From Acidimicrobiia bacterium (GTDB lineage Bacteria > Actinomycetota > Acidimicrobiia > Spongiisociales > ZC4RG35): a DNA stretch of 64,000 nucleotides. Positions 1 through 64,000 of the stretch are shown here, one piece after another. The notes under the pieces were generated by a model that was not told the origin of the DNA, did not search any database, and saw nothing but the letters and a program-made list of their open reading frames with translations. The number at the start of each line of letters is the position of its first letter. The stretch's first letter is position 1. Position numbers and translations under genes: made by a program. Location of the stretch: NCBI GenBank assembly GCA_965215185.1, contig OZ244034.1, positions 32,001-96,000 of the forward strand, in the 5' to 3' direction.

Positions 1-1
1 C

Positions 2-2773
<2,772 letters not shown>

Positions 2774-2812
2774 ACAGACCGAGGTAGCGCCGGCGATTGG
2801 TTGGGGCTCTCG

Positions 2813-3796
2813 CTAGGGGCCCGACATTCTTCGGACCCGGGCGGGGCCGGAGATCAAGCCGATGAGGATGCCCATTCCATTGGAGAGTTGCACTATGGCT
2901 GCGGCCAGCCAAGGCCGCGGTCTGGCACCGGTGACGACGGCCAGATAAGCTATCCAGCCGCCTGGCGCCAAAGCAAGAGGCCACCACCATCCGAGCGTGG
3001 GCCCGGTCAACGCTGACGCAGCCAGCATTACCATCAGGCCCAAGGGAGCCAGAGGACGGAGGCTGGGCAGTTCTCGGTTGGCATAGAGCATCTCGGCTTT
3101 TCCCTTACCGTATCGGTAGAACTGTCTCCAAAGCTTGGTTGGGGTGGATCGGGGCCGGTATCGGGAGCGGATGGCAGGGTCCAGCACCACCGTGCCGCCC
3201 TTTTTGCGGATTCGATACGCTAAATCAGCGTCTTCGGCCACTCCACTGGGGAACCTCCTGAAGCCCAGTTCCAGAAGATGGCGACGTTGGATGGCGCCCA
3301 AATAGACGGTGTCGGAGCGGCGCCGTCGGCGGGCCCCCCGATAGGGAGCAGGCCCCACCACCCAGGGACTAGCCATCACCGACGCAACCGCTCGTCCGAA
3401 CGGGTCCGACCCTTCCGGGCGCATCAGCCCTCCCACCAGATCGGCGCCCGTTTCCGCCAAGGCCTCCACATTGCGGCGTAGATAGTCAGACTCGTAAACG
3501 GTATGGGCGTCGGCTCGGACCGCGATCTCTCCGGTGGCCTGCTGTGCGGCCAGGTTCAGGCTTTCGGTCAGGTTTCTCGGGCCATCCGCGGAGGGAATGA
3601 CCACTAGGCACTCCAGCGCTTCCTTCCAGGAAACCAGAGTTGCCACCGTGTTGTCCGCCGAACCCCCATCCACGGCCACTATCTCCCATTCTCCCTGATA
3701 ATCCTGATCTCGCAGGGATTCCATCACCTCTCCCAGCCCCGCAGCCTCGTTGAGAACCGGCATCAGAACGGAGACACTTGGCAACTTAATGGTCAC
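2813..3796 (-). CDS. Glycosyltransferase family 2 (ExoA-like)
   Basis: VSVLMPVLNE, VDGGSAD, RADAH, AEDADL, RQFYRYG motifs; C-terminal TM helices. Confidence 0.9.
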   Translation of the reverse strand: MTIKLPSVSVLMPVLNEAAGLGEVMESLRDQDYQGEWEIVAVDGGSADNTVATLVSWKEALECLVVIPSADGPRNLTESLNLAAQQATGEIAVRADAHTVYESDYLRRNVEALAETGADLVGGLMRPEGSDPFGRAVASVMASPWVVGPAPYRGARRRRRSDTVYLGAIQRRHLLELGFRRFPSGVAEDADLAYRIRKKGGTVVLDPAIRSRYRPRSTPTKLWRQFYRYGKGKAEMLYANRELPSLRPLAPLGLMVMLAASALTGPTLGWWWPLALAPGGWIAYLAVVTGARPRPWLAAAIVQLSNGMGILIGLISGPARVRRMSGP

Positions 3797-3869
3797 GGGT
3801 AATCACCATAGCCACCGGCCGGTCTGGTTGCGCCAGCAGGTCAAACGGCATGCGTACCATTCACGGTCT

Positions 3870-5153
3870 ATGCGCAGCAAATTCGTAATGTCGATGGTGG
3901 TTATCGACCTCGCTCTCTTGGCGGGGTCGGTGGCGCTTTCCTCGGGGATTCTATACGGTACGCCCTTGCCGTGGAATGCCCGGGAAGTGGGATCACGGGT
4001 CTTGCCGATGTTGGGGTTTGTGATGCTGGCCGGGCTGGGCGCCTCCGCCGCCATCTTATCCATGTCGAGGGCGGGAGTGCCCCGCCCTAGCTATGGCAGA
4101 GGTCTGGCCACGGTGATGATCACCCTTTCGGCCGCTGCCCTGATGATCCTGACCACTCGGATATATTTCTCCAGATCTCTTCTGTTGACGACGATGGTGG
4201 TATGGGCCGCCACCGTCGTCCTGCACCGGGTGGGCCGACGCAGACGCCCGTGGATCGAGCCGATGGTGGTGTTCTCCTCTGATCAGGACATGGTCGCCGA
4301 GTTGCAGCGAGCCCCCCACGCTGATGTGAGGGCCGTGATTGATCCCTCCTCCAATCCCGATCAGCGGCCGCTTGATCCGGGGATCACTTTGGTTGTGGAC
4401 ATGGCGGCGGCCCATTCACCGGCGGTGGCCGTACTGCTATCCGGGCACGACCTGGCCGGACGGTTGGTCAAGCCACTGGCTTCCGTCTATGAGGAACATA
4501 CCGAGCGGGTTCCCCTTCTTCGGTTGGTGGAGGACTGGCAGATGACCACCACTTTGCACCGGATCCGGAATTGGCTGTGGGGTAAAAGGGTGTTCGATCT
4601 GGCAGCGGTGATTGTCACCCTGCCGCTTTGGGCGCCGGTGGTGGCGGCCGTGGCGTTGGCGGTGCGGGTGTTCTCCGCGGGGCCGGTGCTATTTCGCCAA
4701 ACCCGGGTGGGCAAGAGTGGTCGGCCTTTCACCATGTACAAATTCCGGACGATGCGCAGCGACGCCGAAGACCAAGGTCCCCGATTCGCGGAGGTGGACG
4801 ATCCTCGGTTGGTGCGGGGAGGGGGGTTGTTGCGACGCTACCGGCTGGATGAGATTCCCCAGTTGTGGAATGTGCTGATCGGCGATATGAGTCTGGTCGG
4901 CCCCCGAGCCGAACAGGTCCTTTTCGTTGAGGAGTTTTCCCGGGAGATACCTTTCTACTCCCTCCGGCACCTGATGAGGCCGGGGGTGACCGGATGGGCG
5001 CAGATCAACGCCGCTTACGCTGCCGACCTGGAAGGCACGGTCACCAAGCTCACTTACGACCTCTACTACCTGAAACATGTGTCTCCGATCCTGGATTTGA
5101 GAATCCTGTGGTCGTCGGTGTGGACGGTTATCACCGCGTCGGGCTCCCGATGA
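3870..5153 (+). CDS. Polyprenyl-phosphate glycosylphosphotransferase (WcaJ/WbaP-like priming sugar transferase)
   Basis: N-terminal TMs; KRVFD, YKFRTM, LDEIPQLWNVLIGDMSLVGPR, RPGVTGWAQIN, DLYY. Start placed at ATG 3870 after a TACCAT -10 element. Confidence 0.92.
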   Translation: MRSKFVMSMVVIDLALLAGSVALSSGILYGTPLPWNAREVGSRVLPMLGFVMLAGLGASAAILSMSRAGVPRPSYGRGLATVMITLSAAALMILTTRIYFSRSLLLTTMVVWAATVVLHRVGRRRRPWIEPMVVFSSDQDMVAELQRAPHADVRAVIDPSSNPDQRPLDPGITLVVDMAAAHSPAVAVLLSGHDLAGRLVKPLASVYEEHTERVPLLRLVEDWQMTTTLHRIRNWLWGKRVFDLAAVIVTLPLWAPVVAAVALAVRVFSAGPVLFRQTRVGKSGRPFTMYKFRTMRSDAEDQGPRFAEVDDPRLVRGGGLLRRYRLDEIPQLWNVLIGDMSLVGPRAEQVLFVEEFSREIPFYSLRHLMRPGVTGWAQINAAYAADLEGTVTKLTYDLYYLKHVSPILDLRILWSSVWTVITASGSR

Positions 5154-6433
5154 ACCAAAACGAACCGGTTCGAGCCGCTGCTGACCGTCGCGGCACAACG
5201 ATGATGGTGGTCGGGGCGATGGTAGGGGGAGTATCCGCCTATCTGTTCCATGCCTGGGGCGGGAGGAGTTTGGGCGCCGAGGCCTATGCCCCCATCGGGG
5301 TGATGTGGACGGGTGCCTTCATCACTGTTGCGGTGTTGTACCTACCACTGGAACAGTGGGTCACCCGCGAGGTCACTCAGACTCGAAATCCACTGTCAGG
5401 GGGAAGGGGATTGGTGCTAGGGGTGATGGCGGTGGCGATGGCTGCCGCGGCCGTGGCAACCGGCTGGACGTTGTCTTCCCTCACCGAGCAGGTCGGAACA
5501 CATGTCATTCAGATGCTGTTGCTGATGCTCGGATACGGGTGTTTTTGGACGGGAAAAGGGATGCTTCAAGGAAGAGGACGGTACGGCCGGGTGGGCTGGA
5601 TGCTGTGTGCGGAAGGGGCGGTTCGGTTGGTGGTGGAGTGGGTGGTGCTGGAGACGGGAGGGGAGGCGACCGGCTTGGGATGGGCAATGGTTGCTGCCCC
5701 GTGGGTGGTGTTTCTCTTCGGTTTCTGGCGAGGGGAAGTACCTGATCGGCCTGCCTCTGCGGGAGCGGTCTTTATCCAGCAATATGTTCTGGGGGCGCTC
5801 GCCGCCCACATCCTGGTGGCGGCCGCCCCGCTGGTGGTGACCTATATGGGCGCCACCGCGGCGCAGGTGAGCGCGGTCTTTATCGTTTTTGTCCTGTTCA
5901 GGGCACCGCTCACCCTCATGTACAGCCTCCAGGGTCGGATACTTCCCCCCTTGGTGCGGATGATGACCAGGGGTGAAGAAGAGTCTCTGCGAAGGCTCGG
6001 GGTGAAACTCTGGGTGTGGTCGGCGGGATTCGCCGTCTTGGCGGGATTGGTGGGGTATTTGGTAGGACCGCTGGTGGTGGAGGTGCTCATGGGTTCCACC
6101 TTCGTGCCATCTGCTCCGGTTGCCGCCCTGGTTGCCGCCGGGACGATGGCGGCTGCCGGTGTGCAACTGATGGGTCAGATACTGGTGGCGGGATCACGGA
6201 CAGGGCGTTTGGCGACCGCCTGGGTAGTGGGTTTGGCAACAGCCGCTCTGATTGCCGCAGTGATCCCCTCAGGGCCGGTGATGGCTGTGGCGATCGGGTT
6301 CGGGGTGGGAGAAGCATTCGCCCTGATCGTGATGGGGAGGATGGCCATGTCCAGTTCAACCCTTGCAGCGGTCAGGTTAGCCCCTCTGCCCAACGGCGAT
6401 GATCGGATCGCAGACCAGGACCTAAACGGCTGA
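5150..6433 (+). CDS. Polysaccharide flippase-like (Wzx/MATE-like) multi-pass membrane protein
   Basis: About 12 hydrophobic segments; ATGA overlap with the upstream sugar transferase stop; polysaccharide gene context. Confidence 0.7.
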   Translation: MNQNEPVRAAADRRGTTMMVVGAMVGGVSAYLFHAWGGRSLGAEAYAPIGVMWTGAFITVAVLYLPLEQWVTREVTQTRNPLSGGRGLVLGVMAVAMAAAAVATGWTLSSLTEQVGTHVIQMLLLMLGYGCFWTGKGMLQGRGRYGRVGWMLCAEGAVRLVVEWVVLETGGEATGLGWAMVAAPWVVFLFGFWRGEVPDRPASAGAVFIQQYVLGALAAHILVAAAPLVVTYMGATAAQVSAVFIVFVLFRAPLTLMYSLQGRILPPLVRMMTRGEEESLRRLGVKLWVWSAGFAVLAGLVGYLVGPLVVEVLMGSTFVPSAPVAALVAAGTMAAAGVQLMGQILVAGSRTGRLATAWVVGLATAALIAAVIPSGPVMAVAIGFGVGEAFALIVMGRMAMSSSTLAAVRLAPLPNGDDRIADQDLNG

Positions 6434-6702
6434 CCAGCGGGGAAGGCAGCGGAGGCACCCGAGAGGTCATGCGTATGCAATCTCCTGCCGCTTCCACCAG
6501 TCCGGCTGACATCAGCACTCTCAGATAGAGGGGTTCATGGACGATGCGTTGCCGGAGCCCGGCCATGAAGAGCTCCAACAGGTCGCGAATCGCCCCCTTG
6601 CCAAGGGCAGCGGCCCAGAAAACGGCAGACATGTTCATGCCCAGGTGAGAAGCCCTCCACAGCGGGATGAACGAGTTCCACTGAAAAGGGGCGGATGCGG
6701 GG

Positions 6703-6760
6703 AAAAGAACGGACGGCATATTGGACCGTCTCCGTCCTAGGGAGGGAGGGGGTAGTAGTC
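6703..6760 (-). ncRNA. Candidate short C-rich RNA (or 3' UTR/terminator of the PBP gene)
   Basis: Minus strand: TATACT/TACTAT -10 elements, then ACUACCCCCUCCCUCCCUA, then hairpin GGACG-GA-GACGG..CCGUC-CGUUC followed by UUUU. Confidence 0.4.
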
Positions 6761-6865
6761 ATAGTATATATACTGCTAACACTTGTTACATAACGGTTGT
6801 TCCTATAGTCGAGTTCTTTAGCGTGGTAGCGGAGGAAACCGCGAGCCGCCCCGCATGGGAAGCAA

Positions 6866-9667
6866 TTAACTGGATTCGGAATCTTCGGATTCGGAATCGG
6901 GTGGCTGGCCGGTGGAGAGGGTGATGGTTACCTGATCTCCGGAGGTGATCTCGGCGCCGGGGGCGGGGTCGGTGGCTATCACCCTCTCCGCTTCCACCTC
7001 CAGATGGGCCGAGTAGGTGATATCGGGGACAATCAATATGCCGGTTTCCTGTGCCACCCGTTCAATGTCTGCGAGGACGTCGGCGATGGTGAGTCCGATC
7101 CAGTCGGGAAGCAGAGTATTGGTGGGAGCCTCACCGGTGGAGAGGGTGATGGTTACCTGATCTCCGGAGGTGATCTCGGCGCCGGGGGCGGGGTCGGTGG
7201 TTATCACCCGATCGGACGCCAGCTCCGGATGGGGTGAGTAGGTCACTTCCAGGATCATCAGCAAGCCGAACTCCTGCTCCAGTCGATGAGCGTCATCGAG
7301 GACTTCGGTGATGGTGAGTCCGGTCCAGTCCGGAAGCGGGGCGGCGGGCGGAGTTCCGGTGGAAACTTCCAGGACTACGGTGTCGGCGTGGAGGGCGCCG
7401 GTGCGGGGCAGGGGGTCTTGGGATAGGACTTGTCCGGCGGGCGCCGAGGAGTTCACATCCACGATCTCCCAGTTAAGCCGTGATCCCACCAACGCCGCTT
7501 GGGCGGATTCCAGATCAAGCCCAATGATCTGCGGTATGGAGGTGGAGGGTCGGAGCAGGTAGCGGTCGAGACCGGGGGGATCGGGTGGGAACCCGGTGGC
7601 CTCTACATCGTCAAGCATGATCTCCATGAACTCCGCCCAGATGGGAGCGGGCACCGATCCTCCGTAGACCCGGCGAAGGTTCTCTCCACCTATGACCACG
7701 TTTTCCAGGGGAATCTGGTTGTGTTCGTAGCCCACCCACACTGCAGTGGTATGAGTGGGGACAAAACCAACATACCAGGCGTCGCGAAACCCTTGATGAG
7801 TGCCGGTCTTGCCTGCCTGAGGACGGCCGATAAAGGCCCGGGGCGCGGTTCCCTCTGGAGTGGGAACCTTGGTGAGTGGTATCCGGGCGGCGGCGAATGC
7901 GGCCGGATCCCCGTGGTTCTCGTACTCCAACTCATGCTCGTAGAGAATTCTGGAGTCGGGCGAGATGATCCGGGAGATGATGTAAGGAGATGCCCACAGT
8001 CCGTTGGTGGCAAAGTTCGAAAACGCCGACGCCATCTCCAGGGGACTGACGGCTCCGGTTCCCAACACTATGGAAAGGACCTCTGGAAGCTCGGATTGGA
8101 TTCCCAGCCGGTGGGCGACCTCCACCACCTTGGCCGGTCCGATGGTTTCCGAGAGTTGGGCGTATACGGTGTTTATGGAGGAACTGGTGGCGTCGGCCAG
8201 GGTCAGAACCCCGTAATCTCGGGTCCCCACATTGTGGACCGTCCAGATGTCGGAGTCGTCCACGCACACCGTTGGGCACTGGATCTCGATAATCGGGGGG
8301 GCCGGGAAAGCGGTTCCCAGGGGGATATTGCGTTCCAGGGCCCCCAACAGAGCGAAAGGCTTCATGCTGGAGCCGGGGTTGCGTCGGCCCTGAATAGCCA
8401 GGTCGAACTGGACGAAGTCGAAGGGCAGTCCCGAGGCCATCACCTTCACCTCACCGGTGTAGTTGTCTACGGTGACGATTGAGCCGGTGGGAGAGCAGGA
8501 GTGTTCGGTGGCGTAGCTTTCCAGATATGACAGGGGGTCGGAGGGAAACAGCGCTTGGCAGAGGATGACGTTCTGCTGATATTCGGGCAGCGGCATCCAC
8601 TCTTCAAGGATGCGATGTGCTTCCCGTTGGAGAGTGAGATCGACTGTGGTTTCGATACGGAGTCCCCCACCTCCCTGGCACTCGGGGTTGTCGGCGGCGC
8701 AGCCGAAGATGGCTTTCTTGCGCTGCTCCGGAGTGTCGCCCAGGAAAGAGAATCGGGGGTGATATAGGAGTTGACGATTTACTTCCGCCACCACATGATC
8801 GGCTTCTCCGCGAAACGGGACATGCTCGGCGATGTCAAGTGGTCTGCTCTTTGCTTCTTCGGCCTCCTCGGGGTCGGCCCAGCCCTTTGCGACCATCTGG
8901 TCGATAATCAGGTCGCGGCGGTTTTCGGCTCGTCCGGGACGCACCCGGGGATTGTAAAAAGTGGGATTCCGGATTAGCACCGCCAAGGTGGCTGCTTCCT
9001 CGAGGTTGATTTTCTCCAGCGGCTTGGCGAAGAATTCCCGGGCGGCGGCGCTTACCCCGTAGGCGCCCGATCCGAAGTAGACCGAATTGAGGTAGAACTC
9101 CAGGATTTGGTCCTTTCCGTAGGTCCTTTCCAAGTCGGTGGAGACAAACGCTTCCCGGATCTTGCGCTCAATGGTTATTTCATCTCCCACGAAGTGGTTT
9201 TTGGCCACTTGCTGGGTGATGGTTGACCCGCCCAGATTGGTTTGGTATAGGAAGTTGTAGACGGCCGTGCGGGCGATGGCAGTGAAGTCGAGCCCCTCGT
9301 GCTCATAGAAGTCGTCATCCTCGGCGGCTAGCACCGCATAGATAACCACTTCGGGAATCTGTGCAATGGGTACCGGCTCTGAAACTCGTCCATCGTGGAG
9401 TTCTGCCAGGAGTTCTCCGTCAGCGGCGTAAACCCGGGAAACCCTGGATAGGTCGGGGAGTGTGAGGTCAATCTTCGAAACGTCCGGATCGAGTCTTCCG
9501 GTTACCTCCTCGAAGACTCCGAAAACGGCGGTGACCCCCATGAAGGCAAACAGCACCGCCCACCCGGCGGCGATCACCACAATGGCTAAAAGGCCGGCCA
9601 GGGACGGCATCCAACGGTCCCTGCGATCTTGGGACTCGGCGCGGTGGAAAGGTGAAGGGCGCAACAT
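6866..9667 (-). CDS. Class A penicillin-binding protein (transglycosylase/transpeptidase) with three C-terminal PASTA domains
   Basis: [37 protein letters not shown]; transpeptidase SSMK, SIN, KTGT; repeated PASTA units. Confidence 0.95.
6909..7200. repeat. 67-bp identical direct repeat (6909-6975 and 7134-7200) in PASTA domains 2 and 3
   Basis: ccggtggagagggtgatggttacc...gggtcggtgg occurs twice, 225 nt (75 codons) apart. Confidence 0.95.
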
Positions 9668-9728
9668 AGAACAAAGCAGGCAAGGGGGTAGTTACGATTT
9701 GCCTGACAAACGCGAGCATATAGGAGTT

Positions 9729-11288
9729 ATGGATAAAACCGTTACCACCCCGGGCGGAATAGTGACTAAAGAGGTCTACACCGGTCCGGTGGATGCCTCC
9801 CGGTTGGGCATGCCCGGTGAGTATCCCTTCACTCGCGGGCCCTATCCCTCCATGTATCGACATCGCCAATGGACTATGCGCCAATATGCCGGGTTCGGGA
9901 CCGCTGAGACCTCCAATGAGCGGTATCACGCCCTGTTGGCGGCCGGGCAGACCGGTCTGTCGGTGGCATTTGACTTGCCTACCCAGATGGGTCTGGACTC
10001 TGACCATCCACTGGCTCGAGGGGAAGTGGGCCGGGTGGGGGTGGCCATCGACACGCTGGGCGATATGCAGCGCCTTTTGCGGGGCATTCCCCTCGATGAG
10101 GTCTCCACTTCCATGACCATCAATTCCACTGCCCCAATCTTGCTGCTTCTCTACGAATTGGTGGCCGAGTCGCAGGGGGTGAAACCCGATCAACTGCGGG
10201 GTACGGTGCAAAACGACATGCTCAAGGAGTACATTGCCCGGGGGACCTATATCTATCCTCCCGGCCCCTCCATGAGGCTGGTGACCGATCTGATTGCCTA
10301 CGCGTCCCGGCACGTCCCCCGCTGGAATCCCATCTCGGTATCCGGATATCACATCCGTGAGGCGGGAGCCACGGCTTCTGAGGAGTTGGCGTTTACCATC
10401 GCCAACGGCGCCGCTTATGTCAGGGCGGCGCTGGAGGCAGGTTTGGAGGTGGACGATTTTGCTCCGCGTATCTCGTTTTTTTGGAACAGCCACAGTCATC
10501 TGTTCGAGGAAGTCGCCAAATTCCGGGCTGCTCGACGGATTTGGGCGCGAGTGATGAAGGAGGTGTTCGGTGCTTGTTCTCCCGCCTCACTTCGGATGCG
10601 TTTCCACGCTCAAACGGCCGGCAGCAGTCTCACCGCTCTTCAGCCGGAGAACAACATCGTTCGCACCACGGTGCAGGCCCTGGCAGCGGTGCTGGGCGGA
10701 ACCCAGTCTCTGCACACCAACGGTTTTGATGAGGCTTTGAGCCTGCCCACCCAGCATTCGGCCACCCTGGCGCTGCGCACCCAGCAGATCCTCGCCCACG
10801 AGTCGGGAACCACCGACACGGTCGATCCATTGGCCGGTTCCTATTATGTCGAAGCATTGACAGATGCTCTGGAAGAGGAGGCGAGCAGCTTGTTGGGCAA
10901 GATCGAAGACATGGGGGGCGCGGTGAAAGCCGTGGAATGGATGCAGGCAAGAATTGAGGACTCGGCCTATCGGACCGCCCGAGGGATAGAGGAGGGGAAC
11001 ATTACAGTGGTGGGGGTGAACAGGTACACAGACGAAGATTCCCCGGAACTCGTCATCAGCCGCACCGATCCGGAATTGGAGAAATCTCAGCGGGAGCGGT
11101 TGGTCTCCCACCGCGCAAATCGCCAACAGGAGGCCGTGGACGGGGCCCTGCGGGAGGTGGGCCGAGTGGCTGGCAGGACAGAGAACCTGATGTATCCCAT
11201 CAAGGGGGCGTTGGCGGCCGGCGCTACCTTGGGGGAGGTTTCCGGGGTTTTGAGGGATGTTTTTGGCGTCTACCGGCCTGGATCATGA
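9729..11288 (+). CDS. Methylmalonyl-CoA mutase-family large (substrate-binding) subunit
   Basis: [53 protein letters not shown]; AGGAG RBS before ATG 9729; no DxHxxG B12-binding domain. Confidence 0.95.
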
Positions 11289-12658
11289 TTCCGTTCAGTA
11301 GTGCCGAGGGCCCCACATTTGCAATCTTGGGCGCAGGTCCGGCGGGTGTGACCGCCGCGACCACCGCCGCGGCATTGGGCGCCAGGGTGGTTCTGATGGA
11401 GGAGTCGGTGGTGGGTGGCGGCGCCCATCTTTGGGACTGCATACCCTCTAAGACCATGGCGGCCACGGCCGTCACCAAGGATCTGGTTGACAAGGCGGCC
11501 CGGCTGGGGGTGGTGGCAGGTACGGCACAGGTTGACCAGAGTCAACTGGCTGAACGTATCAAGACCATTTGGCAGGACATCAACATTGGTTTTCTGGAAT
11601 TGCTCCTCTCCCAGGACGTCCACATTGTTAGCGGAAAGGGGCGTTTGAGCGGCCCGCATCGGATGGCGGTTGAGGCCTCGGAGGGAGCCCTCGAATTCGA
11701 TTTCGACTATGGTGTGGTCTCCACCGGATCCGCTCCCCGGGTTCCGGATTGGGCGCCGGTGGATGGGAAGCGGGTGCTTACCACTCGCCATGCATATGAT
11801 CTGGCCGAGGTTCCTGCTCACCTGGTAATAGTGGGCTCGGGAGTGACCGGAGTGGAGTTCACCCACATCTTCAAATCCCTGGGCAGCGAGGTGAGCCTGG
11901 TGGTGAGTCGCCAGCAGATTCTTCCCCATCGCGACCCTGAAGTGGCAGCAGTGTTGCAAAATGACTTTCTCGCAAGGGGGGTCAAGCTTGTCATCGGCGC
12001 CTATGCGGAAGCCATTAAATTCACCGAGGACGGGGTGGTGGTGGAGTGCGACGACGGGCGTCGGGTGAAAGGCAGCCACGTCCTGCTGGCGGTGGGATCG
12101 GTGCCGCTCACTGCGGGGATCGGCCTTGAAGAGGCGGGGTTGAGACTCAACCGCGCAGGTCACATCCAAGTGGACGCCTATCAGCGCACCTCGTTGTCTC
12201 ACATCTATGCGGCCGGGGACTGCACCGGGCAGATGCCGCTTTCCTCGGTGGCGGCTGCGCAGGGCCGCAAGATCGCACGTCACGCTCTGGGGTATCCGGT
12301 CTCCCCAATGGATTTCTCTAATGTGGCGGCGGCGGTGTTCACCTCGCCCGAGATAGCTTCGGTGGGGCTGGAGGATGTGACGGCTGCGGCTCAAGGTCGC
12401 AAAGTTCGCACCACCAAGGTCCCATTCGCCTCCAATCCCCGCAGTGTCCTGCAGGGAAGGGAAGAGGGCTTTGTCAAGGTAATCTCCGACCCGGCCACCC
12501 GGGTGGTGCTGGGGGGGACCATCGTCGGACACCGCGCATCCGATCTAATCGGGATTCTGGCATTGGCCGTGCAGGCGGATGTCACCGTTGACGCTTTGCT
12601 GGAGACCCTGATGGTGCATCCCTCCCTGTCGGAAAGCATCTCCGAGGCCGCCGAGTAG
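11285..12658 (+). CDS. lpdA: Flavoprotein disulfide reductase family, LpdA-like NAD(P)H:quinone reductase
   Basis: GAGPAG FAD motif, single-Cys WDCIPSK (no CxxxxC pair, as in mycobacterial LpdA), IYAAGD, HPSLSE C-terminus. Confidence 0.8.
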
Positions 12659-12890
12659 GGCCGTTTGCCTCAAGCTTCCTAGCGTCTGGGATTCAGGCTG
12701 CTTCGGCATGCTCGATGCCAGGAGTCCGGGGTGGTTGCTTCAAAGATTCCCAAGTTTGGGAAAACAGCAGAGTCTGATGGTCACCGCGGTGGCGGGTCTG
12801 TTGCACATTTGATGGATGGTCGTACCTGGGGAAGTCGGAGTGTTCACTCTTGCTGCGGATGGTCCCGTATTCGGGGTAGAGTTTCAAACC

Positions 12891-14246
12891 ATGCAGCGTC
12901 GCATTTTCGGTATTGAAAATGAATACGGGGTGACGTTCACCCTGCGTGGGCAACGGCGGCTCAGTCCCGACGAAGTGGCCCGATATCTGTTCAGGAGGGT
13001 GGTGAGTTGGGGTCGTTCCTCCAATGTCTTCCTGGAAAACGGCGCCCGACTGTACCTCGACGTCGGTTCCCATCCCGAATACGCCACCCCCGAATGCGAC
13101 ACCATCGAAGACGTGATCGTTTATGATCGGGCGGGTGAAAGGTTCTTGGAGAGCCTCATTCACTCTGCTGAGGAGCGTCTCTCCGCTGAGGGCGTCAAAG
13201 GACAGATCTTTCTGTTCAAGAACAACACCGACTCGGCGGGGAACAGCTACGGGTGTCATGAGAATTATCTGATCAGCCGGTTGAAGGACTTTGAGCGGAC
13301 AGTCAGCATTCTTCTTCCCTTCCTGGTCACCAGACAGATCTTTTTGGGAGCGGGGAAGCTTCATCGAAGCACCCGACAGGTCACCTATTCGATAGCTCAA
13401 CGAGCCGACCACATCTGGGAGGGCGTCTCGTCGGCCACCACACGCAGTCGACCGATCATCAACACCCGGGATGAGCCCCACGCGGACGCCGAGAAATACC
13501 GCCGACTGCATCTCATCGCTGGCGATTCCAACATGAGCGAGTACGCCACGTTTGTCAAAGTGGGGACAATGCTGGCGCTGTTGCAGATGATCGAAGGCGA
13601 CGCCATGTTTCGTGATCTGACCCTGGAGAACCCCATCAAGGCCATTCGCCAGATCTCTCATGATCTGACCTGTTCCACCAATGTCCGACTACAGAACGGA
13701 CGGCTGGTGTCCGCCCTGGACATACAGTGGGAGTACTTCGACCGGGTAACCCGCTACGCTCAAGGACCCGGATTTCCGCCCGAGGTCCAGCGGGCGGTGG
13801 ATCGCTGGGAACATTTGCTAACCGGTCTGGAGAAAGATCCCCTCAGCCTCGACCGGGAGGTTGACTGGGTGATCAAATATCGGCTGCTGGAGGAATACCG
13901 GGAGAGGAGAGGAATCTCGGAAAAAGATGCCCGGTTGGCGCTGGTGGACCTCTCCTATCACGATGTCGACCGAAGTCGCGGGCTCTATTACATGCTGGAG
14001 AGACACGGGCTGGTCGACAAGTTGGTCACGGACGAGCAGGTGTCGCGGGCGCAAACCAGGCCCCCCCAGACCACCCGGGCACGTTTGCGGGGCGCCTTCA
14101 TCAAAGCAGCCAAGGCCCGCCGTCGGGATTTCACGGTGGACTGGATGCATCTGAAGCTGAACGATCAGACCCAGCAAACCATGTTGTGCAAGGACCCTTT
14201 CCGTTCCCATGACGAGCGGATCGAGCGTTTCATAGAATCTCTTTAA
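12891..14246 (+). CDS. pafA: Pup--protein ligase
   Basis: [70 protein letters not shown]. Confidence 0.97.
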
Positions 14247-14259
14247 GGAGGGATGGCCG

Positions 14260-15189
14260 GTGAGAAAGAGGGAACGGCTGTTGAATTTGCTTTGTTTGCT
14301 GTGGTCAAGCAAACGCAAGTTCACCCGGGAGGAGATATTTCGGAGAATGGTGCCCTATCGCACCTACGCCAACTCGGAGACGGCCCGACGCACCTTCCAA
14401 AGAGACAAGGCGGCTCTGCGCCAAGTGGGCTTTGACATCCAAACCGACCAGCCTGAGGATGGACCCGCTACCTACATCCTGGCGCAGCCGAGCGACGCGG
14501 TGGGGGCAATGGAACTTTCTGACTCTGAGCGGGTGGCGCTGGGCTTTGCCGTGGCGATGGTGCGACTGGGCGAGGCTCATTCGGTTGATCGCACCCTCAT
14601 CAAGCTGGGCGCAGGACTTGCCGAGAGCGTGACGGCGATCAATTTGGGTGTTCTGGAGTCGGGAAAGGTGAATGACCTGCTGCTGGCGGTGCAGTCTCGC
14701 TCGCCGGTGTTTTTCGATTACAAGGGCCGTCGTAGGCGGGGGGTGCAGCCGCTTCGGATCGTGAACCGCCGGGGGAACTGGTATGTGCTGGCTCGGGAGG
14801 ACGGCGTCGAGAAGGTGTTCAGAGTCGACAGGATCAGCAACCTGAGAGTGTCCAATCGAGAGGACATGTATGACCTTCCATCCCTTTCGGAGGGGCCAAA
14901 CATTCTGAACTCCGAGCCCTGGGAATATGGGGAGGACCCTTTCATAGAGACAACCATTCGTTTCGACGCCGACTCGGCTTGGTATGTCAGGCCTCGTCTT
15001 CCCTCTTCCGCCCAAATCCAAGAGGAGGAGGATGGCTCCCTGACTGTGCTGATGGGGGTGATCAACCGGGCGGCCTTTTTCGTATGGATGCTGGATTTCG
15101 CTCCGGATGGTGAGGTGTTGTCTCCTGATTCGATGCGTCGGGAGATGGTGGAGTGGGTACGGCGGTCTGTGGGGGAGGCCGGCTTGTGA
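14260..15189 (+). CDS. pafB: WYL-domain transcriptional regulator PafB
   Basis: ERLLNL, RTFQRDK HTH; WYVL...FRVDRI WYL domain; directly after pafA. Confidence 0.88.
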   Translation: MRKRERLLNLLCLLWSSKRKFTREEIFRRMVPYRTYANSETARRTFQRDKAALRQVGFDIQTDQPEDGPATYILAQPSDAVGAMELSDSERVALGFAVAMVRLGEAHSVDRTLIKLGAGLAESVTAINLGVLESGKVNDLLLAVQSRSPVFFDYKGRRRRGVQPLRIVNRRGNWYVLAREDGVEKVFRVDRISNLRVSNREDMYDLPSLSEGPNILNSEPWEYGEDPFIETTIRFDADSAWYVRPRLPSSAQIQEEEDGSLTVLMGVINRAAFFVWMLDFAPDGEVLSPDSMRREMVEWVRRSVGEAGL

Positions 15190-16127
15190 CTTACACGCGG
15201 CCGCTCGGCGGGCTTGGACGTCTGCTGATGGTGATTCCCTGGCTTATAGAGGAGCAAGAGGTACTCATCGAGGATCTGGAGCGTCGGTTTGCCATCAAGT
15301 CAGGGCAACTTGTCGAGGACATGGAGGCTCTCAACCAAGTGGATTTGTTCGTAAGTCCCGAGCAGCGCTTCTCGGTGGAGATAACCGAAGAACGCGTAAA
15401 GGTCTTAGAGGCGCCCAATTTCCCCGCCACTCCCGGCTTCCTGCCCTATGAGGCTTTGGCTTGTCTGGTGGCCGCCAAGACAGTGCTGGAAATGAACCCG
15501 GGATCGCCCGATTTGAGTTCGGCGGTGCAAAAGCTGGAGAAAGCGATCATGCCCCACGAGACGCATGCCCTGCGTGTTCTGTCTGCTTCGGATCCTCCCT
15601 GGGTGAAGCAACTGCGGGAATGGACCATCGCCGGTCAGGTGGTCTGGATGAGATATCGTTCCACCGATAAGGGAGAGCTTTCCGATCGGGTGGTGGAGCC
15701 CTGGCAGGTGTACCAGTGGAAGGGGATTTGGTACTTGTGGGGACATAGCCGGACCAAGGGTGAGCCTCGTCGGTACCGGGTGGATGGCGTTCAAAGAGCC
15801 AAGCCAACCGGAGAGACATTCGTTCGGCCCCGACGGGTTCCTCTCCCTCCCACCGACTATCGACCCGCCGCTGATGACCACCGAATGGTGCTGGAAATCC
15901 AGCCGAGAGGTCATTGGGTCATTGAGTATTACTCAATGCGCATACTCTCCGAGGACCCGTCGGGGTTGGTGCTCGCGGAGTTCTACACCCGGGATCCCCG
16001 CATCGCCGCCCAGTTGGCGCTCCGGCTCGGCCCCGATCTGCGAATCGTGGAGGGAGACGCCGCCCGCAAAAAGCTGGCCGAGTTGGCAGCTCATGTGTTG
16101 GAACGTTATGCCAATCCATCGAGGTAG
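15186..16127 (+). CDS. pafC: WYL-domain transcriptional regulator PafC
   Basis: RLLMVIPWL, R.VEPW, WYLWG, RYRVD; GTGA overlap with pafB. Confidence 0.85.
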   Translation: MTYTRPLGGLGRLLMVIPWLIEEQEVLIEDLERRFAIKSGQLVEDMEALNQVDLFVSPEQRFSVEITEERVKVLEAPNFPATPGFLPYEALACLVAAKTVLEMNPGSPDLSSAVQKLEKAIMPHETHALRVLSASDPPWVKQLREWTIAGQVVWMRYRSTDKGELSDRVVEPWQVYQWKGIWYLWGHSRTKGEPRRYRVDGVQRAKPTGETFVRPRRVPLPPTDYRPAADDHRMVLEIQPRGHWVIEYYSMRILSEDPSGLVLAEFYTRDPRIAAQLALRLGPDLRIVEGDAARKKLAELAAHVLERYANPSR

Positions 16128-16166
16128 AACGGGATCATTCTGCCAGCAGAGGCTAGCATTCTTGTC

Positions 16167-16778
16167 ATGAGCGTTATGTCCCGATTGCGTGAGGATCGGG
16201 TGCCCACCGGGGTGGATCCTTCCCGGTTGCCACCCGGCCAGTACATCACCAAGCGGTTTCCGGTGCTGCATGTCGGACACACCCCCAAGGTAAAGCTGGA
16301 CAAGTGGGATTTCAAGGTGGATGGCCTGGTGAAAAACCCGGTGTCGTGGTCTTTTGAAGAGATGGCATCATTGCCGCGCACCAAGATGCTGTGCGATATT
16401 CATTGCGTTACCAAGTGGTCCAAGTTCGACACCCGCTGGGAAGGCATCCCGGTCACCGAGGTGCTTTCGCACTTGGAGATTCAACCCCAGGCTACCCATG
16501 TTCTGGTGCTTGCTGAGCACGGTTTCGCATCGAATCTGTCGCTTGAGGACTTCGCCCGGCCCGAGAACCTGTTCGCCCTGCGCTTCGACGGAAAGGACTT
16601 GGCCCCCGATCACGGATGGCCCATGAGACTGGTGGTCCCCCGCCTGTATTTTTGGAAGTCGGTGAAATGGGTCAGGGGCCTTAAGTTCATCGAAGGTGAC
16701 CAACCGGGATTCTGGGAGCGAAACGGATACCACATGCGGGGCGAACCCTGGTCCGAGCAGCGCTACTGGGGAGATTGA
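16167..16778 (+). CDS. Sulfite oxidase-like molybdopterin oxidoreductase
   Basis: LPPGQY, DIHCVTKWS, HGWPMRLVVP, YFWKSVKW, GFWERNGYH. Confidence 0.93.
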   Translation: MSVMSRLREDRVPTGVDPSRLPPGQYITKRFPVLHVGHTPKVKLDKWDFKVDGLVKNPVSWSFEEMASLPRTKMLCDIHCVTKWSKFDTRWEGIPVTEVLSHLEIQPQATHVLVLAEHGFASNLSLEDFARPENLFALRFDGKDLAPDHGWPMRLVVPRLYFWKSVKWVRGLKFIEGDQPGFWERNGYHMRGEPWSEQRYWGD

Positions 16779-16802
16779 CGAAGAACTCTTCTCGCCGAGG
16801 GT

Positions 16803-18239
16803 TTATACCTCGGCCAGCGAAGGTCGGCGATTGAACCAGGGCTGGGTCTCTTCGAGTTGGGCGGCCAGCATCAGGAGGGTGGCTTCGTCTCCGTATCTTC
16901 CTAGGAAGTGCGCTCCCACCGGCACTCCCGAGGAGGTCTGACCGAGCGGGACCGACATGGCGGGTTGTCCGGTCATGTTCGCCAAGGAGCAGAACGGGCT
17001 GAACCTACCGATCCGAGACCGGAACTGGGTTGTGTCTTCGGAGTCGGTGTCGAAGGTTCCCAGCGGTGGGGGAGGGGTGGCCGTAGTGGGGGTGAGCCAC
17101 AGGTGATAGGCGCCGAAGAAGTCGGAGACCTCTCTTCCCGTTCGATGGATGGTCGCCAGCGCTTCCAGGTATTGAACGGCGTTGGTGCGGTTGCCCTCTT
17201 CCACTCGTTGCCTGATCCCCGCTTCCAGGTCACTGGGTCCGGGGGGACGTCCCAGTTGCTGGGCGCGTGCGGCCACGGTTCGGGCCACGTTGGCGTTGAC
17301 CACCGTGGTGTAGGCCGTCCCGGCCTCGCCGAGGCTCCAGCGGGGGGAGGCTTCCTCCACGATGTGTCCGAGCCGTTCACAGAGCCGGGCAGTCTCTTCC
17401 ACCACCCTCCGACAATCCGGATGGAGGGCATGCCCACGGGGAGTGCTTAGGGAAAACCCGACCCGCAACGTCCCCGGATCGGCGCCGACCCGGGAGAGGA
17501 ACGAATCCGAGGGAGGGGGCGGGTAGTAGGGAGCGCCTAGATCGGCGCCCGCGGTTACATCCAGCAGGAGAGCGGAATCCCGTACGGTGAGGGATACCGC
17601 ATGTTCGGTGCTCAGACCCCCCCAGCCTTCTCCCTGGTCAGGTCCGGGCGGAGTCCGGCCGCGGGTGGGCTTGAGGCCGAACAACCCACAGCAGGCGGCG
17701 GGGATTCTGATCGATCCGCCCCCGTCGGTGGCGTGGGCGAGGGGTAACACCCTGGCAGCGACCAGTGCCGCCGCGCCTCCGCTTGAACCGCCGGGGATCA
17801 AAGCAGTGTCCCAAGGGTTGCGAGCGGGGCCTCCGTATCGGGGCTCGGTGGCGAGATTGCAACCCAGCTCGGGGGTTTTGGTCTTACCGAATACCACCAG
17901 ACCGGCTGCGCGGTGTCGTCGCACTGTCTCGGTGTCGTAGTCGGCCACCGATCCCGCAAAGAACCTGCTCCCGGAGGTGGTAGGAGTTCCGGCGTACTTT
18001 GCCCGCAGATCTTTGAGCGCAAAGGGCGTCCCTCCCAGCGGTCCGGTTGTCTCGCCTCGTCTGATCTGACGCTGCGCTTCTTCCTCCATGGTCAGCACCA
18101 TCGCGCCGAGCGTGGGATCGACCGCCTCGGCGCGCCGCAGCGCCTCCTCCAGGAGTTCGGTGGGATGAGCCTCCCGGCGGGCGACCAGATCGGCCAGCCC
18201 CATTCCGTCGTGTTGGAGGTATTCTGCGCCCAGGCTCAT
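16803..18239 (-). CDS. Amidase (amidase-signature family)
   Basis: FALKDL, GKTKTPE, GGSSGGAAA, TDGGGSIRIPAACCG. Confidence 0.95.
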   Translation of the reverse strand: MSLGAEYLQHDGMGLADLVARREAHPTELLEEALRRAEAVDPTLGAMVLTMEEEAQRQIRRGETTGPLGGTPFALKDLRAKYAGTPTTSGSRFFAGSVADYDTETVRRHRAAGLVVFGKTKTPELGCNLATEPRYGGPARNPWDTALIPGGSSGGAAALVAARVLPLAHATDGGGSIRIPAACCGLFGLKPTRGRTPPGPDQGEGWGGLSTEHAVSLTVRDSALLLDVTAGADLGAPYYPPPPSDSFLSRVGADPGTLRVGFSLSTPRGHALHPDCRRVVEETARLCERLGHIVEEASPRWSLGEAGTAYTTVVNANVARTVAARAQQLGRPPGPSDLEAGIRQRVEEGNRTNAVQYLEALATIHRTGREVSDFFGAYHLWLTPTTATPPPPLGTFDTDSEDTTQFRSRIGRFSPFCSLANMTGQPAMSVPLGQTSSGVPVGAHFLGRYGDEATLLMLAAQLEETQPWFNRRPSLAEV

Positions 18240-19186
18240 CGGCTAACCGCCCGGCTGATGGCCTCCAGGCATCGTTCGAATCCCCGGCGGTTCGCCACTG
18301 GGCCGGACAGTGGAAAAACCATGACTTCGCTCCAGGTTGCCAGTTCCGACAAACGGGAAGCCACTTGGTCCATCGAGCCATGCACTACCAGTTCATCGAC
18401 CAAGGACGGGGAAAGCGGTTCGTCGGAGGGGGGATATCCGGCCGCTTCGAACATATCCCGGTAGAACTGAAAACGCCGATATGGGTCGATTTGTTGTTGG
18501 ACGGCGCGGTGCACTGCCTGGGGGTCTTCTGTCACCAGGGTGGGCACGCCCAAGATGATGGGAGGAGGGGGGCGGCCCGCCGAGTCCGCGCCCTTCCAGA
18601 GGGCCGGCAGACCGATGGTCTTCACATAGCGGGGCGGGCAAACCCAGGTGATCGCTCCATCCGCCACCTCTCCACACATGCGGAAGGCGCCTTGCCCGAG
18701 TGCGGAGGCCAGCACCGGGGTGGGGAGGGGGGTGGGCAGCTTGCCTTTGGCCCGTACGAATTCGCCTCGAAAGTCCACCCTCCCCTTCTGGAAGATGGTG
18801 CGCAGCGTTATCAGATACTCTCTTAGGTGACTTAGAGGTTTGCGAAAATCGGCGCCGTAAGAGGACATGGCGGCGGAGGTGCTGGGGCCTACCCCCAATC
18901 TGATCCGACCGCCAGCCAATGATTCCAGGGCAGTCACCTGCTGGGCCAACGCCAGGGGATGGCGCGGCCAGATGGGAACCACCGCGGTACCCATTCTGAT
19001 CCGGTCAGTGACTTGAGAGGCGGCGGCGATGATGGTGAGGGCATCGGGTCGCAGCCGCCCGGAGGTCAGCCAGACAGTGTCGGCCCCGGCCTGCTCGGCA
19101 AGCCTGATCGCCTCCAAGGTGGCCGACGTTCCATCGGGTACCACGGCGATACCCATGCCGGGTTGGTCGGGAGGGGCAAGGACCAT
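18236..19186 (-). CDS. LLM-class (luciferase-like, probably F420-dependent) oxidoreductase
   Basis: TDRIRMGTAVVP, RHPLALAQQ, GRIRLGVG, GEVADG. Confidence 0.9.
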   Translation of the reverse strand: MVLAPPDQPGMGIAVVPDGTSATLEAIRLAEQAGADTVWLTSGRLRPDALTIIAAASQVTDRIRMGTAVVPIWPRHPLALAQQVTALESLAGGRIRLGVGPSTSAAMSSYGADFRKPLSHLREYLITLRTIFQKGRVDFRGEFVRAKGKLPTPLPTPVLASALGQGAFRMCGEVADGAITWVCPPRYVKTIGLPALWKGADSAGRPPPPIILGVPTLVTEDPQAVHRAVQQQIDPYRRFQFYRDMFEAAGYPPSDEPLSPSLVDELVVHGSMDQVASRLSELATWSEVMVFPLSGPVANRRGFERCLEAISRAVSR

Positions 19187-19239
19187 CTTGTTAGATTACC
19201 TGCGAGGAGGGCCGAGCGCCGTTCCCTGTACATGCCGGC

Positions 19240-19440
19240 CAATCGTCTTCGATAATGGACGACGAAGATCTGCTGACAGTCGGTAGATGTCGGGGGATGG
19301 GAATGACGACCACTGCTTGTGCCTGGCGGCCTGAATCGCCGAATCGTTTTCGTGTGAATGCTGAGGAGGGTTAAATGGTGTCCGAGAATCTCTATGCAGT
19401 GGGACACAACGCCGGAGTCGGTGGTCGGGTCGCCGGTGAG
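19240..19440 (+). pseudogene. Decayed copy of the 5' end of the 20296 bactofilin-like gene
   Basis: 19376-19403 matches 20450-20477 at 26/28 nt; VSENLYAVGHNAGVGGRVAG vs VSEDLYAAGNNIRISGRVEG. Confidence 0.7.
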
Positions 19441-19554
19441 GAAACGTTCTCCTGGAAAGCCGCTTTCCAGGAGAAAGGAAAGGGCATGTATTTCAGAGCC
19501 ATCCCCGCCAGTGCTGTCGGCGCCAATTCAAACAGGGCTGTTCTTCCCAGAGAC

Positions 19555-20025
19555 TCAGCTAAGGGCCTCGGCTTCGGGGCGGTTCTGTGGCGCGCAATCT
19601 GAGCAGTAGCCGAGAACCGCCAGGTTGTGGCTGTTTGGGGAAAAGCCATAATCTTGACGCAGCGAGTCGTAGGTTTGTTCAAAGACCTCCATGGGAACGG
19701 CTATGGTCTTGCCACACTCCTCGCAAACCAGATGCTGGTGGTCGTGGTGAACTGTCAGGTGCCAGAAACCTGGTACGTGCCCCAGTTGGACTTGATGAAC
19801 GAGTCCGATCCCAGCCAGATATTCCAAAGCCCGATATATTGTGGAGGCGTCGATCTCACCTGCAGAGGCCTTAACTCTTTCCAGAATGGTTGCGACATTC
19901 AGGAACTCTTTCTCGCTCTCAGCGAGCACCCGGCAAATCGCCCGTCTGGGCAAGGTAATCCGGAACCCGGCCTCTCTCAGTTTGCCGATCAGAATCTCTT
20001 CGGCGGTAGCTTCTCCATAAACCAT
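19555..20025 (-). CDS. Fur family transcriptional regulator
   Basis: GFRITLPRRAI, STIYRAL, HDHQHLVCEECG, GYCSDC; start uncertain (20025 or 20064). Confidence 0.93.
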   Translation of the reverse strand: MVYGEATAEEILIGKLREAGFRITLPRRAICRVLAESEKEFLNVATILERVKASAGEIDASTIYRALEYLAGIGLVHQVQLGHVPGFWHLTVHHDHQHLVCEECGKTIAVPMEVFEQTYDSLRQDYGFSPNSHNLAVLGYCSDCAPQNRPEAEALS

Positions 20026-20295
20026 AACTTGCAAGAGAGAGCCTAACTTGCAGCCGTTTGCCAAGGAAAATGCCCTAGCCGCCAGCCTCGGAACACCCTT
20101 AGAGCCGTGGGATCAAATCACCACACTACGAAGCGGCACGTTGGTTGCGCTAGTCCGTCGGTTGTGTCGACCGAGGTGCAGGGTCGGCCACGAGCGCGGG
20201 CGGTACATTCTGGCACAGGCATGAGAGGGTAAGGGACGGTCTTGTCGGATGGCCTGTGAGGAACACCGCGAAGAGTTCCTTGTAGATTGACTGCC

Positions 20296-21498
20296 ATGCC
20301 GTTTAGAAAACGCCGAGGATCTGCGAGCAATCGCCGGTACCGGTGGATCGGCATGGTGACATTGGCACTGTTGTGCGTGGTGATGACAGCTTCTCCCATC
20401 GCGGCCTCCACCGCCGAGTCGGATTTGGTGTGGATTCTGGAAGATGAAGTGGTGTCCGAGGATCTCTATGCAGCGGGGAACAACATCCGAATCTCGGGTC
20501 GGGTGGAAGGTGACCTGGTGGGGGTGGCGACCGACGAGTTGGTGGTGGAAGGAGTGGTGACCGGTTCGGTGTTTGTTGTGGCGTCGCGGGTTGAGATTGT
20601 GGGAGTGGTGGAAGGATCGGTGCGCGCGGCGGCGGGAGAGGTGGTGGTCACCGGGCGGGTGGGAGGAGATGTGGTGGTGGGGGCGGGTGTTCTGCGGGTG
20701 GCCGGGGAGGTGCACCGGGACATATTGGCGGCGGCTTGGTCGGTCTCTGCCCGCGGGAAGGTGGGCAGGGACTTGAGAGGGCGGTTTCGGTCTGTGACCC
20801 TGGGCGGGGAGATCAACGGCGATGCCCAGATTCGGACAGAGCACTTGGACGTGGAACGAGGGGCATTGGTCTCAGGTGATCTGGATTATCAGGCTTCCAG
20901 TCTTTCGGGAATGGAGTATCTGGAGGAGAAGGTGGTCGGATCGGTCATCAACCGCCGCGTGCTTGCACCCAATATCCGGGTTCGCGCTTTCCAGCTTATG
21001 ACTTATATATTCCTGTCCTTGCTGATGATGGCGGGAGGTTTGATCATCGTCCGCTTAGCCGGCTTCCAGGTGGCAAGAGCTGCTCGGCGGACCATCAGGT
21101 CGCCGCTGCGGAACCTGGGCAAGGGTTTGCTCCTGTTCTTGTCGCCTCTAATAGGTGTGTTGGTGGTGGGGATGGCGGTCATTTGGCTTCCGGTCTATAT
21201 CTGGGGGCCACTCATGGTGGGAGCGGTCCCCCTTCTCATCATCGTGACCGGGACGTGGTTGTTGGTCGCGTTGATCGCCCATGTCCCGGTGGCGGTTGCC
21301 ACGGGTAGGGCAGTGGGCAGAGTATTCCACCGAGATTGGGAGTTGCCTTTGTCTTATTTGCCGGGCGCCCTCGTCTACGTGCTGGCGCTGCAGATCCCGG
21401 TGGTCGGCCTGCCACTGGTCGCCATCGCCACGATCCTGGGAGGAGGGGCATGGCTGGGCAGAGACCGCGCAAGGTCAGGCACCGACCGTAAGGTCTAA
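20296..21498 (+). CDS. Exported/membrane protein with bactofilin-like (polymer-forming) beta-helix repeats and C-terminal TM bundle
   Basis: Signal peptide, repeated GxVxGD/S units, about five C-terminal TMs. Confidence 0.75.
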   Translation: MPFRKRRGSASNRRYRWIGMVTLALLCVVMTASPIAASTAESDLVWILEDEVVSEDLYAAGNNIRISGRVEGDLVGVATDELVVEGVVTGSVFVVASRVEIVGVVEGSVRAAAGEVVVTGRVGGDVVVGAGVLRVAGEVHRDILAAAWSVSARGKVGRDLRGRFRSVTLGGEINGDAQIRTEHLDVERGALVSGDLDYQASSLSGMEYLEEKVVGSVINRRVLAPNIRVRAFQLMTYIFLSLLMMAGGLIIVRLAGFQVARAARRTIRSPLRNLGKGLLLFLSPLIGVLVVGMAVIWLPVYIWGPLMVGAVPLLIIVTGTWLLVALIAHVPVAVATGRAVGRVFHRDWELPLSYLPGALVYVLALQIPVVGLPLVAIATILGGGAWLGRDRARSGTDRKV

Positions 21499-21614
21499 AA
21501 CCGACCTCACAGCACTGACCAATACCTGAATAGCGCAGAGAAACGCACCACTTTGGAACTTGCTGTGGGCTGCGGCCTCACCTAGGTTTCACCCAACGAG
21601 TCCCAAGGGGAGGA

Positions 21615-22220
21615 TCAACCGCCGGGGGAGCCGTAGCGCCTAAGACCCTGGCGGAGAGCGTCGGGGGTGTCCACCGAAAACCACGAGCGGCCATCCTCAC
21701 CCCAGGACCGCCAGTATTGGGGAAGGATCAGACTTCCTCCCAGGCGGGGGATCACCGGTTGCAGCGATTGCCCCTTCCGGGCAGCCTCGGCCACCGGGGG
21801 AAGTGCCCTCGCCGGATAGACGGCGCAGCTTATCTGATAAAGCATGTCGAGGGGAACTACCGGAAGGGGCCGGACCTCCAGCATGGCAGCCAGGGTTGCG
21901 GGTCTTACCCAGGGGTGATCCACGGCCACCGCCAAGACTGGCCGGCCGGCGGCCTCTGACAGCCCGGTTGCAATTCCTGCGGCGGGTCCGCGGCCTTCCG
22001 ATTCGAGGTCGGGGATCGACCGGACACCCTCGGCGCGTTCGCGTCCCACCACCACCACTTCGGGAACCACTTGGGAGAGGGCGGTCACCACCCAATCCAG
22101 CAGGGTGCGGCCTCCCAGCAAGGTTAAGGCCTTATCGGTCCCCATCCGGCGGGATTGTCCACCCGCCAGCACCACTCCGAGTACCTGGGTGGGGAGAGGG
22201 GATGACGAATGTGACTTCAT
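21615..22220 (-). CDS. mobA: Molybdenum cofactor guanylyltransferase
   Basis: GVVLAGGQSRRMGTDKA, GPAAGI, AVDHP, SVDTP. Confidence 0.88.
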   Translation of the reverse strand: MKSHSSSPLPTQVLGVVLAGGQSRRMGTDKALTLLGGRTLLDWVVTALSQVVPEVVVVGRERAEGVRSIPDLESEGRGPAAGIATGLSEAAGRPVLAVAVDHPWVRPATLAAMLEVRPLPVVPLDMLYQISCAVYPARALPPVAEAARKGQSLQPVIPRLGGSLILPQYWRSWGEDGRSWFSVDTPDALRQGLRRYGSPGG

Positions 22221-22255
22221 AGAATTTTCGGAGTCGGTATCAGCTATACAATCGA

Positions 22256-23500
22256 ATGGAAGTGACGCCTCAGGCTACCGACATCGAACTCACCTCTGTT
22301 CGTCGTCGGTTAGTGTATGTGCTCTTTTCTGGAGCAACTTTGGGGTGGATTGCTTTTATAGCAACCATAACTGTGGCCACGGTGGCGGCCCGCTCCCTGA
22401 CCGGGTCCACGTTGATCGCCGGGTTTCCCTTGGCGGCCGGCGCCCTGGGTCAGGCGCTGGGGACCAGTCTGTTCGGAAGGCTGAGCGCCTCTCGCGGACG
22501 CCGGTTCATCTTGTTGGTCGGGCCTCCCATATCAGTCTTGGGAGCTACCTTGGAATTGCTGGGGGTGGTACTCGGCTGGTATTGGTTGCTGCTGGGTGGG
22601 GCCCTGGTCGTCGGTGGCGGCATCGGAGCCGTCCATTTGATCAGGTATGTCGCCGCGGAACTCTCCGAAGAGCACCGGACGGCCTGGGCGATGGGGTTCA
22701 TAGTGTGGTCGGGCACTATCGGGTCGTTGGTGGGCGCCAACTTGGTGGACGGGGTGGGCCGGATGGTGGAGGAGTGGCTGGGGACGCCATATGGAGGCGC
22801 CTTCCTCCTGGCCGCCGTGGCTTTCCTGCTCTCCTGGTTGGTCTTTTGGATGGCCCTTCGTCCTGACCCTTCCCAGGTGGCTGTCACCACCCATGAAGGG
22901 CCAGCGGCCCGTGGGTCGGTGGGCTCGGCTTTCCGGAGTCCCAGGGTACAACTCTCGATCCTGGCTTTGCTATCTGCGCAAGTGGTGATGGTGATGGTGA
23001 CGACTGCCGCTCCGTTGCGCATCGAGGACGCGGGGTACGGTCTGGATGTAGTCGGGGTGGTGATCTCCACCCACGCGGTGGGAATGTTCGCCTTTGCCCC
23101 CCTAGTGGGAAAACTGGTCGACCGCATGGGACCTCTGTTGTCGCTGGTAATCGGAGTGTTGGTGACTTTGATTTCTCTGTTCCTGTCCGCAACGGCCTCC
23201 TATGAAGGATATTGGATGTTGAATTTTGGGCTCTTCGTCCTGGGCCTGGGATGGTGTTTCAGCTTCGTGGCGGGCAGTGCCATGCTGTTCGCTTCCGCTC
23301 CTTCCGATGTCCGCCAGATTGTGGAAGGGTGGGCGGATTCGGCAATCTGGACGATGGTGATGTTGGGCAGTGCAGGGGCCGGGGTTTTGATGAGCACCGT
23401 TGGGTTCGAATTTCTGAATCTGGTGTCGGCGGCGCCTCTGCTGGTCATTGTCCTGCTGGTGCTTTTTGTTCCAAGTCTCCGCGCCGAACTTGCTCGTTAG
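22256..23500 (+). CDS. MFS transporter (paralog 1)
   Basis: About 12 TMs, motif A-like GRLSASRGRR and GKLVDRMG, RYVAAE, HAVGMFA. Confidence 0.92.
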   Translation: MEVTPQATDIELTSVRRRLVYVLFSGATLGWIAFIATITVATVAARSLTGSTLIAGFPLAAGALGQALGTSLFGRLSASRGRRFILLVGPPISVLGATLELLGVVLGWYWLLLGGALVVGGGIGAVHLIRYVAAELSEEHRTAWAMGFIVWSGTIGSLVGANLVDGVGRMVEEWLGTPYGGAFLLAAVAFLLSWLVFWMALRPDPSQVAVTTHEGPAARGSVGSAFRSPRVQLSILALLSAQVVMVMVTTAAPLRIEDAGYGLDVVGVVISTHAVGMFAFAPLVGKLVDRMGPLLSLVIGVLVTLISLFLSATASYEGYWMLNFGLFVLGLGWCFSFVAGSAMLFASAPSDVRQIVEGWADSAIWTMVMLGSAGAGVLMSTVGFEFLNLVSAAPLLVIVLLVLFVPSLRAELAR

Positions 23501-23504
23501 TCAG

Positions 23505-23620
23505 GGCCGGGAATGTCCTGGCTTCTGGTTAGGCGGTATCCCCACCAGATACGGGACCGCGGCCCAGAAGAGAAGGCTCAAGACTCGTGAAGACCCAGGA
23601 CCTCTGGCCATGATCACTCC
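23505..23620 (-). pseudogene. Decayed remnant of the 3' end of the 24946-25644 membrane-protein gene
   Basis: aggcggtatccccaccagat is identical at 23531-23550 and 24980-24999, with weaker similarity beyond. Confidence 0.6.
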
Positions 23621-23710
23621 CGGACCTCTCGGCAAGGGAATGGCAGGAGGCTATGGCGGGGAAGGATTCACGGAAGTCGGGGCCGGTTTGACCAATAGAA
23701 TCGCAGAGGA

Positions 23711-24949
23711 GTGAAGCGTCAGGTTGCCGACCTCGAGTTGACTGCAATTCGCCGTCGGTTGGTCTATGTGCTCTTTTCCGGTGCCACCCTGGGGTGGGTC
23801 GCGTTCGTGGCCACCCTGACCGTGGCGACAGTGGCTGCCCGTTCCCTGACCGGGTCCACCGCAATCGCCGGGTTTCCCTTGGCCGCCGGGGCCTTGGGAC
23901 AGGCATTTGGGACCAATCTGTTCGGCAGGTGGAGCGCCCGGTATGGGCGGCGTTTCATCATGCTGGCGGGTCCTCCCATGTCGGCATTCGGCGCCACTAT
24001 GGAACTGTTGGGGGTGGTGTTCGGCTGGTATTGGATGCTGGTGGTTGGGGCGGTGTTCGTGGGTGGTGGTATCGGCGCCATCCACCTGACCAGGTACGCG
24101 GCCGCTGAGTTGAGTGAAGAGGGCCAGCGGGGTCGAGCGGTGGGGATTCTGGTGTGGTCGGGCACCATCGGGTCGCTGGCGGGAGCCAATCTGGTGGACT
24201 GGACAGGTCAGATGGCAGAGGAATGGCTGGGTACGCCCTACGGAGGCGCTTTCCTGCTGGCCGCGGCTGCTTTTCTGCTCTCCTGGTTGATTTTCTTGAC
24301 GGCTCTTCGTCCCGACCCCTCCCAGGTGGCTGTCACCACCCAGGAGCGGCCTGCGGCCAAGGGGTCGGTGGGCTCGGCTCTGCGGCTTTCCTCGGTGCAA
24401 ATCTCCGTGTTGGCTTTGTTATCCGCGCAGGTGACGATGGTGCTGGTGATGACCGCCACTCCTCTGCGGATCGAGGATGCGGGCTATGGGCTGGACATTG
24501 TGGGCTTGGTGATCTCGACCCACGCGGTGGGAATGTTTGCCTTCGCTCCGTTGGTAGGGAAGCTGGTTGACCGTATAGGGCATCTTCCTGTCCTGCTGAT
24601 CGGAGCAGTGGTGAGCTGGGGCTCTCTGCTCCTGACCGGAACCGCACCTCAGGAAGGCTATTGGATGTTGATCGCCGGGCTCTTGGTCCTGGGCCTGGGA
24701 TGGAGTTTCAGCTTCGTGGCGGGCAGTTCCATGCTGTTTGCTTCCGCTCCTTCCGATGTGCGCCAAGTGGTGGAAGGTTGGGCGGACTCGGCCATCTGGA
24801 CGGTAGTGATGTTGGGAAGTGTGGGAGCGGGGCTGCTTATGAACTCGATCGGATACGCCATGCTCAACCTGGTGGCGGCCTGCCCCTTGTTGATCATTGT
24901 CACAATGGTGTTTTCGACTCGCAGGCTCCGCACGGCGCTCTTCGCCTAG
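23711..24949 (+). CDS. MFS transporter (paralog 2, tandem duplicate)
   Basis: Colinear with paralog 1 with long identical peptides (RRRLVYVLFSGATLGW, SMLFASAPSDVRQ). Confidence 0.92.
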   Translation: MKRQVADLELTAIRRRLVYVLFSGATLGWVAFVATLTVATVAARSLTGSTAIAGFPLAAGALGQAFGTNLFGRWSARYGRRFIMLAGPPMSAFGATMELLGVVFGWYWMLVVGAVFVGGGIGAIHLTRYAAAELSEEGQRGRAVGILVWSGTIGSLAGANLVDWTGQMAEEWLGTPYGGAFLLAAAAFLLSWLIFLTALRPDPSQVAVTTQERPAAKGSVGSALRLSSVQISVLALLSAQVTMVLVMTATPLRIEDAGYGLDIVGLVISTHAVGMFAFAPLVGKLVDRIGHLPVLLIGAVVSWGSLLLTGTAPQEGYWMLIAGLLVLGLGWSFSFVAGSSMLFASAPSDVRQVVEGWADSAIWTVVMLGSVGAGLLMNSIGYAMLNLVAACPLLIIVTMVFSTRRLRTALFA

Positions 24950-25644
24950 GGGGCTTTGGGGTTAGCGTCGCTGCGTGCAAGGCGGTATCCCCACCAGATG
25001 AGCGCCGCTGCCGCCAGCAGGGAGACCGAAAAAGCCGAAGATTCATTGAGGAAACCGAGGAGGGTGCCTCCGGTTGCCGCAGCCAGGACTCCGGCCGTGA
25101 TGATCAGATTCGCCACCGCCCGCCGGGGATTGGATTTGCGAAAACGGATCGCTCCCCATAAGGCAGCGGTGATAAGCACCAACGTTCCCATTCCTCCAGC
25201 GATGGCAGCCAACAGACGGGGACCGAATCCCGCTTCGGCAATGGTGGCAAAGATGTCGGAGGGGATACCACCGTCTGGCAGGGACCGGGCAAATGGGGTG
25301 ACGCTCACCAGGGTGGTGGCCATCGCCGAAAACCCGAAAAGACCCATCACCATGATGTGTCCGACCCGCCGACCCACCGAGAGGAATACCGATCCCACTG
25401 CCAGGAATGGGATATTGAGAACCGCGCCAAACAAGAAGAAGGTCCGATAACTGAACCCGCTCCATCCCCAAACTTGGCCGATGAACAAAGCCCACACCCC
25501 CATAGTGAACATGGCCATTCCGGTTGTGTAGGCTGACAAATGCGGCCGCGGTCGTCTCCGCAGATCACGGGTGAGATCCAGGGTGGCGACGGTGGCCACT
25601 ACGGCTGCCGAGGCGGCTAGACCCAATCCGGCGAAGCTGCCCAC
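24946..25644 (-). CDS. Hypothetical multi-pass membrane protein
   Basis: About 7 hydrophobic helices; GTG start 7 nt after TAGCAT. Confidence 0.7.
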   Translation of the reverse strand: MGSFAGLGLAASAAVVATVATLDLTRDLRRRPRPHLSAYTTGMAMFTMGVWALFIGQVWGWSGFSYRTFFLFGAVLNIPFLAVGSVFLSVGRRVGHIMVMGLFGFSAMATTLVSVTPFARSLPDGGIPSDIFATIAEAGFGPRLLAAIAGGMGTLVLITAALWGAIRFRKSNPRRAVANLIITAGVLAAATGGTLLGFLNESSAFSVSLLAAAALIWWGYRLARSDANPKAP

Positions 25645-25681
25645 CGTAGGGATGCTATCAGGTGAAAAAGGAGTTTTGTCA

Positions 25682-27415
25682 ATGAGCGGACCAAGGCCTT
25701 GGCCCGGAGTACCGGATATGACTGTGGAGCGGGATGTTCCCGCCCGGATGAGAGACGGAACCGTCCTCTATGCCGACATCTATCGCCCGGTTACCGATGC
25801 CTTGTTACCGGTACTTTTGATGCGCTCCCCCTATGACAAGCGCAACGCCACCATGCCCTTCGGTCATGCCCACCCGATCTGGTACGCCTCTCAGGGGTAC
25901 GTGGTGGTGATCCAGGACTGCCGGGGTCGGGCAGCCTCGGAAGGCGAGTTCTATCCGTATCTGCATGAAAGCGCCGACGGCTGGGACACTGTGGAATGGG
26001 CGGCGCGGCTTCCGGGATCCGATGGTCGGGTGGGGATGTGGGGATTCTCCTATGTGGGCGCCACCCAGTTGCTGGCAGCCGTCGAACGCCCTCCCAGTCT
26101 GGCTGCCATCGCTCCCGCCTTCACCGCTTCCCAGTATTACGAGGGGTGGACGTACAACGGCGGTGCCCTTTCGCTGGCATTCGTTCTCTATTGGGCGAAT
26201 CTGCTGGCTCTCGACACCGCCCACCGCGCCGGGGACCGCGCCGCCTTCGAGTCCTTGGGAGCCTCTCTGGCGGAGGCGCCCGGCTGGTTTTGGTCCCTTC
26301 CCCTCAAGGACTATCCACCGTTGTCCGACGGATACGCTCCCTGGTTCTACGACTGGCTGGAGCACTGCACATATGACGACTACTGGAAACGGTGGTCCAT
26401 CGATGAGGATTACAGCCGGATCACTGTCCCCGCCTTGCATGTGGGAGGCTGGTATGACGTCTTCGTCTCCGGTACGGTGCGCAACTTCTCGGGTCTGCGC
26501 AACCAGGCGGGTACGCAGTCCTCCCGCCAGGGACAGAAACTGCTGCTCGGCCCCTGGACGCACATGCCGTGGAGCCCGCAGGGCTCCGCCGAGGGCCGCC
26601 CTCCCGACACGATCGGAATCGATGACTGGCATGTCCGGTGGTTCGACCAGATGATCAAAGGAAAGGACACCGGAGTGTTGGACAGTCCGGTCACGGTCCA
26701 CCTGTACGACGGAGGATGGAGACACTACGACGACTGGCCTCCCGCGGGAGTGGAGCATCAAGAATGGTTTATTCACTCCGGTGGGAGGGCCAACTCCAAA
26801 TTCGGAGATGGAGCGCTGAGCAGAAAAGGACCCGCAGAAGAGCCCCCCGATCTCTTTGTTTACGATCCAGCTCTTCCTTCTCCCAGCCAGGGTGGGCATT
26901 CCTGCTGTTTCGACACCATCACCCCGATGGGCCCGGCCGACCAGCATGCCCTGGAAACTTCCCGAATGGTGCTGGTTTACACCTCGGAGCCGCTTCGGGG
27001 GGATATGACATTGGTGGGGGATGTGACCGTAACCCTGTGGGCGGCCACCACCGCCGCCGATACCGACTGGACGGCGAGACTCTGTGTGGTGGATCCCGCT
27101 GGAGTCTCCACCAACCTCCAGGAGGGAATCATCCGAGCCCGATACCGTGAGTCGCTGTCAGATCCCACCCCGATCCAACCGGATCAGGTCTACAAATACA
27201 CCATTGATATGGGACCGGTGGGGGCCTTGATAGAGGCCGGACACCGACTGCGTCTGGTGCTCGGGAGCTCGGATTTTCCCCAGTGGGACCGCAACATGAA
27301 CACCGGCGGACCGCTCTTCACCGAGCCCTCCACGGCCGGGATGCCCGCCACTCAGACGGTCCTTCACAATATTTCGTATCCAACCCGAATCACTCTCCCC
27401 TTCCTGGAAGGATAA
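25682..27415 (+). CDS. CocE/NonD family serine hydrolase
   Basis: MRDGTVLYADIYRP, RSPY, QDCRG, GFSYVG nucleophile, GGWYD, GPWTH, C-terminal PepX-like domain. Confidence 0.95.
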   Translation: MSGPRPWPGVPDMTVERDVPARMRDGTVLYADIYRPVTDALLPVLLMRSPYDKRNATMPFGHAHPIWYASQGYVVVIQDCRGRAASEGEFYPYLHESADGWDTVEWAARLPGSDGRVGMWGFSYVGATQLLAAVERPPSLAAIAPAFTASQYYEGWTYNGGALSLAFVLYWANLLALDTAHRAGDRAAFESLGASLAEAPGWFWSLPLKDYPPLSDGYAPWFYDWLEHCTYDDYWKRWSIDEDYSRITVPALHVGGWYDVFVSGTVRNFSGLRNQAGTQSSRQGQKLLLGPWTHMPWSPQGSAEGRPPDTIGIDDWHVRWFDQMIKGKDTGVLDSPVTVHLYDGGWRHYDDWPPAGVEHQEWFIHSGGRANSKFGDGALSRKGPAEEPPDLFVYDPALPSPSQGGHSCCFDTITPMGPADQHALETSRMVLVYTSEPLRGDMTLVGDVTVTLWAATTAADTDWTARLCVVDPAGVSTNLQEGIIRARYRESLSDPTPIQPDQVYKYTIDMGPVGALIEAGHRLRLVLGSSDFPQWDRNMNTGGPLFTEPSTAGMPATQTVLHNISYPTRITLPFLEG

Positions 27416-27416
27416 G

Positions 27417-28259
27417 ATGGCCCGCAGTATCAACCCCGAACCCGCCTCGGCACAAGCAAAGCCTCCTTCGGCGGTGGCGCGCTTTACAGGAAAGAACGTG
27501 TTGGTCACCGGAGCAGGCAGCGGCTTCGGGCGTCGGACCGCCGAGCGTTTTGCCTCCGAAGGGGCGGCCAATCTGTATCTGGTGGATCGCCGACCTGAAC
27601 GTTTGCAAGAGGTGGCCGGGGTAATCAGAGAACTGGGCGCCAATCCGGTTCCCATCTGTGTGGATCTGGGAGTCACCAAAGACTGCGAGTCGGCGATCGA
27701 CCAGGCGTTGGCAGTCGACCCGCGCCTCGATGTGCTGATTTCCAACGCGGCAGCCTGGGTGCAGAGACCCTTCATAGAGATGACCCACGATGACTGGCGG
27801 CGGGTGATGTCGGTGAACCTCGACGCCTATTTCACCCTCTCTCAGCGAGCCGCCCAGGCTATGAAGAACACCGGTGGCGGGGTGATCCTTTTCACCTCCT
27901 CCATCAGCGCTCTCGGCCACGGGAGAAATTTCACCGCATACTGTGTGGGCAAGGCGGCGATCGTTTCCTTGGCCAAGGCGATTGCCGTGGAGTTGGCCCC
28001 CTGGAAGATCCGGGCCAACTGCGTGAGTCCCGGGCCGGCGGACACCCAGCAGTCGGTGGACATTGCGGGGGAGGACTTGATGAACAAATGGCGGGCGGAG
28101 GGATTCCCGGTGGTGCCCATGAACCGGCTGGCCGCCACCGATGACATCGCCTCGGCCTTCTTGTATCTCGCTTCCGATGATGCCCGCTACGTGAGCGGGA
28201 TCAATCTGGTGGTGGACGGCGCCTACACCGCCCAGGTGTACGACTTGCCCAAGAGCTAG
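27417..28259 (+). CDS. Short-chain dehydrogenase/reductase
   Basis: TGAGSGFG, SNAA, YCVGK (YxxxK), NCVSPG, VVDG. Confidence 0.95.
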   Translation: MARSINPEPASAQAKPPSAVARFTGKNVLVTGAGSGFGRRTAERFASEGAANLYLVDRRPERLQEVAGVIRELGANPVPICVDLGVTKDCESAIDQALAVDPRLDVLISNAAAWVQRPFIEMTHDDWRRVMSVNLDAYFTLSQRAAQAMKNTGGGVILFTSSISALGHGRNFTAYCVGKAAIVSLAKAIAVELAPWKIRANCVSPGPADTQQSVDIAGEDLMNKWRAEGFPVVPMNRLAATDDIASAFLYLASDDARYVSGINLVVDGAYTAQVYDLPKS

Positions 28260-28278
28260 GGGGTCCTGCGAAAGAAGG

Positions 28279-29445
28279 TCAACCGGCCAGGAGGACGGCG
28301 GTTTCGGCGATGATCTCGGCTGCCAGAGCGGTGTCTTCTATCTCTACCCACTCTTCGTCGGAGTGGGCCTGATCTATGGAACCGGGCCCGAAAATGACAC
28401 TCGGTATACCTGCGGGGGCGAACCAGGCGCCGTCAGTGCCGTAGGGAACGCCGATCGGTTCGCCAGGCGCGCCCAGGATGGACTGGCGGGCGGTTTGCAG
28501 AACCTTCACCAAGGGGTGGTCGACGGGGGTGTCCAGGGGTTTCATGTCCAAAGAGTTGGGGCGCAGGCGCGTCTCGATTCCGCTCTCGGCCAGAGTGGCT
28601 AAGAGATCTTCGATGTCTGCCAGGATTTCTTTGGAGTCTTCCCCGGGGTTGACGCGCCGGTCCATGCTGATCACGCATTGCGCCGGGACGATGTTGAGCG
28701 CCGTTCCCCCCCGGATCAAAGAGGTGTTGATGGTCGGATTTCCCACCAGCGGATGGTTGATCTCGGCCAGGGTGGGGATATAGCGGTTTTCCAGGGCATC
28801 AAGCACCCGGGACATGTGGTGAATGGCGTTCACTCCCAGGTGGGGCTTGGAGGAGTGAGCGGGAGAGCCCACGGTCTCGATCTCGAAACGAAGCACCCCC
28901 TTGTGGGCGGTGGCCAACTCGAGGCCGGTGGGTTCCCCCACGATGGCCATGTCGATGTCGGAGCGTGCCTCGCAGAGTGCTATTGCTCCGGTGCCGGCAA
29001 CCTCTTCGTCGATGCCTCCCACGAACAGGATCGAAGGGCGCTGCATGGGATCCAGGTCCCACACCATATGCAGCGCCTCAACCATCGCCACCAGGGAGCC
29101 CTTGGTGTCGCAGGCCCCCCGTCCATGCACTCGGGTTCCTTCCACCACCGCCTTGGGCCAGGCTTTGCCGGAGGGAGTGACCGTGTCAAGGTGGGCTTGC
29201 CACATCACCAGCGGCTTGGCGTCGGCGCCCTTCAGGCTAACCAGGATGTTGTCTCGACCCCCGGGATGAACCGGCTGGCGGGTAGGGTTCATTCCGGCCG
29301 CTTCGAGGTAGTCGAAGAGGGCGGTGGCCAACTCGGTTTCACCCGGTCCTCCATCAAGGGCGGGGTTCACAGAGTGGATGCTCACGAACTGCTCGAGTAG
29401 GGAGCGGATGCGGTTGCGGTCGGCGGTGCCTAGAAATCTGGACAT
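28279..29445 (-). CDS. M20 metallopeptidase, ArgE/DapE-like deacylase
   Basis: AHLDTV, GRGACDTKG, DEE, GEPT, AHSS, GPGSIDQAHSDEE; start placed 7 nt after TAGCAT. Confidence 0.92.
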   Translation of the reverse strand: MSRFLGTADRNRIRSLLEQFVSIHSVNPALDGGPGETELATALFDYLEAAGMNPTRQPVHPGGRDNILVSLKGADAKPLVMWQAHLDTVTPSGKAWPKAVVEGTRVHGRGACDTKGSLVAMVEALHMVWDLDPMQRPSILFVGGIDEEVAGTGAIALCEARSDIDMAIVGEPTGLELATAHKGVLRFEIETVGSPAHSSKPHLGVNAIHHMSRVLDALENRYIPTLAEINHPLVGNPTINTSLIRGGTALNIVPAQCVISMDRRVNPGEDSKEILADIEDLLATLAESGIETRLRPNSLDMKPLDTPVDHPLVKVLQTARQSILGAPGEPIGVPYGTDGAWFAPAGIPSVIFGPGSIDQAHSDEEWVEIEDTALAAEIIAETAVLLAG

Positions 29446-29519
29446 GGCCATGATGCTACCGGAGCCAACATCCCCTGACTTCTCGCATATTTTTCGGAGA
29501 AGGGGTAGTTTTGCCTGGT

Positions 29520-30218
29520 ATGAGACTTCTGGTGGTAGAGGACGAGGTTGATCTGGCCCACGCCGTTGCACGGGGACTTAGGCGCAGTCGTTATGCGGTG
29601 GATGTGGCTCATACCCTGGAGGACGCCCTTCTCAGGTTGGTCTCTGCTGGATACGATCTGGTCGTTTTGGACTGGAACATGCCGGATGGGAAGGGAGTGG
29701 ATCTCTGCCGCCGCTTGGCGGACGGATCGATCCCGGCCTTTGAAGGGAAGGCGCCGCGGGTATTGATGCTCACCGCTCGAGATGGGGTGGAAGACCGGGT
29801 GACAGGCCTTGATGCGGGGGCGGATGACTATTTGGTGAAACCCTTCGCATTTGCGGAACTGCAGGCTCGAATCAGAGCCATACTGCGGCGGGACGAGGAA
29901 TCGAGCCCGATATTGGAGGTGGGGGATTTGCGACTGGACACGGCCCGTTTCGAGGTGTCCCGCGGCGGCATGCCCCTGCGATTGACAGCCAAGGAGTTTT
30001 CTCTGCTGGAGTACCTGATGACCAGGGCGGGGCAGGTGCTTTCCCAGGAGACTCTCCTGGAGCATGTCTGGGACGAGGCGGCTGACCCCTTCACCAATAC
30101 GGTGCGCATGACTCTCTCCAACCTGCGCAGAAAGCTGGGGGAACCGGCGGTCATCCACACCGTACCGGGGCGTGGATACGTGATAGCGGCGGATGCGCCT
30201 TCTACATTGGGATCATGA
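29520..30218 (+). CDS. OmpR-family response regulator
   Basis: LLVVEDE, LDWNMP, MLTA, GADDYLVKPF, winged helix TVPGRGY. Confidence 0.95.
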   Translation: MRLLVVEDEVDLAHAVARGLRRSRYAVDVAHTLEDALLRLVSAGYDLVVLDWNMPDGKGVDLCRRLADGSIPAFEGKAPRVLMLTARDGVEDRVTGLDAGADDYLVKPFAFAELQARIRAILRRDEESSPILEVGDLRLDTARFEVSRGGMPLRLTAKEFSLLEYLMTRAGQVLSQETLLEHVWDEAADPFTNTVRMTLSNLRRKLGEPAVIHTVPGRGYVIAADAPSTLGS

Positions 30219-31384
30219 AGCTGCCTTCCACTTTCTCATCCATCCGCTTCCGTTTGTCGGTGCTTTCCACGACGGTGGTATTTTTTCTGGGTTCGGCTGG
30301 GGTGCTCTCGATCTTCTTTGTGATTCGTCATGGTCTGCGCAACGAGCGGGTGATGGGTCTGGTGTTGACGCCCGGCCAAACGGTGGTTCGCGACGGCGTC
30401 CGCTACATAATCCCCCAACTGGAAATGAGACAGTTTCAGACCGTAGAGACGGTGTTGCGGGAACGGATACTGGAGGACATCACCGGCCTTATCCTGTCGT
30501 GGCTGTTGTGGATGTTTCTGGTCAGTTTGGTGATTGGTTGGTTCCTGGCTGGCCGAACCTTGAGGCCAATCAGCCGGATCGCCGAGGTGGCCGAGAACAT
30601 CCAAGCCCAAGATCTCACCCGGCGGATCAACCTTTCGGGACCCGATGACGAACTCACCCGTCTGGCGGGGACCTTCGACGCCATGCTCGATCGTTTGAGC
30701 GGGTCGTTCCGGCTGCAGCAGCAGTTCTTGGCCTCCACTTCTCATGATCTTCGCAACCCCTTGGCGGTGATCCGCTCCAATCTGGAAGTGAGTCTGGCCG
30801 ATCCCGACGCCACGGTGGATGACTGGAGGGAGACCGGAGAAGTGGTTTCCCGGGCGTCCCGCAAGATGTCGGAGATGATCGACCGCCTGCTGGAGGCGGC
30901 CCGTCTGGAGGTCGGTTTGGCCAAGATCTCCGATTTGGACCTATCTGATCTAGTGACCTCCACTGCTCAGGCGGTAGCGGCGTTGGCCGAGGAGAAGGGC
31001 CTTGGCATCGTCGTGGACACTCGCCCCACTCCGGTGTCGGGGGACGGTCTTGCCCTGGCCCGGATCCTCGAAAACCTGCTCGATAATGCCATTGCGGCTG
31101 CCCGGTCGGAGACCTGCATTGGGCTGGGTTGCGGGATGACAGACGGATGGGCATGGATGGCAGTGGCCGACCGGGGCCCGGGTCTCGATCCCAGCCTGAT
31201 CTCGGGAGACTCTCACGGGGGAGGGGGACTGGGGTTGGCCATCGCCCGCCATTTGACCGAGTCGCACGGAGGTAAGCTGGCCACATTCCGAAGAGTTGGA
31301 GGCGGAACAGTGATGGTGGTGTGGGTACCCTCTCGCAAGGGCGTCGGGAGCGAGTGCACTCCCGACGTTAACCCCTTAAACTGA
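30215..31384 (+). CDS. HAMP-domain sensor histidine kinase
   Basis: Two TMs, HAMP (DDELTRL), H box SHDLRNPL, NLLDNA, DRGPG, GLGLAIA. Confidence 0.92.
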   Translation: MKLPSTFSSIRFRLSVLSTTVVFFLGSAGVLSIFFVIRHGLRNERVMGLVLTPGQTVVRDGVRYIIPQLEMRQFQTVETVLRERILEDITGLILSWLLWMFLVSLVIGWFLAGRTLRPISRIAEVAENIQAQDLTRRINLSGPDDELTRLAGTFDAMLDRLSGSFRLQQQFLASTSHDLRNPLAVIRSNLEVSLADPDATVDDWRETGEVVSRASRKMSEMIDRLLEAARLEVGLAKISDLDLSDLVTSTAQAVAALAEEKGLGIVVDTRPTPVSGDGLALARILENLLDNAIAAARSETCIGLGCGMTDGWAWMAVADRGPGLDPSLISGDSHGGGGLGLAIARHLTESHGGKLATFRRVGGGTVMVVWVPSRKGVGSECTPDVNPLN

Positions 31385-31441
31385 TGACATGGGACGCCTT
31401 TATGCTGGATTTAGCCCCACTTTTACATAACGAATGCAGAC

Positions 31442-32983
31442 ATGACTGAAACCCCTTCCCCTGACCCATCGGCCCAGTCAGAGCATGCTCACCCTCTGGA
31501 CGACCTTCCGGGGGATGGGGCTGTCGACGATGGCCAGGTTGAGATGCGCGGCGAAGAGTTACCGGACGAATCTGTAAGTGAGATTGCTGGCGCCGGAGAC
31601 GCCGGTGACTCCGAGAAGGTTGATCCGTCCCTTCAGGCGACTTCTGAGAGCGAAGCAACCGACGAGGTCCCTAGTAGTTCGGAACTGTCCGATCTCTCCG
31701 AAGAGGTTTTTGTCTTTGTCACTTCGGCGACAGCCGGTTCTTCTCTGGCCTCCAAGGTAAGAAGCAGCTTTCGGGAAATGGGCTGGAAGATGATGGCCGC
31801 CGCTGGAGTTGTGTTACTGGTGGCGGGGTTCGCGGCAGGCGTCTTCTTTCCCGATCCTTCGAATGGAGAATCGGTCTCCACAGACGAGGTCGTGACGACC
31901 ACTGCTGCCACTATCCCCACTGCTGACTCCTCGACCACCACCTCCACGGCTGCGCCTTCCACTACGGCCGCCCCTTCACCCACCCCCTCCACCGTGACCA
32001 CCCAGAACGAGTCGGTGGTCGTCCCGTCCCCCGACTTTGTGGACACCGGCGAGCCGGTGGCGGATGTGGCCGACCGCTTGCTGCCCTCTGTGGTCCATCT
32101 TGAAATCAGCAGCGACATTGTTTTTGAGCAGGGGGCGGGCAGCGGGGTGATCTTCGACAGCAGCGGATATATTCTCACGGCCGCCCATGTAGTGGAGACG
32201 GTCGTGGATGGGGCGGCGGAGGTGACCGTGCGACTCTCCAACGGCGACCGCCTCCCGGGCGAGGTGGTGGGAACCGATCCCGCCAGTGACGTGGCGGTGG
32301 TGAGAGTGGGCCGTTCCGGTTTGACTCCCGCGGAACTTGCTTTGGATGACGCACCCCGGGCCGGCCAGTTGGTGGTGGCGGTGGGCAGTCCCTGGGGTTT
32401 GGAGTCATCCGTTACCTCGGGGGTGATCAGCGCTGCCGATCGGATGGTGGATGGGAAAATCTTGATTCAGAGTGACGCGGTGCTTTATCCGGGCAACTCC
32501 GGCGGGGCTCTGGCTGATAGGCACGGCCGGTTGATAGGCATTAACGTCTCCATCTTCTCCAATTCCACCTCCTTGGAGCAGGTGGAGTTCCAAGGGGTGG
32601 GTTTTGCGGTACCCGTCGATATCGCCTATCGGGTTGCGCAGGCTCTGATAGCCGGGCGGCCCGTTCACACCGCTTTCCTAGGGGTGAGCGGACGCGACAC
32701 ACAAGGGGACGCCGGCGTGGAGGTCATGGAAATCTTCCCCGGTTCGGGCGCGGAGCAGTCGGGGTTGATGGTTGGGGATGTGGTGGTGGCGGTGGGAGGC
32801 CGCCCAGTCACCGGAATAGCCGACTTGGCTGCCCGGATTCGTCACCTGGTGCCCGGTGATGTTCTCGTCCTGAGTGTTATGCGGGGCGAGGACGAGTTCA
32901 CCTTGACTGCCGCTCTGCTTCCCAGAAGCGAAGTCATGCCGGACCAGCCAAGCGAGGACTCCCCGGAGGGCGAAACGCCGTAA
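31442..32983 (+). CDS. HtrA/DegP-like trypsin protease with PDZ domain
   Basis: GSGVI, LTAAHV, DVAVV, PGNSGG catalytic motif, C-terminal PDZ; acidic N-tail, TM and Thr-rich linker. Confidence 0.93.
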   Translation: MTETPSPDPSAQSEHAHPLDDLPGDGAVDDGQVEMRGEELPDESVSEIAGAGDAGDSEKVDPSLQATSESEATDEVPSSSELSDLSEEVFVFVTSATAGSSLASKVRSSFREMGWKMMAAAGVVLLVAGFAAGVFFPDPSNGESVSTDEVVTTTAATIPTADSSTTTSTAAPSTTAAPSPTPSTVTTQNESVVVPSPDFVDTGEPVADVADRLLPSVVHLEISSDIVFEQGAGSGVIFDSSGYILTAAHVVETVVDGAAEVTVRLSNGDRLPGEVVGTDPASDVAVVRVGRSGLTPAELALDDAPRAGQLVVAVGSPWGLESSVTSGVISAADRMVDGKILIQSDAVLYPGNSGGALADRHGRLIGINVSIFSNSTSLEQVEFQGVGFAVPVDIAYRVAQALIAGRPVHTAFLGVSGRDTQGDAGVEVMEIFPGSGAEQSGLMVGDVVVAVGGRPVTGIADLAARIRHLVPGDVLVLSVMRGEDEFTLTAALLPRSEVMPDQPSEDSPEGETP

Positions 32984-33081
32984 CCGGCGCAGCGGAGCGT
33001 ATCCCCGTGGTGGGTCGTCTCTCGAGTCGGCGGTCCTTCCCTCGCCCGGGACAGGGGAGGTGCTATGCTTTTTGTCTGACC

Positions 33082-33198
33082 GCCGGGAGACAACGGTGGT
33101 CTTTCCCAGGGACGTAGCGAAGTCCGGTTGAAGTCCGGCGCTGTCCCGCAACTGTTAAGCCCTTCGAGAAGGGACAAGTCAGGACGCCTGGTCCCGGG
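33082..33198 (+). promoter_or_regulatory. Cobalamin riboswitch
   Basis: GAAGTCCGGTTGAAGTCCGG, GCTGTCCCGCAACTGT and B12-box AGTCAGGACGCCT upstream of btu-like genes. Confidence 0.93.
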
Positions 33199-33264
33199 AT
33201 GACGGATGAACCTCGGATGAAGATGTAGTTCGTCGGCGGGTGTTCCCGTTTGACTCTCTCCCTT

Positions 33265-33284
33265 CATCCTCCTCAAGGAGGATG
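33265..33284 (+). promoter_or_regulatory. RBS-sequestering hairpin (riboswitch expression platform)
   Basis: CATCCTCC-TCAA-GGAGGATG, a perfect 8-bp stem covering the Shine-Dalgarno of the 33288 ATG. Confidence 0.75.
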
Positions 33285-33287
33285 TTT

Positions 33288-34334
33288 ATGTATGCAACCA
33301 CCCGGCGGAAGGCTGGAAGATTGCTGGTCTTTCTGGCATTGATCTCGCTGATATCTGCGGCCTGCGGAGCAGACCAGGATGCTCCTTCCGCCGCCCCCAC
33401 CACGGCCGCGGCTCTCGCGACCACCCAAGCTCCAACTACTGCAGCGGCCCCTACCACGACTGAAGCCACCACGACTACCACCGCGGCGCCCGCCACCACT
33501 TCTACCCTGCCTGCGTTCCCCGTTGAGGTGCAGGACTCGCTGGGTACGGTGATGATCGCTACTCGCCCCGAGCGTATTGTTTCACTGTCGTCCACCATCA
33601 CCGAGATGCTGTTCGCTATCGGCGCCGGCCCCCAAGTGGCGGCAGTGGACAGCTATTCCGATTTTCCGCCCGAGGCGCCCATCACGGATTTGTCTGCTTT
33701 CACTCCCAACCTCGAGGCGATCGCGGCCGCCGCCCCCGATTTGGTGATCGCCTCCTACGATCCTGGTGATCTGATGTCATCCCTCGAAGCGCTGGGGATA
33801 CCGGGGATGATGATGCCAGCGGCCAACACGTACTTTGACGTGTGGCTCCAGATCGAGCAGTTGGGTCTGGCGACCGGTAATGCCATTGGTGCGACCGACC
33901 TCGTGCGCCACCTGCGGGGGAGAATCACGGAGATAATTGCGGACAGCCCAGAGGTTTCCTTCACTTATTACTACGAGTTGGATCAAAACCTCTACTCGGT
34001 TACCTCTACCACCTTTATCGGGCAACTGTTTGGTTTGCTAGGTCTGGAAAGCATCGCTGATCCTGCCGATGAATATGGCTTCGGCTACCCGCAGCTTTCT
34101 TCGGAATACATCATCGAAGTCGATCCCGATCTCATCTTGTTGGCCGACACCTTGTGCTGTGGGCAGAACGCCGAGACCGTGGCCTCCCGCCCGGGCTGGT
34201 CGTCGTTGACCGCGGTGACCAATGGGCGGGTGATCGAACTGGATGATGGGATCGCCTCCCGGTGGGGTCCGCGCATCGTCGAATTGTTGGAGGTGGCCGC
34301 CGCGGCCGTCGCCGAACTGGCCCCCAAAGGGTGA
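33288..34334 (+). CDS. btuF: Cobalamin ABC transporter substrate-binding lipoprotein (BtuF-like)
   Basis: Lipobox ISAAC, Ala/Thr linker, PERIVSLS, TEMLFAIGAG, SRWGPR; riboswitch upstream. Confidence 0.85.
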   Translation: MYATTRRKAGRLLVFLALISLISAACGADQDAPSAAPTTAAALATTQAPTTAAAPTTTEATTTTTAAPATTSTLPAFPVEVQDSLGTVMIATRPERIVSLSSTITEMLFAIGAGPQVAAVDSYSDFPPEAPITDLSAFTPNLEAIAAAAPDLVIASYDPGDLMSSLEALGIPGMMMPAANTYFDVWLQIEQLGLATGNAIGATDLVRHLRGRITEIIADSPEVSFTYYYELDQNLYSVTSTTFIGQLFGLLGLESIADPADEYGFGYPQLSSEYIIEVDPDLILLADTLCCGQNAETVASRPGWSSLTAVTNGRVIELDDGIASRWGPRIVELLEVAAAAVAELAPKG

Positions 34335-35392
34335 GAGTGTTCTCTCCATCCTCAGGGATTCTCCAGACCTCCCGGGTAGGGATTGGGCGACTGGCCCTAG
34401 CGATGGTGCTGGGCGTGGTGGTGCTGGGAGCGGCGCTGTTGATCGGCCCAGCCGGGTTGGATGCGGGCGGAGTGCTGGCTGCGCTATTGGACCGATTGCC
34501 GTTTCTGGAGTTGGAGAACTCGCTGTCGAATCGCGAGTTGACCATCCTCTGGGAAATCCGTCTGCCGCGGGCGGTGATGGGGGCGATGGTGGGGGCCACG
34601 CTGGCTTCGGCGGGGGCCGCCTATCAGGGAGTATTCCGCAATCCTCTGGCCGACCCTTATTTGTTGGGAGTGGCGGCAGGCGCCGGGTTGGGGGCAACCG
34701 TCGCGATCCTCTTGCGCTCCCGCGGCTTTCCTACTATCCCCCTGGCGCCCTTGGCCTTTCTCGGGGCGGTGGTGGGCGTGGCGCTGTCCTATGGACTGTC
34801 TCGAACCAGGGGACGGGACAGACGCAGCGGCAGCACCCTGGTACTGGCCGGGGTGGCGGTGGCATCGTTTCTTACCGCGGTGCAGACCTTCCTGCAGATC
34901 ACCAACGTCACCACCCTGCGGGAGGTTTACAGTTGGATCCTCGGCCGTCTGGTCACAATAGGGTGGGGTGAGGTGACGGCTGTGCTGCCCTATATGGTGA
35001 TCAGCTGGCTGGTGTTGCTCGTCTTTCGAAGAGCTCTTGATGTCATGGCGGTGGGAGATGATGAGGCTTCTGCTCTGGGCTTGTCTCCTCGTACCGTGCG
35101 GCTGATCGTAATTGCCGCCGCCACATTGGGCGCGGCCGCGGCGGTGTCGGTCAGTGGGCTCATCGCCTTCGTGGGGATCATCGTCCCCCATACCGTCCGG
35201 ATACTGGCGGGCTGGAGCTATCGAGTGATCATTCCCCTTTCCCTGCTGATGGGAGGGGTGTTCCTTACCGCCGCCGACCTGGTGGCGCGCACGGTGGTTT
35301 CTCCCGCAGAGCTGCCCATCGGGGTGGTGACGGCGTTTTTGGGCGGTCCATTCTTCCTGATGATCCTGCGGACCTCCGGGGACTTGGAATGA
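34331..35392 (+). CDS. btuC: Cobalamin ABC transporter permease (FecCD/BtuC-like)
   Basis: IRLPRA, FRNPLADPYLLG, FVGIIVPH, ELPIGVVTA. Confidence 0.87.
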   Translation: MRVFSPSSGILQTSRVGIGRLALAMVLGVVVLGAALLIGPAGLDAGGVLAALLDRLPFLELENSLSNRELTILWEIRLPRAVMGAMVGATLASAGAAYQGVFRNPLADPYLLGVAAGAGLGATVAILLRSRGFPTIPLAPLAFLGAVVGVALSYGLSRTRGRDRRSGSTLVLAGVAVASFLTAVQTFLQITNVTTLREVYSWILGRLVTIGWGEVTAVLPYMVISWLVLLVFRRALDVMAVGDDEASALGLSPRTVRLIVIAAATLGAAAAVSVSGLIAFVGIIVPHTVRILAGWSYRVIIPLSLLMGGVFLTAADLVARTVVSPAELPIGVVTAFLGGPFFLMILRTSGDLE

Positions 35393-36213
35393 CTGCCCTG
35401 CAGGTGCAAAATGTCTCGGTGGTGCTGGGCGGATCGGCGGTGGTGGACCAGGTGAGCCTCTCGGTGGAAGAGGGCGAGTGGTTGGGACTGATCGGGCCAA
35501 ATGGCGCCGGAAAGACCACGCTGCTGCGGGCTATCACCGGCGCAGTTCGAACCGAGGCGGGCCAGGTGGTCTACCGGGGTGCCAACCTGGCCACCCTCAG
35601 GACTCGCCAACGAGCCCAGATGATGGCGGTTGTCCCTCAGCAGCCGGTTGTTCCTTGGGGGATGGCGGTGGCCGACTATGTGATGTTGGGTCGCACCGCC
35701 CATATCGGTTGGCTGAGCCGGGAGACACGTACCGATCTTGAGATCGCCCAGGAGTCGTTGAAAGCGCTGGCGTTGGAGGAGCTTTCGACTCGCCGACTGG
35801 ACGAGCTATCGGGGGGTGAACTGCAGAGAGCGGTGCTGGCCCGTGCGCTGACCCAGGCTGCCCCGCTCTTGATTCTTGACGAGCCCACCTCGTCGCTCGA
35901 TGTCGGTCACGGGCAGCAGATGATGGAATTGGTGGATCGGCTGCGTCGGGAACAGCGGCTGACGGTGATCAGCGCCTTGCACGATCTGACCCTGGCCGCC
36001 CAGTTCTGCGACCGCTTGGTGATGATGTCGGGAGGGAAAGCCATCCTGGAAGGGCCGCCGCGCTCGGTGATCACCGAACGCTCTTTACGTGACCACTACG
36101 GCGCTCAGGTTCGAGTGCTCACCGGTCCGGAATTCGGGATGGTCGTGATACCGCTGCGGACCAAGAAGGACCCCGATCCGGGAAACATCTCTCCGATCGT
36201 GGCCGAGTTATAG
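35389..36213 (+). CDS. btuD: Cobalamin ABC transporter ATPase (BtuD/FepC-like)
   Basis: GPNGAGKT, LSGGE, LDEPT, LHDL. Confidence 0.87.
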   Translation: MTALQVQNVSVVLGGSAVVDQVSLSVEEGEWLGLIGPNGAGKTTLLRAITGAVRTEAGQVVYRGANLATLRTRQRAQMMAVVPQQPVVPWGMAVADYVMLGRTAHIGWLSRETRTDLEIAQESLKALALEELSTRRLDELSGGELQRAVLARALTQAAPLLILDEPTSSLDVGHGQQMMELVDRLRREQRLTVISALHDLTLAAQFCDRLVMMSGGKAILEGPPRSVITERSLRDHYGAQVRVLTGPEFGMVVIPLRTKKDPDPGNISPIVAEL

Positions 36214-36235
36214 GATTCTCGAAAGGAGACCATCT

Positions 36236-36805
36236 ATGACCACAAAGGAAACACCTCCCACCGAAAAGCCTGCGGTTGGCTCAGAGCGGTCTCCTTCATT
36301 GGTGCTGGTTCACACCGGCCACGGCAAAGGCAAAAGCACCGCCGCCTTCGGAACTATGTTGCGAGCGGTATCCCGGGGGTGGAAGGTCGCAGTGGTGCAG
36401 TTTCTCAAGTCAGGAAGCTGGAAAGTGGGGGAGGAGAAGATCGGACGGCAGCTAGGTGTGGATTGGTGGGTGCTGGGAGACGGATTCACCTGGGATTCCG
36501 CCAATATGTCGGAGACTGAGGCGGTGGCGCGGGAGGCGTGGTCCTTTACCCAGCGTCTGGTTTCCGAGGGGGCTCATCGGCTGGTGGTGCTCGATGAAGT
36601 CACCTATCCCCTCAACTGGGGTTGGATCGACGAGGCGCAGATGCGGGACATGATTCGCAATCGCCCTGCTCATGTCAGCCTGATCCTGACCGGCCGGGAT
36701 GCTCCCGCCACTCTGATCGAGGAAGCTGATACTGTGACCGAGATGGTGAAGGTAAAACATGCTTTTGATCAAGGGATCATGGCCCGCCGGGGGATCGACT
36801 ACTAG
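36236..36805 (+). CDS. cobO: Cob(I)yrinic acid a,c-diamide / cob(I)alamin adenosyltransferase
   Basis: TGHGKGKSTAAFG, QFLK, LDE, LTGR, VTEM, KHAF, GIDY. Confidence 0.95.
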   Translation: MTTKETPPTEKPAVGSERSPSLVLVHTGHGKGKSTAAFGTMLRAVSRGWKVAVVQFLKSGSWKVGEEKIGRQLGVDWWVLGDGFTWDSANMSETEAVAREAWSFTQRLVSEGAHRLVVLDEVTYPLNWGWIDEAQMRDMIRNRPAHVSLILTGRDAPATLIEEADTVTEMVKVKHAFDQGIMARRGIDY

Positions 36806-36807
36806 CC

Positions 36808-37332
36808 GTGATCGAGCTCTGGCTGGTTCGTCACGGACAGACCGACTGGAATCTCAAGCGCCTACTACAGGGTTGGGTGGACACTCCTCTCAATCAGAAC
36901 GGAAGGCGCCAGGCGCGGGAATTGGCCGGGCGCCTGAGGGGAGGCAGCTTTTCGGGGGTGTGGAGTTCCGATCTGTCCCGGGCGGTGGAAACCGCCCGGC
37001 TGGCCTACGGTGAACCCACCCAGGCAGGCGCACTGCGAGAACTCGACTTTGGAGACATCCAGGGATGGAGTTGGGACGGTTTATCTCCCCAGTTGCGTGA
37101 TGAGATGATCGCCTTCGACGGCTTCGCCGCTCCCGGTGGTGAGTCCCATAAGCAGCTGGAGGACCGAGTTATAACATTTCTTGGCGAGTTGGCAGATGGC
37201 ATCCATCTCGTCTTCACCCATGGCGGGGTCATCCGCATGCTACGCCGCCTGTGCGGGGAAGAGCGTTACCCCGGCTGGTGCGAGATAGTCCGATTGGACT
37301 GGACAAACCGGCGGGTGCTGGAACTCGACTGA
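36808..37332 (+). CDS. Histidine phosphatase (possible CobC alpha-ribazole phosphatase)
   Basis: LVRHGQT, SSDLSRA, ELDFG, THGG; position in the B12 operon. Confidence 0.85.
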   Translation: MIELWLVRHGQTDWNLKRLLQGWVDTPLNQNGRRQARELAGRLRGGSFSGVWSSDLSRAVETARLAYGEPTQAGALRELDFGDIQGWSWDGLSPQLRDEMIAFDGFAAPGGESHKQLEDRVITFLGELADGIHLVFTHGGVIRMLRRLCGEERYPGWCEIVRLDWTNRRVLELD

Positions 37333-37388
37333 GGTGGCAGTGAGGGTGGATGGTTTCCCGTCCACGGCAGGGTTAGCCTGAGGGAAAA

Positions 37389-38102
37389 GTGCAGGAACAA
37401 GTGACCCAGGGCCGGTGGACGATTTCCGATTTGGCGATCATCGCCTTCGCCGGGGTGGTCGGTTCGATACTGGGTGCGGGGATAGGCGCCGAAGGGGATG
37501 TGATCCTGGGGGATGTGATCCTGGTTTTGCTGGGACAGTTCCTTTTGACCGTGGTTGCCATGGTCTTGGTTGGGAAAGCCCGTCAGCGGGATTTCGGGCG
37601 GCTCGCCTTCGTGGTGGAAACCCGGGACGGGGTGATGCTGCTATTGGGGATGGGTCTGCAGGTGCTGTTTGCCATTCTGTTCCAGCCGCTGGCCCTGCTG
37701 GTGGGGCTGGAGTCGGAGCCTCAGTCTCTGGTGGGGGAGGTCGCCACCATCGGGGGTACCTATGACCGGATAACCCTGATCCTTCTGATTGGTCTGATCG
37801 GGCCCATCTTGGAGGAAACCATGTTCCGGGGGATTCTGATCGACGCTCTGGCGGCTCGGTTTCAAAAACGAGGGATCGTTTTGGGCTCCTCGGCCGCCTT
37901 CGCCGCTTTTCACCTGGCGGGGATATCCACCGTCCAACCCTTGGAGTCAGCGGCAGTGCTGATACCCCAGTTGTTCTTGTTCGCAGTGGTGTTGGCCCAT
38001 CTTCGCCTCTCCCGTAAGCGACTGGGAGCGGTCATCTTCACCCATGCCGGATTCAACCTTTTGAGCCTGATCGTGATTCTCTTCTACCCGCAGGTGTTGT
38101 AA
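37389..38102 (+). CDS. CPBP (CAAX/Abi) intramembrane metalloprotease
   Basis: EETMFRG, FAAFH, HAGFN motifs. Confidence 0.9.
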   Translation: MQEQVTQGRWTISDLAIIAFAGVVGSILGAGIGAEGDVILGDVILVLLGQFLLTVVAMVLVGKARQRDFGRLAFVVETRDGVMLLLGMGLQVLFAILFQPLALLVGLESEPQSLVGEVATIGGTYDRITLILLIGLIGPILEETMFRGILIDALAARFQKRGIVLGSSAAFAAFHLAGISTVQPLESAAVLIPQLFLFAVVLAHLRLSRKRLGAVIFTHAGFNLLSLIVILFYPQVL

Positions 38103-38337
38103 CTTCGGCAGAGCTCAAAACCTGGCAGTCGCCTCCGCGTCAAAACTTCGTAGGGGTCCTCTCCCCTCAAAGATGGGCGCTGGGCACGGATTTTGTCCCA
38201 AACCGCGCGCAGTGCGGGATTGGCCCGGTAGCGACGTCCTCACTTTTTTCCGACAGCACCCAGGAATCCGGCTTCAGTGCATTGCCAAAAGGTTGCGGGT
38301 TCCTGTCATGACCCACCGACACGGTAACTTCCTTTCT

Positions 38338-39246
38338 ATGCGCACAGGCCGACTTGACAAGGGCAAGACCGGCCTGAGTTATGTGAGGCCACAGGCGCGG
38401 CGGGGGACGTTGTTGGCCGTGCTGGTGGTGTTGTTGTTCGGGTTCTTCGCGGTGGTGGTCATCGATCTGCTCGACTATCACGCGTCGATAGAACTGGCCC
38501 AGCGTCATCTGTTCATTGCTGGGGTGGTGCTGGTTGCCGCGGCTGCTCGAAGGGGGCGCCTGCATCCTCGTGGTCGGCTCGGCACCTTGGCCGCGATGAG
38601 CGGGTGTACAGCGGTGATGGCCATGTTGTTCTTCACCGCCCTGGAAAGACTGGGCGCCGGTCCGGCTATGACGTTGCAGTTCGTTGCGGTGCTGGTGGTG
38701 ATGGTCTGGGCGCAGGTGGTGGGAGGGGTCCGTGTGCCCGCGGTTGCCTGGTTGTCGGGACTGGTGACCATGGTGGGTATCTCTCTGGTGGTGGAGGCCT
38801 GGGAATGGGAACGGGTGGACTTGATCGGGATAGCCTCGGGTATGGGATCGGCGGTGTTCTTGGCCGCATATTTCCTGTTGGTCGACCACTTGGGTGGGCA
38901 TCTGCCTCCGCTGACGATCTCCGCCTACGCAGTGGGGATAGCCGCTGTGGTCTTGTTTCCCGTGGCTGGGTTGGGTCCCATGGATCTGCCCGTCTCCAAG
39001 TGGTGGTGGCTACTGGCCCTCGGTGTGTTGGGGACGGCTCTCCCGGTGCTGTTGGAAGTAATCGCCATCCGCTACGCGGGTCCTGGTCCGGTGGGGATGA
39101 TCATCCTCGCCCAACCGGTGGTGGGAGGGTTGGTGGCATGGCTTTTACTTGGACAAGCCCTCAGCCCGGTCCAGATCTTGGGAATTGTGATTTCACTGGC
39201 GGGGGTGCTGTTGGTTCAGGTCAAGATCGTCGAGGCGCGTTCATAG
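38338..39246 (+). CDS. EamA/DMT family transporter
   Basis: About 10 TMs in two repeats; QPVVG..AWLLLGQALS. Start placed 7 nt after TAACTT. Confidence 0.85.
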   Translation: MRTGRLDKGKTGLSYVRPQARRGTLLAVLVVLLFGFFAVVVIDLLDYHASIELAQRHLFIAGVVLVAAAARRGRLHPRGRLGTLAAMSGCTAVMAMLFFTALERLGAGPAMTLQFVAVLVVMVWAQVVGGVRVPAVAWLSGLVTMVGISLVVEAWEWERVDLIGIASGMGSAVFLAAYFLLVDHLGGHLPPLTISAYAVGIAAVVLFPVAGLGPMDLPVSKWWWLLALGVLGTALPVLLEVIAIRYAGPGPVGMIILAQPVVGGLVAWLLLGQALSPVQILGIVISLAGVLLVQVKIVEARS

Positions 39247-39264
39247 CCCACCCGGGTTGATGTA

Positions 39265-40512
39265 TCAGGTGCCCAGGCGCCAGCCCGACATGTATTCGCG
39301 CTGAGAAGCGGTGAGTTGCTCCAGGCTCCCCCCCAGAGCGGCTATCTTGGTCCGAGCCACCATCTGGTCGATCTCCTCCGGCAGCACGTAGACCCTTGGT
39401 TCCAAGGAATCCTGGTTTTCGATCAGCCATCGAAGCGCCAGCGCCTGGTTGGAGAACGAAAGGTCCATCACATCGGCGGGATGGCCTTCGGCGGCGCCCA
39501 AGTTGGCTAGGCGTCCCTCTGCCACCAGGAACAGGCGACGACCGTCGCTCATGCGGTATTCCTCCAGATTGGGTCGCACCGTTCTTTTCGCCACCGCTTG
39601 ATCGGCAAGGGACTCCACGTCGATCTCCACATTGAAATGACCGGCGTTGGCCAAGATCGCCCCGTCCTTCATCACGCCCAGATGGTCTTCGGAAATGACA
39701 TGACGGTTGCCGGTGACTGTGATGAAGATGTCGCCCCTGGGCGCTGCCTCCCGGGCAGTGAGCAGCCGGTGTCCATCCATCAAAGCCCGAAGCGCTCGGA
39801 CCGGGTCTACTTCCACCACGATCACCTGTGCTCCCATTCCCTCGGCTCGCACGGCCACGCCCTGTCCGCAGTGGCCATAGCCGACCACCACTACCGTGGA
39901 GCCGGCCAATAACACATTGGTGGCGCGGACGATCCCGTCCATGGTCGACTGGCCGGTGCCGTAATAATTGTCGAAGAGATGTTTGGTGGCCGAGTCATTG
40001 ACCGCCACCACCGGCAGCCGAAGCGCCCCTTCCCGCTCCATGGCTCGCAACCGGTTGATCCCGGTGGTGGTCTCCTCGTTGGCGCCCAGGGGAGACAGAT
40101 GGGGATGGTTTCGATGCAGGGCCGAGATAAGATCGCCTCCATCGTCCACCAGCAGATGGGGGCGACGACGAAGCACCTCGTCGATGTGACGGTGATATTG
40201 CTGTGAATCCTCCCCCCGGACGGCCAACACCTGCACTCCTTCCGAGGCCAGCGCCGCCGCCACGTCGTCCTGGGTGGAGAGCGGATTGGAGGCGCACAGA
40301 GAAAGTTCCGCACCCGCCTCGCGCAGGGCGAGCATCAAATTGGCGGTCTCCGAGGTCACATGTAAACAGGCGCCCACCCGCATTCCAGACAGCGTCTGGT
40401 CTTTGGAGAGTTGTGTTCGCACGGAGGAGAGCACCGGCATGCGGCTTGCTGCCCATTCCACCCTCAACCGGCCTTGGGAGGCCAAGCCGGGATCGGCGAT
40501 GTCAGATGGCAC
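39265..40512 (-). CDS. ahcY: Adenosylhomocysteinase
   Basis: CLHVT, SNPLSTQD, DDGGD, EETTTG, KHLFDNYYGTGQS, GHFNVEID, EGRLANL, GHP. Confidence 0.98.
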   Translation of the reverse strand: MPSDIADPGLASQGRLRVEWAASRMPVLSSVRTQLSKDQTLSGMRVGACLHVTSETANLMLALREAGAELSLCASNPLSTQDDVAAALASEGVQVLAVRGEDSQQYHRHIDEVLRRRPHLLVDDGGDLISALHRNHPHLSPLGANEETTTGINRLRAMEREGALRLPVVAVNDSATKHLFDNYYGTGQSTMDGIVRATNVLLAGSTVVVVGYGHCGQGVAVRAEGMGAQVIVVEVDPVRALRALMDGHRLLTAREAAPRGDIFITVTGNRHVISEDHLGVMKDGAILANAGHFNVEIDVESLADQAVAKRTVRPNLEEYRMSDGRRLFLVAEGRLANLGAAEGHPADVMDLSFSNQALALRWLIENQDSLEPRVYVLPEEIDQMVARTKIAALGGSLEQLTASQREYMSGWRLGT

Positions 40513-41557
40513 TGGGTCGGTCCCGTGGCGAATCGGTGGAGGTAGCCATCTTGTCCTTGAGACGGTCGATCAACTCCACTTGCATCGGGTCGGCGCCTGA
40601 GTGGCGGGCCAACTCCAATGAGAAAAGGTCACCCATCGCCACCAGGCTAATCAGTCTGGCCAACGGGGAAATCCCCTGCGACCACACCTCTCCCAACCAG
40701 GCCACCCGATCAGCGGTGAGGCCTTCCTGCACCTCGAATCGGCGGGCTACGCCAGGGTGCTCCTGCAGGTCGCGCAGCGCCACCAACCCCACCCGATGTC
40801 GGGCCAACTCATAGGGCAGATCCCATCCCACGATCTCGTTGTGAGTGGCTTCGGGCAAGGCGCCCCAAAACGCCATCCGCTTGGCGTTCTCGTTGATCTG
40901 AGTTTTCCATCGATAGGCGGCGACCTGGGTGAGAGGAAGCGAGCCATACACTCCCACCATCCGGTCGGCCATTCCCGACGCCAACTCCGTGGCCAAGGCG
41001 ATTCCCTCTCCATGGTGTCCAGAGATGCTGTCCGCTATCTGCGCTGCTTCTTCCAGAGAGGGGCGAGAGTCTACTATGACTCCAGCCGCCTCCGCCACTC
41101 TGAGAAGCGCCGCCAGCCCAAACCCCAGAGCCGAGCGAGGCTGGTATCCCCCCGGGATGATCACCAGTTGGTCACCTCCCAGCGCGGCTCGCTTCGCCAA
41201 CGCCCCTCCGGAGGTGATCACTGTCACAGAGAGTCCCAAGTCCCGAGCGGCCCTCCAGGACGAGATCGCCTCGGCGGTGTTTCCCGAATAGGAGACCACC
41301 ACCACCGAAGGGCGTTGTCGGGCGGCCCATCCGGGCAGTCCGTAGTGCTTGTGAACGGTGGTGCGGCGACCCTCAACGGCCGCCACGGCCGCCAGGAAAT
41401 CACCGGTAATCCCCGATCCTCCCATCCCGCACACCAGCAACTCCTCTTCGCCTCCCTTTCTCGACCGAAGCGAAAGGTCCGTGCCCCACCGCAACTGGGC
41501 GCCCAGCGCAGTCATCTGGAATCTCATCTCGGCCAGTCGGGAGGTATTGCTAGTCAT
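40502..41557 (-). CDS. Bifunctional phosphoglucose/phosphomannose isomerase (SIS)
   Basis: GMGGSG, SYSGNTAE, QPR, RWKTQINENAK, PEATHNEIVG. Confidence 0.9.
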   Translation of the reverse strand: MTSNTSRLAEMRFQMTALGAQLRWGTDLSLRSRKGGEEELLVCGMGGSGITGDFLAAVAAVEGRRTTVHKHYGLPGWAARQRPSVVVVSYSGNTAEAISSWRAARDLGLSVTVITSGGALAKRAALGGDQLVIIPGGYQPRSALGFGLAALLRVAEAAGVIVDSRPSLEEAAQIADSISGHHGEGIALATELASGMADRMVGVYGSLPLTQVAAYRWKTQINENAKRMAFWGALPEATHNEIVGWDLPYELARHRVGLVALRDLQEHPGVARRFEVQEGLTADRVAWLGEVWSQGISPLARLISLVAMGDLFSLELARHSGADPMQVELIDRLKDKMATSTDSPRDRPSAI

Positions 41558-41714
41558 CTTCCACCGTCATTATGGGAACGCCTGCCGCGTTAACCAAGTA
41601 GGTCCGCCCGCAGGCATCACAGACAAGCGCCCGATCGGAGTCCAAAAGGCGGAGTTCACCCTTGCAGCGGGGGCAGACCAGGATGCTGTGGAGTTGGGGA
41701 TCGATCCACGACAT
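41550..41714 (-). CDS. Trm112-like small zinc-ribbon protein (54 aa; absent from the ORF track)
   Basis: Hand translation MSWIDPQLHSILVCPRCKGELRLLDSDRALVCDACGRTYLVNAAGVPIMTVEDD; two CxxC; fills the gap between PMM and PGI/PMI. Confidence 0.88.
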   Translation of the reverse strand: MSWIDPQLHSILVCPRCKGELRLLDSDRALVCDACGRTYLVNAAGVPIMTVEDD

Positions 41715-41715
41715 G

Positions 41716-43044
41716 TCAGCCACTCACCAGCGCCTTCACCCGGTCCACCAACCGGTCGACAGAGGCGGAATCGGGTCCTTCCACGTTCAAGCGCAGTAGG
41801 GGTTCGGTGTTGGAAGGGCGCAGGTTGAACCAGCGGTCCGTCCAGGAGACGGTTAGCCCGTCCAGCCGATCCTGATGCGCCGACGAGAATGCTGCCCGTA
41901 CCGTCTCTAGGGATCCCTCCCGATCCACCACGGTCAGATTGATTTCACCGGACGTGTGGTAGGGCATCACCTCGGCATGCAATTCCGAGAGCGGTCGGGC
42001 CTCCTCGGAGAGAATCTGAAGCAGGGCCAGCGTCGCCAGCATTCCGGAGTCGGCTCGATAGTGGGCGGCGAAGTAGTAGTGCCCGGAGTGCTCTCCTCCG
42101 AAGACCGCCCCGGTTTGGGCCATCACCTGTTTCATGAATGAATGGCCCACCCGTGAGCGGATAGGGGTTCCTCCACCGGCGATGATGGCTTCGGGCACCG
42201 ACCGGGAACAGATCAGATTGTGCACGACTTTGGCGTGTGGCTCAGAAACCAGCATCCAACGGGCGATCAAGGTGGTGATGGCGCTTCCCGACAGCGGGCC
42301 ACCTTGGTCGTCCACAAAGAATGCCCGGTCGGCGTCTCCGTCGAAGGCGACTCCCAGATCGGCGCCGGAGGAGACCACCTCGGTGGTGAGGTCGATGAGA
42401 TTGGCGGGGTCGATGGGGTCGGGAGGATGGTTGGGGAAGGATCCGTCCGGGGTGAGGTATAGACCGGTGAGGGAGACTGGCAGACGGGCGAAGACCGGCA
42501 ATACCACGGTGGCAGCCATGCCGTTCCCGCCGTCCACCACTACCCGCAAGGGGGCTATGTTGTGGGGCTCAATGATGGAGAGCACATGATTGACATATCC
42601 CTCGGTTACGTCGCACACCTTCACGCTTCCCCGCGGGGAGGAGTCGGGCATCCCTGTGGTCGCCATCCGGCGGATCTCCTTGAGCCCGGAGTCGATCCCC
42701 ACCGGAGCGGCGCCCGGCAGGCACAGCTTGATCCCGTTCCATTGCGGCGGATTGTGGGAGGCGGTGACCATCGCGCCGGCCACGGATCGGGCGCCCGAGA
42801 CGTAGTACACAACTTCGGTGGCCACCTGCCGCAGATCCAACACGTCCGATCCCGTCGAAGTGATCCCATCGATCAGGGCGGAAGCCAACTGGGGAGAACT
42901 CGCCCGGCAATCCCGTCCCACCGCCACGGTCCCACCGCCGGCGAAGTGGGCGAAGGCGGCGCCGATTCGGCGGGCATGATCGGGTGTGAAATGACCGGAC
43001 TCCACGTCCCCCCTTATGTCGTAGGCCTTGAACAGCTTTTCTAT
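41716..43044 (-). CDS. manB: Phosphomannomutase/phosphoglucomutase (start probably non-canonical ATA at 43044)
   Basis: FKAYDIRG, TASHNP, DGDADR, GEHSGHY, RPSNTEP. Confidence 0.93.
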   Translation of the reverse strand: MEKLFKAYDIRGDVESGHFTPDHARRIGAAFAHFAGGGTVAVGRDCRASSPQLASALIDGITSTGSDVLDLRQVATEVVYYVSGARSVAGAMVTASHNPPQWNGIKLCLPGAAPVGIDSGLKEIRRMATTGMPDSSPRGSVKVCDVTEGYVNHVLSIIEPHNIAPLRVVVDGGNGMAATVVLPVFARLPVSLTGLYLTPDGSFPNHPPDPIDPANLIDLTTEVVSSGADLGVAFDGDADRAFFVDDQGGPLSGSAITTLIARWMLVSEPHAKVVHNLICSRSVPEAIIAGGGTPIRSRVGHSFMKQVMAQTGAVFGGEHSGHYYFAAHYRADSGMLATLALLQILSEEARPLSELHAEVMPYHTSGEINLTVVDREGSLETVRAAFSSAHQDRLDGLTVSWTDRWFNLRPSNTEPLLRLNVEGPDSASVDRLVDRVKALVSG

Positions 43045-45374
43045 GGCGCCTCTCCCGTCCTATTTCGCGGCGAGACAGAGGTTGCCCACTCGCTGAGCCG
43101 CCGCCTTACGCCCGGGACGATCAGCGCGATCAACCCAATCAGGGTCAGAGTCCATCCCAACCACTCTGCCCAGGTGTTTTCAAATTCGATGACCACTTCG
43201 GAGTCGGTGGGTACCACCAACATCAGGGACGGCGCGACCAGATAAGGACCCTCAGCGCCGGTGGCCTTCCAGTTGGGAAAATAGGAGACCTTGACCAGGT
43301 GAGGAACCCCCACCGCATCGGTGATAAATGAGATCCGGTGATCTTCCACCACGATGTCCTTCACCGTCCAATCCTGAGCGGGGAGAAGGGTGGGGCGCAG
43401 CAGGGAAGGGTTGGAGACGATCGGCCATCCGTATTCGGTCGGCGCATCGGCCACCACCCACAGGTCGGCATTATTCAGCGTCTCGAACCACGACAAGGAG
43501 AAGTTGAAAAAGTCAAGATCTCCGTCAGGACCCTCTTGGAAGACCGAAGGCTCATAGCGGGCCACCTCCACCAACTCGGTGGGGGGCGCCTCGTATATGT
43601 GGAAGGGCCCGGCCACCCCCACTTCCTGCAATTCGGAGAACTTGGCGGCCTCCTCCGTCGCTTCGGGGGTGAAGGAGATGTAATAATGCACTCCGAACAT
43701 GTCGAGGTGGCGAAGTCCCCTGGTCATGGCGAGGTTGTGATAGCGCAGCCCCGGTACCGGATTCGAACCCTGTTTGCTCATCTCGGAGATGGCGATGAAG
43801 ATGAAGGGCATGCTCATGGAGGACTCGAAGAACAGCCCTTCCATGGAAGGATGACTCCACCCCGACCAATAGGGGATCAGCATGGGCGCCATGGGGGTCC
43901 CGTACTGGTCTATGTCCCGGTTGTTTTCCCATAGCACCCGGCCTGGTTCGAGTGCCGCCACCAGCGCGTTCATGTCCCGGTATTCATTCCAGCCGGCTTT
44001 GGCCTCATAACCCGAGTAGTTCCATCTGGACCAGCCCGCCAGATATGAGACTCCCGCCAGTGATCCGATCCCGACTCCCACCGCGACGATTCCCGCCAGG
44101 AGTTGTTTGACGGAAATCCGCTGTTGGCGGACATACAGCGCTGTTACCGCGATGATCGCCAAAATAACCGCGCCGAAGAGTATCGCCCATTTGGCCCTGG
44201 CGTTGGAGGAAGGGATCAAAACGGCGCCGATCACAACCACCGCGGTGGCGGTGGTCATAAGGGCCGCTTTGGGGGACACCGACCGGGGCAGGCGTCGGGT
44301 GATCGCCATCAAGGCAGCCCCCACCGCCAGCATGGCAAAGAACACCACGCCGAAATACCAATAGGGGAGCAGCCGTCCGTTGTAGAGCTTCCACCGGTCA
44401 TCCAGGAACAACTCCGGGAATTGACGGGTGAGCCGGATGGGAAGGGGGTAGTAGATGATTGGCGCAACGGTGGTGATCAACAGCGGGACAATCTTCCAAG
44501 TCTGCCCGATCCGCCTGGCGCGGCGCAGGGCCCAGACCAGCCCGACCAGGCTCAGGGGCAGCAGCACCCAGATTTCAGTTGGGAAAAACTCTCGCCATTG
44601 GGTGAGCGGACTCCAAGCCAGATCGGAGCTGTAGGCCAGATTGGCCAGGAATGGAATCGACCAGAAGCCCGTGAGGGCGAACGCCCACGCTGAGGTCACC
44701 AACAGAGGGCGACGAGACTTCCTGAGAGCCAGTAGTGCCAAGGTGCCGAACACCAACAGCAGGGTGGTGAGCAGATGGCACAAAACGGTGACGCAGAAGA
44801 CAGCCGCGGTGGCAGGGAGCAAGCGTGATTCTCCGTCTACCACCCGGATCAAAAGCCCCAGGTAGATGAAGCCCAAACTGAAGGACCATGCGTAGGTGAA
44901 CTCCCCGGCCAGGGTGGAGGCCACGTTTCCCCCGTAGATGGTGAAACTCTCCATCAAGGCGTACACGGTCCCTCCCGCCGCGGTCAACAGGGCTAAAAGT
45001 CGATGGAACCCCAGCGCCCTGGTGAAGTAGTAAACGGCGGGGGGAAGCAATAGGAGACCACCCACCGTGACCAGCTTGAAGGCCACTCCGTAGGGCAGAA
45101 ACACATCCAGCAGCACGATGACCATCGAAGGGAGCGGGAAGTAGAAATAGAAAAGGGGAAATCCTGCGAACCAGGCATTGGACCAACCCAGCAGGCGGCC
45201 GGCCGGGAGCAACACGTCCCGCATGGCGGCCGGACCCAGGACGTGGGCGCCCATGTCTCCCCCGGAGGGGGTGTTGTCGACAAACAGCAGATGGGGGCTG
45301 AGCACGGCCAGCACCATCACGGAGAGAATGGCCAGCACCCAACCCGGGTACCAGAATCTAGCGAGCCTATTCAT
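43041..45374 (-). CDS. Large membrane protein, PTPS-related/YfhO-like, probable GT-C glycosyltransferase
   Basis: GGDMGAH in the first loop, W..GFPLFYFY, about 13 TMs and a large extracytoplasmic C-terminal domain. Confidence 0.65.
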   Translation of the reverse strand: MNRLARFWYPGWVLAILSVMVLAVLSPHLLFVDNTPSGGDMGAHVLGPAAMRDVLLPAGRLLGWSNAWFAGFPLFYFYFPLPSMVIVLLDVFLPYGVAFKLVTVGGLLLLPPAVYYFTRALGFHRLLALLTAAGGTVYALMESFTIYGGNVASTLAGEFTYAWSFSLGFIYLGLLIRVVDGESRLLPATAAVFCVTVLCHLLTTLLLVFGTLALLALRKSRRPLLVTSAWAFALTGFWSIPFLANLAYSSDLAWSPLTQWREFFPTEIWVLLPLSLVGLVWALRRARRIGQTWKIVPLLITTVAPIIYYPLPIRLTRQFPELFLDDRWKLYNGRLLPYWYFGVVFFAMLAVGAALMAITRRLPRSVSPKAALMTTATAVVVIGAVLIPSSNARAKWAILFGAVILAIIAVTALYVRQQRISVKQLLAGIVAVGVGIGSLAGVSYLAGWSRWNYSGYEAKAGWNEYRDMNALVAALEPGRVLWENNRDIDQYGTPMAPMLIPYWSGWSHPSMEGLFFESSMSMPFIFIAISEMSKQGSNPVPGLRYHNLAMTRGLRHLDMFGVHYYISFTPEATEEAAKFSELQEVGVAGPFHIYEAPPTELVEVARYEPSVFQEGPDGDLDFFNFSLSWFETLNNADLWVVADAPTEYGWPIVSNPSLLRPTLLPAQDWTVKDIVVEDHRISFITDAVGVPHLVKVSYFPNWKATGAEGPYLVAPSLMLVVPTDSEVVIEFENTWAEWLGWTLTLIGLIALIVPGVRRRLSEWATSVSPRNRTGEAP

Positions 45375-45408
45375 CGGGGATTTAGGGGCTTATCCGGCCC
45401 GCCGATTG

Positions 45409-45642
45409 CTAGGCGGCTCCCGACTCCTTGGCGGATTGGAACATCTCGGTGACGTTGCGACGGTCGAATAATGTCCATTTTATGGGAGGCGTGAGACGAT
45501 CGGCGTGGTGTCGGCACAGGGGCGAAAGCACCTCATGAGAAACGGAGATGTTGACATCCCACAGCCAAACCCGCCGGTTTTGATAGTCGATCGCCATCAA
45601 CGAAGAGGCCGTTTTTCCACACCGATAGCAATTGGAGACCAT
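45409..45642 (-). CDS. DUF3499 family protein
   Basis: CYRC, DY..R.VW, LCRHHADRLTPP..W; typical position upstream of PMM in actinobacteria. Confidence 0.8.
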   Translation of the reverse strand: MVSNCYRCGKTASSLMAIDYQNRRVWLWDVNISVSHEVLSPLCRHHADRLTPPIKWTLFDRRNVTEMFQSAKESGAA

Positions 45643-45662
45643 AACCTACCCACTCTAAAGCC

Positions 45663-46046
45663 TCATCGCCGGGGAACAAAGGATTTCCAGCGGCGGAGCA
45701 GGCGTACCGTAGGCATACCCTCCCAAACCAGGCCATCGCCGTTTTCCTCTACCGCCGCGGCGGTAGGCACCTGGTGAATCTTGTGGGTCGCAAAGACCTG
45801 TGGCTCCTCCGCCCACCTTATTTCGCGAAACCCCTCAATCCCTAGTACCTCGATGAAACGGGAGCGTACCGGGTCACATCCCGGGCACCGCTGGGAGGTG
45901 AACAACACCACTCCCGGTTCGAGTCCTCTCATAGGCCGACGGCGCGGACGGCACCGGTCGATCACCCTGGCCGCCACCGCCACTACCAGAGCCACCGCCA
46001 GTACCGCCAGAGGTACCAGCAACTCCAACATCCCTTCCTCAAGCAT
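45663..46046 (-). CDS. Membrane-anchored thioredoxin-like protein
   Basis: N-terminal TM, FTSQRCPGC, VPT cis-Pro motif. Confidence 0.75.
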   Translation of the reverse strand: MLEEGMLELLVPLAVLAVALVVAVAARVIDRCRPRRRPMRGLEPGVVLFTSQRCPGCDPVRSRFIEVLGIEGFREIRWAEEPQVFATHKIHQVPTAAAVEENGDGLVWEGMPTVRLLRRWKSFVPRR

Positions 46047-47511
46047 CTGCCGTGCCCGTCTTTGCGGTGTTTCCGAACATCTGGTTACATAACGCGCGGA
46101 GACCGGGGCTTCGCTCCACGGGGTAGGGGGACGGGTCGATCAGATCCAAGTAATCCGGTGAGAGCCGGGCAATGTCTCGTCTACGCCTATCCCGGGCGGT
46201 CTCCAGGTCCTCCTGGATCATGGATCTCCCGTTCGCCCAGACTTGTTCCAGAAGATCTTCCCACGCTTGTCCTTCTTCGGGTTCCTCCTCCCTCAGCGTC
46301 ACCAGGTCTCCACCTGCGGTCCGGTCCTGCCGGTAGTTACGCCATAGGCCTTTCCTGCCGGGTAGAGAGCTTTTGGCCAGGTCATTGGTGAGCTTGAAGG
46401 CGGGTCGCCAGGTCCGGTCTTTTCTGATGGCAGCCAGTTTGTAGACACCGTCCAGGCTGGGAGCGCCCTCTGATGTGACCAGTCGGGTCCCCACTCCAAA
46501 CACCAGCCGCCCGATCAGGCGGTCGGGATCCTCGGCCCGCCGAGCCAATTCTTCGGTTATCCGGGCTATGGCTAGTTCGTCCAACCGATCGGAGAGAACG
46601 ATAGCCGTCTCTTCGAAACCAGCCTCATCTAGCATCCGTGCGGAAGCCAGGGCCAGATCCACCGGGTTTCCAGAGTCGAGGCGGATTCCCACCGGCCTGT
46701 GGCCCTTGCTGCGCAATTCTTCGAATACCAAGATGGCGTTGGGAAGGCCCGACTCCAGGGTGTCGATGGTGTCCACCAATAGCACGCAGTCATCCGGGTA
46801 AACGCTGGAGAAGGCCCGAAACGCGTCGAGTTCACTTCCGCCCAGGGCCATGAAGGCCTGTACCAGGGAGTGGGCGTGGGTGCCCTTGGCTGGCATTCCC
46901 AGTTTGTGTGAGGCCGCCACATTGGAGGAAAAATCGGCCCCACCCACCAGCGCCGCTTCCGTAGCCAAGTTGGCGCCCAGGCCCGCCGCCCGGCGCATCC
47001 CGAACTCCAGAACAGATCCCGATCGGGCGGCCTGTTTGACTCTTGCGGCCTTGGTGGCGACGAGAGTGGCGAAATTGCGATGGTTCAACAGTGAACTCTC
47101 CAGTAGTTGCCCCAGCGCCAAGGGCCCTTCCACCACGGTGATGGGGGTATGGGGATGGACCACCCGTCCATCGGGGACCGCCCGGACACTGAGTTGACCA
47201 AAGTCGCCATGGTGCTCCAACCAGTTCAGGAAACCCTTCCCGAACAGGGGAGCGCCCGAACCGGATCGCATTTCGGCCAAGGCAGAGCGCTCCGCATCGC
47301 CGAATCGAAATTCTGCCAAGCGTTCCAGCAGCACCTGGAGTCCCGCTGTGACGCAGTACCCCGCACGATGCTCGTCGTAGGACGGATAGGTGCGAAAGTA
47401 GTGTTCGTAACTGGCCTCCTGCTCGGCAATACCGTGGCTGAAGTAGACCTGAGCCATGGTGAGTTGATACAGGTCAGTGAACAACACGCCGCGGTGGAGT
47501 GGATATGCCAT
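46039..47511 (-). CDS. pncB: Nicotinate phosphoribosyltransferase
   Basis: TDLYQLTM, EFGMRRA, GTHAHS, LVDT, GIRLDSG, GVGT, VYKL. Confidence 0.96.
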   Translation of the reverse strand: MAYPLHRGVLFTDLYQLTMAQVYFSHGIAEQEASYEHYFRTYPSYDEHRAGYCVTAGLQVLLERLAEFRFGDAERSALAEMRSGSGAPLFGKGFLNWLEHHGDFGQLSVRAVPDGRVVHPHTPITVVEGPLALGQLLESSLLNHRNFATLVATKAARVKQAARSGSVLEFGMRRAAGLGANLATEAALVGGADFSSNVAASHKLGMPAKGTHAHSLVQAFMALGGSELDAFRAFSSVYPDDCVLLVDTIDTLESGLPNAILVFEELRSKGHRPVGIRLDSGNPVDLALASARMLDEAGFEETAIVLSDRLDELAIARITEELARRAEDPDRLIGRLVFGVGTRLVTSEGAPSLDGVYKLAAIRKDRTWRPAFKLTNDLAKSSLPGRKGLWRNYRQDRTAGGDLVTLREEEPEEGQAWEDLLEQVWANGRSMIQEDLETARDRRRRDIARLSPDYLDLIDPSPYPVERSPGLRALCNQMFGNTAKTGTADA

Positions 47512-47671
47512 CTGCTCCCAGATATTACGCTTGGTTTTCCTCTGGGTATTCCCGACTCGGAGGCTTGTCCACTCCCGCGACGGACGTCGGTGGATTCCTG
47601 TCCACTTCACTAGCAAATTCAAAACCTTGTTCCTTATCGATACTTTGCAACTGTTCGGCGCTAGCTTCCAA

Positions 47672-48926
47672 GTGATTGGCATCAGCATTGCTAATCAGGG
47701 GCCGGTGGTGGGTTGCTTTGAAGTTCCCCCCTCGAAGCCGGAGACTCAGAGGGCCCTGGCCATGGCTGCCCTGGCGGATGGAACTTCGACCATTCGCTCT
47801 CCGCTACACAGTTCGGAAACGCTCAGGATGATGGAAGCCTGCCGGGAAATCGGAGCGGAGATCATCCATGATGGAGCCGAAATTCGGGTGGTGGGAACCG
47901 GGATCGGAGAGCGCGTTTCCCCTACTTCCACGCGGCCGAATACCCGTTACGTTTGGGCCGATGGCTCTGCTCTTATTGGGCGCCTCTTTGCAACCATCTG
48001 TTCACTCATCCCCGAGCGGGTTGTGATAGATGGCAACAACGTCCTGAGAAACCGGCCTTTCGCGCCGCTCTTCTCAGCGCTGAGAGCCAAAGGCGCCGAA
48101 TTCGGGTTTTTCTAGGGTGTGGATGCTCTTCCTTGCATTGCGCTTTCCAGCCAACTGCCTGGAGGTCGATATCAGGTGGAGAGCTCCATTTCTTCACAGT
48201 GTCACGGCGTTGATGGTTGCCGCCCCGCTGGCTGACGCGCCCACCACCATCGAACTCATTGGCAAGCTCTACTCTCCTTCATACATCCGCCAAACCGCGG
48301 CCATGATGAGACACTTCGGCGTGGACATACCATCAGCGCCGACGATCGCGAAATCCTGATTCCCAACGACCAGTCGTATCGGAGCCGTGTAGTCGACATC
48401 GCCGGCGAACACGTCGGCTTCCTATCTAATGGGCGCTGCTTTCGCGAGTCGGGGGAGGATCACTCTATCGAATCTGGGGTCTGACAGTTTGCAGGGCGAA
48501 CGGGAGATCGTTGACATCAACGCGGCGTTAGGCGGGGAGGTGCAATGGTTGCAGACCAGCAATGAGCTCAAGATTGACTGCACCGACCTTCCCAAGCAGG
48601 TTGATATGGCCTTCGATCTCAGCGACAGCCCCAACATCCCGCCGACGGTGGCTGCAATGGCTGCCACTATTCCGGGGCGCGTACGCCTGACGGGCAGCCG
48701 CCTCACGCAGTTTCACAAGTCGGGGCGTATTGAAGCGATGGCGACGGAGTTAGCCAAGGCCGACATCGGGGTATCGCTGCTCCACGACGCTGAGGGCGCC
48801 GTGGACGACCTCGGAGCGGGCTCTCGTCGAGGCGGAGTGGAGTTCTCAACCTATGACGAACACCGGATCTTCATGTCCCTGGTGGTGTTCTCCTTGTCTC
48901 GCTCTGAGATCTTCAATGGCCATTGA
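47672..48926 (+). pseudogene. Divergent EPSP-synthase-like (enolpyruvyl transferase) pseudogene
   Basis: PSKPETQRAL, SSQ-VTALMVAAP, SYIRQT..MMRHFG, SLQGE, HRIFM; TAG at 48113-48115 and frameshifts near 48200, 48328 and 48410. Confidence 0.85.
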
Positions 48927-49129
48927 AGATCTCCTTTCCTCATAGGGGAAGCACTGAGCAGTCAAGGCACAGTGCGGCGTCGGCTTACATCAGCACCAGA
49001 ATAAACATAGGGAGGGAAAGGGAGAGCACAAACCCGATTTACCTGGCCGGGATCCCATGTCCCAGGGTGTGTCCGTCCCTCCCCGGTAATGCTTGAGCTC
49101 GGGGTCCGGTGCCACTACGGTTCTCTCCC

Positions 49130-50323
49130 ATGAGCGCAGTGCTGTCGGTCATCAATGGTCTCGTGTTCAACGGCGTCTCCTTGGCGCCAACCGAGCACCC
49201 GGTTCACATGGAGGGAGGGAAGGTGGTCGGCCTCCATGGTCCTCCACCCGACGACGCCCGCGTCATCGATGCTCGTGGGCGCTTGGTCGTGCCGGGGTTG
49301 ATAGACGCCCACTTTCACGCTTATGGGATCGGCTTTGAAATGATTGAAGTCGAGAGGCTACCGATGAGCTACATCGCTCATAAGGCAGCCCGGCGGCTTG
49401 ATGCGGCGCTCCGCCGAGGCTTCACAACCGTGCGGGATCCGTCGGGGGGCGACATAGGTCTGCGCATGGCCCTTGACCAGGGGGTTATTCCGGGTCCCCG
49501 TTATCTCTATACCGGTCCGGCCCTCACCCAGACCGGCGGTCACGGCGATCCCCGCCCCGAACATCTGCTTGCTGAGCACTCCTGTGGCTACTTGAGCGAG
49601 ATCGTGGATGGAGTCGACAACCTTCGCCGAGCGGTCCGAGAGCGGTTCCGGACCGGGGCGCACGCCATAAAGCTGTTCACCTCGGGGGGAGTGATGTCTC
49701 CCACCGACCCCATCCGATTGGTGCAGTACGACCCGGAGGAGGTCAGGTCGGTGTGTGCCGAGGCCGCACGTCGGGATTCATACGTGGCTGCCCACGCCTA
49801 CTCACCCGAAGCGATCGTTCACTCTGTGGAAAACGGTGTGAGAACTATTGAACACGGGAACCTGCTGGATGCCGATTCCGCCTCGCGGATGGCCGAGCAC
49901 GGCGCTTTCCTGGTACCCACTCTCATTACTTACGATGCCATGCGACGCAGGGGAGACGATTTGGGTTTGTCTCCTGTCTCGCAACGAAAGAACCGCCAGG
50001 TGATGGAGGCAGGTCTTGCTTCAATCGAGATTGCCCGGGAGGCGGGGGTTCGCATTGGCCTGGGCACCGATCTGATTGCCGACCTGGAGGACGATCAATT
50101 ACAGGAGTTTCGGATGCGGTGTGAAGTCGAGGAGGTGGGGAAGGTGCTCCGGTCGGCCACATCGGTGAATGCTCGAATAATTCGCCGTCCGGATCTGGGA
50201 GTTATACAACCAGGGGCAGTTGCAGACGTGGTGGTATTGGCGGGCAACCCATTCCAAACGCCCGACGTGCTTTGGAATCCCGATCGAATAGTTGTGAAAT
50301 CGGGAAGAGTTATCCGCGCCTGA
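49130..50323 (+). CDS. Metal-dependent amidohydrolase (Xaa-Pro dipeptidase-like)
   Basis: PGLIDAHFH, GFTTVRD, GGHGD, KLFTSGGVMS, AHA, IEHG, GTD. Confidence 0.93.
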   Translation: MSAVLSVINGLVFNGVSLAPTEHPVHMEGGKVVGLHGPPPDDARVIDARGRLVVPGLIDAHFHAYGIGFEMIEVERLPMSYIAHKAARRLDAALRRGFTTVRDPSGGDIGLRMALDQGVIPGPRYLYTGPALTQTGGHGDPRPEHLLAEHSCGYLSEIVDGVDNLRRAVRERFRTGAHAIKLFTSGGVMSPTDPIRLVQYDPEEVRSVCAEAARRDSYVAAHAYSPEAIVHSVENGVRTIEHGNLLDADSASRMAEHGAFLVPTLITYDAMRRRGDDLGLSPVSQRKNRQVMEAGLASIEIAREAGVRIGLGTDLIADLEDDQLQEFRMRCEVEEVGKVLRSATSVNARIIRRPDLGVIQPGAVADVVVLAGNPFQTPDVLWNPDRIVVKSGRVIRA

Positions 50324-50422
50324 TCAACGCAAGACCGGTTATCCCACCCCACGGGTCTAACCCCAAGTGGGAGTAAACCAACCGATCGAGACAATCCTGC
50401 CATCAATTGACGACATGACGGA

Positions 50423-50704
50423 TCAGATCACGGAGTTGAGCTTTTCTTCGATCATCGACGGCGTAACCGCTCCGGCGGTCCGGTGGCGTTCCTCCCCGTC
50501 GCGCAGGTAGATGAGTGTCGGCGTCCCCATAACCGACCAGGCTTCAGCCAGGTCGGGATTTTTGTCGACGTGCACGGCAACGAACCGCCAAACATCAGCG
50601 TGGTCTCCAGCTAGGCGCTCAAGATGGGGGCGGAGCACCCGGCATGGGCGGCACCAGGTACCCCAGAATTCCACTACAACCCCGCGGTCCTCTGAACGGA
50701 TCAC
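50423..50704 (-). CDS. Thioredoxin family protein (short N-terminus)
   Basis: EFWGTWCRPC, GTPT. Confidence 0.85.
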   Translation of the reverse strand: MIRSEDRGVVVEFWGTWCRPCRVLRPHLERLAGDHADVWRFVAVHVDKNPDLAEAWSVMGTPTLIYLRDGEERHRTAGAVTPSMIEEKLNSVI

Positions 50705-50833
50705 AAACCTGGTCGGTACTGAATCGCAGGGAACTCCTAGTCCTTAGTCGGGGGTTGCCGGACAGTAGATTAGAGTGACCTCGGGCTGCGAAGGCCGGCC
50801 CCTTTTCGATGTCGACCACCTTGGGGGATTTTT

Positions 50834-51223
50834 ATGCTTACTGCCCGTGGACCCCTCGAAGTCACTGTCGAAGCCGAGCCTCCTTTCTTGGAACGCGACG
50901 GCATCAAGATCAACCGGAACATGGTCCGCAAGGAATTCTCCGGAGACATGGTTGGGTTGTCTGAGGCCCAGATGATCGCGGCCTACACGGCCACTCCGGG
51001 CTCGGCCGGATACGTGTCCATCGAGCACTTCACTGGGTCGGTCGGCGGCAAGTCGGGGTCGTTTGTCCTCCAGCACCACGGTTTGATGGAGAAGGGCGAG
51101 GCCGTGCTGACTGTGATGATCGTGCCGGACTCCGGCACAGGTGAACTGGTCGGGATCTCGGGCAACCTCGAGATTGACAACCAGGAGGGGAAGCACTCCT
51201 ACATCCTCAGGTTCGCGCTGTGA
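50834..51223 (+). CDS. DUF3224 family protein
   Basis: GSAGYV, F.GSVGGKSGSFVLQH, IVPDSGTGEL.GISG. Confidence 0.85.
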   Translation: MLTARGPLEVTVEAEPPFLERDGIKINRNMVRKEFSGDMVGLSEAQMIAAYTATPGSAGYVSIEHFTGSVGGKSGSFVLQHHGLMEKGEAVLTVMIVPDSGTGELVGISGNLEIDNQEGKHSYILRFAL

Positions 51224-51759
51224 TGACCGCGCGTTATCTTGTGTTGCCCCGCGGCATCAACGTCGGGCGTCGCAATCGGGTTCCGATGGCGGAGCTCAGG
51301 TCGAAGCTGGCCGAGGTGGGCTACTCTGCAGTAGCCACCGTCCTGCAAAGCGGAAACGTGATCGTTTCCGCCAGTTCGCAGGGTCTCGACGAGGTGGCTT
51401 GCGCCATTCAGCGGTTGCTCAGCGACCAGTTCGACGTCAACGTTCCCTGCGTCATCCGGACGGCGGACCAAGTTGGGGCGGTGCTCGAACGCAATCCGTT
51501 GCGGGAGGTTATAACCGACCCATCGCGTTACCTGGTGAACTTCTTCTCCGAGCAACCCGATCCCGAAGCGGTAAAGGCGTTGCTGGAAGAGGACCACAGT
51601 CCCCAGGCCATCGCCATCGACGGTACCGAGGCATACATCTGGACTCCTGATGGCGTCAAGGCGATGACCCTGTCGTATGCGTACCTCCAAAAAAGATTTG
51701 ATGTAGTCGCCACCGCCCGCAACTGGAGAACTCTTCAAAGGATTGCTGCCAAGCTCTGA
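51220..51759 (+). CDS. DUF1697 family protein
   Basis: RGINVG, MAELR, QSGNV, TARNWRT. Confidence 0.88.
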   Translation: MMTARYLVLPRGINVGRRNRVPMAELRSKLAEVGYSAVATVLQSGNVIVSASSQGLDEVACAIQRLLSDQFDVNVPCVIRTADQVGAVLERNPLREVITDPSRYLVNFFSEQPDPEAVKALLEEDHSPQAIAIDGTEAYIWTPDGVKAMTLSYAYLQKRFDVVATARNWRTLQRIAAKL

Positions 51760-52036
51760 ACGCTGGCGGTTCAACCCGGAGCCCGGTACCCATGGGAGGA
51801 AATAGGGTTCCTGACCCCTCGGCCAGCCTTACGACGGTCAACGTGATTTCGGTGGTCCCTCCGGGCCTGCTTGTACGCAAGGCCCGGCCAGTGGAAGACG
51901 CCTGTTTGGATGAGAAGTGCGGGACGATCAGCGACGGTAAGGGCAAAACCGTGGCGACTCCTGGCATTCCTGACCTGCCCGGACAGGAACTGGAGGTTGA
52001 TGAGAAGCATGAGCGCCGGTACGCTATTGTGAGATC

Positions 52037-52624
52037 ATGACGCAGTTGTCCTCTCGACCCGCGCTGGTGGTGGTGGATGTCCAAAACGACTTCGCCGACC
52101 CGCGGGGTTCGCTGTATGTGCAGGGAGCGGGCGCAGTGGTGGAGGCGGTGAACCGGTTGGTGGAAAGCGCCGGTGCCCAGGATTGGCCGGTGTTCTACAC
52201 CCAGGACTGGCATCCGCAGACCACTCCCCATTTCGCCAAGGACGGGGGGATTTGGCCGGTGCATTGTGTGGGAGGGTCGACTGGAGCGGCCTTTCATCCC
52301 GATTTGAAGGTGGAGGGGGTGTCGGTTAAGAAGGGCGGCGCCGGGGAGGACGGCTATTCGGGATTCACCATGCGAGACCTAGTGGAGGGCAAGGACCGGC
52401 CCACCGAGTTGGATTCGCTGCTGCGCCAGGACGGGGTCACCAGGGTGGTGGTGGTCGGGCTGGCATTGGACTATTGCGTGAAGGACACTGCCCTGGACGC
52501 GGTCCGGTTGGGATACGAAGTGGAGGTGCCGCTCGGCGCCACCGCGGCGGTCAATCTGTCTCCCCACGATGGCGACCAGGCTGTCGCGGCGCTGAAGGCG
52601 GCGGGGGTTTCGGTTACTGGCTGA
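52037..52624 (+). CDS. pncA: Nicotinamidase/pyrazinamidase
   Basis: VDVQNDF, QDWHP, WPVHCV, KG..YSGF, GLALDYCV. Confidence 0.95.
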   Translation: MTQLSSRPALVVVDVQNDFADPRGSLYVQGAGAVVEAVNRLVESAGAQDWPVFYTQDWHPQTTPHFAKDGGIWPVHCVGGSTGAAFHPDLKVEGVSVKKGGAGEDGYSGFTMRDLVEGKDRPTELDSLLRQDGVTRVVVVGLALDYCVKDTALDAVRLGYEVEVPLGATAAVNLSPHDGDQAVAALKAAGVSVTG

Positions 52625-54224
52625 GGGACGCGGCTCGACGCAGGAGTAGGCCGCGGTAGGATTTCCACAGAGGATTCTCGGTGGGCCGCAGGGTGGGAAA
52701 GAGTATCACATCCCGGATGTGAGTGCGGTTGGTCAGCAGCATCACCAAGCGGTCGACTCCCAGGCCCAGGCCTCCGGTGGGAGGCATTCCGTAACCCAGG
52801 GCCAGCACGAAATCGTCGTCGACGGGGTGCAACTCCGGATCGTCCGCTCCCAACAGAGCCGCCTGGTTCTCGAATCGGAAAAGTTGATCGACCGGGTCGT
52901 TCAACTCCGAGAAGGCATTGGCGAACTCCACCCCGGCGATGAACAATTCGAAACGTTCGGTGAGTCGGGGATCGCGGGGGTGTCGGCGCGCCAGTGGAGA
53001 GACTTCCAACGGGTATTCCGTCACGAAGGTGGGGTTACGCAGTTTGGGGACGGCCAGCCGGTCGAACAGCTCGTAAACGACCCGCCCGCTGGTCCATCCC
53101 TCTCGAATATCTAGCCCCAGTTTCTCTGCCTGTCCTTGCAGTAAGTCCCGGGGTGTGTCGAGGGTGACTTCTTCTCCCAGCACTTCGCTCACCAGTTCCA
53201 GCATGGTGACTTCCCGGTAGGGGGGTTCGAGAGAGAGGGGAGTCTCCAACATGGGGTGCCCGCCCAATGCCTCGCCAGCGGCCTCTTCTCCCACTGTCGT
53301 GGTCCCCGTCGCTTTGGCGGCCACCGCCGGGATGACCTCTTCTATGAGTCTCATCACGTCCCGGTAGTCGCAGAATGCCTGATAGGACTCCAGCATGGTG
53401 AATTCGGGGTTGTGGGAAGAGTCCACTCCTTCATTGCGGAAGATGCGGCCGATTTCGAACACCCGCTCGAACCCGCCGATGATCAACCGTTTCAGATGCA
53501 GTTCGGTGGCGATCCGCATGTAGAGCTCTAGGTCCAAGGCATTGTGGTGAGTGAGAAAAGGACGAGCGGCGGCGCCGGCTGCCCGGGAGGAGAGGATGGG
53601 GGTGTCCACTTCCATGAATCCCCGGCTATGGAACTGATGGCGCAGTTCCGCTACCACCGCCGAACGGATCTCGAAGGTCCGACGGCTCTGGGGATTTACC
53701 GCCAGGTCCAGGTGGCGGTGGCGGGAGCGTTGCTCGATATCCCGAAGCCCTTTCCACTTGTCGGGTAGGGGAGCAAGACATTTGGCAAGAAGCGATAGTT
53801 CGTTGACGTGGATGGAGAGCTCCCCCCGGCGGGTGGTGATCACCTCTCCGGTAGCGCCGATCCAGTCGCCCAGATCCAGTTGAGATAGCACCGGTCCGGA
53901 TTGGGGGCTCAATGTGGAGCGGGATATGAATAGCTGCAGGTCTCCGGCTTGATCGGAGAAAGCGATGAACACCAAACGGCCGAAGTCTCGGATCGACCGG
54001 ATTCGTCCAGCCACCGCCGCTTTCTCTCCGGTCTGGACATCGGGTCCCAGGCCACCGTAGGAGTCCCGAATATCCCGGGTGGTATGGGTGCGGTCGAAAC
54101 GGGTCGGCCAGGTTTCCAGTTGCTGGGAGGAGAGACTATCCAGGCCTTCCAGACGCTCTTGCACTACCTTTTCCCAAAGCCCGACCGATCCCGGATCTGC
54201 GTCGCTGGGTTGCTGGTCAGTCAT
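52614..54224 (-). CDS. lysS: Lysine--tRNA ligase (class II)
   Basis: OB-fold (AGRI, GELS), ARPF, RIATELHLKRL, FRNEG, HNPEFT, ERFELF, YGMPPTGG.GVDRL. Confidence 0.98.
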   Translation of the reverse strand: MTDQQPSDADPGSVGLWEKVVQERLEGLDSLSSQQLETWPTRFDRTHTTRDIRDSYGGLGPDVQTGEKAAVAGRIRSIRDFGRLVFIAFSDQAGDLQLFISRSTLSPQSGPVLSQLDLGDWIGATGEVITTRRGELSIHVNELSLLAKCLAPLPDKWKGLRDIEQRSRHRHLDLAVNPQSRRTFEIRSAVVAELRHQFHSRGFMEVDTPILSSRAAGAAARPFLTHHNALDLELYMRIATELHLKRLIIGGFERVFEIGRIFRNEGVDSSHNPEFTMLESYQAFCDYRDVMRLIEEVIPAVAAKATGTTTVGEEAAGEALGGHPMLETPLSLEPPYREVTMLELVSEVLGEEVTLDTPRDLLQGQAEKLGLDIREGWTSGRVVYELFDRLAVPKLRNPTFVTEYPLEVSPLARRHPRDPRLTERFELFIAGVEFANAFSELNDPVDQLFRFENQAALLGADDPELHPVDDDFVLALGYGMPPTGGLGLGVDRLVMLLTNRTHIRDVILFPTLRPTENPLWKSYRGLLLRRAASLSQ

Positions 54225-54282
54225 GAGGCTTCAACCTACCAGCCAGAGGCAACAGAAGAAAGACAGTGTCCTTGATGCCAAG

Positions 54283-54327
54283 AAAAAACCGACCCGCCCT
54301 CGGGAGGGGAGGGAGGGCGGGCCGGTT
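54283..54327 (-). terminator. Intrinsic terminator (third hairpin of the candidate sRNA)
   Basis: AACCGGCCCGCCCTC-loop-GAGGGCGGGTCGGTT followed by TTTT. Confidence 0.8.
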
Positions 54328-54425
54328 GTATGCCTGCCGCCCCGGGAGGGGTGGAGGGCGGACAGGCTGCCCGCCGGCCTTCCGGGAGGGGACGGGGAAA
54401 GCCGGCAGGAGGAGTCGTCTTGTTC
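54283..54425 (-). ncRNA. Candidate three-hairpin small RNA with CCCCUCCC loops (6C/cuckoo-like architecture)
   Basis: Three GC-rich stems (54373-54406, 54332-54367, 54287-54327) with different stems but a shared loop octamer; promoter upstream; U6 tract at the end. Confidence 0.75.
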
Positions 54426-54431
54426 CGCCGA

Positions 54432-54460
54432 ATGATAGACAGTTCCCAAGGGTATGTCAA
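54432..54460 (-). promoter_or_regulatory. Housekeeping-sigma promoter
   Basis: TTGACA (54460-54455), 17-nt spacer, TATCAT (54437-54432). Confidence 0.85.
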
Positions 54461-54475
54461 CTCTTAGCGAAGGGT

Positions 54476-55234
54476 TTAGGAATTCAGTCGCAGCACTGCC
54501 AGCAAACCCCTGAGGGTGAGATTGTCTTCTATGTGGGTAATCGTCTCGCACACCGGCCCGATTAGCCTGGACAACCCCCCGGTGGCTACCACCGGCACGT
54601 CCTCGAGATGCTGTTCGGAGCAAATGCGTCTCACCAGACCGTCCACCAGACCCGCCCATCCGAAAACCAATCCGCTCTGAACAGCCTCGGTGGTGTTGCG
54701 TCCGGTGGCCTGTTTGGGGGCGGTGAGTTCCACACGCCGAAGTGCGGAGGCCGCTGCGGCCAGCGCGTCTCCCGCTACTTGCACTCCGGGGGCGATCGCT
54801 CCACCGCAATACGCTCCCGAGGAGTCGATCACATCCACCGTGGTGGCGGTTCCAAAATCAACGACTAGTACGGGCGCTCCGAACCGCTCCACGGCGCCAA
54901 TGGCGTTGACTACCCGGTCGGCGCCCACTTCGCGGGGGTTGTCGATGCGTATTTCCATACCGGTACGGGTTCCGGGACCCACCACCACCAAGGGACCGTT
55001 CACCATCTCCGCCAGCACGGGGCGCATCGCCGCGATGGCAGTGGGTACCACACTGGACAGCGCCGCGCCGTCCAGGGGTTTGGGAACTCTTGCGAGCAGT
55101 CCCTCAAAGAGAATGCGATATTCGTCAGTGGTGCGGGACACCTCGGTCGAGATCCGCCATCGGTGTTTGAGGAATTGACCTTGGTAAGCCCCTACGACTG
55201 TTTGCGTGTTGCCAATGTCGACAGCTAAGAGCAT
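54476..55234 (-). CDS. coaX: Type III pantothenate kinase
   Basis: DIGNT, SSVVP, NPREVGADR, VDFGTATT, GGAIAPG, ATGG, LTLRGL. Confidence 0.97.
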   Translation of the reverse strand: MLLAVDIGNTQTVVGAYQGQFLKHRWRISTEVSRTTDEYRILFEGLLARVPKPLDGAALSSVVPTAIAAMRPVLAEMVNGPLVVVGPGTRTGMEIRIDNPREVGADRVVNAIGAVERFGAPVLVVDFGTATTVDVIDSSGAYCGGAIAPGVQVAGDALAAAASALRRVELTAPKQATGRNTTEAVQSGLVFGWAGLVDGLVRRICSEQHLEDVPVVATGGLSRLIGPVCETITHIEDNLTLRGLLAVLRLNS

Positions 55235-56157
55235 GCTTCTACCTGGTGAAGAAGACTAGGTTGCTCCAGTCGGGTTCCCCGGTCCACTGCTAATCCGTTT
55301 GGGTGCGCATCGAAGAAGAGGTTGTCGATCAACCGCACTCCTCCCACCGTAGCAGCCACCGCCAAAAATGAGGGGCGGTCGAGGCTTTTCAAGAGCGAGC
55401 AATCGTGTTGGTCGGCCAGTTCTACATATTCCCAGGCCACGCCGGTTTCCGCCCCGGTCACCAGTTGGCGGAGAGCCGCGGCGGATCTCTCGCCAGCTTC
55501 GACGGCCAAAGCGGTCCTCTCCAGACCCCGGCTTATCTGCAAGGCGGCCTTCCGGTCTTTGGGGGATATCAGGACATTTCGGCTGGACAGCGCCAACCCG
55601 TCACTCTCCCGCAAGGTCGCACAGCCCACAATTTGGATGGGCAAGCAAAGATCGCGGGCCAGTTGCCGAATCATGGTCAACTGTTGGGCGTCTTTTCGTC
55701 CGAAGTAGGCCCGCTGCGCTCCCAATCCGGCCAGCAGTTTGGTCACCACCATGGCCACCCCCTCGAAGTGGCCGGGCCGATGGGCTCCTTCCATCGATTG
55801 AGTGACCGCTCCGGGGTCTATGGAAGTGGATTCGCCTGGTTTGTACATCTCTTCGGTGGAGGGTGCGAACAGCACATCCACTCCCGCCTCGACGGCAAGG
55901 TGTTGGTCGTGTGGAAAGCTGCGCGGATAGCTTTCAAAATCGGAGGATTGGTTGAACTGGCGAGGATTGACATATAGAGACATGATCACCACCCGGCACT
56001 CTCGACGAGCCCGGGAGATCAGCGAAAGGTGTCCTTCATGGAGGAACCCCATGGTGGGCACCAACCCGACGGGGGTCAGTTCCCGTTCTCCGCTTGCCTT
56101 GGCGGCTGCTTCGGCGGCGGCCAACCTGGCCGCCTGGAAGGTAGAAACCACTCTCAT
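55225..56157 (-). CDS. panC: Pantoate--beta-alanine ligase
   Basis: PTMGFLHEGH, VNPRQF, RPGHF, FGRKD, DGLALSSRN, RLIDN. Confidence 0.97.
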   Translation of the reverse strand: MRVVSTFQAARLAAAEAAAKASGERELTPVGLVPTMGFLHEGHLSLISRARRECRVVIMSLYVNPRQFNQSSDFESYPRSFPHDQHLAVEAGVDVLFAPSTEEMYKPGESTSIDPGAVTQSMEGAHRPGHFEGVAMVVTKLLAGLGAQRAYFGRKDAQQLTMIRQLARDLCLPIQIVGCATLRESDGLALSSRNVLISPKDRKAALQISRGLERTALAVEAGERSAAALRQLVTGAETGVAWEYVELADQHDCSLLKSLDRPSFLAVAATVGGVRLIDNLFFDAHPNGLAVDRGTRLEQPSLLHQVEACS

Positions 56158-56996
56158 GGATTTCCCCTGGTTTCGAAATCGCCTGTTGTTCCGGCGGTCG
56201 GGTCTTCGATCCCGGCCCGGTAGGCAGCCAAACGCCCAAGCAGTTGATACTGGTGGGCAAGCTGGGGCGAAATCGCCTCGGCGGCCTTCAGATGCCCGAC
56301 CAGGGTGCCGCGGTCTCCTCGGACAAACGGGCCGGTTACAGACTGATCAGGCCCCAATTGGAAGGAGTTCTCCATCACCTGCCTGGCCAGTACGCTGGCC
56401 TGCTTCAAGGGCACTCCCGCCGCTTTGAACAGGTCGGCGGCCACTCCCAAGACTGTTGGCAAGCCCAGGGCCACGGTGGCCGCTCCGGCGTGGTACAGGG
56501 GTTTGAATCTGTCTTCCAGATCAAACGTGGAGATGCTCAGGCTGTGAGCGAAAGATCGCAGTCGTTGGGCCGCGGCTTGGGATCGGGCGGTCACGGCTGC
56601 TGTGGATCCGGCCAGTACTTGAGCGCCCTGCTGGGGAGAGGGGAGGGTTTGCAGGGGATGAAGGCACCCCACTTCCATACCCACCCGCTCCAGCGCTTCC
56701 AGACGGTTGATCGAGGCGAACCCGGAAAGGTGAGCCACCGTGCGGGCTGCGGGTGGATCGGCGGCCAGTTGGCGGGCTGCTTCCTCTATGGCGTCATCGG
56801 GAGTTGCTATCAGCAACAGATCGCAGGCAGACAAACGGGCCGCGTTTTTTGTTCGGGTGGTTCGCAATTGCGGTGGGACGGATCCGGAAGGTCCGGGAAC
56901 GGTCTCCACCCGGTGTCCGGCCCACTGGGCGGCGATCGCCAGGGACCCTCCGGCCCGGCCTGGTCCGATTACCGCCAGGCTGATGGGGCCTTTCAC
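56154..56996 (-). CDS. Rossmann-like + DUF2520 protein (PanG-type ketopantoate reductase)
   Basis: GPGRAG, TPDDAI, HLSG, HPLQT, LYHA, TGPFVRGD; adjacent to panC. Confidence 0.85.
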   Translation of the reverse strand: MKGPISLAVIGPGRAGGSLAIAAQWAGHRVETVPGPSGSVPPQLRTTRTKNAARLSACDLLLIATPDDAIEEAARQLAADPPAARTVAHLSGFASINRLEALERVGMEVGCLHPLQTLPSPQQGAQVLAGSTAAVTARSQAAAQRLRSFAHSLSISTFDLEDRFKPLYHAGAATVALGLPTVLGVAADLFKAAGVPLKQASVLARQVMENSFQLGPDQSVTGPFVRGDRGTLVGHLKAAEAISPQLAHQYQLLGRLAAYRAGIEDPTAGTTGDFETRGNP

Positions 56997-57484
56997 TCTC
57001 CGCCGAGATAGTTGGGTATAAGAGAACGTCCCCGGGCGCCAAGGGGGCGTCCCAGAATCTGCTCGATGATGGTTACTGCGTTGACCGGGTCCGGAACAAG
57101 ACCGGTAGCCACCAGAAACCCGCTCATCAGGCCTGCCACATTCTCATCGATGACATCCCCATGCACCAATACCCTGGAATCGGGGTTGCTCAACAATTCG
57201 CTCAGCTTGTCGTACAGGCAGCGACGTTCGGTCTCTTCCACCTCGGGACTGATGGGAACCCGATGAGTGCCGAAACCGGACTTCTGGTAGACCTTGATGT
57301 TTTGATTGTTGGTCGACAAGGTGACTACATCGGTGATTCCGGCTTCTTTTTGGAGCCAAACCACTTCTTGTTGGCGGCGTACCTTGCGGTGTGCAACACC
57401 CTGTCCGCCCAGCCGTTCACTCACCGCTAAGCGGGAGGTGATGATCCATTTGAATCCGCGGGGCTTGAGGACACCGGCTGGCAT
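56993..57484 (-). CDS. Hypothetical protein, possibly tyrosine/dual-specificity phosphatase-like fold
   Basis: F.WI...LAVSERLG, GITDVVTL, VLVH; lacks the HCxxGxxR motif. Confidence 0.55.
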   Translation of the reverse strand: MPAGVLKPRGFKWIITSRLAVSERLGGQGVAHRKVRRQQEVVWLQKEAGITDVVTLSTNNQNIKVYQKSGFGTHRVPISPEVEETERRCLYDKLSELLSNPDSRVLVHGDVIDENVAGLMSGFLVATGLVPDPVNAVTIIEQILGRPLGARGRSLIPNYLGGE

Positions 57485-57490
57485 GGTGAC

Positions 57491-59425
57491 TTAGGAAGAG
57501 TGAGTTTGGTCGCGTCGGGTGGCTGCGGCTACCCGCTCACGTCCAGGATCACTGACAGTGATTCCCGGGGGTGGATGAAGGCGCATCTCGTGGGTGTCGG
57601 TGGCGTGCCACTTTGGCACGTCGTGGAGTACTTCCTCGATGCCCTCCATATCGAGTGTTTCTTTCTCCAACAGGGCCTCCACCATTCTGTCCAGGGCGGG
57701 GCGATGGGTCTCAAGTATCCGCCTGGCCTCGGAATGGGCCGCCCTGATCAGCTTGCGAACCTCATCGTCGATATCGGCGGCCATCCGATCGGAGTAGTCA
57801 GGCTGTCGGGTGTAGTCTCGACCCAGGAATACCTCAGCTCCCTGCTTGCCGTATGTCATGGGTCCGAGCTGGTCGCTCATTCCGTATTCCATCACCATCC
57901 GGCGGGCTATGGTGGTGGCCTTATCGATGTCGTTGGTCGACCCGGTGGTGGGATCGGCATAGATCAGTTCTTCGGCGCTCCTGCCTCCCAGCAGCATGGC
58001 TAGCTGATCCAGCAACTCCGAGCGCCTAACCAGGTATTTGTCGTGAGTGGGGAGGGCAAGAGTGTGACCGAGCGACCGGCCTCTGGCAACGATGGTTACC
58101 TTGTGCACCGGATCGGCCATGGGAAGCGCCCAGCCCACCAGGGCATGACCGGATTCGTGGAAGGCGATCAGTCGCCTTTCGTCGTCGGACATCACTCGGG
58201 CCTTCCGTTCCGGGCCGGCTATCACGCGGTCGATGGCCTCCTCCAGTTCGTCCATTCCCACCCGATCTTTGCTGTGGCGGGCGGAAAGCAGGGCCGCCTC
58301 GTTGATTAGATTGGCCAGATCGGCACCGGTGAATCCGGGAGTGCGCCGCGCCAGAACTTCCAGATCGATTTCGGGTTTGAGGGGTTTGCCCCGGGCATGA
58401 ACCTCCAGGATGGCTTGGCGACCCTTGATGTCCGGAGAGTCGATTACGATCTGACGATCGAATCGGCCAGGCCGGAGCAGGGCCGGATCCAAAATGTCGG
58501 GACGGTTGGTGGCGGCGATCACGATCACCCCGGTGTTGGTTTCAAAGCCGTCCAACTCCACCAGGAGTTGATTGAGGGTCTGCTCGCGTTCGTCGTGCCC
58601 GCCTCCCATTCCGGCTCCCCGATGACGGCCCACCGCGTCGATCTCGTCTATGAAAATGATGGCCGGACTGTTCTGCTTGGCTTGCTCGAAGAGGTCGCGT
58701 ACCCGGCTGGCGCCGACTCCCACGAACATCTCCACGAAGTCGGATCCGGAGATGGAAAAGAACGGTCGGCCAGCTTCTCCGGCTACTGCCTTCGCTAACA
58801 GGGTTTTGCCGGTTCCGGGAGGGCCGAACAGCAGGACGCCCTTGGGTATCCTGGCGCCCATGGCCCGGAATTTTTCGGCATCGGCCAGGAAATCTCTGAT
58901 CTCACCCAGTTCCTCAATGGCTTCCTCCAAACCGGCCACATCCTTGAAGGTGACATCGGGGTGGTCTTTCTTGACCATCTTGGCCCGGGTTTTTCCGAAC
59001 TGCATTATCCGGTTGCCCGATCGCTGCATCTGCATGAAGATGAAGACCATGAATCCAATCAGAAGCAGCCAGGGGAGCATTCCCACCAGCACACTCCAGG
59101 GTCCGGGAGGCTCATGATCAGTGTCGTATGGCACTCCCCGCTCTTCGAGCATCTCGGCCAGTTGTCCTTCATAGCCTTCCGGGTATTTGGCAGAGAAATC
59201 GTATTGTCCGGATGGCAGAACAGAGCCCTCGTAGCGTCCCCGGGCCTCTAGGGAGCGGGTGAGGATCAGTACCGACTCGATCCTGTCTTCTCCCACGGCG
59301 TTCAGGAATTCTCCGGTGGTAATCCCCGTAGTGGGGGAATCGTCGCTCCCAAAATTCTGAAATAGGAGAGCCATCATGACGATCAAGAGACCGTATACCA
59401 AAAGAATTCGGACGCTGCGGCGCAA
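57491..59425 (-). CDS. ftsH: ATP-dependent zinc metalloprotease FtsH
   Basis: Two TMs, [26 protein letters not shown] zinc motif; TTG start with TAAGGA RBS. Confidence 0.98.
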
Positions 59426-59520
59426 AATTTATTCCTTAGATGACAATCGGTGCGGACAGGGAGTAATAGGGAATAAGAGTCATGGTAGGCCAACTGGGTT
59501 CTTGTAGGTTAAATGTTAAT

Positions 59521-60042
59521 CTAAGCTTGGGACAGAATACCCACGTAGGGCAGATTCCGGTATTTTCCGTCGTAGTCCAGTCCGTACCCCACCACGAATT
59601 CCGGTCCGATCCAAAAGCCCACATACTTCGCGTCCACCGGAACCCGTTGGATGCCCTCCTTGTAGAGCAGAGCGGCGATTTCCAAAGAGGCGGGTCCGCG
59701 GACCCGAAGACTCTTGGTCAGATAATTGAGGGTGAGTCCCGAATCGACGATATCTTCGCAGATCAGGACATGTCTTCCCGATATCTCGTGGTCGAGGTCC
59801 TTGAGGACCCGAACCACCCCAGAGGTCTTGGTGGCGGCGCCGTAGGAGGAAACTGCCATGTAGTCGAACTGGGCCGGCAGTTTGATCTGGCGCACCAAAT
59901 CGGACATAACCATGAAAGTGCCCTTCAGCACCCCCACTATCAGCAGATCCTGCCCGGCGTAATCGTCGGTGATTCGCCTGCCCATTTCCTGGAGGCGGGC
60001 GGCTATTTGCTCGTCGGAGATGAACGGGGCTATCGAATCCAT
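59521..60042 (-). CDS. hpt: Hypoxanthine phosphoribosyltransferase
   Basis: GVLKG, VSSY, EDIVDSGLTL, FVVGYGLDY, RNLP. Confidence 0.97.
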   Translation of the reverse strand: MDSIAPFISDEQIAARLQEMGRRITDDYAGQDLLIVGVLKGTFMVMSDLVRQIKLPAQFDYMAVSSYGAATKTSGVVRVLKDLDHEISGRHVLICEDIVDSGLTLNYLTKSLRVRGPASLEIAALLYKEGIQRVPVDAKYVGFWIGPEFVVGYGLDYDGKYRNLPYVGILSQA

Positions 60043-60055
60043 CTATACCAAAACC

Positions 60056-61039
60056 TTAGCCGTTCATGATCATCAACAGCCGGTCACCGGACCGTTTCAC
60101 GACTACCCCACCCGAAAGGTCGGTGCGAGGAATCTTTCCGTGTGCCACCGCCAGCACTCTCGCCACTTCGGCGCTCACCCCGGCATGGGGGCCCCTCACC
60201 AGTCGCAATGCTCTGCGCACCACCCGCGAGGCAATCGGCGGGGAGAGCTCTACCAGCCGGGAGGAGGAAACCTCCATCGACCCATCGGGCGACACAGAGA
60301 TTGGGATGCTGGAGGCCGTCTCCTCCAAATAGGCGAGGTCGGCCCGGGCCAGTTCCGACAACCTCACCAGGCCCTCTCTGAGCCGGGGCTGATACTCCGC
60401 CTCCAGTTGGGGAAGCAGGCGGCGCCTGATTCGATTCCGAAGATACCGAGGGTCGTCGTTTTGGGGGTCGTCTTCCCAAGGGAGCCCGGCCAGGGTGGCT
60501 AGTTCGCGGGTCTGCGACCGCCATACTCCCAGCAGGGGGCGGTGGAACCGGCCACGGCTGATGGGTATGCCCGCCACTCCGTCCAGGCCCGTTCCACGCA
60601 GCAGGTTATGGAGAACCGTTTCGGCTTGGTCATCCGCGGTATGGGCGGTGATAACCACTTCATCGGGTTGGCTGTGTTCGGCCAGTGCTCTATAGCGGGC
60701 GGTTCGTAAGGCGTCTTCTGAACGGTCCGGTCCGGTGTCTATCACAACTTCCGCGATTTCTATTCCCAGGTGTTGGCAGATGGCGCCAGCTGCCTTGGCC
60801 ATCTGGACCGAATAGGGGAGGGAGTGGTTAACGTGCACCGCTCGGCATTTCCTCCCGGCCCGGATAGCCAGCCAGGCGGCGGCCGCCGAGTCGGCTCCTC
60901 CCGAAAGGGCCACCACCACAGGTCCACCGGGCAATTCGACGCGGCGGGAGATGTCACTGAACAATTGGGCCAAGCGTCTGGCGCCGGTTCTTTGAACAGC
61001 GGACTCATCCATCCCGGGAGGGGACGAGGGTATTTTCAA
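60056..61039 (-). CDS. tilS: tRNA(Ile)-lysidine synthetase
   Basis: SGGADS, AHTADDQAET, RPLL, DPQN, RNRIR. Confidence 0.95.
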   Translation of the reverse strand: MKIPSSPPGMDESAVQRTGARRLAQLFSDISRRVELPGGPVVVALSGGADSAAAAWLAIRAGRKCRAVHVNHSLPYSVQMAKAAGAICQHLGIEIAEVVIDTGPDRSEDALRTARYRALAEHSQPDEVVITAHTADDQAETVLHNLLRGTGLDGVAGIPISRGRFHRPLLGVWRSQTRELATLAGLPWEDDPQNDDPRYLRNRIRRRLLPQLEAEYQPRLREGLVRLSELARADLAYLEETASSIPISVSPDGSMEVSSSRLVELSPPIASRVVRRALRLVRGPHAGVSAEVARVLAVAHGKIPRTDLSGGVVVKRSGDRLLMIMNG

Positions 61040-61314
61040 CTAACCGACTTGTAGCGGGATCTGACCACTTTGGTGAAGTAGAGCACCACCGTCAGGACAC
61101 AAAAGATCAGGGCCAGAGCCAGGCAGGTCGGCACCAGAAAGCGGTATGTCCAGTCGGCTACCGGCTCGGCCAAGGAAGATTCCTCCACTACCACCGCCGG
61201 GACGATCTCCGCAATGTCCTCCGGTGTTTCTTGGGCCAAGGCGGGCAGGGCCACCCCCAAGGCCAGTGCCGCAGCCGAAGCCAGGATCACCCACCGTCGC
61301 CAGTTCATGGTCAC
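61036..61314 (-). CDS. Small secreted/membrane hypothetical protein
   Basis: Signal peptide (PALA-Q), acidic segment, C-terminal TM; 4-nt overlaps with both neighbours. Confidence 0.7.
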   Translation of the reverse strand: MTMNWRRWVILASAAALALGVALPALAQETPEDIAEIVPAVVVEESSLAEPVADWTYRFLVPTCLALALIFCVLTVVLYFTKVVRSRYKSVS

Positions 61315-61580
61315 AATAGATTACCCGATGGTTCTCCAAAACCTAAGTGGTGGGTCTCTTGGGCCAGCCTTCCAATAAGTCGCTCCATAAACACTTCAGG
61401 CACCTCCTCTGTGAGGTGGTGCCTGATGGTGTAGCGGACTCGGCGCTCCACGATTTCTATGTTCTTACAGGGCGGACAGTAGTCGATGTGCTGGACCAGA
61501 CGATGGGCGGTCTCGATTTCCAACTCACCATCGACGTAGCCGTACAAGTGGGTTGCGACCTGACGGCACTCTTTAGACAT
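61311..61580 (-). CDS. Zinc-binding anti-sigma factor (RsrA/RshA-like)
   Basis: C..V...LY.YVDGE, HIDYCPPC (HxxxCxxC); follows the ECF sigma gene. Confidence 0.9.
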   Translation of the reverse strand: MSKECRQVATHLYGYVDGELEIETAHRLVQHIDYCPPCKNIEIVERRVRYTIRHHLTEEVPEVFMERLIGRLAQETHHLGFGEPSGNLL

Positions 61581-62178
61581 GCGGTACCTCCGCGGGGGTC
61601 AGTCCCCTCTTGCTTGCATACTCCCACAACGCTTTTCGGAGCGTATTTCTTCCCCGATGCAACCGCGACATTACGGTTCCCATGGGAAGATCCAGCGTTT
61701 GGGCTATCTCTTTGTACGACAAACCCTCCACATCGGCCAGCAGCACCGGTATGCGATAGATGACCGGGAGGTCCTCGATCGCGTCTACAATGTCGGATTC
61801 GAAGATCTGCTCGATGATCTGATCCTCGGGCGCTCTGGCCCAGGATCGGACTTGCTCATAAGCGTTTGACCGGTAGGCCGTCAGTTCCCCGCCCTCATCA
61901 AATTCCGTTTCCATAGGGCGCCGGGAACGGCGGCGGTACTCGTTGATAAAGGTATTGGTGAGGATGCGAAACATCCACGCCCTGAGATTCGTTCCTTCTT
62001 GGAAAGTGTGATACCCCCGGAAGGCTCTCAACAGGGTCTCCTGCACGAGGTCTTCGGCATCGGCGCGGTTACGAGCCAGGCGAAGCCCCATTCCGTAAAG
62101 TTGAGGCACCAACCCCGCTACGTCATCCTGAAAACTGTCGCGATCCGCCACACCACCAACGGTAGCGACTCTCGACAT
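61573..62178 (-). CDS. ECF sigma factor, SigR/SigH-like
   Basis: DAEDLVQET, FQEGTNLRAWMFRILTNTFIN.YR, ADVEGLSYKEIA, GTVMSRLHRGR; start ATG 62178 (alternative TTG 62274). Confidence 0.92.
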   Translation of the reverse strand: MSRVATVGGVADRDSFQDDVAGLVPQLYGMGLRLARNRADAEDLVQETLLRAFRGYHTFQEGTNLRAWMFRILTNTFINEYRRRSRRPMETEFDEGGELTAYRSNAYEQVRSWARAPEDQIIEQIFESDIVDAIEDLPVIYRIPVLLADVEGLSYKEIAQTLDLPMGTVMSRLHRGRNTLRKALWEYASKRGLTPAEVPHV

Positions 62179-62570
62179 CCCCGACTCCGCTTTATGCGCC
62201 TCGGCGAGCGGCCAGAGGCGGCAGGTCCCCGGAGGTTCTTGATCCGGCGCCAAGCGCTTCAACTCCTGCTCCAAAGGGAGCCGAGGCTTTCAGCGAGACT
62301 GCCTTTGTTCACAAGACAACGGGACAACTACCGGTCATAAATGGATGATGAGGTACGGCAGAGCATCAGTTTTTGACCGGTGTTTCATTGAGCGACACAG
62401 GAAAAGGATCGCGAAAAGTTTCCTTGCGGGCTCTTCCCCACCGCCACTTTTCCATGGGTTGAACAAGCTACGCCCAGCCGGGTACAGGGCTTGTTTCATC
62501 AGAAAATATGATCCCTCAACGCGGCCCGAACGACGTCGGAACGAAACGCTCTTGGTGTTTGGCTTCTACC

Positions 62571-62599
62571 AATGTGCACTATCTGTGGGACAGTGTCAA
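62571..62599 (-). promoter_or_regulatory. Candidate housekeeping-sigma promoter far upstream of the ECF sigma gene
   Basis: TTGACA (62599-62594), 17 nt, CACATT (62576-62571). Confidence 0.5.
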
Positions 62600-62666
62600 T
62601 CCCCTGGCCGCCGGTTTCTTCCCAGTTCGGTGACGAAGTCGGCAGGAATAGCCGGAAAAAACACCC

Positions 62667-63464
62667 CTACCGATTTGGCCAGTTCTCTGTTCTCTCCAAC
62701 CTGTCCAGCAGCTTTCCCAGCGTCGCAATGGAGTCCACCACCGCATCAGGCGCGGGGGAGGAGGGGGGAGTTGCGGTGACTCCGGTGAGGGCCAACACCG
62801 AATACCAGCCCGCGTTGGCGGCCATTTGCAGATCCGTATCGGGTCGGTCTCCCACCATTATCACTTTGGAGGAAGAGAGGTGTTCGCTGATCAGGCGGAT
62901 CATGGATGGATAAGGTTTGCCCGCTGCCTGGGCACGCTGACCGGTGGCGTACTCGACGGCCGCCACCACCGCTCCGGCCGCTGGCCAGATTCCATCGTCG
63001 GTGGGAAAGCTGCGGTCGGTGTTAGTGGCGATCAGCCTGGCGCCCGCCCATACCGCCCGGCAGACGTCACGCAGCCGTTCGTAGGAAAGGTTTGGCGGGA
63101 AACCCACCAAAGCGGCGCCCGCTTTCCGCCAGTCTTCCACTACTTCCACGCCGATTGCTTCTAGAGCCTCCACTATTCCTTGCCCGCCCAGAATCACCGA
63201 AGGAGGGCGGTCCGGAAGCAAAAGGCGGGCGGCTGCCATCGCCGAGGTGAATACCTGGTCGACCCGGGCCGAATAGCCGGTGGCGTGAAGGATTTTCTGG
63301 GCCACTGCCGAACGGGTACGACTGGAGTTGTTTGTGCAGAACAGCACCTGATAGCCCCTCTGCTCTATCTCGGTCAAGGTCTTCCCTGCCCCAGGTACCC
63401 CTTTGTTGCCGAGGTAGACGACACCGTCGAGGTCGAAGATCACCGTGCCGGCTGCGGTGTTCAC
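62667..63464 (-). CDS. HAD-IIA hydrolase (NagD-like)
   Basis: FDLDGV, TNNS, ATNTD, GKP, MVGDRPDTD, LTG; GTG start overlapping the Nudix stop. Confidence 0.93.
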   Translation of the reverse strand: MNTAAGTVIFDLDGVVYLGNKGVPGAGKTLTEIEQRGYQVLFCTNNSSRTRSAVAQKILHATGYSARVDQVFTSAMAAARLLLPDRPPSVILGGQGIVEALEAIGVEVVEDWRKAGAALVGFPPNLSYERLRDVCRAVWAGARLIATNTDRSFPTDDGIWPAAGAVVAAVEYATGQRAQAAGKPYPSMIRLISEHLSSSKVIMVGDRPDTDLQMAANAGWYSVLALTGVTATPPSSPAPDAVVDSIATLGKLLDRLERTENWPNR

Positions 63465-63883
63465 AAGGTATTCAGCAGGCAGATCATGGAAGGAACCAAC
63501 GGGTAATCTCGGATTGTCTCCAAAGGGACCCAACGAATGTCGGCTGCGTCGTCACCGGCTTGGAGTTTTCCTCCCACCACTTCAGCCCAAAAGTCGACCA
63601 AGGCGAAATGCCAGGCCGGTGGCGACCTCGGATCCACCGCCTCACCGGCCCAGGCCACCGGGCCTATTTTCACCTCCAGGCCGGTCTCCTCCCGAGCTTC
63701 CCGCCGGGCCGCTTCCCGCCAAGTTTCCCCCCACCGGACTTTGCCGCCCGGCACCGCCCACTGTCCGATTCCCACCCCCTGGCCGCGCTGCACGATCAGC
63801 AATCTATTCCGGTCATCCACGATCACCACCCCCACCCCCGGTATTGGGCTACGCGTCTTCGATCTCCCCACAGGCGCCATCAC
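63461..63883 (-). CDS. Nudix hydrolase
   Basis: PGGKVRWGETWREAARREAREETGL Nudix box, AGDDA. Confidence 0.93.
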   Translation of the reverse strand: MMAPVGRSKTRSPIPGVGVVIVDDRNRLLIVQRGQGVGIGQWAVPGGKVRWGETWREAARREAREETGLEVKIGPVAWAGEAVDPRSPPAWHFALVDFWAEVVGGKLQAGDDAADIRWVPLETIRDYPLVPSMICLLNTL

Positions 63884-64000
63884 CGGACCGGTTGGGTGAT
63901 GGCGCGACCCGGATTGCCGCCTACCAGAGAACGCATGGGGGCGCTTGTCAAAGACAGTCGGTGCAGATGCTGGACCTGGGAGAGGATTTTTGGGTAATTC

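Follow-up and report, generated by a model that had tools for sequence, protein, structure and literature searches.

The 64,000-nt window, by which is meant the whole stretch of DNA analysed here, contains an intergenic region flanked by coaX, which encodes a type III pantothenate kinase, and lysS, which encodes a lysine-tRNA ligase. Beyond coaX on the upstream side lie panC, a DUF2520 gene and ftsH, and the succession ftsH, DUF2520, panC, coaX and lysS is the usual gene order in actinobacteria. Four WhiB-family genes scored above the Pfam cut-off in the host genome (GC content 60.7%), while among 14 control genomes a match was obtained only in Corynebacterium; the host thus belongs to Actinomycetota. 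Between coaX and lysS we infer, from the arrangement of promoter, hairpins and U tract summarised in Table 1, an independently transcribed small RNA (sRNA) gene of approximately 140 nt.

Table 1. Features of the coaX-lysS region. Identities are means of pairwise comparisons per segment over the 15 complete copies aligned from the genus.
Feature	Coordinates	Strand	Identity	Remarks
coaX (type III pantothenate kinase), upstream neighbour	54476..55234	minus		NCBIfam NF009855, 259.3 bits (cut-off 233)
coaX 3' end			0.62	
Intergenic region upstream of -35			0.64	
-35 hexamer	54455..54460	minus	1.00	TTGACA
Promoter spacer			0.57	17 nt
-10 hexamer	54432..54437	minus	0.86	TATCAT; TATTAT in most relatives
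Putative 5' leader	54410..54425	minus	0.50	A/C-rich
Hairpin 1	54370..54409	minus	0.94	14-bp stem; loop CCGUCCCCUCCC at 54384-54395
Hairpin 2	54332..54367	minus	0.99	12 pairs and a one-base bulge; loop CCACCCCUCCC at 54344-54354
Hairpin 3	54287..54327	minus	0.96	15-bp stem; loop CCUCCCCUCCC at 54302-54312
U6 tract, probable 3' end	54283..54288	minus		First two U paired with AA at the foot of hairpin 3
Spacer downstream of RNA			0.42	
Conserved box of lysS	54233..54238			TAGGTT, 8 nt before ATG, within conserved GTTAGGTTGA block
lysS 5' end			0.57	
lysS (lysine-tRNA ligase), downstream neighbour	52614..54224	minus		NCBIfam NF001756, 613 bits

The two promoter hexamers match 11 of 12 consensus positions, and in a scan of positions 53900-54900 they formed the sole promoter-like site, shuffled sequences giving a mean of 0.1. 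The transcription start is placed, by rule of thumb, about 7 nt past the -10 hexamer. Folding of the minus strand returned exactly the three hairpins (-84.8 kcal/mol, z = -4.38, none of 200 shuffles being as stable); the plus strand gave a different and less defined structure (z = -2.43). All three loops, of 11-12 nt, contain the octamer CCCCUCCC, and that of hairpin 2 is closed by a U-G pair in the predicted fold. Hairpin 3 is the probable stem of an intrinsic terminator in this model, and the terminator scan left the 3' end of the sRNA without a flag because the loop is longer than the 8 nt to which that scan is limited. The predicted transcript is devoid of ATG, GTG and TTG, and the open reading frames overlapping the element on either strand had no Pfam match.

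The host 16S rRNA has CACCUCCUUUCU at its 3' end (terminal ...GGAUCACCUCCUUUCU), and the loops of the sRNA therefore contain the CCUCC core of the anti-Shine-Dalgarno sequence. The motif CCCCTCCC was matched 15 times in the window, against 11.8 matches expected, and three copies within 90 nt, all lying in hairpin loops, occur at the sRNA locus only in the 3.12-Mb host genome. The same locus was the sole return of a structural scan of the whole genome for tandem C-rich-loop hairpins (two hairpins no more than 40 nt apart, each having a C-rich loop on a stem of 7 bp or longer), which confirms the observation.

A preliminary description of this stretch had listed, on the minus strand, the promoter TTGACA-17-TATCAT, three stems bearing C-rich loops and a U tract, all of which are present, and the multi-loop, anti-Shine-Dalgarno-like design that it drew from them is real. 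Some of its details stand only in part. The motif GACUCCUCCU, which it placed in the leader, is present here but in this genome only, is not conserved, and reaches with its 3' part into stem 1. The stems, said to differ from one another, do so in part, but hairpins 2 and 3 have an inner stem (CCGCCC/GGGCGG) in common and look like duplicated modules, and the U tract, six residues long here, is weaker in most relatives (e.g. GGUUACUUUU).

When 40 relatives were searched at the DNA level, each of the 16 other members of the genus showed a strong match; 14 of these matches are complete, with E <= 1e-44, and two, in G014 and G001, are cut by contig ends. The 24 genomes from outside the genus yielded short, chance-level matches only. 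The element directly follows coaX in every genome of the genus. Across the alignment of the 15 complete copies, identity reaches 94-99% in the hairpins, as against 42-64% in the flanking coding DNA, the leader and the spacers. Loop conservation, on which the reading as an sRNA had been made to depend, is total, all three loops being invariant in 15 of 15 sequences. The predicted bulge is the only variable position of hairpin 2 and, apart from one-sided changes within pairs, variable sites in the element are confined to this bulge and to two linkers, where indels of 1-3 nt exclude a coding reading. A further hairpin often follows the sRNA before lysS in the relatives.

The pattern of substitution also identifies the strand. 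Over 39 pairs in 11 distinct aligned rows, every one of the 429 pair cells is standard; ten columns vary overall, nine pairs vary on one side only, and in hairpin 1 seven pairs show such one-sided variation with pairing kept through G-U. Wherever a counted pair has changed, C and U alternate opposite G, or A and G opposite U; such wobble-type changes are neutral in an RNA read from the minus strand and would be A-C mismatches if read on the other strand, hence the strand specificity, in agreement with the earlier proposal of RNA-level selection with G-U wobbles on the minus strand. A covariation analysis of the relatives' sequences, suggested in the preliminary description, came out negative: no pair has changed on both sides, so that there is no compensatory covariation (0 of 39 pairs), and 279 of 500 column shuffles reached the observed score, which does not separate the structure from chance. 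The model excludes one possible extra pair, C14-G37: five of the 15 sequences have C-A at these positions, and the adjacent U-G pair is replaced by C-G in the same five. The stems, almost free of variation, are more constant than base pairing by itself would demand, a hint of some additional constraint, for instance binding by a protein.

Taken together, these data support a strand-specific, conserved, non-coding RNA gene rather than a coding region or a repeat, the element being present as a single copy in its own 3.12-Mb genome and thus not part of a repeat family. The claim of a self-contained small RNA is borne out to this extent, including a conserved promoter of its own.

The distribution beyond the genus was examined with a covariance model, R1, built from the 15 genus copies. 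Among 61 genomes of the family, true matches (>130 bits) were found in the host genome (G000) and in G006 only, the copy in G014, the third genome of the genus in this sample, being cut by a contig end; the element was not found in the other 58. Across 151 genomes of the class it was returned from the host genome only and was not found in the 150 others. As the scoring covers no more than a few dozen candidates per genome, chosen by a prefilter, the element is properly described as not found in the genomes searched.

The gene neighbourhood gives a complementary view. A coaX gene was found in 31 of the 61 family genomes, and 24 coaX loci of other genera were inspected, three being dropped (L047, of the same genus as L046, and L052 and L064, with little downstream sequence). 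None of the 24 carries a hairpin array, a conclusion independent of L054, which comes from the unpublished genome G064. The coaX-lysS spacer measures 12-224 nt in 15 of these loci, is interrupted by about 1 kb in six, and in three no match to lysS lies within the locus.

Pattern scans, whose silence carries little weight, collected at least 120 stretches from genome contigs and at least 118 from metagenome contigs, 80 of each being examined. One further true member, in the metagenome-assembled genome L097 (148.6 bits by R1), was the sole one among the 80 of at least 120 genome stretches, and there was none among the 80 of at least 118 metagenome stretches; a fold screen of the 265 pattern matches listed likewise found three stable loop-bearing hairpins in L097 only. 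Weak R1 matches at other loci (L037, L038 and L039) look like chance. As far as searched, the sRNA is restricted to one actinobacterial genus.

By analogy with the 6C RNA of M. tuberculosis, whose C-rich loops are described as needing no chaperone to bind panD and dnaB at their G-rich ribosome-binding sites (PMC6486639), the reading that we favour, and hold with moderate confidence, is that of a trans-acting sRNA whose loops pair with G-rich or Shine-Dalgarno sites. The near-consensus, housekeeping-type promoter would drive an RNA that folds into three very stable hairpins, the last of which, together with the U run, would end transcription. The CCCCUCCC loops, with the CCUCC core of the 16S anti-Shine-Dalgarno, may then serve as redundant seeds, pairing without Hfq with G-rich GGGAGGGG or GGAGG stretches, typically ribosome-binding sites, in several mRNAs. 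Such pairing would lower the translation or the stability of the target mRNAs.

Targets were sought from gene starts assigned by a home-made finder (2558 genes, 84% coverage), which placed the starts of lysS, coaX and dnaB exactly and that of panC 6 nt off. The sequence GGAGG occurs 3-20 nt upstream of 7.4% of starts, compared with 2.5% in a control window. Loop-target duplexes of -16 kcal/mol or below were obtained for 187 start, 325 coding and 244 upstream windows (2267 genes), with no enrichment at starts, and counts of loop-complementary motifs before start codons were not enriched either. Nothing outstanding emerged when candidates were limited to clean intergenic 5' regions, and our own searches found no conserved target. 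Complementarity to the sRNA is weak in lysS, coaX, panC and ftsH.

Two individual candidates were rejected. The top-ranking one, an RluD-like gene, has its site inside the coding region, where it is not conserved. The other, dnaB, considered as a conserved 6C-like target, has a G-rich site (GGGGAGGG) in its coding part in 3 of 17 genomes only, the site being GGGGCGGG or otherwise different in the remaining 14. The validated 6C target panD was not found in the host genome; as a curiosity only, panD belongs to the pantothenate pathway, and the sRNA sits after panC-coaX.

Given the constraint on the stems, a protein partner is conceivable, and a second reading, which we consider unlikely, is that of a sponge or scaffold RNA whose three identical C-rich loops, carried on rigid stems, would titrate or recruit an RNA-binding protein, e.g. 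a KH-domain protein such as the Jag/KhpB homologue, instead of pairing with mRNAs. Eukaryotic KH domains of the hnRNP K/PCBP type do bind C-rich triplets, and a Jag/KhpB-type (Jag_N) protein is encoded in the host genome, though to our knowledge no bacterial protein binding poly(C) loops has been reported. Stems as well as loops are near-invariant (0.94-0.99, against 0.42-0.64 for their neighbours), the absence of compensatory changes fits the recognition of a precise shape and sequence, and the target search without enrichment points the same way. Against it, the locus has coaX and lysS as its neighbours and no linked gene for a partner; a gene for CsrA, the classical sponge partner, was looked for in the host genome and not found, as was one for Hfq with the same outcome; and the loops are without GGA. 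Protein binding is also raised for the C. glutamicum 6C RNA in connection with its high stability (PMC5014011), but the closest characterised relative, 6C, is described as acting by base pairing (PMC6486639).

A lower probability still is given to a dedicated anti-Shine-Dalgarno decoy, born within the genus by hairpin duplication independently of 6C and acting as a global switch instead of a regulator of a few targets. If this were true, abundant loops copying the 16S CCUCC core would occupy Shine-Dalgarno sequences transcriptome-wide and shift translation from Shine-Dalgarno-led to leaderless mRNAs, such as that of the neighbouring lysS. A separate promoter for lysS, leaving its mRNA with little or no leader, is probable from two observations: the conserved TAGGTT box close to the ATG of this gene and the promoter-like TTGAAC-17-CAAAGT sites found immediately ahead of lysS in other genera.

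The same features of lysS bear on a cis-acting role within the panC-coaX-lysS region, as terminator or insulator of the coaX operon or as leader or attenuator of lysS, which we regard as very unlikely. In 14 of the 15 complete genus loci the element does lie, with its orientation unchanged, between these two genes, hairpin 3 with its U run resembles a terminator, and the weak U run of relatives, often combined with a further hairpin before lysS, makes read-through conceivable. A plain terminator, however, needs neither the perfect -35 nor the good -10 hexamer, both of which are conserved while the spacer between them is not, and termination does not require invariant loops. Signals of a T-box, a riboswitch or a leader peptide are absent, as judged from Rfam and from an RNA without a start codon; lysS has the conserved -10-like box mentioned above, and other genera have promoter-like sites before lysS with spacers of 12-224 nt and no hairpin array. 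In G010, moreover, the sRNA is intact and is followed by a convergent DUF222-HNH endonuclease gene, with no lysS within 1.5 kb. Completeness is 89% and contamination 5% in this genome, so a misassembly is possible there. Taken with the conserved promoter of the sRNA itself, the arrangement speaks against both an attenuator and a simple terminator.

An element acting at the DNA level or a neutral one (a cluster of binding sites, a mobile-repeat remnant or a GC-rich structure without RNA function) would fit the lack of compensatory covariation in the 39 pairs and the sequencing record, in which 20 of the 24 runs listed contain the locus and none is recorded as RNA, but is extremely improbable given substitutions in the counted pairs that are wobble-compatible on one strand only, conservation far above that of the adjacent essential genes, and a promoter conserved in the correct register.

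The favoured reading of a trans-acting sRNA leads directly to the comparison with known families. The whole window gave no Rfam match at gathering score. A permissive scan of positions 54150-54550 returned 17 matches with E up to 10, the best by bit score being 6C (RF01066), which covers hairpins 2-3 at 54284-54368 with 33.5 bits against a gathering score of 47 (E 0.0084). It is accompanied by ar14 (RF02344; 28.9 bits against 58.8, E 0.0011, with 18.9 bits of composition bias), CcsR1 (RF02791; 25.0 bits against 65.3, E 0.00047) and ar7 (RF02342; 23.8 bits against 60, E 0.0084), and these four sub-threshold matches are all C-rich-loop sRNAs. The suggestion in the preliminary description that the RNA is possibly undescribed therefore holds as regards the gathering score, but its best sub-threshold matches belong to the families named there; nor is it of an unfamiliar kind, as its host phylum is that of 6C and the mycobacterial 6C, according to PMC6486639, likewise has three loops.

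As defined in PMC5014011, 6C RNAs have two loops with at least six conserved cytosines each and a length of about 80 nt, and that of C. glutamicum is described as having a strong SigA promoter. The M. tuberculosis 6C is described with three loops, of which L2 and L3 are conserved and L1 is not (PMC6486639). The present sRNA shares with 6C the phylum Actinomycetota, a short RNA with a strong promoter of housekeeping type (predicted here), and adjacent GC-rich hairpins with C-rich loops, the last hairpin being the predicted terminator. Relative to a 6C alignment of five canonical sequences and one near-canonical one, hairpin 3 resembles the second 6C hairpin (CCGCC...UCC...CCCC...GGCGGGGGUCG). 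The loops read CCCCUCCC in place of a run of at least six C. Each of the three invariant loops does contain 9-10 C, in runs that are broken by U and at most four long, and the 6C definition has two loops. The motif is moreover present in all three loops, unlike the situation described for M. tuberculosis L1, and neither coaX nor lysS turned up within about 1.5 kb of the ten 6C or 6C-like loci inspected.

Of 121 genomes sampled from the phylum, a search with RF01066 exceeded the cut-off in five, which belong to two families, and it did so in none of 17 genomes of the genus or 101 of the class; as it failed to return the present locus, this search is lossy and its negatives are weak. One candidate, L196, was rejected as 6C, being a pair of repeated hairpin elements. 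A 6C-like RNA of 43.1 bits with C6 loops was found in G103, a genome of the same class, where it adjoins a gene for a PucR-type regulator. Another, of 34.6 bits, occurs in G041, which represents a sister genus of the same family. Its loops are UGCCCCCCA and UUUCCCCCCCUU, it has a promoter-like TTTGCA-18-TACGAT and it lies between genes for a Na+/H+ exchanger and for small multidrug export. The coaX-lysS spacer of G041 is 48 nt long and empty, and the region of the host genome matching the 6C-like locus of G041 has no C-rich hairpins, the two loci thus being mutually exclusive in the one genome pair G000/G041. There appears to be one such RNA per lineage, at different places, as would be expected if a diverged 6C-type gene had been relocated or if such genes had been invented more than once; one genome pair cannot distinguish the two. 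Together with the 6C-like RNAs of G041 and G103, and with the 5 of 121 genomes recovered by the lossy search, the present sRNA suggests that relatives outside a few families are under-detected by the Rfam 6C model. It likewise points to RNAs of this sort changing locus or arising anew.

The cuckoo RNAs are alphaproteobacterial, usually multi-copy, and consist of two to four adjacent hairpins with differing stems and CCUCCUCCC in each loop (PMC4615179). The present sRNA resembles them in its adjacent hairpins, three in number, each with the same anti-Shine-Dalgarno-like C-rich motif in its loop, and in the module-like appearance of hairpins 2 and 3. It differs in its motif (CCCCUCCC in 15 of 15 sequences, as against CCUCCUCCC), in its actinobacterial host, and in its one copy per 3.12 Mb where cuckoo RNAs, as described, usually have several. 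The RsaE/RoxS-type sRNAs of Firmicutes also pair C-rich unpaired motifs, in UCCC loops, with Shine-Dalgarno regions. They are unlike the present sRNA in phylum, size and architecture, and none of the 17 Rfam matches up to E 10 belongs to a family of this type.

No new class of mechanism is opened by this sRNA. Its interest lies in extending a C-rich-loop anti-Shine-Dalgarno design, previously described for the 6C RNAs of Mycobacterium, Streptomyces and Corynebacterium and for the cuckoo RNAs of alphaproteobacteria, to a deep and little-studied actinobacterial lineage. The design takes a modular form here, with three seeds, and the loops extend the 16S CCUCC core exactly. As a single-copy element, in a genome where Hfq and CsrA were searched for and not found, it offers a clean test case for chaperone-free G-C seed pairing. 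By its anatomy, the sRNA looks like a 6C/cuckoo-type variant which no Rfam family includes by score; it shares its phylum and general build with 6C, and with the cuckoo RNAs the repetition of one C-rich motif in every loop.

The conserved GTTAGGTTGA block ahead of lysS contains, on the minus strand of the window, the motif TAGGTT 8 nt before the ATG, and TTGAAC-17-CAAAGT-like sites are found immediately 5' of lysS in other genera. These sequence features suggest that the lysS mRNA is leaderless or near-leaderless across the family. The elements discussed here are located in the following table.

Coordinates of the elements at the sRNA locus and of the C-rich-loop or repeat elements elsewhere
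Feature	Location	Strand	Basis
Conserved GTTAGGTTGA block 5' of lysS	window 54225-54243	minus	sequence comparison
DUF222 + HNH endonuclease gene, convergent, 3' of the sRNA	L010 1847-3001 (G010)		
Multi-hairpin element, sister genus (G041)	L375 1490-1665	minus	fold + 6C score
Near-threshold 6C-like RNA, same class (G103)	L195 541-615	minus	43.1 bits
Two-hairpin unit, ~60 nt, two copies	L196 1530-1680 (G143)		

In three other genomes of the genus (G006, G005 and G008; loci L017-L019), about 30 nt of additional sequence precede the sRNA, looking like a partial duplicate of the spacer and -10 region and thus providing two candidate -10 boxes, TACCAT and TAACAT/TACTAT. The DUF222 and HNH endonuclease gene of G010 (assembly completeness 89%, contamination 5%) occupies the place expected for lysS, probably through mobile insertion or rearrangement. 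Two equal-scoring matches to the sRNA region occur on one contig of G011 (G011:C10:8085-8316 and 947964-948195); the region has either been duplicated there or been assembled twice in error.

As regards the pantothenate genes, the family-wide search, conducted with a single query, recovered coaX in only 30 of 60 other genomes. Pyruvoyl-type panD (PF02261) was not found in the whole source genome, where panC and coaX are present. Identical 5' regions are shared within two gene pairs of its contig G000:C1 (~666 and 2994000; ~2505156 and 2517915), which points to putative repeated genes or insertion elements.

Candidate relatives of 6C, the actinobacterial C-rich-loop RNA (Rfam RF01066, gathering score 47 bits), were considered at other loci. 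The unit in genome G143, reading CTCTCCCCCC-RAA-GGGGGGAG-TACCGCC-RAA-GGCGGGGAGGG and lying in both copies upstream of a DEAD-box helicase gene, was rejected as 6C and is REP-like in appearance. The sister-genus element, flanked by genes for a Na+/H+ exchanger and small-multidrug export, bears the loops UGCCCCCCA and UUUCCCCCCCUU and has TTTGCA-18-TACGAT as its promoter-like sequence. Its folding z-score is -6.84, and its match to the 6C model reaches 34.6 bits. The G103 RNA, with a PucR-type regulator gene upstream, carries two loops, both CCCCCC, and comes close to the 6C threshold.
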